This document shows, one piece after another, positions 1 to 28,461 of a stretch of 28,461 nt of DNA; within the stretch, counting starts at the first letter, position 1, and the number at the start of each line of letters is the position of its first letter. The notes beneath the pieces were generated by a model. The model was not told where the DNA came from, did not search any database, and worked only from the letters and a program-made list of their open reading frames with translations. Source of the stretch: Promethearchaeota archaeon (GTDB lineage Archaea; Asgardarchaeota; Lokiarchaeia; Sigyniarchaeales; SOKP01); contig JAHLWP010000044.1 in assembly GCA_019057865.1 (NCBI GenBank), positions 1-28,461 on the forward strand. Reading direction: 5' to 3'. Position numbers and translations under genes: made by a program.

Positions 1-236
1 TATTTCTAACAAGGGAGAAAAAATCACGGGGGGTGATTGGTTAAATTTAAAATAAAGTCGGCTCTCCGAACACGGAAAATAATAGAAAAAAAAATAAATC
101 CTTGAATACTATAATAATCTAAAGATATTTCCCAAATCTATAAATTCTTTATAGACTAGATTTTTCAATAAAGCTAATAAAAATTTAATTTAATGAAATT
201 TGCTAGATAAAAATAAGAGCATGGTGATAGAAAGTT

Positions 237-932
237 GTGATAGGTTTGCCACAGACACGCAATAGGGAGCAACAAATTCCTCGGCTACAAGTAGCCCTAG
301 ACTTTGAAAACTTAGATGATGCTTTAGCAATAGCAAAAGAAGTAGCACCATTTGTGGATATTTTAGAGGCTGGAACACCTTTAATTAAGTCTGAAGGTGT
401 ACGAGTTGTTCAAACATTAAAGAAGGTATACCCAAACAAATTAGTTTGTGCTGATTTAAAAACTGCAGATGCTGGATACCTTGAGGTACGGATGGCAGCC
501 CGAGCAAAAGCCGATATTGTTACAATACTCGCTGATGCTTATGATATTACAATTAAGGAAGCCTTACGTGCTGCATATGAATTTCATGTAGAAATTATAG
601 TAGACCTTATCATGTCTCGAATACCTTCCAAAAGATTAGCAGAAATTATTAACCTCAATTATAAAGATACAAAAATACATTATGCCTTAGTTCACAGTGG
701 TTTAGATCGCCAAGCGTCACGACGAGCCCCATTATCAGAATTGGAATCAATAGCACGTATACAAAACCATCCCCGATTAGCGGTTGCTGGTGGAATCCGT
801 GTAACCGATATTTCTCAATTATTAGCTTATCCGTTGGATATTATCATTGTAGGTGGTGGAATTACTCGTGCAGAAAATCCAAGTGACGCTGCTGAAAAGA
901 TTCAAAAAGTTATATTTAAATATTTTAAGTAA
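237..932 (+). CDS. hxlA: 3-hexulose-6-phosphate synthase (HPS; OMP decarboxylase/HUMPS family)
   Basis: Family motifs LQVALD, ILEAGTPLIKSEG, ADLKTADAG, HSGLD, VAGGI, IVGGGIT. GTG start. Confidence 0.85.
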   Translation: MIGLPQTRNREQQIPRLQVALDFENLDDALAIAKEVAPFVDILEAGTPLIKSEGVRVVQTLKKVYPNKLVCADLKTADAGYLEVRMAARAKADIVTILADAYDITIKEALRAAYEFHVEIIVDLIMSRIPSKRLAEIINLNYKDTKIHYALVHSGLDRQASRRAPLSELESIARIQNHPRLAVAGGIRVTDISQLLAYPLDIIIVGGGITRAENPSDAAEKIQKVIFKYFK

Positions 933-1112
933 AGAAGACACCTTATGTTTGAAATAGAGTATGTTCTGAATTATGTTTTTATTCTTAAAATTAATTCAAA
1001 AACTCTAATATTGACTTATTAAGGATAAAGATCTTTTTCATGATAACCTTAAATAAGAGAAATAATTAATGTTAATTATTAAAACCGTAGCTCTAAAAAT
1101 AAGGGGATTAAT

Positions 1113-1316
1113 GTGGAGATTGATAAGGGATTTTTGATTGATTGCCTATGTAGTTCAGTGTTTAGTGCTATATCGATGATTGCGATAATATTTACTTTAA
1201 TAACTGAAACTTATGGAGATATAGTATTATTTTGGCTCTCATTAATAATATGGTCAGTTTTATTTATAATATCCATAGTATTTTTCATATTAACATTTAT
1301 CCAACATCTGAGGTAA
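1113..1316 (+). CDS. small hypothetical membrane protein (2 TM)
   Basis: 67-aa ORF with two hydrophobic stretches. Purine-rich AAGGGGA just upstream. Confidence 0.5.
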   Translation: MEIDKGFLIDCLCSSVFSAISMIAIIFTLITETYGDIVLFWLSLIIWSVLFIISIVFFILTFIQHLR

Positions 1317-1542
1317 TATTGGATCACTGTGTTAAGTGTATAAGAATTTAAGAATAAGTAGAGCTACGTAAATAATTTACTATTTTTGTCAATGAATTGA
1401 TTCTCTAAATTAACGTAAATAGAAAAATTAGAATTATTGAAATTATAATTAATATTATTCAAATTATAAATTATAAGTAATACATCGCAATGTATATTAA
1501 CAATATTCAAAAATTCAACCTATAATCAAATGAAAAAGAGCA

Positions 1543-3033
1543 ATGGAATTGGTAAGTACAAATATAATTGATATGTTTCTCCATCCAAAATCCGTAGCAG
1601 TGATAGGAGCATCAAAAAATCCGGTAAAAGGTGGGTATCGTATAGTAAATAATCTTAAATCAAATAATTATAAAGGAAGCATTTTTCCTGTTAATCCTAA
1701 CTCAAAAGGGAAATTATTTGGCTTAGAATTCAAAAAGTCAGTTCTAGAAATTGAAGAAGAAGTCGATCTTGCGATTTTCTATGTGTCAAATCGCATTATT
1801 CCAGAGTTATTAGAAGAATGTATTAAAAAAGGGATTAAAGGAGCCATCATTGAGGCTTCAGGATTTGAAGAGGTAGGAGATAAAGGTCTTGAATTAAAAA
1901 ATAAAATCCTAAAAATTACAGATGATTTTTCTAAAATTCGAATAGTAGGACCTAATTGTATGGGTCTTACTAGAATTGATGGAGACAGTATTAGTGAAGG
2001 TGATGAAAGAGGTGGCTTTTTTTCTAGTTTTGGTGTTTTTACTCAATATAAACGAGGAAATATCGCAATTATAAGTCAATCTGGAATGCTAAATGGAGGA
2101 TATCTCATGTATATAATGGAGAAATACCCTAATCTCGGTTTTAGATATTCATGTTCAATAGGAAATAAAATGGATTTAAGTGAAATTGAATTTTTAGACT
2201 ATTTGATTAATGATTCTACCGTAAATGTAATTGCTGTATATCTTGAATCATTTAGAAATCCTCGGAAATTTATTCAATTATGTAGAAAAACAAAAACTAT
2301 TCCTAATAAAACAATTATTCTAGTAAAAGGAGGTTTGACTTCTTTAGGTCAAAAAGCTTCTTTAAGTCATACTGGGGCTCTTGCTGAAAATTCAGAATTG
2401 ATAAATGCAATAATTAAACAATCTGGTGTTATAAGAGCCAATAGCTTTCATGAATTATTCCAGTTTGCAGGAACATTTTCAATGATGTATAATACTGGCA
2501 AAAACTTACCTAAACAAGGAAATATAGCTATGATTGCTGGCTCTGGAGGTGCTGGTACAATTTCGGCAGATCTTACAATGCAGTATGGACTAAATTTTCC
2601 AATCTTAGACAATGAGACATACAAAACTTTAAAAGAGGTATTTCCTGAATGGATGCCCCCAAATAAATTTGCTTTTATAGATATATGGCCTGCGATGGAA
2701 AAAGCAATGATGAGTGGTATTAAGACTGAAGTAGTAATGAATAAAGTATACAAAGTAATATTAGGGAAATCTGAAATTGAGGGTATATTTAACATGTTAT
2801 TTTGTTCAAAACGTTTTAGTGCCATGAATAATCTCGATCAAATAATAGAAAATGTTAATAATGCAAAAAAACCAATTTTCTTTTGGTTAATTGGTGAAAA
2901 TGATGAAGTTAAGCGAATTTCAAATATGCTAGCTGAACATAATATACCAGATTTTCCTTGTCTGGAAGAACTAGTAAAAAATTTTTGGATTTTAGTTCAA
3001 GAATCAAAGAATAAACAGATTAAACAATTATGA
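1543..3033 (+). CDS. acdA: ADP-forming acetate/acyl-CoA ligase alpha subunit (CoA-binding + ligase domains)
   Basis: PKSVAVIGAS, RIVGPNCMG, ISQSG, SIGNKMD, YLES, phospho-His motif ASLSHTGAL, GSGGAG. No beta subunit in the window. Confidence 0.88.
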   Translation: MELVSTNIIDMFLHPKSVAVIGASKNPVKGGYRIVNNLKSNNYKGSIFPVNPNSKGKLFGLEFKKSVLEIEEEVDLAIFYVSNRIIPELLEECIKKGIKGAIIEASGFEEVGDKGLELKNKILKITDDFSKIRIVGPNCMGLTRIDGDSISEGDERGGFFSSFGVFTQYKRGNIAIISQSGMLNGGYLMYIMEKYPNLGFRYSCSIGNKMDLSEIEFLDYLINDSTVNVIAVYLESFRNPRKFIQLCRKTKTIPNKTIILVKGGLTSLGQKASLSHTGALAENSELINAIIKQSGVIRANSFHELFQFAGTFSMMYNTGKNLPKQGNIAMIAGSGGAGTISADLTMQYGLNFPILDNETYKTLKEVFPEWMPPNKFAFIDIWPAMEKAMMSGIKTEVVMNKVYKVILGKSEIEGIFNMLFCSKRFSAMNNLDQIIENVNNAKKPIFFWLIGENDEVKRISNMLAEHNIPDFPCLEELVKNFWILVQESKNKQIKQL

Positions 3034-3485
3034 ACACAAAATTAATTATTAATAAATGTTCATATAATACTTTTCTTGTCCATTTGGGTAATTCTAGTTC
3101 TATTTGAGATAGTTTTTCTGCCAACTTTTTCATCTAAATTACCAGCATAACAATTTTTTTTAATTCAAACTTTCAAAATCTTCTATCTAAACAAATAAAT
3201 CAATTTCCTCATTAAAAAATTGGTTAAAAAAATAAATGTGAGTATTAATGCAATGGAAAACCATTAAAAGGAAAATCATTTATTTGAGGTTTTTTAATGA
3301 AAGTTTTATTTAAGATTTATGAGAATATAACAACTAATATTTTTACTATTTCAATTTAATTACTATAAATTTAAAAATTTTTAATTTACTAAAAATAAAA
3401 CAGAAAAAAAATATTGAATTAATATAAAAAGATTATCGGGGTTAATTCAATTTTAATTCATTATTAATAGATAATCGTGATTCTG

Positions 3486-4859
3486 ATGGTTTATTTTCAA
3501 ATTAATCGCATTGGATTTAATTGTGGATATTCCAAAAATAAATGTCCTAAAAATGCAAAAAACTGTGCTTTATGTATTAAAAATAAATTAAAAGAGCTAG
3601 GATTTGAAATAGATTCTAACCTAGAAATTTTTGAATTGGATTCTGAAGAAAAAAGACTTAAATTAGAACAAGATATAATCTGGCAAAAATTTCTGGATGT
3701 TTTAAATATTAAAACTATTATAATAATGGAAAAAGAATCCGGATTAACATTATTGAATTATGATGTTTCTGGAGTTGATGTTGATGCGAGTTTATTGAGT
3801 GGTTTTATACAAGCGAATATTATTTTTTCTGAATCAAGTGAAGTATCAATTCATAAAGCAAAATCTATGTTTGAATACCATTTTTACGAATTTCAATATA
3901 AAAATTTTAATATTTTACTTAAGGATGGAAAATATATCCGAGTCTGTTTAATTCTTGACCATAAAGCTTCTGATGAAATGAGAAACAACGTTTTTCGGTT
4001 TCTTGACCAATTCGAAGATCATTTCAAAGAAGAATTTGTTAATTTCCAAAGTAGTGGTTCTATTGATATTAAAGATATGGTTGAGAATATAATAAAATCT
4101 TTTTATATTGATCTAGTCTTCCCTATGACTCTAGCACATTCAATTCCTCCACTTGAACTGGAAAAAATTAAAAGAAATTTAATTCAAAAAGCAATTATCA
4201 ACCTAGCAAAAGAATTAATTAGTACAAAACCATTTTTTTTTGTTAATAATATGCTTAATAGCCTTAAAAAAATTGTTCATATCGAACCTAATATTGTTCT
4301 CTATGAAATTTATCAGTTATTAGAAAAAAGAATTATAGTACCTACGCCTATTGAAACAATAGCAAATAGAATCGAGACACTTCAAGAAGCAAATCATAAA
4401 AGAATTACTAAAATAAAATCAATATCATCCATTATTATCGATGATAGTGATATTGATAATTTAAAGGAAAATATAGAAAATATTGATGAAGAAACAGCAA
4501 AGAAAATGATAAGAGAATTTATGAAAAAAGGAAAAACAGCAGAGAAGGAATTAGTATATCAAGTAACAGATAAAGAATATAATAAAGCTTTATTAATAGC
4601 AAAAGAGTTTAATTTAAAAGAAGATATAAATAAAATTTCACAAAAAATTTTTGATCTAGAAAGTAAATCTAAACAAATAGAATTGAATTTTAATATTGAA
4701 ATGGCTGAAAATACCGAAAAAAATGGAGATATTATTAATAGTATAAATTACTATCAGAAGGCTTTAAAGATCCTTGAAAGTTTTCTTATCTATAATATTA
4801 TTGATCCTCGAATCAAAAAATTTAAGAAAAAAATATTAAAACTTAGAGAAGAAATTTAA
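3486..4859 (+). CDS. Asgard-type protein: Cys-rich N-terminus, longin/roadblock-like domain, helical TPR/MIT-like C-terminus
   Basis: CGYSKNKC..NCALC; IIIMEKESGLTLL...DASLLSGFIQAN...YEFQYKNFNILLKDGKYIRVCLILD, typical of Asgard longin-like domains; AENTEKNGDIINSINYYQKAL TPR-like. ATG at 3486 (track uses GTG 3477). Confidence 0.6.
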   Translation: MVYFQINRIGFNCGYSKNKCPKNAKNCALCIKNKLKELGFEIDSNLEIFELDSEEKRLKLEQDIIWQKFLDVLNIKTIIIMEKESGLTLLNYDVSGVDVDASLLSGFIQANIIFSESSEVSIHKAKSMFEYHFYEFQYKNFNILLKDGKYIRVCLILDHKASDEMRNNVFRFLDQFEDHFKEEFVNFQSSGSIDIKDMVENIIKSFYIDLVFPMTLAHSIPPLELEKIKRNLIQKAIINLAKELISTKPFFFVNNMLNSLKKIVHIEPNIVLYEIYQLLEKRIIVPTPIETIANRIETLQEANHKRITKIKSISSIIIDDSDIDNLKENIENIDEETAKKMIREFMKKGKTAEKELVYQVTDKEYNKALLIAKEFNLKEDINKISQKIFDLESKSKQIELNFNIEMAENTEKNGDIINSINYYQKALKILESFLIYNIIDPRIKKFKKKILKLREEI

Positions 4860-4926
4860 TATAAATAGCTCTTATTCTATAATTTTTTTTAGAACATTTC
4901 AAATTCAGTCTAAGCCAATTAAACAG

Positions 4927-5832
4927 TTAAAATTCACTAATATAATGGCTATAAAAAAAAGTACCATGAGAAAACTTCTCAGATAAAGGCATATCAGCAT
5001 TATAAAACCCAGAATCAAGAAACTTCAGTAATTCACTAATCTTTGGATATTTATCATAAAAATATTTAAGAATTCGATGAAAAAAAATGTAAAATTTTCC
5101 ATATGAAATTTTAAAATCCTTAAATTCTTTGTAGTTTAAGTGAAGTATAACTATGTTTGCAAATTCTTCTTTCATTTGTTTTGGTAATTTTTCAAATATA
5201 TGGAGGAGGAAGGACTTATTGTACATTAAATCAATAAATATTACTAATTCTATAATATTCTTTATTTTTAAATAATTAATTGGTGTAAAATTTACGAATC
5301 CTTTAAGTTTGTTAATTATATTTTTAAACAATTTAGAACTTGACTGATCTAATACATATTCTCTCTCATCCTCATTTAGGTAATCTAAATATCCATTATA
5401 AAGCAAGCATTGTATAACACTTAATTGCCCCTCATCAAATCTTTTGGCGATTTCTTCTTTAAATACATTTTTTGCGATAATATCTCCTGCTTCGGTTAAT
5501 CTTTTCAATAATGGAAAAGCTAAATTTGAATGCATTAAACAATTATTATAATTATTTTCATACCATGCCTGTAGATTAGAACAATGACCCCAGAATTGAA
5601 TCTCGGGAGAAATTATATTATATTTCTTTTCTGAAACCTCTAAGGTTTTATCTAATTTATCTATAACCTCGTTAATTGAAGAAATTTCTTCAAAAGATTC
5701 TATTTCATTTATGGGGATTTTTATTAATAGGTATTTACATTGTAAAAATAGTTTATTATTCACGTATATATTTGTCCTACCATTTTCCAACCTTAACTCA
5801 AGAAATTTATTTATTGTAAATTTTAACATCAA
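4927..5832 (-). CDS. Lokiarchaeia-expanded hypothetical family (N-terminal domain often found before LRRs)
   Basis: Signature INKFLELRLENGRTNIYVN..F.QCKYLL...PEIQFWGHCSNLQAWYEN..LHSNLAFPLLKRL..AGD..AK.VFKEEI. No clear LRRs here. Confidence 0.65.
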   Translation of the reverse strand: MMLKFTINKFLELRLENGRTNIYVNNKLFLQCKYLLIKIPINEIESFEEISSINEVIDKLDKTLEVSEKKYNIISPEIQFWGHCSNLQAWYENNYNNCLMHSNLAFPLLKRLTEAGDIIAKNVFKEEIAKRFDEGQLSVIQCLLYNGYLDYLNEDEREYVLDQSSSKLFKNIINKLKGFVNFTPINYLKIKNIIELVIFIDLMYNKSFLLHIFEKLPKQMKEEFANIVILHLNYKEFKDFKISYGKFYIFFHRILKYFYDKYPKISELLKFLDSGFYNADMPLSEKFSHGTFFYSHYISEF

Positions 5833-5907
5833 GGAAATTATCAGTCAGTATGTTTTTTATTTTTTTTCATTAATAAAGAAGTTTCAATGATTAATCTAAT
5901 CATAATT

Positions 5908-6555
5908 TTAGGTATTACAAATTCTATATAACTCTTCATAAATATTAGAAAGTCTTGAAATTGCATTATGATCATTTTGCTGCAAATAATAAGAGATATA
6001 ACCAGATAAACCCTGAGGATTTTTAATCCATTCTAAAAAACCCTCAATTTCCGCCTTTAAGACTGGATCAACCGTCATAGATTTTGGAGTTAAGATAGGT
6101 GTTGTATTATGTATAATTTTAGCTTCACTTTCGCTTGATAAATCTACTTTAGTTTCAATGAATTTTGATTTCGAACCTTTTTCAATCATTGCAGCAGCTC
6201 TAGCTATAGCAGGATAAGCCATATGATACCACCCTTTTGCTTTAGGTTTAATATGCGCAATCATATATTTATCTCCATCTGGTGTAGAGGTGCCAACTAA
6301 ATGTCCTTTCTTATGTCGATTAGTAGCAATAAAACGCTCTGATTCCATTTGAAGGATAGAATACCTGATTTTATTCAAATTCACAGATTGTGCATTTCCA
6401 CTTCCCCAACTTGAAAGTAAATCATTAATATCTCTTTTAACGCTCCAATTATCGGTTGAATATAATATTTTTCCCGATCTATTTACTACTACCACTTCTG
6501 ATGCATCAGAATAATGTTTTTGCAAATCCTTAACAATAGATTTGTAATTAACCAG
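5908..6555 (-). CDS. Asgard profilin-like protein with C-terminal extension
   Basis: VVVVNRSGKILYSTDNW...IRYSILQMESERFIATN..KKGHLVG...YMIAHI resembles Loki profilins. The frame is open upstream of the track start. A CTG at 6555 lies 7 nt after GAGGTG and adds the N-terminal helix VNYKSIVKDL. Confidence 0.65.
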   Translation of the reverse strand: MVNYKSIVKDLQKHYSDASEVVVVNRSGKILYSTDNWSVKRDINDLLSSWGSGNAQSVNLNKIRYSILQMESERFIATNRHKKGHLVGTSTPDGDKYMIAHIKPKAKGWYHMAYPAIARAAAMIEKGSKSKFIETKVDLSSESEAKIIHNTTPILTPKSMTVDPVLKAEIEGFLEWIKNPQGLSGYISYYLQQNDHNAISRLSNIYEELYRICNT

Positions 6556-6901
6556 ATTTATACACCTCTTATCAATAAATGAATCGATTTTTAAGTCCTC
6601 AATCAGTTAAGATATATTCTTAATAATATTAAAGATTTTATATCATTTTAGTAATAATATAATGGACTATAACTTTCCTATTATTTTCTCTAAAATAATT
6701 CTTTTAAAAATGTGATTTAAGATTTTAAATACAAAAAGTGTACTAATTTGGACTTTTATGTCAACTTACCTAAAGAATATACAAACTAAACGAATCTGAT
6801 CAAATTTTATATATTTTAAAAAAGTTTTTTTTTTTTCTATTATTACGGAAATCAAATTTTATTGTCATTTTTATATTTTAAACTAAATAGATAATATTAT
6901 C

Positions 6902-7417
6902 ATGAGAAAAACGGTTAAGATTGTCGTTTCGGGAGATGGAGGAGTAGGAAAGACTTGCTTTTTAAATCGATTAGTTCATGATAAGTTTAACATTAACAGT
7001 GATTTAACTAAAGGGGTGGATTTTTTTTCTAAAAGTGTCTCAGTTAATGATACTGAATACAATTTTATAATGTGGGATTTTGCTGGTCAAAACCATTTTA
7101 GAAGTTTATTAAACAGTTTTGTAGATGGATCAATAGCTGCTTTTATTTTATTTGACTTAACACGATTAAATACACTTGAAACTGTATATGAATGGATTAC
7201 AAAACTTTCTAATTATGGAAATATACCCACTTTAATTTTAGGCACAAAAAACGATATAACAAATCTCAATGATTATTCATTTCTCAATGAATATATTTCA
7301 GAAATAAGGAAATACTACAAAAATATTATTGGTTATTTTGATGTATCATCAAAAACTGGTTATAATATTAAAAGAGCTTTTGATTTTTTGATAGAATATA
7401 TTTCAGATTGTAGCTAA
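6902..7417 (+). CDS. small GTPase, Ras superfamily (Rab-like)
   Basis: G1 GDGGVGKT, G2 TKGVDF, G3 WDFAGQ, G4 TKND, G5 SSK. Confidence 0.92.
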   Translation: MRKTVKIVVSGDGGVGKTCFLNRLVHDKFNINSDLTKGVDFFSKSVSVNDTEYNFIMWDFAGQNHFRSLLNSFVDGSIAAFILFDLTRLNTLETVYEWITKLSNYGNIPTLILGTKNDITNLNDYSFLNEYISEIRKYYKNIIGYFDVSSKTGYNIKRAFDFLIEYISDCS

Positions 7418-7470
7418 AGAAAATCTTATGATTATTTCTTTTAATTAACTCTTTTTATAAAAGTAAACAT

Positions 7471-8511
7471 TTATGATATTTTAACGATCCAGCCAAACTC
7501 ATCCTCGATTTCTAATCGTTGAATACTATTCAAAAGTTCATAAAGTTTTATAGTTAATTCTCCAGGCTCCCCGTTGTTAAACACTCTTTTTTTCCCTTCT
7601 AAAAATACAGATGATATTGGAGTTATAACAGCAGCAGTTCCAGTACAGAAAGCTTCTGTGCAACTTTCTTCAAACAATTCTTTATAGGAAATATCTCTTT
7701 CTTCAACTTCTATTCTAAGTTTTTTTGAGCAGAGTTCTAAAATAGCCTCTCTTGTAATTCCTTCTAAAATAGTTCCTGTCTTTCTTGGAGTAGCTAATTT
7801 GCTATCAATTAAACCGAAAAAATTAGCGGTTCCAACTTCTTCAACATATTCCATATTTAAAGCATCTAAATAAAGTATTTGGGCAAAACCTTTGGCTTTC
7901 GTTTCTTTTACGGGTAACATAGTTCCTGCATAATTGCAACACGTTTTAGCAGATCCAGTACCTCCTGGTGCAGCTCTAGTATATTTTTTCGAAATTTCTA
8001 GATCAATTCCATTAAACCCCTCAGGAAAGTAAGGTCCTACAGGTACAGTAAAAACTATAAATTTAAATTCCTCCGCAGGGGCAACACCTACAATTGGTCC
8101 ATTTCCAATCATTAAAGGTCGTATATATAATGCTCCACCACTATCATATGGTGGAATATATTCTTCATTAGCTTTGACAACCTTCTTAACCGATTCTAAA
8201 AATTTATCAACATCATATTCCGGCATTACCATCCTTCTAGCACTCATATTGAATCTTTTACCATTTTCTTCAGGTCGAAATAACACAATTTCTCCAGTTT
8301 TTGTCCTCAAAGCTTTCATACCCTCGAATATACCTTGCCCATAATTCAATACACATGCAGCTGGTGAGATTTCAAAACTTCCAAATGGTATTAAATTTCC
8401 ATCATCCCATTTTCCATTCTTATAATCTGATACAAACATGGTTTTGGTTTTAAGATACCTGAAACCTAATGAATAAAAATCAATATCTTTTGGATCTACC
8501 ATAAACATCAA
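7471..8511 (-). CDS. ilvE: branched-chain amino acid aminotransferase (PLP fold IV)
   Basis: LNYGQGIFEGMKA, LYIRP, AKTCCNY (PLP Lys), EEVGTANFF, ILEGITR, GTAAVITPI. True start probably ATG 8508 or 8502. Confidence 0.93.
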   Translation of the reverse strand: MMFMVDPKDIDFYSLGFRYLKTKTMFVSDYKNGKWDDGNLIPFGSFEISPAACVLNYGQGIFEGMKALRTKTGEIVLFRPEENGKRFNMSARRMVMPEYDVDKFLESVKKVVKANEEYIPPYDSGGALYIRPLMIGNGPIVGVAPAEEFKFIVFTVPVGPYFPEGFNGIDLEISKKYTRAAPGGTGSAKTCCNYAGTMLPVKETKAKGFAQILYLDALNMEYVEEVGTANFFGLIDSKLATPRKTGTILEGITREAILELCSKKLRIEVEERDISYKELFEESCTEAFCTGTAAVITPISSVFLEGKKRVFNNGEPGELTIKLYELLNSIQRLEIEDEFGWIVKIS

Positions 8512-8667
8512 TTTCTTCTTTTAATTGGTAGAATTATATATGAAGCTTTTGTTAAAAAATCTTACCAATAAAAAATGAATAAAACATAAATAAGCCAAAT
8601 TAGTTTATTTATTATATTTTTAGAGAATTTAAATATACAATATAGAATATCAAATTAAAAAATTAAA

Positions 8668-9612
8668 ATGACACATGAATTACATAATACAGCTGAAATC
8701 AAATTAATTATAGCAGGCCTAGATAACGCAGGTAAGACTAGTTTTTTAATTGCTTTAAGACAAAAATATAATTTCTATGAACGGGTAAAAATCTTAAAAC
8801 CAACTATAAATATTGATTATAGTTCCTTTAATTTTTTAAATCTTTATTGTATAAATCTTTAGGATATGGGTGGACAAGAAAGGTTTAGAAAAATTTATAT
8901 TAATAATCCTGTATATTTCACTGATACTAATTATCTTTACTATCTTATTGATGTTCAAGATGAATTAAGATTTGAGGAATCAATTCAATATTTATCCGAT
9001 CTTTTGGATATTTTTAGAAGTTTAGAATATTCGAATGAAATTATAATATGCTTTCATAAATATGACCCAAAGTTTAAAAATAGCGAAGATTTCGTTGATA
9101 GAATAGAAATGATTAAAAATTTAGTTTTAACCCGAAATAAAGATTTACAATTCAGGTTTTTTAATACATCATACTATGATATTTCTTCATTATCAAAAGC
9201 TTTATCATACTCTTTAAATAAATTGTTAAATACAGAGAGAATTAACTCTAAATTGCAAAATATAGTCGTTAATTTTAATTGTAACCATTTAACTTTATAT
9301 ACTAGTAATGGTCTAATTATTTCTGATTATTACAACGAAACAATGGATATAAGAGATTTTGAAGAGATAATAACTAACAAAATAAATGATCATTTAGAAT
9401 TTTTTCAAAGATTAGGTGATCACGATGTTAATATCGATGAAAGAATGACATTCTCTAAAGAAAATACTGAATACGTAAAAAAATTCGATATATCAATTGG
9501 TAATGAAATTACTACCTTTTACCTAGGTATTTCAACTCCTTTAAGGAAAATTCTCGAATTAAAAAAAGAAGTAGATAAGTTAGAAATAATTTTGGAATCT
9601 ACTTTTACTTAA
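8668..9612 (+). pseudogene. Arf/Rag-like small GTPase fused to a roadblock/longin-like domain, interrupted by an in-frame TAG at 8860-8862
   Basis: Track ORFs 8668-8862 and 8866-9612 share a frame. G1 GLDNAGKTS, G2 PT, INL*DMGGQ (expected WDxGGQ), G4 HKYD, G5 TS; C-terminal LTLYTSNGLIISDY. Confidence 0.8.
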
Positions 9613-9684
9613 TTTAATAAAAAAATTAAAATTTTGCTTACATTTATATTAAATAAGTTCTAATTTCAAATCAATTTAACCTTT

Positions 9685-9760
9685 GCCAGAGTCGCCTAGA
9701 CTGGCAGGGCGACAGCCTGCAGAGTTGTTTACGGGAGTTCAAATCTCCCCTCTGGCTCCA
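9685..9760 (+). tRNA. tRNA-Cys (GCA), intronless, CCA encoded
   Basis: Acceptor GCCAGAG/CTCTGGC, D stem GCCT/GGGC, anticodon stem ACAGC/GTTGT with loop CTGCAGA, T stem GGGAG/CTCCC with TTCAAAT, discriminator U, then CCA. Confidence 0.96.
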
Positions 9761-9906
9761 GCTTTTTAAGAGAAAAATTTTTACCAATCGAAATCCAAAT
9801 AATATATACTTTGAAATGTTTATTAGCGCTTTTTCTTAAAAAAAAAATATTAATATTTAATTTGGTTTTCATAAGATTTTTCAAAATTATTAAGTTAGTT
9901 GAATAT

Positions 9907-10791
9907 ATGGCTTTACAAAAAGTAACTATTAAAGATATTATAGAGAAGAAAAAGAAAGGTGAAAAGATAGTTACAATAACATCATATGACTATTCATTTA
10001 CTAAAATTGTCGATGCGAGTAATTTTGATTTAATTCTTGTCGGGGATTCACTTTCGATGGTTATGCTTGGATATAGAAATACGTTATCTGTCACCATGGA
10101 CGAGATGATTCATCATACTAAGGCTGTAAGTCGAGCAGTCTCAAATGCATTGATAGTTGGTGATATGCCTTTTCTTTCTTATAAAATTGATATAAAAGAA
10201 GCTTTAAAAAATGCAGGAAGATTTATTCAGGAAGGTGGTGCTGAAGCTGTTAAAGTTGAGGGCGGGACTGAAATTTGTCCAACGATAAAAGCAATGATTA
10301 ATGCAGATATTCAAGTTATGGGTCATATTGGTCTCACACCCCAAGCAATTTATAAATTTGGTGGTTTTTTAGTTCAAGGAAAGACTTTAGAAGCTGCGAA
10401 AAAGCTCATTTTAGATGCTAAAAATTTGGAAGAAATGGGTGTTTTTTCGATTGTTTTGGAGAGTATTCCTTGGCAAATTGCGAAGTTAATTACAAGTACT
10501 GTAGAGGTTCCAACTATTGGTATCGGTGCTGGACCACATTGTGACGGTCAGATATTAGTTATTCATGATATGTTAGGAATTTTTACTGAATTTAAACCTA
10601 AATTTCTTAAATATTTTGGCAAAATTGGAGAATCAATACATCAAGCATTAGATATTTATAGGAATGAAGTAATAAGTGGCACATATCCTGATCATGAGCA
10701 TTCATATGAATTTCCTGAAGAAGATTTAGATAAAATTAATGAATGGTTCGAAAGCGTTGATATTAATGAAGAAGCTCACAAATTGATTTAG
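9907..10791 (+). CDS. panB: 3-methyl-2-oxobutanoate hydroxymethyltransferase
   Basis: TSYDY, ILVGDSL, GDMPF, AVKVEGG, GHIGLTPQ, TIGIGAG..CDGQILV. True start ATG 9907 (MALQKVT). Confidence 0.95.
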   Translation: MALQKVTIKDIIEKKKKGEKIVTITSYDYSFTKIVDASNFDLILVGDSLSMVMLGYRNTLSVTMDEMIHHTKAVSRAVSNALIVGDMPFLSYKIDIKEALKNAGRFIQEGGAEAVKVEGGTEICPTIKAMINADIQVMGHIGLTPQAIYKFGGFLVQGKTLEAAKKLILDAKNLEEMGVFSIVLESIPWQIAKLITSTVEVPTIGIGAGPHCDGQILVIHDMLGIFTEFKPKFLKYFGKIGESIHQALDIYRNEVISGTYPDHEHSYEFPEEDLDKINEWFESVDINEEAHKLI

Positions 10792-10969
10792 ATTTTATTT
10801 TTTTTTATTACAAACAAAGATAAAGAAATAATATTGGAAAAATATCTGAATATAATCTATTTTACGATATAAATAAAATTATAAATTCATATTTATAGTT
10901 ATTATATATAAAAAATTGAATATTTAAAGAAGTAATTTAAAACTATTAATTTAAATAAGTGGACATGTA

Positions 10970-12698
10970 ATGGCTGAAGAATACGACTTTCTATTTAAAT
11001 CCATTGTTGTGGGAGACGGTGGAGTTGGTAAAACTGCATTAACGCTTCGTTTTAGTAAAGGGTTCTTCACAGAAGATTACAAAATGACAATTGGCGTAGT
11101 AACTAAGAGGAATTCCCTCTAGGGGCGCAAACTTTCATGTGAAGACCATTACTATTGATACTAATGAAGGACCAATTCGATCGAAGCTACAAATCTGGGA
11201 TACAGGTGGACAAGAAAGATTTAGTTCTATAAGACCAATGTATTATCGAGGATCTTTAGGAGCTTTAATGATCTTTGATCTTACAAATTCTGCTAGCTTC
11301 GAACATTTACCTCAATGGATCGAAGAAGTCAGAGCAAATGTAAAAAGTGAGATCCCACTATTATTAGTCGGAAATAAGAGTGATTTAACTGATGAAAGAG
11401 TAATCTCAATAGAAGAGATTAACAATTTCACAAGAGATTTTAATTTGTATTATATGGAAACTTCAGCAAAGACAGGTGAGGGTGTTGGCGATTGTTTCTA
11501 TATTCTAGCTTGTCTAATGATAGGATCAGGAGTACCAGATCAATTAATATCCAAAAACATTATTTATAGTCCTGGTCAAATTCTTGGTGTACCTAAAGCT
11601 ATAACTTCACCCGCTACTCTATCAGAACCAGAATATAATTTCTCTGCACCCCCAGTCCCTGAACCAACTCCTACATTCGAACCAGAACCAGAATTTGAAT
11701 TTGAAGCTCCTCCAGTCCCTGAACCAAGCCCAATGGAAAAATCCGAACCTATTCATATATTTGAACCAGAATTAGAACCAGATATTCTTATTCCAGAACC
11801 AAAAATAGAAGAAAAAGGCGAAAAACAAGTTGAATTCGAATTTAAAACCCCTGATGAAATATTATCTGAAGGAGCAGAACAAAAGCCCGTTATTACTACT
11901 TCTTCAGATATTTCCACATCTACTGATAGAGGGAGTTATAAACCTAAAGCAGTGCCTTTTACTTCAAGCATTCCTATTCCAGCGCCACCACCAGAAGGAT
12001 TTCAAGCCCCTAAAGAAATACAACATGTAGAAACAACTAAAGCTCCTGCTCCTTTTCTAATTACAAAGAAAGAAGAACCGCCTAAACCAACATCTATGGC
12101 ATTAGACATACCTGTCGAAACTATATCCGAATCATCATCAGAATCATTAATAGATTATATGCCTGAGACTATTATATCTAAGAAAGATAAGAAAAAATTA
12201 GCCAAACAGAAAAAGAAAGAAGAAAAAGAAAAAGCTAAATTAGAGAAGGAGAAAAAGATCCAAGAAGCAAGAGAAAAGCAAGAAAGACTTATAAAAGATA
12301 TGAAAACAGCTAAGAAGGAAAAGAAAGAAAAGAAAGAAAAGGTTGAAGTAAAAATACCTATACCAATACAACCTACACCATCAACTTCTACAGCATCAGA
12401 AACACCTTCACTTTTTCAAGCTTTAACCCAAAAAGCTGAAGAATCAGATCAAGCGAAAACCTCTACATTTATCCCTTTTGCTGCTACTAAAAAGTCTGAA
12501 ATACAAGAAAGTAGTAAATTAAGAATAATCCCTAATGTAGCTGATATTGAAAGTACAACTCCAACAACCCCTGTTGTACCAATTAACCAAAAGATAGACC
12601 AACAACGTGCAAGTAAGGAAATAATAATTTGTAAACAATGCGGTGCAATATTATCTTCAGATTATGCTTTTTGTAATAAGTGCGGAACTAAACTATGA
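10970..12698 (+). CDS. Rab-like small GTPase with long Pro/Glu-rich and Lys/Glu-rich linker and C-terminal zinc ribbon; join(10970..11099,11131..12698), 565 aa if spliced
   Basis: Exon 1, missed by the track, is MAEEYDFLFKSIVVGDGGVGKTALTLRFSKGFFTEDYKMTIGV. After a 31-nt insert the other frame continues DFHVKT...WDTGGQERF..YYRG..GNKSDL..ETSAKTG. Ends CKQC..CNKC. Confidence 0.9.
11100..11130 (+). other. candidate 31-nt bulge-helix-bulge (tRNA-endonuclease type) mRNA intron
   Basis: Central helix GCGU(11094-97)/GCGC(11125-28), 3-nt bulges AG^U(11098-100) and AA^A(11129-31), internal hairpin. Removal gives GTA GAC TTT (V-D-F). Confidence 0.78.
11640..11790 (+). repeat. intragenic Pro/Glu repeats (APPVPEP x2, FEPE repeats)
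   Basis: CCAGTCCCTGAACCAA occurs twice; several GAACCAGAA units. Confidence 0.6.
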
Positions 12699-12811
12699 AT
12701 TTTACTTCACTTTTTATTCCCTAATCATAAATAAGTGTAAATCCCGATCTGTATAATCTTTCTTAAATATAATTATATTGAATAATAATTTTTAAAATAC
12801 GATTAAAAACA

Positions 12812-13594
12812 TTAAATATTTTTTCCACATATAGGACAAGTACTCCACATTTTCTTAATCTTTGAATTGCAATGGGGACAAATCTTTAAATTAGGATCAA
12901 TTCTTGTTTGAGGTCTCCCAAAGATTGTTACATCATCATTAGTCTCAATTTGAGACATTTTTTGTTCCGTAGGCGCTTTCATAGGTTCTTGGGGTATTTT
13001 AACGGATTTTTCAATCATATCTCTTGCTATATAGGTTTTTGGTGGTGCTTTTTTTACTTGTGGCTTATAATATTCTTGAGGTTTAATAGATGCTTGTTTT
13101 ATATTATCTTTAATAACTTTTACCTCTGGTTTTGGTGGAGATTGCTGAATCTCTTCGATTGGCTCACCTACTTTATAATAGAAATATTTGCCGTTATTAT
13201 TCTCAATAATTCTTTCTCCATCTTCCAAATAGACTTCTATATAATAAATTATTATTGAACCAACTGGAACTTCAGCAATTTCCGAAATAAAATAATCCAT
13301 TTTGATATCCATTTCCATTTGATACCATGATTTCCCTCTGTCAGCACTAAAAATTAAATTAACTATTGAAATTGTTTTATTAAAATCTTCTTCAGTGATT
13401 TTAACAACAATTTTAATAGTCTTTTTTTGGGCTTCTTCAGAAGTACCAATTCTTATTGCTTCCATTTCATCCCATGCAGCTCCACATTTCGGACAATTTG
13501 TAAACCAATTTGGATATTCAAAGCCACATTTAGTACAGTTTTTAGTAAAATACCTTGTTGTTTTAATTCCTAGTGTTTTTTTATCTTTCCCCAT
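12812..13594 (-). CDS. protein with N- and C-terminal zinc ribbons and a central beta-rich domain
   Basis: CTKC..CPKC at the N-terminus, CPHC..CPIC at the C-terminus; central IIYYIEV...ENNNGKYFYYKV. Confidence 0.75.
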   Translation of the reverse strand: MGKDKKTLGIKTTRYFTKNCTKCGFEYPNWFTNCPKCGAAWDEMEAIRIGTSEEAQKKTIKIVVKITEEDFNKTISIVNLIFSADRGKSWYQMEMDIKMDYFISEIAEVPVGSIIIYYIEVYLEDGERIIENNNGKYFYYKVGEPIEEIQQSPPKPEVKVIKDNIKQASIKPQEYYKPQVKKAPPKTYIARDMIEKSVKIPQEPMKAPTEQKMSQIETNDDVTIFGRPQTRIDPNLKICPHCNSKIKKMWSTCPICGKNI

Positions 13595-13769
13595 TATTTT
13601 AGTTCCAATATTTTTGAAATGTAAATCCCAAATAATTTATTACTAAATATTAAATAATTTTTTGTCTTTAAATATATTTTTTATTGACTTAAGTATTTGG
13701 AACAATAATTTTAATAGAGTTCTGACCCTTATTTAAGATATTATAATATATAACTCTAGTTGGAAAAAA

Positions 13770-14357
13770 ATTAATTCTGAAGAAGTTAAAGCCCTTTTAA
13801 ATGCAATTAATAATTTAATTGAAATTAAAATACTAATAAGAAATATTGCTCCCAACTTTGAATTTGATGATGTACAAAATGAAAAATTTATCGAATTGTT
13901 AAAATCTTTGTATAATAAACTTAAACCAATATTTTCTAAGTACTTAAAAGATGAAAATTCAGTATTTACAACAACTACTTTAAGAGATAACATACTTAAA
14001 ACTCTGAATAGCAATAACTTCGCCTTAATTTCAGCTAATTCTTCAAAAAAAAAACTAAAAAATATAGGTATAGATCCTCGTCGTTTGATTGTTTCAGGAG
14101 GACCATTATTTTTTGAAGACTATATAGTTCTTAATCCAGACATTAAAAACGAACAACTTCAAACTATTAAAAAAAAATGCGATCGTTTGATAAATCAAAT
14201 AAAAAATGAAACTTGGGACGAAAAAGATTTAGTATTTATCTATGAAAAAGGAAATTTTACAGATAAATTTAATTTAGATAAGATAAATAGACTTTCAGAA
14301 TTAATAGGTAAAGAACTAAAGGTTTTAGAAATAAAATCTTGGAAGGATTTAGATTAA
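13770..14357 (+). CDS. DUF2100-like archaeal hypothetical protein (start uncertain)
   Basis: KKKLKNIGIDPRRLIVSGGPL..EDY..LNP resembles DUF2100. The frame is open 42 codons upstream of the track start (INSEEVKALLNAINNLIEIK...). Confidence 0.55.
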   Translation: MNSEEVKALLNAINNLIEIKILIRNIAPNFEFDDVQNEKFIELLKSLYNKLKPIFSKYLKDENSVFTTTTLRDNILKTLNSNNFALISANSSKKKLKNIGIDPRRLIVSGGPLFFEDYIVLNPDIKNEQLQTIKKKCDRLINQIKNETWDEKDLVFIYEKGNFTDKFNLDKINRLSELIGKELKVLEIKSWKDLD

Positions 14358-14367
14358 TGAAACTATA

Positions 14368-15546
14368 TTAGGTAATTTTCAGTTTTTTTATTATTTTCTC
14401 TAAATCCTCAATAAATTTTATTATATGCTCTCTTACAATATGTGGCATCATTACAACTCTTATCAAATTAAAATCAGTAAATTTACCTAACATCCAATTT
14501 TTTTTTCGTAATTCTTCTTCAATATTACAAATACTTTCTCCATTTTCTGTTGTTATTCCAACTACGTTCATAATAGGATCAGTAGCTAATTTAATCCCCT
14601 CAATTTCAGTAATCCTTTCAGCTAAAAAATGAGCATTAACCATGCATCTTCTCACTATTTCTTTAAACCCTTTAATTCCTAGAGATTTTAAAATCGCCCA
14701 AAATGCAATAATAGTACCACCTGGGCGAGTTCCTACAATATGGAAATGTTTAAAATTGCCTCCTGCTAAATATGGAACCTCAAATCCTGTTTTTTGCAAA
14801 ATAGACTCATCTCTTATAAAGAGACCCCCAGATGGAATAATTCCTAATCCCATTTTATGTGGATCGGCTGTAATTGATCCCACTGATTTAACATTGAAAT
14901 CCCATGGTGGTATATTATAATTTAATTTTTTTAAAAAAGGTAATATAAAACCACCAAATGCAGCATCAATATGAAAAAATATGCTTTTTCCTTCAATTAT
15001 TTTGCCAATATCTTCAATAGGATCTATTAAACCCAAAGAAGTTGTACCAGCGATTCCAACAACTCCACAGGTATTTTTATTAATAAGAGATTCAAAATCG
15101 CTCAAATCTAATTCATAATTTCCTTTAAGTTTAGCTTTTCTCAACTTAATTCCAAGCAAATCGGCTGCTTTATCAAAAGAGATATGAGCTGAAATAGGTA
15201 AAACAACTTCTGGTTTTTTAATATCTGGTCTTAATTTTTTTGCTATTCTCATTGCAATAAGATTCGCTTCAGAACCACCTGTAGTAAACGTACCAATTAT
15301 GTTTTGTCCTCCAAAAATTTCACCAATTTCAGAAATTAATTCTTCTTCTAAAGTAGCTGTACCGAGAAACAATCCTGGATCTCCCAAATTTTTAGAAATA
15401 TACTTCAAATAAACCTCTTTTCCGAATTCAAGAGGTTCTGTACACATAGATCCTAAAATTGAACCAGATTCATAGGTGAAATCATTCTTTAATTTTTCTT
15501 CGAGAATCTTGAGTATTTCCTGTTTCTTTAAGCCTTCTTCCAACAT
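14368..15546 (-). CDS. mfnA: L-tyrosine/L-aspartate decarboxylase (group II PLP decarboxylase)
   Basis: ILGSMCT, NLGDPGLF.GT, TTGGSEAN, AHISFDKA, HIDAAFGG, SITADPHKMG, GTRPG. Confidence 0.92.
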   Translation of the reverse strand: MLEEGLKKQEILKILEEKLKNDFTYESGSILGSMCTEPLEFGKEVYLKYISKNLGDPGLFLGTATLEEELISEIGEIFGGQNIIGTFTTGGSEANLIAMRIAKKLRPDIKKPEVVLPISAHISFDKAADLLGIKLRKAKLKGNYELDLSDFESLINKNTCGVVGIAGTTSLGLIDPIEDIGKIIEGKSIFFHIDAAFGGFILPFLKKLNYNIPPWDFNVKSVGSITADPHKMGLGIIPSGGLFIRDESILQKTGFEVPYLAGGNFKHFHIVGTRPGGTIIAFWAILKSLGIKGFKEIVRRCMVNAHFLAERITEIEGIKLATDPIMNVVGITTENGESICNIEEELRKKNWMLGKFTDFNLIRVVMMPHIVREHIIKFIEDLEKIIKKLKIT

Positions 15547-15684
15547 CTTTTATTTGAAAACAAATTGATCCTAGAGATCTATTCCTAATATTTCACATAA
15601 TAGAAAAATACAAACAATTAAAATTTTTCAAATTAAAATAAATTAATAAAAAACTACTCATATTAATAGCTCTTAAGATTTGGA

Positions 15685-16005
15685 TTAAAGAAATCTTCTT
15701 GAGTCTCTTTCAGAATATTTATTAATTGTTTTATCTAACTCATCACTTAAATCAATTTTATAATGATTAGCAACACAAATTATTGAAAATAGAAGATCTG
15801 TAAGTTCTTCCCCTACATTAGATTTTATTTCTTTATTAACTTTTTTTGGTTTAAAACCTTCAAGAAAGTTAACCTCTCTTGCTAATTCCCCTAATTCTTC
15901 CATAATGGCAGAAATCATAGATAATGGAGGCCAATATCCTCCATGATCCTTAATCCAATTATTAACAATTTGTTGAATTTCTTTAAGTGAATTTTCCTTC
16001 TTCAT
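15685..16005 (-). CDS. MazG-like nucleotide pyrophosphohydrolase (YpjD-like)
   Basis: GGYWPPLS...MEELGELAREVN...GEELTDLLF...KYSERD. ATG at 16005. Confidence 0.88.
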   Translation of the reverse strand: MKKENSLKEIQQIVNNWIKDHGGYWPPLSMISAIMEELGELAREVNFLEGFKPKKVNKEIKSNVGEELTDLLFSIICVANHYKIDLSDELDKTINKYSERDSRRFL

Positions 16006-16130
16006 ATATTTTCTAATATTTAACACTATTTAAAAGATAAAAGTATTAAATGCTGATTGTAAGTTATAAAAATAGATAAGAAAATTACTTACTCTTTTTT
16101 AATTTTTATCACTATTATTTATTGGTATTC

Positions 16131-16664
16131 TCACAATAAAGGTACAACCTTTATTTCTTCCTTCAGATTCAACCAAAATTTTTCCATTAGACAATAATGA
16201 TTTGGGCAAAAAGTAATATATCGCAGTCTCCATCTATTACGAAAAAACGGAATTCCATCTTCTTTTAGGCATAAAGGACAAAATCTTAATCCTGTTCCGT
16301 ATACTGATTTCCATTTTGTAAACCATAATTCTTGAAATATGCTATTTCTCCAAGAAGTATCCTCTTTAACTTTTGTAATCTCATCAACTTTAAAATTCAG
16401 ATAGGAAAGACTCATTTTTTTTAAAGTTTCCATAGGAACTTGAGTTTTTGTAGTAAAAATTTCTAATAAATCATAATACCAATTAAAGTCATAATCCTCA
16501 TTAATATCATATATAATTGAGTCAGCATAGTAAACTTTTATATAATCCAATAGCGAAGACAAACTATTTAAATTTGCGAGTGCTGTCCTAATCATCCAAG
16601 ATGATAAAGATTCTTCTTTTAATGGTTGTGGTTTTTCTACCCATTTCTTAAAATGTTCAGGCAT
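16131..16664 (-). CDS. tniQ: TniQ-family (Tn7-like target selector) protein, apparently C-terminally truncated, orphan
   Basis: P.PLKEESLSSWMIRTALAN; LRFCPLCLKED..PFFRNRWRL..ITFCPNH.C.M. The following CxxC is absent and there is no tnsA/B/C in the window. Confidence 0.8.
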   Translation of the reverse strand: MPEHFKKWVEKPQPLKEESLSSWMIRTALANLNSLSSLLDYIKVYYADSIIYDINEDYDFNWYYDLLEIFTTKTQVPMETLKKMSLSYLNFKVDEITKVKEDTSWRNSIFQELWFTKWKSVYGTGLRFCPLCLKEDGIPFFRNRWRLRYITFCPNHYCLMEKFWLNLKEEIKVVPLL

Positions 16665-16753
16665 TATAGGAACAATACTAAATAGAAATTTATATCAATA
16701 ATAACATTATTTTAGTTGGAGGATTTTTAACTATTTAACAATTTGTAAGAAGA

Positions 16754-17686
16754 TTATATGACTAAGTCTTCAAAAAAAAGAGTACTTCCAGAATATAAAA
16801 TATCATTACCAGAAAACCACTCATCAAATTTTTCCTCTAATGCTTTAAAATTTGACATTTGATTAATAAAAGTAGAATTTATTATGATAGAATTAAGAGA
16901 AGTCCCAATAATGAGAACATCTCCGCCACTCATAATAAAGCGGTCATGAAAAGGATTGGGGATTCTTGTATTTTGATGAATATCTAAAGTTTTTCCTCTA
17001 ACATTTAATACTTTTATAGAGATTTTTATTTGACTGCTTATTGAATTTAATTCATTTTTTATAGGAATATAATCATTTTGATTAATTTTATAAGTTAAAA
17101 TTTGAATTTCTAAATCTCCAGGAAGAGCATTTTTTATTAACGATATGAGACTTGATGATAAATAAGGATCGCAAATCTTTATTACCTTATTTCCAATTGA
17201 TTTTTTTTGTATAAAATCTAAAATTCTCTGGTGTATGGACATATCACCATATTCATAAAATTCAGTTTTTACTGGAACTTGTGGAAGATCATGTATTGTG
17301 ATTGGTTTCAATTTAAATACTTGTTGGCTACCATCCTTATCTATCGAAGTCATTCTGATACCACCAATTCCAAGACAAAGAGGACTAAAATCTTTTTCTA
17401 TAATTTCTCCATTTTCATTAATTAAGATATACCCTTTAATTATATCATTTTCATTTTCTAGTTCATCACGAAAAGTATTTGCTGATTTAGTGTGAATTAA
17501 ATTAATTTTTACAGATTTCCATTTCCAATTTACAAAATCATCAGAAATCGTACCAAATGCATAATTCAAAATAGCATTTTGATCTAACTCGTCTAATTTG
17601 ACATGAATAGCATGTTTATTATTTTCTGTCATATGGTAATATACAATTCCTTTAGGTTCAGGGCCAGGATAATGCACTTCATTCAT
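16754..17686 (-). CDS. protein with C-terminal PLD-like nuclease-fold domain (single HDR-type motif)
   Basis: IKICDPYLS...IQILT...FHDRFIMSGGDVLIIGTSLNSI. The N-terminal ~140 aa are unrecognised. Confidence 0.65.
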   Translation of the reverse strand: MNEVHYPGPEPKGIVYYHMTENNKHAIHVKLDELDQNAILNYAFGTISDDFVNWKWKSVKINLIHTKSANTFRDELENENDIIKGYILINENGEIIEKDFSPLCLGIGGIRMTSIDKDGSQQVFKLKPITIHDLPQVPVKTEFYEYGDMSIHQRILDFIQKKSIGNKVIKICDPYLSSSLISLIKNALPGDLEIQILTYKINQNDYIPIKNELNSISSQIKISIKVLNVRGKTLDIHQNTRIPNPFHDRFIMSGGDVLIIGTSLNSIIINSTFINQMSNFKALEEKFDEWFSGNDILYSGSTLFFEDLVI

Positions 17687-17808
17687 GATTTAATGACCTA
17701 TAGCTTATTTAATAAAATTCTTACCAATTTACTTAATTATCATAAAAAATTATTATCTATTATTAAAATACTTAAATGTCCAATAATATTATAGTATTAG
17801 CTTCAATT

Positions 17809-18183
17809 TTAAGAAGTACTTATTCTCTTTATTTTATTATCTCGAATTTGCTTTTCAAATTTCTCCTTAGTTAATAATACCAAATCAATATCTAATTCTC
17901 CCTTTTTAATATTGATCACATTTCCATTTTCTCCGAGATCAGCTTGAACATTCATTATTTTTTTTAACTTTTCAGCTAAATCAGGGTAGACTTCTTCTCT
18001 ATCTGGGTCACCAGATATTGCAAAAACTATATCTAAGTCACTTTCATCCTTATGAGTCCCTTCTTTTCGAGAACCTTGACGAGCTACACCATGAATTGTA
18101 AAATTTGTATTTTTATGTAAAAAATTATCTATTTTCTTAGCAAATGAGGAAGCTTGCTGTTCTAATTCTCTATGTTTTGACAT
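17809..18183 (-). CDS. minimal Pol-beta-superfamily nucleotidyltransferase
   Basis: QGSRKEGT...SDLDIVF and third acidic strand DIDLVL. Only 124 aa. Confidence 0.8.
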   Translation of the reverse strand: MSKHRELEQQASSFAKKIDNFLHKNTNFTIHGVARQGSRKEGTHKDESDLDIVFAISGDPDREEVYPDLAEKLKKIMNVQADLGENGNVINIKKGELDIDLVLLTKEKFEKQIRDNKIKRISTS

Positions 18184-18218
18184 AAGTGTATTAATTAAAT
18201 ATAACTATTTAAAAATTC

Positions 18219-19508
18219 TTATTTTAAATTCACAAAAATATGATATAACTTACAAATTATTCCTTCTCGATGATGTTTTGTAACAGTTAATTTAATTTCT
18301 GCTGGACAGTCTCTTTGTTCGGAAATATCTTCAATAGAAAAATCTGAAAGGGGATATTTCCAATCAAAATTTTTTAGATAATCTAAATACTTCATCCATA
18401 GAGTGAAAAAATTATCTGTTTTCGAATATACAATGATTATATTTACTGAGAGGCCAATAACATCATAGTCAAATAATTTATTCAAATGTTCTGAAATCAC
18501 AGACGAATTTAAATAAGTTAAAATAAAATTTTCACAGATATGTTTTAATTCATTATTTTTATCAACTATTCTGATATCTAATTCACCCATACCTCCTTGA
18601 GTTAATTGATCATCATAACCCTTTTTTGTCTTACCAGAGGGTTCTTGAGTATGAGGAAAATATCCCAAACTTTTCAAACTTCTTCTTAAAAACTCCACTA
18701 ATATAATGGAATATTTATCTTCATCAGGTTTTATAGCTCTGTTTTTTTCTTGTAGTGATTTTAAATCTTTTATTATTAATTTCACTACTTCTTCTCCTTT
18801 TTCTTCAATCAGAATAAAAGCTAAATTTAATATCCTATCAATAGCTACTTCAATATCTAATTTAGTTTTAAGGCAAAATTTTGCAATCTCTGATATTATA
18901 TAATCTTTTATATTTAAAGGATAAAAATTTAAAATCCTTTTATTAATCATATCAATGCAATTTAACGCACCAGGTTTTCCTAGCTCAATATTCAAAGGAA
19001 TTATAATTTTATTTTCTTGAATACATTTTTCTACTAGATCATTAACACCTCGTGAGCCTCCCAAAATTATTAATATATCAGTTTTTTTAGCTAATTCACT
19101 ACGTAATTTTCCTCCATAACTTGATAATTTAGGTAATTCTCTTATTCTTGTAAAATTATACTTCATTAAATCTGAAACGAGTTTTTTCCTTTCTGAAGGT
19201 ATTTTACTTTTATATGAATGATATAAAATAGCTAATATAGTGGATTTTTCATCATTTGAAATGTCTTTATAAAATTCATTAATGCCTTCTATTATTGTAT
19301 AATCAAAGATTAATGATAAATCATTTACTTTAAGTTCATCCCCAAATGTAATATTTAACTGTCCATTGCTTTTCAATATTTCAATAACCAACTTCTTTAT
19401 GAAGTTATGCGTTAATTTTATAATTTGAGCTGATGCAGAGTTATCTATACTCCCAGAAATATGAAACCTCAATTTATTAAAATCACTCAAATAATCGCAC
19501 CATTTCAT
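18219..19508 (-). CDS. putative CBASS effector: SLOG (TPALS/Cap17-N-like) domain + PD-(D/E)xK-like nuclease domain
   Basis: N: RFHISGS...LRSELAKKTDILIILGGSRGV..L.....KIIIPL (SLOG fold). C: EDKYS...QEPSG..GELDIRI...ICEN...HLNKLFDYD..G...IIVYSK. Overlaps the CD-NTase stop. Confidence 0.7.
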   Translation of the reverse strand: MKWCDYLSDFNKLRFHISGSIDNSASAQIIKLTHNFIKKLVIEILKSNGQLNITFGDELKVNDLSLIFDYTIIEGINEFYKDISNDEKSTILAILYHSYKSKIPSERKKLVSDLMKYNFTRIRELPKLSSYGGKLRSELAKKTDILIILGGSRGVNDLVEKCIQENKIIIPLNIELGKPGALNCIDMINKRILNFYPLNIKDYIISEIAKFCLKTKLDIEVAIDRILNLAFILIEEKGEEVVKLIIKDLKSLQEKNRAIKPDEDKYSIILVEFLRRSLKSLGYFPHTQEPSGKTKKGYDDQLTQGGMGELDIRIVDKNNELKHICENFILTYLNSSVISEHLNKLFDYDVIGLSVNIIIVYSKTDNFFTLWMKYLDYLKNFDWKYPLSDFSIEDISEQRDCPAEIKLTVTKHHREGIICKLYHIFVNLK

Positions 19509-20418
19509 CTACTGAAGAATTAGATATAGCATGCTCCATTTTCCTAGTTACTCTTCCAAGATAAGAACTTAATTTTTTTCTGTTTTGACTATTTGATGCT
19601 CCCAATTTAGAATCAATATATTTAGATTGACCAGTTATCTCTCCTATTGGTTTCAATACCCTTATCTGAGCTTTCCTAATAAAATGTATTAACATCCTTG
19701 GATTTGTTTTAGGACCTGAATAATCTTTAAAAATATCTGTAGCTAATGCCTCAATGTGATAACCTGACATTTTAACTTGTTTTGGAGCTTTTTCATTAAT
19801 CGGTTTAAATAATTTTATTACTGGGACAACCATACCATTGTTCTCTTTATTAACTTCTGTTAAATTTTTGGCAAATTTCTCTGGTTTTATGATCTTAGTC
19901 CATGTATTATCTTTAGTACTTGCTATTTTTACACCAGTTTTTCTTTTTAATGTAGGTAGTAACTGGATTTCAATATCCGAACTTTTAAATTTCACTGTAA
20001 CAGCTAAATCACCAATTGTTACCTCGCTATTAGGTAATCTTGTTTCCAATCTTCCTTTAAAATAATCTAAAACTTCTTTTGGTGACTTTTTATTAAGATC
20101 TGAATTATTTAAAAATACTAACATGTCAATGTCACTTAATCCATCCACATATGTGTATTTTTTCACTGAACCTCCAAAGAGTAAATTAAGGGAGCCGTCA
20201 ATTTCATTTTCTAATGCTTTTACTATAGTTTCTAGATGTGTTTTAATCTTTTCCTTATCTCTTGAATTATAATTTTTTAAAAATTCCTTTAATTTTTCTT
20301 GAACTTCTGTATAATAACTAGGTTCTGCTTCTTTGAATTCATCCAGCTTTTTAAAATTATTTGGATTGTATTTTTTTTTTCTTTTATTTTGAGTTCCTTT
20401 TGTTCTTGAATCTCCCAT
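19483..20418 (-). CDS. cGAS/DncV-like nucleotidyltransferase (CBASS oligonucleotide cyclase)
   Basis: FGGSVKKYTYVDGLSDIDMLV, AVTVKF..IEIQLLP, PEKFAKNLTEVN....VVPVIKLFK, GYHIEALA. Confidence 0.88.
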   Translation of the reverse strand: MGDSRTKGTQNKRKKKYNPNNFKKLDEFKEAEPSYYTEVQEKLKEFLKNYNSRDKEKIKTHLETIVKALENEIDGSLNLLFGGSVKKYTYVDGLSDIDMLVFLNNSDLNKKSPKEVLDYFKGRLETRLPNSEVTIGDLAVTVKFKSSDIEIQLLPTLKRKTGVKIASTKDNTWTKIIKPEKFAKNLTEVNKENNGMVVPVIKLFKPINEKAPKQVKMSGYHIEALATDIFKDYSGPKTNPRMLIHFIRKAQIRVLKPIGEITGQSKYIDSKLGASNSQNRKKLSSYLGRVTRKMEHAISNSSVDEMVRLFE

Positions 20419-20421
20419 TTT

Positions 20422-21588
20422 TTACCACCAAATGTTATAAGTATTTTTTATTTCATTTTTATTAGATCTTGCGATTTCTTTATAATTATGCAATTTTTGT
20501 TTTCTTTTTTGATTAATAATCTCGTTTGATAATAGTTTTGAGTTCTTTATAAATGTCCAAGTAAGACTCGCATAATAATCAGGAAAAATCAAATCTTTAG
20601 GACTTGCTTTTATTGGACTAGTTGATATTAATAAAAGTTTAAAAGTTTTATAGTTTTTAATAGAATTTGCTGTATGAAAAATTTTCGATTTAATGCCTCG
20701 TTCATTATCTTTATTTATTTCTTGCATAGGAATGCCTATCACTTTAAAATTTGCTTTTAGCATAAAGTCCATATATTTCTTGGTGAATACTGGTATCATT
20801 GGTGGAACTAATCCAATTTGTGAGCAATTCATTTCATTAATTTTTCTATTGGCAATTGTGATATCCTTTAATCTTAATAATGTAATAAATAAAGGTTGAT
20901 TCCAATAGAAGTTTGCATCTATGGTTGTTATAACATCAACATTCATCAAATTTACCTGTTCAATGAATTTTGGAATATTTTGCATTATCTTTTCACAAAA
21001 TTTATCTTGAATATTAGTTGTGAGAAGGATTCTTCCACTAAAATTCAATAATTCGTGCAAATCAACCAAATATTCTCTCTTTATTAATTCATTCTCATTT
21101 GGGGACATTATTTTTTGAAGGCTTACATTTAAGATTTTAATTTTACAAGATTTTATAACTTTTATCTGTTCCTTTCTTAGTTTTGGGGAATGGATATCAA
21201 TTTTGGGAATGTAATTATGCTTTAATTCATATTCTGGATTCTTTACATTATATTGTAAAATATTAATTTTCTTAATGTCTGGAATCTCATTTTCAGAGAT
21301 TTTATTCTCATTAGCTCTTTGACATAAATCTAAATTATAACAGCTTTGGCATTCCTTTGGAAAATTTGAGAATTTTAAGTTATATTTTAAGCAACATTCA
21401 TTAGAGAAACTCAGAGTACAATATTTACATAATTTAAAAAAGCGACATTCTATGGGTAAGACAAAATTCTTAGATTCTTTGGATTTATGCTTTTGAATTT
21501 TTTTAATTCTTTGATTTTGAATAAAATCTTCATTCTTTAAGTAATCTTTGATTGGATAGATTTTCTCACTCTGATAGCCAAGTCCCAT
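20422..21588 (-). CDS. Cys-rich N-terminal domain + divergent TGT/DUF4417-like TIM-barrel protein
   Basis: CRFFKLCKYC...CC...CQSC...C, then strand motifs DVITTIDANFYWNQP / QIGLVP / KVIGIP / KLLLISTSP / PDYYASLTW paralleling tRNA-guanine transglycosylase-like barrels. Stop is 3 nt before the CD-NTase ATG. Confidence 0.5.
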   Translation of the reverse strand: MGLGYQSEKIYPIKDYLKNEDFIQNQRIKKIQKHKSKESKNFVLPIECRFFKLCKYCTLSFSNECCLKYNLKFSNFPKECQSCYNLDLCQRANENKISENEIPDIKKINILQYNVKNPEYELKHNYIPKIDIHSPKLRKEQIKVIKSCKIKILNVSLQKIMSPNENELIKREYLVDLHELLNFSGRILLTTNIQDKFCEKIMQNIPKFIEQVNLMNVDVITTIDANFYWNQPLFITLLRLKDITIANRKINEMNCSQIGLVPPMIPVFTKKYMDFMLKANFKVIGIPMQEINKDNERGIKSKIFHTANSIKNYKTFKLLLISTSPIKASPKDLIFPDYYASLTWTFIKNSKLLSNEIINQKRKQKLHNYKEIARSNKNEIKNTYNIWW

Positions 21589-21632
21589 CTTCTTATACCT
21601 TCAATTAATATATCTATCTATCTAGTGATTCG

Positions 21633-21648
21633 TTTTATATATATAAAA
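21633..21648. promoter_or_regulatory. perfect 16-bp palindrome TTTTATATATATAAAA; probable TATA element/operator of the divergent promoter region
   Basis: Lies between divergent starts 21588 (-) and 21765 (+). Low complexity, so significance is limited. Confidence 0.4.
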
Positions 21649-21764
21649 ATTTTTCTATATTCACAAATAAATTTGAGAATTATTGTTAACTTTTTAAATA
21701 TTTCAGTAAATTATATTTTATTTTGATATTTATATTAAAATAATATAATGAGGATTTATGGATC

Positions 21765-22595
21765 ATGAAAGAATTTAATCGAGTGGTTATGATTTCTCCA
21801 GTTGGTCTTGAAAAAGACAGAATTTTAACAGGATTTAAAAAATTTGGGATAACCCATTTATATTTAATTCAGAGTGAAGAGAAAGAAAATGATAACGATG
21901 AAAAGAGATTAAGTGATATAGTAAGGTTATTTGCCAACGATTTAAAGAATAACCTCATAAAAATATATGAAGAAAATTTAGAAATTATCAATGCAAATGT
22001 GACAGATTTAAAAGATTGTATGAGGGTATTGAAAGGAATTACAGATTTAGAATTAAAAAAGAATTGCAATAAAATTTATGTTAATATTAGTACATCTTCC
22101 AAAATTTTTGCAATCGCAGCAGTTTATCTTGCAGGATTAGTTCCGAATATAATAATTCCTTTTTATGCTAGAACATCAAACTATTTGGTTCAAGATTTTA
22201 TTGAAATCTTAAACAATAAAGATCTTCTTCATAATCCTAAAGAATGTGTTGATGAATTAATTAGAATAAAAGACAATTTCTTCCAGAGTGGATGGACAAC
22301 AGGAAAATATGAAATTAAAATAATACCTGCTTTACCTTTTAAAAAATTTACAGAATTCCAGAAGGATATATTTAATAAATTAATAAAAAGAGATTATATT
22401 TGTAAAATAAACGAATTGGTTAAAAATAGGAAAAATAAAAACATTAATGAAAGATCTTTTCGCTCAAAACTGTCATACGCTCTTCATGATTTAATTTCTT
22501 ATGGTTTAGTTGAGAAAACCAAAAAAGGTAAATTTGTATATTTAACTCTTACAGAAATAGGTGAAATTTTTGGTAAGTATTTAATAATTGTGTAA
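21765..22595 (+). CDS. CARF-like (DUF6293/Csa3-type) domain + winged-helix transcriptional regulator
   Basis: VMISPVGLEKDRI...THLYLI; IYVNISTSSKIFAIAAVYLA; C-terminal KLSYALHDLISYGLVEKTKKGKFVYLTLTEIG wHTH. Confidence 0.8.
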   Translation: MKEFNRVVMISPVGLEKDRILTGFKKFGITHLYLIQSEEKENDNDEKRLSDIVRLFANDLKNNLIKIYEENLEIINANVTDLKDCMRVLKGITDLELKKNCNKIYVNISTSSKIFAIAAVYLAGLVPNIIIPFYARTSNYLVQDFIEILNNKDLLHNPKECVDELIRIKDNFFQSGWTTGKYEIKIIPALPFKKFTEFQKDIFNKLIKRDYICKINELVKNRKNKNINERSFRSKLSYALHDLISYGLVEKTKKGKFVYLTLTEIGEIFGKYLIIV

Positions 22596-22794
22596 TATAA
22601 ATCAAAAAAGAGTATAATTAAATACAATTTTCTCTTAACTATTTTCAGCCATTCTTATTCTTTAAATTTAAATTATGGAAAAATTTGTTGAGTTCTCATT
22701 ATCTCTGAATTTAATTTTCTTATTTTTGCAATCATTTTTCTTAGGATTTTTGCATTATTTCTTCTTTGATTTGCAAAAATTATTCTTTGTTACA

Positions 22795-23058
22795 TTAATG
22801 TAATATATTTTCACGTTTTCGAGCTTCCCACTCTGCCCTTTTTCCTTGATTATACCTATTTACTTCACTATAATAACCAGTTATCCTAGAATATACTTTT
22901 ACATCTTTAGAGTGACATTGAGGACAAGAAAATTGTCCTCCTCGAAATATTCTCCTACATAATGGGCAATATGTAAAATCTATTGTATACGCAAAGTAAG
23001 CTGTGTTGGTATTAAGACAAATATTCTTTGTAAGTTCCCATAAATCAATAATATCTTG
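22795..23058 (-). pseudogene. nrdD: 3' fragment (87 codons) of class III anaerobic ribonucleotide reductase
   Basis: Manual translation: ...TAYFAYTIDFTYCPLCRRIFRGGQFSCPQCHSKDVKVYSRITGYYSEVNRYNQGKRAEWEARKRENILH*. Shows the Zn ribbon and RITGY glycyl-radical loop. No in-frame ATG/GTG/TTG; preceded by TAA. Confidence 0.88.
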
Positions 23059-23283
23059 TTAAACGAACTAAAAAGAGAATTGATTGAATATTCAGATGGT
23101 TTATTTTATATAGAAAAAGTATCAGGAGTGAAATTCTTATTACAAACTGAAATTGAAGCAATTTGGAGAAATAATTCTATATTAAAGAAAGTACATTTCA
23201 TCGTCACATTTCCTAATTTCGAAAAATTAGAAGAAGTTATTGAGTATCTATCGAAATTTGGAAATTTAAATTTAGAGGGTTAA
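23056..23283 (+). pseudogene. internal fragment 1 of endonuclease Q (TIGR00375-like PHP family)
   Basis: LNELKRELIEYSDGLF..FLLQTEIEAIW..KKVHFIVTFPNFE..E.LSKFGNL..EG matches the EndoQ segment between GTGD..HP.W and GRP. The N-terminal HxH motif is missing. Confidence 0.72.
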
Positions 23284-23293
23284 ATTTAGAGGG
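23266..23293 (+). repeat. perfect 14-bp tandem duplication TTAAATTTAGAGGG x2
   Basis: Copies at 23266-23279 and 23280-23293. The duplication creates the stop ending endoQ fragment 1. Confidence 0.9.
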
Positions 23294-23341
23294 AAAGAAA
23301 TTTTGCTAGATGGATTTTATCACATACATTCATTTGATCAT

Positions 23342-24901
23342 TTACTTTTTTATAGCATTATTATATTCTTTCATTGATGAATCAATCAACTCATTATATT
23401 TTGCTTCGATTTTTATGTTTAATTCATCTTTAAATTTATTGTCAGGACAAAAAACTCGAAAAATGTGGAATTCTGATTTATTACTCTGAAAGTTTATTGA
23501 ACTTTCAATATTATTTAAATAGTGGAATTGATCAGTATCAGGATCGTGAAAAAGGATTGATTCACCTTGATAATCATTTGGATCTTCAGGATCTTCCATA
23601 ATTATATTACTTAATGGTGCAGCTACTGTATTGTTTAATATAATCAGAGGTGATGCACAATCTTTACTCAATTCATTTTTTATCCAAGATTCAAGATCTT
23701 TAAATACCGTTTCTAAAATGCTATCTAATACTCTTTTTCCTTTGTTATTTTTAATTATACTTTTTAATCTATTTATCTCCCATATTAGTTCCGATTTCTT
23801 TCTCTGGAATAATAAGTCCAAATAAGTTTTAAGCAACTTAAGATCTGGATTAAATTGTTTGGATGATAACTTTTTCAATTTGTGCCAGCAATTTCGCATA
23901 CAATTCCATAAATAATAATCATCAAACATATGCCATAATTCAAAAAATCTTTGGATTTGTTGCTCATTTAGTTTTTTTTCATTTAATATTAGTGATAATA
24001 TTTTATCAGGCTTTATAGGTAAGGAATCCTCTATCTCATTCAATTTATCAGAGTTTATCATAATTCTATATGATTCACTCAATAAATAATCAAAATAACA
24101 TTTGACTTTATGAAAATAAACTGAATTATACATAAACATTCGTGCAAAATAGTAATTGTCAATGGCATTTATTGCCTTTGTTGAATATACAAGTATATTG
24201 TCTGATAGTGGTTGTCCTGTAGAAGTTCGCTCTTTTATAAATGCTTTCCTTAAAATTTGATCCATATCAATCTGCCCAAATGAAACACCTGTAGAATAGG
24301 AGTCTCGAACGAGATAATCCATTCTATCAGCATCAAGTTCAGAATGTAGTATTTGATTAAACAATGGGAACCTTGAAGCGCCTTGAATAATTTGACTGAT
24401 ATTTTCCCTATCTTGTTCTATAATGCTAAGATCTGGCCCTCTTGGATAATAGATATCTGTTTTTTTTATTATTTCACCACTTAGCCATTCATGAAATTTC
24501 TTCTTAATTTCAATTTTTGGATATTTTTCTACTATGTAATCTTCGATTATATATTCTGTACAATGCGAATAAGGTAAATGACCAATATCATGTAGAAGTG
24601 CAGCCGCTCTAATTAATTTTTGATATTTTTCTAGTATTTCGAACTTTTCTATAATTTTTGAATTAGGTTTTGGCAATTTTTTAAAACTTTCAATCATTTT
24701 CGAAGTTACAGCTAAAACCCCAAGTGAATGAGAGAATCTTGTATTTCTAGCTGTAGGAAATACCATATGTAAAGTTCCCAATTGATTGATATTATGCAAT
24801 CTTTGAAATATTAATTTATCTATAATGTCTATTTCATCTTGAGTTAATTTAATAAAACCATAAATCGGATCAAAAATTTCTTTAACATAAGATAAATCCA
24901 T
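23342..24901 (-). CDS. HD-domain phosphohydrolase (SAMHD1/YwfO-like dNTP triphosphohydrolase family)
   Basis: DPIYGFI, FQRL..INQLG, RFSHSLGV, AALLHDIGHLPYSH, DADRMDYLVRDS..TGV.FG, VYFHK. Confidence 0.9.
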   Translation of the reverse strand: MDLSYVKEIFDPIYGFIKLTQDEIDIIDKLIFQRLHNINQLGTLHMVFPTARNTRFSHSLGVLAVTSKMIESFKKLPKPNSKIIEKFEILEKYQKLIRAAALLHDIGHLPYSHCTEYIIEDYIVEKYPKIEIKKKFHEWLSGEIIKKTDIYYPRGPDLSIIEQDRENISQIIQGASRFPLFNQILHSELDADRMDYLVRDSYSTGVSFGQIDMDQILRKAFIKERTSTGQPLSDNILVYSTKAINAIDNYYFARMFMYNSVYFHKVKCYFDYLLSESYRIMINSDKLNEIEDSLPIKPDKILSLILNEKKLNEQQIQRFFELWHMFDDYYLWNCMRNCWHKLKKLSSKQFNPDLKLLKTYLDLLFQRKKSELIWEINRLKSIIKNNKGKRVLDSILETVFKDLESWIKNELSKDCASPLIILNNTVAAPLSNIIMEDPEDPNDYQGESILFHDPDTDQFHYLNNIESSINFQSNKSEFHIFRVFCPDNKFKDELNIKIEAKYNELIDSSMKEYNNAIKK

Positions 24902-24945
24902 TACTTTAACCCATTTAATTCGAAAATGTTAACAAAATAAATAAT

Positions 24946-25473
24946 CTAAATAAAGTTAGATGACTTTAATATATCCCAATAATTACTAATTGGTTGATCT
25001 TTTAATTCTGGTTTTCTTTCAATAAACTCTTTGATTGTATTCGTTTTTGAATTTCTACATTTCGAAAAAGTATGTTTATCTATAAATAGGAGCGAGGCTA
25101 AGATTTCCAAGTCTTCAGTGTCATATTCCCGTCTGAATTCTTTTTCAAAAGAAGATTTTAATTTATTTATACTAGAAACAGCATTATCAAAAGTCGTATT
25201 ATAAGCATTTTTCTCATTTATCATATCTATGAATGATCTATTTTGATTCCACAATTCATCAATATAAAATAGATCCTTCGTTAAATCTGGGGAATATGGG
25301 CCTCTTATATACCAATTATAATTATAATTTAACTCATTAGATAACTCATTTAATAAAAAAATTAATTTTTGGCAAAAAAGTCGATTTTTAAATACACTCA
25401 TATTAAAGGATTTCTTTTTGTCGGCTTCTATTATATATCCTAATCGGGATAGTGCTACAATTAATTTCTCCAT
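24946..25473 (-). CDS. YwgA-like / Panacea (DUF4065)-like winged-helix protein
   Basis: NRLFCQKLIFLL...YNYNWYIRGPYSPDL...LEILASLLF. Directly upstream of the HD gene, as in ywgA/ywfO-type pairs. ATG at 25473. Confidence 0.72.
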   Translation of the reverse strand: MEKLIVALSRLGYIIEADKKKSFNMSVFKNRLFCQKLIFLLNELSNELNYNYNWYIRGPYSPDLTKDLFYIDELWNQNRSFIDMINEKNAYNTTFDNAVSSINKLKSSFEKEFRREYDTEDLEILASLLFIDKHTFSKCRNSKTNTIKEFIERKPELKDQPISNYWDILKSSNFI

Positions 25474-25724
25474 ATATAATATAAAGATCAATGCATTTAT
25501 AAAGATTAAGACTTAGATTAATCATAGGTTTTTAATTCTGATATTGTAGGTGTAGGAAATCTAGAAGAGATTAGATAAATTAAATTAAAACTATTTGATA
25601 AGGGAGATCCTTTAATAATAATTTTAAATTTGTTAGTCCTAAGCTTGCTATTAATATTTGTCTTTATTGTAGAAAAGAGCTAACTTAATCTATTATCTAG
25701 AGTTCAAGAATTAAATAATAAAAT

Positions 25725-26030
25725 ATTTTTTCACCATTTTTCAGTATTTTAGGCGCTAAGGTAGATTTTAAATCAATGAAAGAAGCTTTGAAAGGTGGAA
25801 TACTTTAAGTCCACGCAATAGAAACTGGTTTAAGTGCAGATCCATTAATGATAAGAAGTATTTCAGAGTTAAATAGATTTTCAATTATATCAAATTCAGA
25901 CAGCCATTCTACAAATTTCATAGATTAGGAAGAGAAGCAACTCTTCTTGATATTAACAAAGTAAATTACCTCAATATGATTTATTCAATCAGAAATAATA
26001 GGATTATTATAACATATGAATTTAAGCATC
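25725..26030 (+). pseudogene. internal fragment 2 of endonuclease Q, decayed
   Basis: IFSPFFSILG...*VHAIETGLSADPLMIRSISELNRFSIISNSDSHS / RLGREATLL...TYEFK. In-frame TAA at 25806-25808 and a frameshift near 25917. Confidence 0.8.
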
Positions 26031-26138
26031 CTGGAAATAATGCTATTATTTTAAATTATTTTTAAAATATTACAATTTTAAATACTCCTTTTTGGAATAA
26101 TTTCTGTTCAATAATGCAAAATAATAAATTCACATCTC

Positions 26139-26738
26139 TTGGGTTTTATGTTGAATTACAATTCACCACCAGATTTTAGTTCTATACTTGATCCCATAAG
26201 CCAATTTTTTGATGGATTCAACTATTTCTTTTACAATTTTTTCCATTTTGGAAATTATATTTTGTTTTTTATCTTTTTGATTATGGGAATAATTCTACTT
26301 ATGAGCGCAAGAGAAAAAGAATATAGCGAGCGAATTATGGGTAAAATTGAAATGATTAAAAAAAGAGGGAGAACAGGAACCGTAATTTGCCTACTTATTT
26401 CCATAGGCTTCTTATCAAAAGGATTAACCGTTTTATTATATCGCTTTTTCACATTTATTCCTGAACCAGAATTTGTTGTGAAATTTTTGGGAAATGAATT
26501 TGATTCAATAAATTCAATAGAAGAAATCCACTCAATTGACTTATATGGGAAAAGTTTTTTCTTTTTTATCAGCTTTTTATCATTTTTATCTTTGATTCTA
26601 ATGTCTATTGGCATCTACTTAATATTTTTCAATAAATTCATCATTCGTTCCAAGTTGAAATTTCTAACCTTTATCGGATTTGGCTTATTTTTTGGTTTTC
26701 TCGTTGGATTTAGAACTTCTCTAAAATTATTAGTATAA
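26139..26738 (+). CDS. hypothetical integral membrane protein (~4 TM)
   Basis: 199-aa ORF with several long hydrophobic segments. Confidence 0.7.
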   Translation: MGFMLNYNSPPDFSSILDPISQFFDGFNYFFYNFFHFGNYILFFIFLIMGIILLMSAREKEYSERIMGKIEMIKKRGRTGTVICLLISIGFLSKGLTVLLYRFFTFIPEPEFVVKFLGNEFDSINSIEEIHSIDLYGKSFFFFISFLSFLSLILMSIGIYLIFFNKFIIRSKLKFLTFIGFGLFFGFLVGFRTSLKLLV

Positions 26739-26763
26739 TTTTATTTCTGCTAGTATTTAATTC

Positions 26764-28461
26764 TTATTTGCTATTTTGTTGTTTCTCATATAATTCTTTA
26801 ATAAATTTTTTTAATTTATTGAAATCGTCATCATCATTATTATGGCTACTAGAGCGGATTTCATCCTTTTCACTATTATTTTCGTTTTTGATTATATTTT
26901 CATTTAATATTGAGTTTGAACCAAAACTCCATTCTTTATTTTTATACTTTTTTCTAAAAATTTTCATAAAATTCACTAACTTTAATTTTATTTTATTCAT
27001 AAAAGAAGCACATTTTTCAATTGATCTCTGAAATTTTTGCAAGTATTTTTTATTCTTGCCTTTTAAATTCCTTTCACTAAGGTTTTCAAAATTCTCTAAC
27101 ACTTTTTTATTATTTCTATTAATTTCCGAAGTCTCTAACCATTCTCTTTCAATAAAAGGCACACTAAGAAGAAAAGGTCTCTTTATTGAATTTACTCGGA
27201 CAATGCACTGACCATCTTCTAAAATAGATAGATAGTATTCGTTTTCCTCATTCAGGTTTAATAATTTCCTCAAAAATTCTTTCTGCATATGCGTTTTAAA
27301 GCATACTAAAACACCGCAATTTGCCAAAATTTCTTCACTTATATCCGGGCGAGTAGCTATCGAGATTAAACATTCACCAGTCCCCCTCTGTAATAAAGCA
27401 ATGTCTTCTAAATAAGTTGTTAATTTATTTTGTCTTGTAAGATCTTTTGGAGCAAAATATTGAGTGTCCTCGATAATGGTAATATGCTTTATTCCACTAA
27501 AATTATATGCTCCACGTGTGAGGTTTTTATCCCATAAATACTTTAAAACCATGTTAAGAAAAAAGAGAGCGTCCTCTTTTTCCCCTCCTAAACGAATTAT
27601 AGAACTCAAATCAATTAGAATATTCCTTTCGAAGAGATCTTTAACTTTTATTTCATGTTCTGTATCAAATATTGCTTTAAGAGACCCTAAGGAAAACCTC
27701 CTAATTCTATTTGTAATACTGATAAGTGTTTGACTCAACATAGGAATTTTATTCTTGTAATCGTTGACATACTTTTTACAATATTCATAAAAACCTTTCC
27801 AACTCTGTAACTCTTTGTTTCCACAGACTTTTATTAAAATATCTACTAAGACTTTTTCCATCTGAGGAGAAAATTCTGAACTATCGTCTAAAAATTTCCC
27901 GCTCTTCAAAATATCAAAAATTCTTTCGGCATGGACTTCTGGAAGAGAACCTTCTGGATTAAAAATATTTATTGAAAAATTCTCTCCTGGTCGTATTATT
28001 ATTAAATTATCTATTTCTCTTTGCAGAAAATGATACTCACCCTTGAATTCAACCAATAAAAACGGAATATCGTAGTGCTTTGTGAAATCAATCAGAAAAT
28101 GCTGAATAAAATTACTTTTCCCTGTACCAGTAGCACCACACACAAACATATGCTTCTCAAGGTCCTTAAGAGAGAGATAAAAATTGTTTTTTTTACGTGC
28201 CCTTTCCATAACTCTCCCAATTTTAATAGCTCCTTTTCTTGATTTAAAATAAGAGGGCTTTTCAAGATCAATAACATCGTCATCAGAACTATATATTGAA
28301 TGAAAAAATAATCCTACAGAAAAACATAAGAGAATTAGGAATATATTGCTTAATAATACTTTTTCTGAAGACCTCAACGATTCTGACGCTAAATTGAGAT
28401 AAGAAATCGAATCTAAGATAAATAAAGGTATAGAAATTCCAAATAGGATAATTATAAGAAG
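26764..28461 (-). CDS. membrane-anchored HerA/VirB4-like (DUF87) P-loop ATPase, 5' end outside the window
   Basis: KHMFVCGATGTGKS Walker A, ITIIEDTQ Walker B, IATRP..IS..ILANC, L..GQCIV. The frame stays open to the window edge with another hydrophobic segment. Confidence 0.82.
   Translation of the reverse strand, partial: LLIIILFGISIPLFILDSISYLNLASESLRSSEKVLLSNIFLILLCFSVGLFFHSIYSSDDDVIDLEKPSYFKSRKGAIKIGRVMERARKKNNFYLSLKDLEKHMFVCGATGTGKSNFIQHFLIDFTKHYDIPFLLVEFKGEYHFLQREIDNLIIIRPGENFSINIFNPEGSLPEVHAERIFDILKSGKFLDDSSEFSPQMEKVLVDILIKVCGNKELQSWKGFYEYCKKYVNDYKNKIPMLSQTLISITNRIRRFSLGSLKAIFDTEHEIKVKDLFERNILIDLSSIIRLGGEKEDALFFLNMVLKYLWDKNLTRGAYNFSGIKHITIIEDTQYFAPKDLTRQNKLTTYLEDIALLQRGTGECLISIATRPDISEEILANCGVLVCFKTHMQKEFLRKLLNLNEENEYYLSILEDGQCIVRVNSIKRPFLLSVPFIEREWLETSEINRNNKKVLENFENLSERNLKGKNKKYLQKFQRSIEKCASFMNKIKLKLVNFMKIFRKKYKNKEWSFGSNSILNENIIKNENNSEKDEIRSSSHNNDDDDFNKLKKFIKELYEKQQNSK

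What the first reader, a model, noticed from the sequence alone, without database searches (positions are those of the whole stretch)
11081..11141. Candidate bulge-helix-bulge mRNA intron splitting switch I of an Asgard Rab-like GTPase
Seen: an ORF from ATG 10970 encodes a clean Rab-type N-terminus ending ...YKMTIGV. It then runs into 31 extra nt (TAACTAAGAGGAATTCCCTCTAGGGGCGCAA, 11100-11130; 15/31 G+C in an AT-rich context) containing an in-frame TAG (11120-22). The rest of the GTPase resumes in another frame. Deleting exactly these 31 nt gives GTA G|AC TTT and restores TIGVDFHVK; the paralog at 6902 has uninterrupted TKGVDF. The junctions fold as a 4-bp central helix GCGU(11094-97):GCGC(11125-28), a 3-nt bulge AG^U on the 5' strand and a 3-nt bulge AA^A on the 3' strand. 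The exon side is closed by G11093-C11132 plus AUGA/UCAU. The intron side has tandem A.G pairs, then the hairpin CUA(A)GAGG/CCUCUAG. Established: archaeal splicing endonuclease EndA cuts BHB/BHL motifs after the second nucleotide of each bulge, which is exactly where the frame-restoring cuts fall. mRNA introns of this type are best known from crenarchaeal cbf5. Inference: an intron-containing, possibly splicing-regulated, eukaryotic-signature gene in an Asgard archaeon. Unspliced RNA would give only a 50-aa peptide, and gene callers would annotate a P-loop-less GTPase. Both exons look intact, which argues against a dead gene. I am not aware of this being described, but cannot check.
Basis: partly seen in the sequence, partly recalled or inferred. 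Interest (0 to 1): 0.93.

Follow-up and report, generated by a model that had tools for sequence, protein, structure and literature searches.

The report
tRNA-type mini-intron in Asgard Rab-like GTPase
A 31-base insert that breaks a Rab-like GTPase gene of an Asgard (Promethearchaeota) archaeon has the shape, cut sites and compensatory base changes of a tRNA-type (bulge-helix-bulge) intron, so the mRNA is very probably cut and rejoined by the tRNA-splicing enzymes, which published work confirms for only one archaeal protein gene (cbf5).

Summary
The ORF from ATG 10970 ends at TAG 11120-22. Removing exactly 11100-11130 joins it to the 11131-12698 frame and restores an unbroken Ras/Rab domain.

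The insert is very probably a real bulge-helix-bulge (BHB) pre-mRNA intron.
- An insert of 31 nt (30 nt in one lineage) sits at the same phase-1 site in 5 of 119 family orthologs and in several metagenome contigs. All other orthologs are uninterrupted.
- Both exons are under strong purifying selection in holders.
- Across 8 diverged copies the central 4-bp helix always pairs. The Gly wobble base covaries with its intron partner (C-G, U-A, A-U), and 9 of 17 pairs show compensatory change.
- The genome encodes a two-subunit EndA with the broad-specificity loop, plus RtcB.
- Its only rps12 gene carries a 30-nt BHB insert with an in-frame stop, so mRNA splicing must work in this organism.

Weak points:
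- I could obtain no RNA reads.
- The outer exon-exon helix is weak (one invariant G-C).
- Regulated splicing is untested.

Gene trees and a mosaic 5' tract indicate intron turnover by recombination. This scan had already noted similar mRNA mini-introns elsewhere in this genome and in other Asgard genomes. I found no paper describing them.

The parts
10970..11099 (+). Exon 1: start codon, P-loop (GDGGVGKT), switch I Thr, ending with the first base (G) of the Asp codon (phase 1)
   Evidence: ORF list and sequence. Pfam Ras profile positions 1-34. The 43 codons are nearly invariant across holders despite about 24 nt differences per pair.
11100..11130 (+). 31-nt BHB intron with an in-frame TAG at 11120-22
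   Evidence: It is exactly absent from 46 same-genus orthologs and present at the same site in G012, G014, G016, G145 and in metagenome contigs. It is single-copy in the genome and in the genus.
11131..12698 (+). Exon 2: rest of the GTPase domain (DTGGQE, NKSD, SAK), a long low-complexity linker, a C-terminal zinc ribbon and the TGA stop
   Evidence: Pfam Ras profile 38-157 and Zn_Ribbon_1. The spliced product is 565 aa, colinear with intronless orthologs.
11094..11097 (+). Central helix H, 5' strand (GCGU, exonic; includes the Gly wobble base 11095)
   Evidence: Paired in 8 of 8 holders. Position 11095 covaries with 11127 as C-G, U-A and A-U.
11125..11128 (+). Central helix H, 3' strand (GCGC, intronic)
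   Evidence: helix 2 is 100% paired.
11098..11100 (+). 5' bulge A-G-U; predicted cut after G11099
   Evidence: Geometry. The same AG^U bulge and cut rule apply in this genome's tRNA-Ser(UGA) and rps12 introns.
11129..11131 (+). 3' bulge A-A-A; predicted cut after A11130
   Evidence: A cut here restores the frame.
11101..11124 (+). Inner helix h' and loop (two A.G pairs, then CUA(A)GAGG / CCUCUAG, loop AAUUC)
   Evidence: Minimum-free-energy fold. 8 of 9 pairs show changes on both sides across holders.
11084..11093 (+). Outer (exon-exon) helix h, 5' side: G11093 plus the weak AUGA stretch
   Evidence: G11093-C11132 is invariant in 8 of 8. The other outer pairs are 25-75% paired.
11132..11138 (+). 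Outer helix h, 3' side: C11132 (third base of the GAC Asp codon) plus UCAU
   Evidence: All holders use GAC, whereas most intronless orthologs use GAT.

Best explanation
The gene is transcribed as one pre-mRNA. In it, bases 11093-11132 fold into a bulge-helix-bulge motif.

Structure:
- A 4-bp central helix forms between the end of exon 1 (GCGU) and the 3' part of the insert (GCGC).
- Two 3-nt bulges lie on opposite strands (AGU and AAA).
- An inner intron hairpin closes one side. A minimal outer closure (G11093-C11132) closes the other.

Processing:
- The host's heterotetrameric (alpha-beta)2 splicing endonuclease EndA cuts after the second base of each bulge, that is after 11099 and after 11130.
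- RtcB ligates the exons and probably circularises the 31-nt intron.
- The spliced mRNA encodes a 565-aa Rab-like GTPase with an intact IGVDF motif.
- Unspliced RNA yields only a 50-aa peptide.

Shown here: the insert, its exact site, the frame restoration, selection on both exons, conservation of the structure by compensatory changes, and the presence of the enzymes. Inferred: the cleavage and ligation themselves.

The intron is old and patchy. It occurs in at least two genera of the family, and its presence or absence appears to be exchanged by short recombination tracts.
For: 1. Exactness. Removing 11100-11130 makes the Pfam Ras match colinear: profile 1-34, then the junction Asp, then 38-157. 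The product matches intronless orthologs residue for residue around TIGVDFHVK.

2. Same site in relatives.
- 4 of 50 same-genus orthologs hold the insert, and 5 of 119 orthologs in the family's 135 species genomes.
- Metagenome and NCBI contigs L069, L070, L071-74, L075, L076-78 and L080 also hold it.
- The length is 31 nt in all but one lineage, where it is 30 nt. All copies contain an in-frame stop.

3. Selection. Exon 1 differs by a mean of 24 of 129 nt between holders but by only about 2 of 43 residues. Exon 2 is likewise conserved.

4. Covariation on the 8-sequence alignment A3.
- The central helix is 100% paired.
- Pair 15-47 is C-G in 3, U-A in 3 and A-U in 2 sequences.
- 9 of 17 pairs change on both sides. 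No shuffle of 500 reached this, and the slid controls give 1-3.
- In the inner helix, 8 of 9 pairs are compensatory.

5. Enzymes.
- Two EndA paralogs are present.
- The 200-aa one keeps the catalytic His and the K-P-R of the Crenarchaea-specific loop, aligned to A. pernix K44/R46 (PMC3241643).
- The 207-aa one has lost the His.
- RtcB is present.

6. Splicing of such inserts must operate in this cell.
- The only rps12 gene has a 30-nt in-frame insert with TAA and a canonical BHB.
- tRNA-Ser(UGA) shows the same AG^U cut rule.

7. No conserved start codon follows the insert. Codon 47 is GTG in 3 of 8 holders and otherwise GTC, GTA or GTT.
Against: - No RNA evidence. A metagenome search for the spliced junction found only unrelated paralogs.
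- The outer exon-exon helix is weak. Only one pair is invariant, so the motif is a relaxed BHB on the exon side.
- In this genome the first two inner pairs are A.G.
- The single-sequence fold is only modestly better than shuffles (z -1.67).
- The 30-nt lineage (G145, L076-78) has an A.A mismatch at the covarying position of the central helix.
- The 8 copies represent about 6 lineages, so the counts of covarying cells overstate the number of independent events.
Confidence: 0.88

Rival explanations
1. Translational recoding. The ribosome hops over the insert or shifts frame within it (as in T4 gene 60 bypassing or programmed frameshifting), and the hairpin serves as the recoding signal.
For: In this genome the exon-1 frame closes at 11120-22 and the exon-2 frame is open from 11103, so a shift window exists. 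A stable hairpin sits in the gap. cbf5 introns were once confused with frameshifting (PMC2738675).
Against: - There are no matching take-off and landing codons (GTA against GCA or other codons).
- In L075 the window between the stops of the two frames is about one codon. In the 30-nt lineage the insert is in frame and would need stop read-through instead, so no single recoding mechanism fits all holders.
- A shift would put about 10 variable residues into the invariant IGVDF motif and replace the Asp.
- The covariation links an exon wobble base to an intron base in BHB geometry, which recoding does not require.
Confidence: 0.04
2. A decaying gene. The insert is a recent indel or mobile-element footprint, and the GTPase is a pseudogene in the genomes that hold it.
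For: GGCGTA and GGCGCA form a near-direct repeat at the ends. The genome has about 50 Ras-family paralogs that might compensate. Only a small minority of orthologs hold the insert.
Against: - Holders from at least two genera keep both exons intact, with about 19% nucleotide but about 5% residue divergence in exon 1.
- Insert length is fixed at 31 or 30 nt while its sequence diverges with compensatory changes.
- There are no other copies in the genome or the genus.
- The near-repeat is simply the two strands of the central helix.
Confidence: 0.03
3. A split gene. The 50-aa P-loop peptide and the exon-2 protein are made separately and reassemble into a GTPase.
For: In this genome a GTG lies 8 nt after the insert, and gene callers use it.
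Against: That codon is GTG in only 3 of 8 holders. In others the first usable start is Met in MYYRG, about 35 residues further on. The extra C-terminal residues of the peptide vary freely (VTKRNSL, VSLRVSR, GL, E). A split protein does not explain the BHB covariation.
Confidence: 0.03

Closest known systems
cbf5 (pseudouridine synthase) pre-mRNA intron of Crenarchaeota/Thaumarchaeota (Watanabe 2002; Yoshinari 2006; Yokobori 2009, PMC2738675)
   Same: [quoted passage not shown] It interrupts a functionally critical motif. It is presumed to be cut by the tRNA-splicing endonuclease, and it is linked to a hetero-oligomeric EndA. Its distribution is patchy, with lineage-specific loss.
   Different: - The gene differs: a Rab-like small GTPase, a eukaryotic-signature family.
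- The phylum differs: Asgard (Promethearchaeota).
- It is far rarer among orthologs (5 of 119).
- Splicing is not shown experimentally here, whereas cbf5 splicing was.
- It is one of several mRNA mini-introns in the same genome (rps12 checked here).
BHB introns of Asgard tRNA genes (PMC11291895; bioRxiv 10.64898/2026.10.13.758758; EndA survey PMC5829648)
   Same: The same motif, a similar size range and the same predicted enzymes. This genome's tRNA-Ser(UGA) intron has the same AG^U 5' bulge and cut rule. Asgard EndA is (alpha-beta)2 with the broad-specificity loop.
   Different: The substrate is an mRNA. The exon halves of the motif are coding sequence, so the structure is maintained through synonymous codon choice (GGN wobble, GAC). 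Those papers do not report mRNA introns.
HAC1/XBP1 unconventional mRNA splicing in eukaryotes (own knowledge; RtcB and HAC1 are linked by reference 5 of PMC5829648)
   Same: Non-spliceosomal removal of a short intron from an mRNA by an endonuclease plus a tRNA-type ligase, which changes the reading frame of the product.
   Different: The nuclease there is Ire1, which recognises twin stem-loops, and splicing is stress-regulated. Here the motif is an EndA-type BHB, and regulation is unknown.

Membership tests
Archaeal bulge-helix-bulge (BHB) intron | 4-bp central helix flanked by two 3-nt bulges on opposite strands, each 3' of its helix strand | tested here: met
   GCGU 11094-97 pairs with GCGC 11125-28, and the bulges are 11098-100 and 11129-31. 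The helix is paired in 8 of 8 homologous copies.
Archaeal bulge-helix-bulge (BHB) intron | Cuts after the second base of each bulge give the functional mature RNA | tested here: met
   These cuts remove exactly 31 nt and restore colinearity with Pfam Ras and with intronless orthologs. The rule was calibrated on this genome's tRNA-Ser(UGA), where it gives the anticodon that fits the long variable arm.
Archaeal bulge-helix-bulge (BHB) intron | Flanking helices h (exon-exon) and h' (intron) of the canonical hBHBh' form | tested here: inconclusive
   h' is present and covaries at 8 of 9 pairs. For h, only G11093-C11132 is invariant and the remaining pairs are 25-75% paired. The motif is therefore relaxed on the exon side.
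Archaeal bulge-helix-bulge (BHB) intron | Structure kept by compensatory substitutions among homologous copies | tested here: met
   9 of 17 pairs change on both sides, reached by 0 of 500 shuffles, against 1-3 in the slid controls. Pair 15-47 is C-G, U-A or A-U.
Archaeal bulge-helix-bulge (BHB) intron | Host encodes a splicing endonuclease able to cut relaxed motifs, and an RtcB ligase | tested here: met
   The alpha subunit has the catalytic His and the K-P-R loop, and the beta subunit lacks the His. RtcB matches at E 1.7e-168.
Archaeal bulge-helix-bulge (BHB) intron | Excision and exon ligation observed in RNA (spliced junction, circular intron) | not testable with these tools
The junction pattern search in metagenome contigs found only unrelated paralogs.
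Ras/Rab small GTPase (PF00071) | G1 P-loop, switch I Thr, DxxGQ, NKxD and SAK motifs in order in one polypeptide | tested here: met
   This holds only after removal of the insert: exon 1 matches at E 1.2e-9 and exon 2 at E 5.9e-36. The motifs are visible in the joined translation. Sources name relatives GTP-binding protein or Rab-11A.
Self-splicing group I / group II intron | Ribozyme core of hundreds of nucleotides | tested here: not met
   The insert is 31 nt, and Rfam finds only a tRNA in the window.
Translational bypass element (T4 gene 60 type) | Matching take-off and landing codons around a coding gap | tested here: not met
   The flanking codons do not match and differ between holders. 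One lineage has an in-frame 30-nt insert.

The most novel reading that the evidence does not exclude
This Asgard lineage runs a genome-wide system of roughly 30-nt mRNA introns removed by the tRNA-splicing machinery. The system reaches eukaryotic-signature genes such as Rab-like GTPases. Intron-plus and intron-minus alleles are exchanged between species by short homologous-recombination tracts, so intron gain and loss can be watched in a close relative of eukaryotes. Splicing efficiency might additionally gate how much GTPase is made.
Probability: 0.45. Interest if true: 0.88.

Novelty: new member of a known kind. Interest (0 to 1): 0.75.

Why it matters
- Published work confirms endonuclease-type splicing of an archaeal protein-coding message only for cbf5. 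A second, well-supported case lies in the archaeal group closest to eukaryotes, in a gene family tied to the origin of membrane trafficking. It shows that interrupted protein genes and post-transcriptional repair of reading frames are part of Asgard biology.
- There is a practical consequence. Gene callers split these genes into a 44-50-aa fragment and a P-loop-less GTPase. That distorts counts and domain inventories of Asgard small GTPases.
- Closely related species differ only in presence or absence of the intron. The mosaic tract around the site offers a natural experiment on how such introns are gained and lost.

Tried and rejected
- Spliced junction in metagenome contigs: the degenerate 27-nt junction pattern hit two contigs. 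Both are unrelated paralogous GTPases.
- Possible cDNA: P0001, a 565-aa protein 94% identical to the spliced product, turned out to be an ordinary intronless genomic allele with panB upstream.
- Genome-wide scan for frame-restoring BHB inserts: I combined structure and ORF-joining filters and compared them with decoy cut geometries (one search timed out). Counts for the true geometry were no higher than for decoys, because adjacent gene pairs swamp the signal. The scan is uninformative, not negative.
- Other copies of this intron: blastn in the genome and a covariance model across 54 genus genomes found only the four known copies.
- Other Ras paralogs split at this site: tblastn found none. 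Two partial hits (C6, C63) are a truncated gene and a multidomain protein.
- Tree of about 80 full-length rows: MAFFT timed out, so I used the first 560 nt instead.
- Rejected readings: transposon footprint, pseudogene, frameshift or bypass, and split protein (see the rival explanations).
Full report
WHAT IS THERE

The window is AT-rich (27.3% G+C). An ORF starts at ATG 10970 and encodes a textbook small-GTPase N-terminus, with the P-loop GDGGVGKT and then ...YKMTIGV. It then reads seven unrelated residues and stops at TAG 11120-22. A second frame, open from 11103, carries the rest of the GTPase domain, a long low-complexity linker and a C-terminal zinc ribbon, ending at TGA 12696-98.

Pfam Ras matches exon 1 at profile positions 1-34. 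It matches the downstream frame, read from Phe 11133, at positions 38-157. Removing exactly 11100-11130 (31 nt, 48% G+C) creates the codon G|AC. The result is TIGVDFHVK, colinear with the profile and with every intronless ortholog.

THE FOLD

- Central helix: GCGU 11094-97 pairs with GCGC 11125-28.
- Bulges: AGU 11098-100 and AAA 11129-31. Each lies 3' of its helix strand, which is the canonical BHB topology.
- Inner side: an intron hairpin.
- Outer side: G11093-C11132 plus AUGA/UCAU.

The single-sequence energy is only modestly better than shuffles (z -1.67). The case therefore rests on comparison with relatives.

RELATIVES

Among genome representatives:
- The gene has a clear ortholog in 50 of the 54 species genomes of the genus and in 119 of the 135 genomes of the family.
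- I read the junction in all 50 genus orthologs. 46 are uninterrupted (GTN GAY TTY). Four (G000, G012, G014, G016) hold a 31-nt insert at exactly the same phase-1 position.
- A pattern search over the family adds one more holder, G145 of another genus, with a 30-nt insert.

Among metagenome and NCBI contigs:
- Protein searches with the exon-2 ORF and with the 50-aa exon-1 ORF gave further holders: L069, L070, L071-74, L075, L076-78 and L080.
- Every copy carries a stop in the exon-1 frame.

SELECTION ON THE EXONS

Between holders, exon 1 differs at a mean of 24 of 129 nt but at only about 2 of 43 residues. From residue 12 onward it is identical in all holders. G000 and G014 differ at 76 of 393 nt and 15 of 131 residues in the exon-2 G domain. 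These are working genes, so the insert must be neutralised at the RNA or translation level.

COVARIATION

Eight distinct copies align without gaps over 61 columns.
- The central helix is paired in all eight.
- The wobble base of the Gly codon (11095) and intron base 11127 form C-G in three copies, U-A in three and A-U in two.
- In the inner helix, 8 of 9 pairs change on both sides.
- Overall, 9 of 17 pairs are compensatory. No shuffle of 500 reached this, and partners slid by one to three columns give 1-3.
- The two A.G pairs at the base of the inner helix in G000, G012 and L071 are ordinary pairs (G-C, U-A, C-G or G-U) in the other lineages.
- G11093-C11132 is invariant. C11132 is the third base of the Asp codon, which is GAC in all holders but mostly GAT in intronless genes.

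The rest of the outer helix is poorly conserved, so the motif is relaxed on the exon side. The 30-nt lineage has an A.A mismatch at the covarying pair. The eight copies represent about six lineages, so cell counts overstate the number of independent events. Three pair types at one position, and eight covarying inner pairs, are nonetheless hard to explain otherwise.

THE MACHINERY

The genome encodes two EndA paralogs, each with both EndA domains.
- The 200-aa protein aligns best with the catalytic subunit of the Aeropyrum pernix heterotetramer (3p1z_B). It keeps the catalytic His and the K-P-R of the Crenarchaea-specific loop, aligned to K44/R46. That loop confers the ability to cut relaxed motifs (PMC3241643).
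- The 207-aa protein has Ser where M. jannaschii EndA has its catalytic His, as expected of a structural beta subunit.
- This agrees with the published survey, which found that Asgard archaea have (alpha-beta)2 EndA with that loop (PMC5829648).
- RtcB is present.

ARAGORN finds only 18 tRNA genes in a genome that is 99.7% complete, and 12 of them have introns. That fits the heavy interruption of Asgard tRNA genes described in PMC11291895 and in bioRxiv 10.64898/2026.10.13.758758.

TWO INTERNAL CONTROLS

- tRNA control. A tRNA on contig C75 was called Thr(UGU) by ARAGORN, yet it has a long variable arm. Its BHB has central helix CUUG/CAAG and bulges AG^U and UA^A. Cutting after the second bulge base gives anticodon UGA, which makes it a proper tRNA-Ser. 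The cut rule therefore holds in this genome.
- rps12 control. Following a note of this scan, I checked rps12. The only match in the genome has an in-frame TAA. It lies in a 30-nt insert at C27:25030-25059 (minus strand). The insert has central helix CUGG/CUAG, an AG^U bulge and a 9-bp hairpin, and its removal gives ...FLPG|DGALNF.... An essential single-copy gene cannot be a pseudogene, so this cell must splice such inserts out of mRNA.

RIVAL EXPLANATIONS

- Frameshift or bypass. The overlap between the two open frames shrinks to about one codon in L075. The 30-nt lineage would need stop read-through instead. There are no matching take-off and landing codons. Ten variable residues would also land inside the invariant IGVDF motif.
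- Split protein. The GTG after the insert is present in only 3 of 8 holders.
- Pseudogene or transposon footprint. Selection, covariation and the fixed length argue against it. The near-direct repeat at the ends is just the two strands of the central helix.
- Mobile repeat. The insert is single-copy in the genome and in the genus.
- Known RNA family. Rfam finds no family here.

EVOLUTIONARY HISTORY

Holders do not form one clade.
- With full-length genes, G000+G012 and G014+G016 are far apart. Holding them together is rejected (p-AU 0.015; tree of 56 rows).
- G000+G012 are sister to the intronless G055/G056.
- With more holders, at least four changes of state are forced.
- For nt 200-560, monophyly of holders is strongly rejected (p-AU 2e-7). 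For the 159 nt around the site, with the BHB bases left out, it is not rejected (p 0.09). In that tract L070 moves next to the G000 clade.

The sequence around the site is a mosaic.
- Between G000 and its intronless near-twins, identity is 84-88% in the first 200 nt of the gene, against 95-100% further downstream.
- In nt 61-150, five sites group the two holder clades against the sisters of G000, and two sites favour vertical descent. In nt 151-520 the counts are 0 and 46 (Fisher p 7e-6).
- Three of those five sites may be constrained by the BHB itself. The comparison was also made after seeing the data.
- The Ser codon switch (AGT against TCT), 45 nt upstream of the site, is not explained by the BHB.

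My reading is that short recombination tracts carry the intron-plus or intron-minus state between lineages. The direction of transfer is unresolved. The more distant holder L071 lies outside the G000 clade, which favours loss in G055/G056. The 5' tract of L070 resembles that of other holders, which favours lateral gain.

COMPARISON WITH WHAT IS KNOWN

- The mechanism is that of the cbf5 pre-mRNA intron of Crenarchaeota. According to Yokobori et al. 2009, cbf5 was the only archaeal protein gene with confirmed splicing (PMC2738675).
- Four full-text searches found no report of mRNA BHB introns in Asgard archaea. The recent Asgard tRNA-intron papers do not mention them.
- Notes of this scan list similar mini-introns elsewhere in this genome (thiolase, rps12, uS3, aIF2-gamma, Fe-S proteins, 5S rRNA) and in other Asgard genomes. 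Two of those notes claim RNA support. I verified only rps12.
- This is therefore a new member of a known kind: a new gene and a new phylum, with unusually good comparative support.

LIMITS

- I could obtain no RNA data.
- My genome-wide structural scan could not separate true introns from adjacent gene pairs.
- Regulated splicing remains pure conjecture.

Noticed in passing
G000 contig C27:25030-25059 (minus strand); locus L060: The only rps12 gene of the genome carries a 30-nt in-frame insert with a TAA. The insert folds as a canonical BHB (central helix CUGG/CUAG, AG^U bulge, 9-bp hairpin). Removing it restores ...FLPG|DGALNF...
   Followed up: yes
G000 contig C75:64734-64836: ARAGORN calls this tRNA Thr(UGU), but it has a long variable arm. 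Placing the intron by the BHB rule gives anticodon UGA (Ser). ARAGORN finds only 18 tRNA genes in a 99.7%-complete genome, 12 of them with introns, so many tRNA genes are probably missed or mis-spliced by the caller.
   Followed up: partly
L085 (G145), L076-L078: A second genus holds a 30-nt, in-frame version of the intron at the same site. It has an A.A mismatch at the otherwise covarying pair of the central helix, and exon 2 offers a possible alternative pairing (GGAGU with ACUUC).
   Followed up: partly
window 10970-11170 compared with L034, L035, L106: The first 200 nt of the gene or so are 84-88% identical between intron holders and their otherwise 95-100% identical intronless sister alleles. 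This is a short mosaic tract centred on the intron site, which suggests gene conversion.
   Followed up: partly
window 11560-12698: The GTPase has a linker of about 380 residues rich in Pro, Glu and Lys, and a C-terminal CxxC...CxxC zinc ribbon in place of a prenylation signal. This architecture is conserved across the family. A DZR (double zinc ribbon) gene is a conserved neighbour on the opposite strand downstream.
   Followed up: no
window 9685-9757: An intron-less tRNA (Rfam 55.8 bits; ARAGORN calls it Cys GCA) lies just upstream of the panB-like ORF 9811-10791. The long TTG-started ORF call probably overextends the gene at its 5' end.
   Followed up: no
G000 contig C6:4534-4737 (minus strand): A Ras-family gene breaks off after WDFAGEE and runs into stops, with no continuation in another frame. 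It may be a truncated pseudogene.
   Followed up: partly
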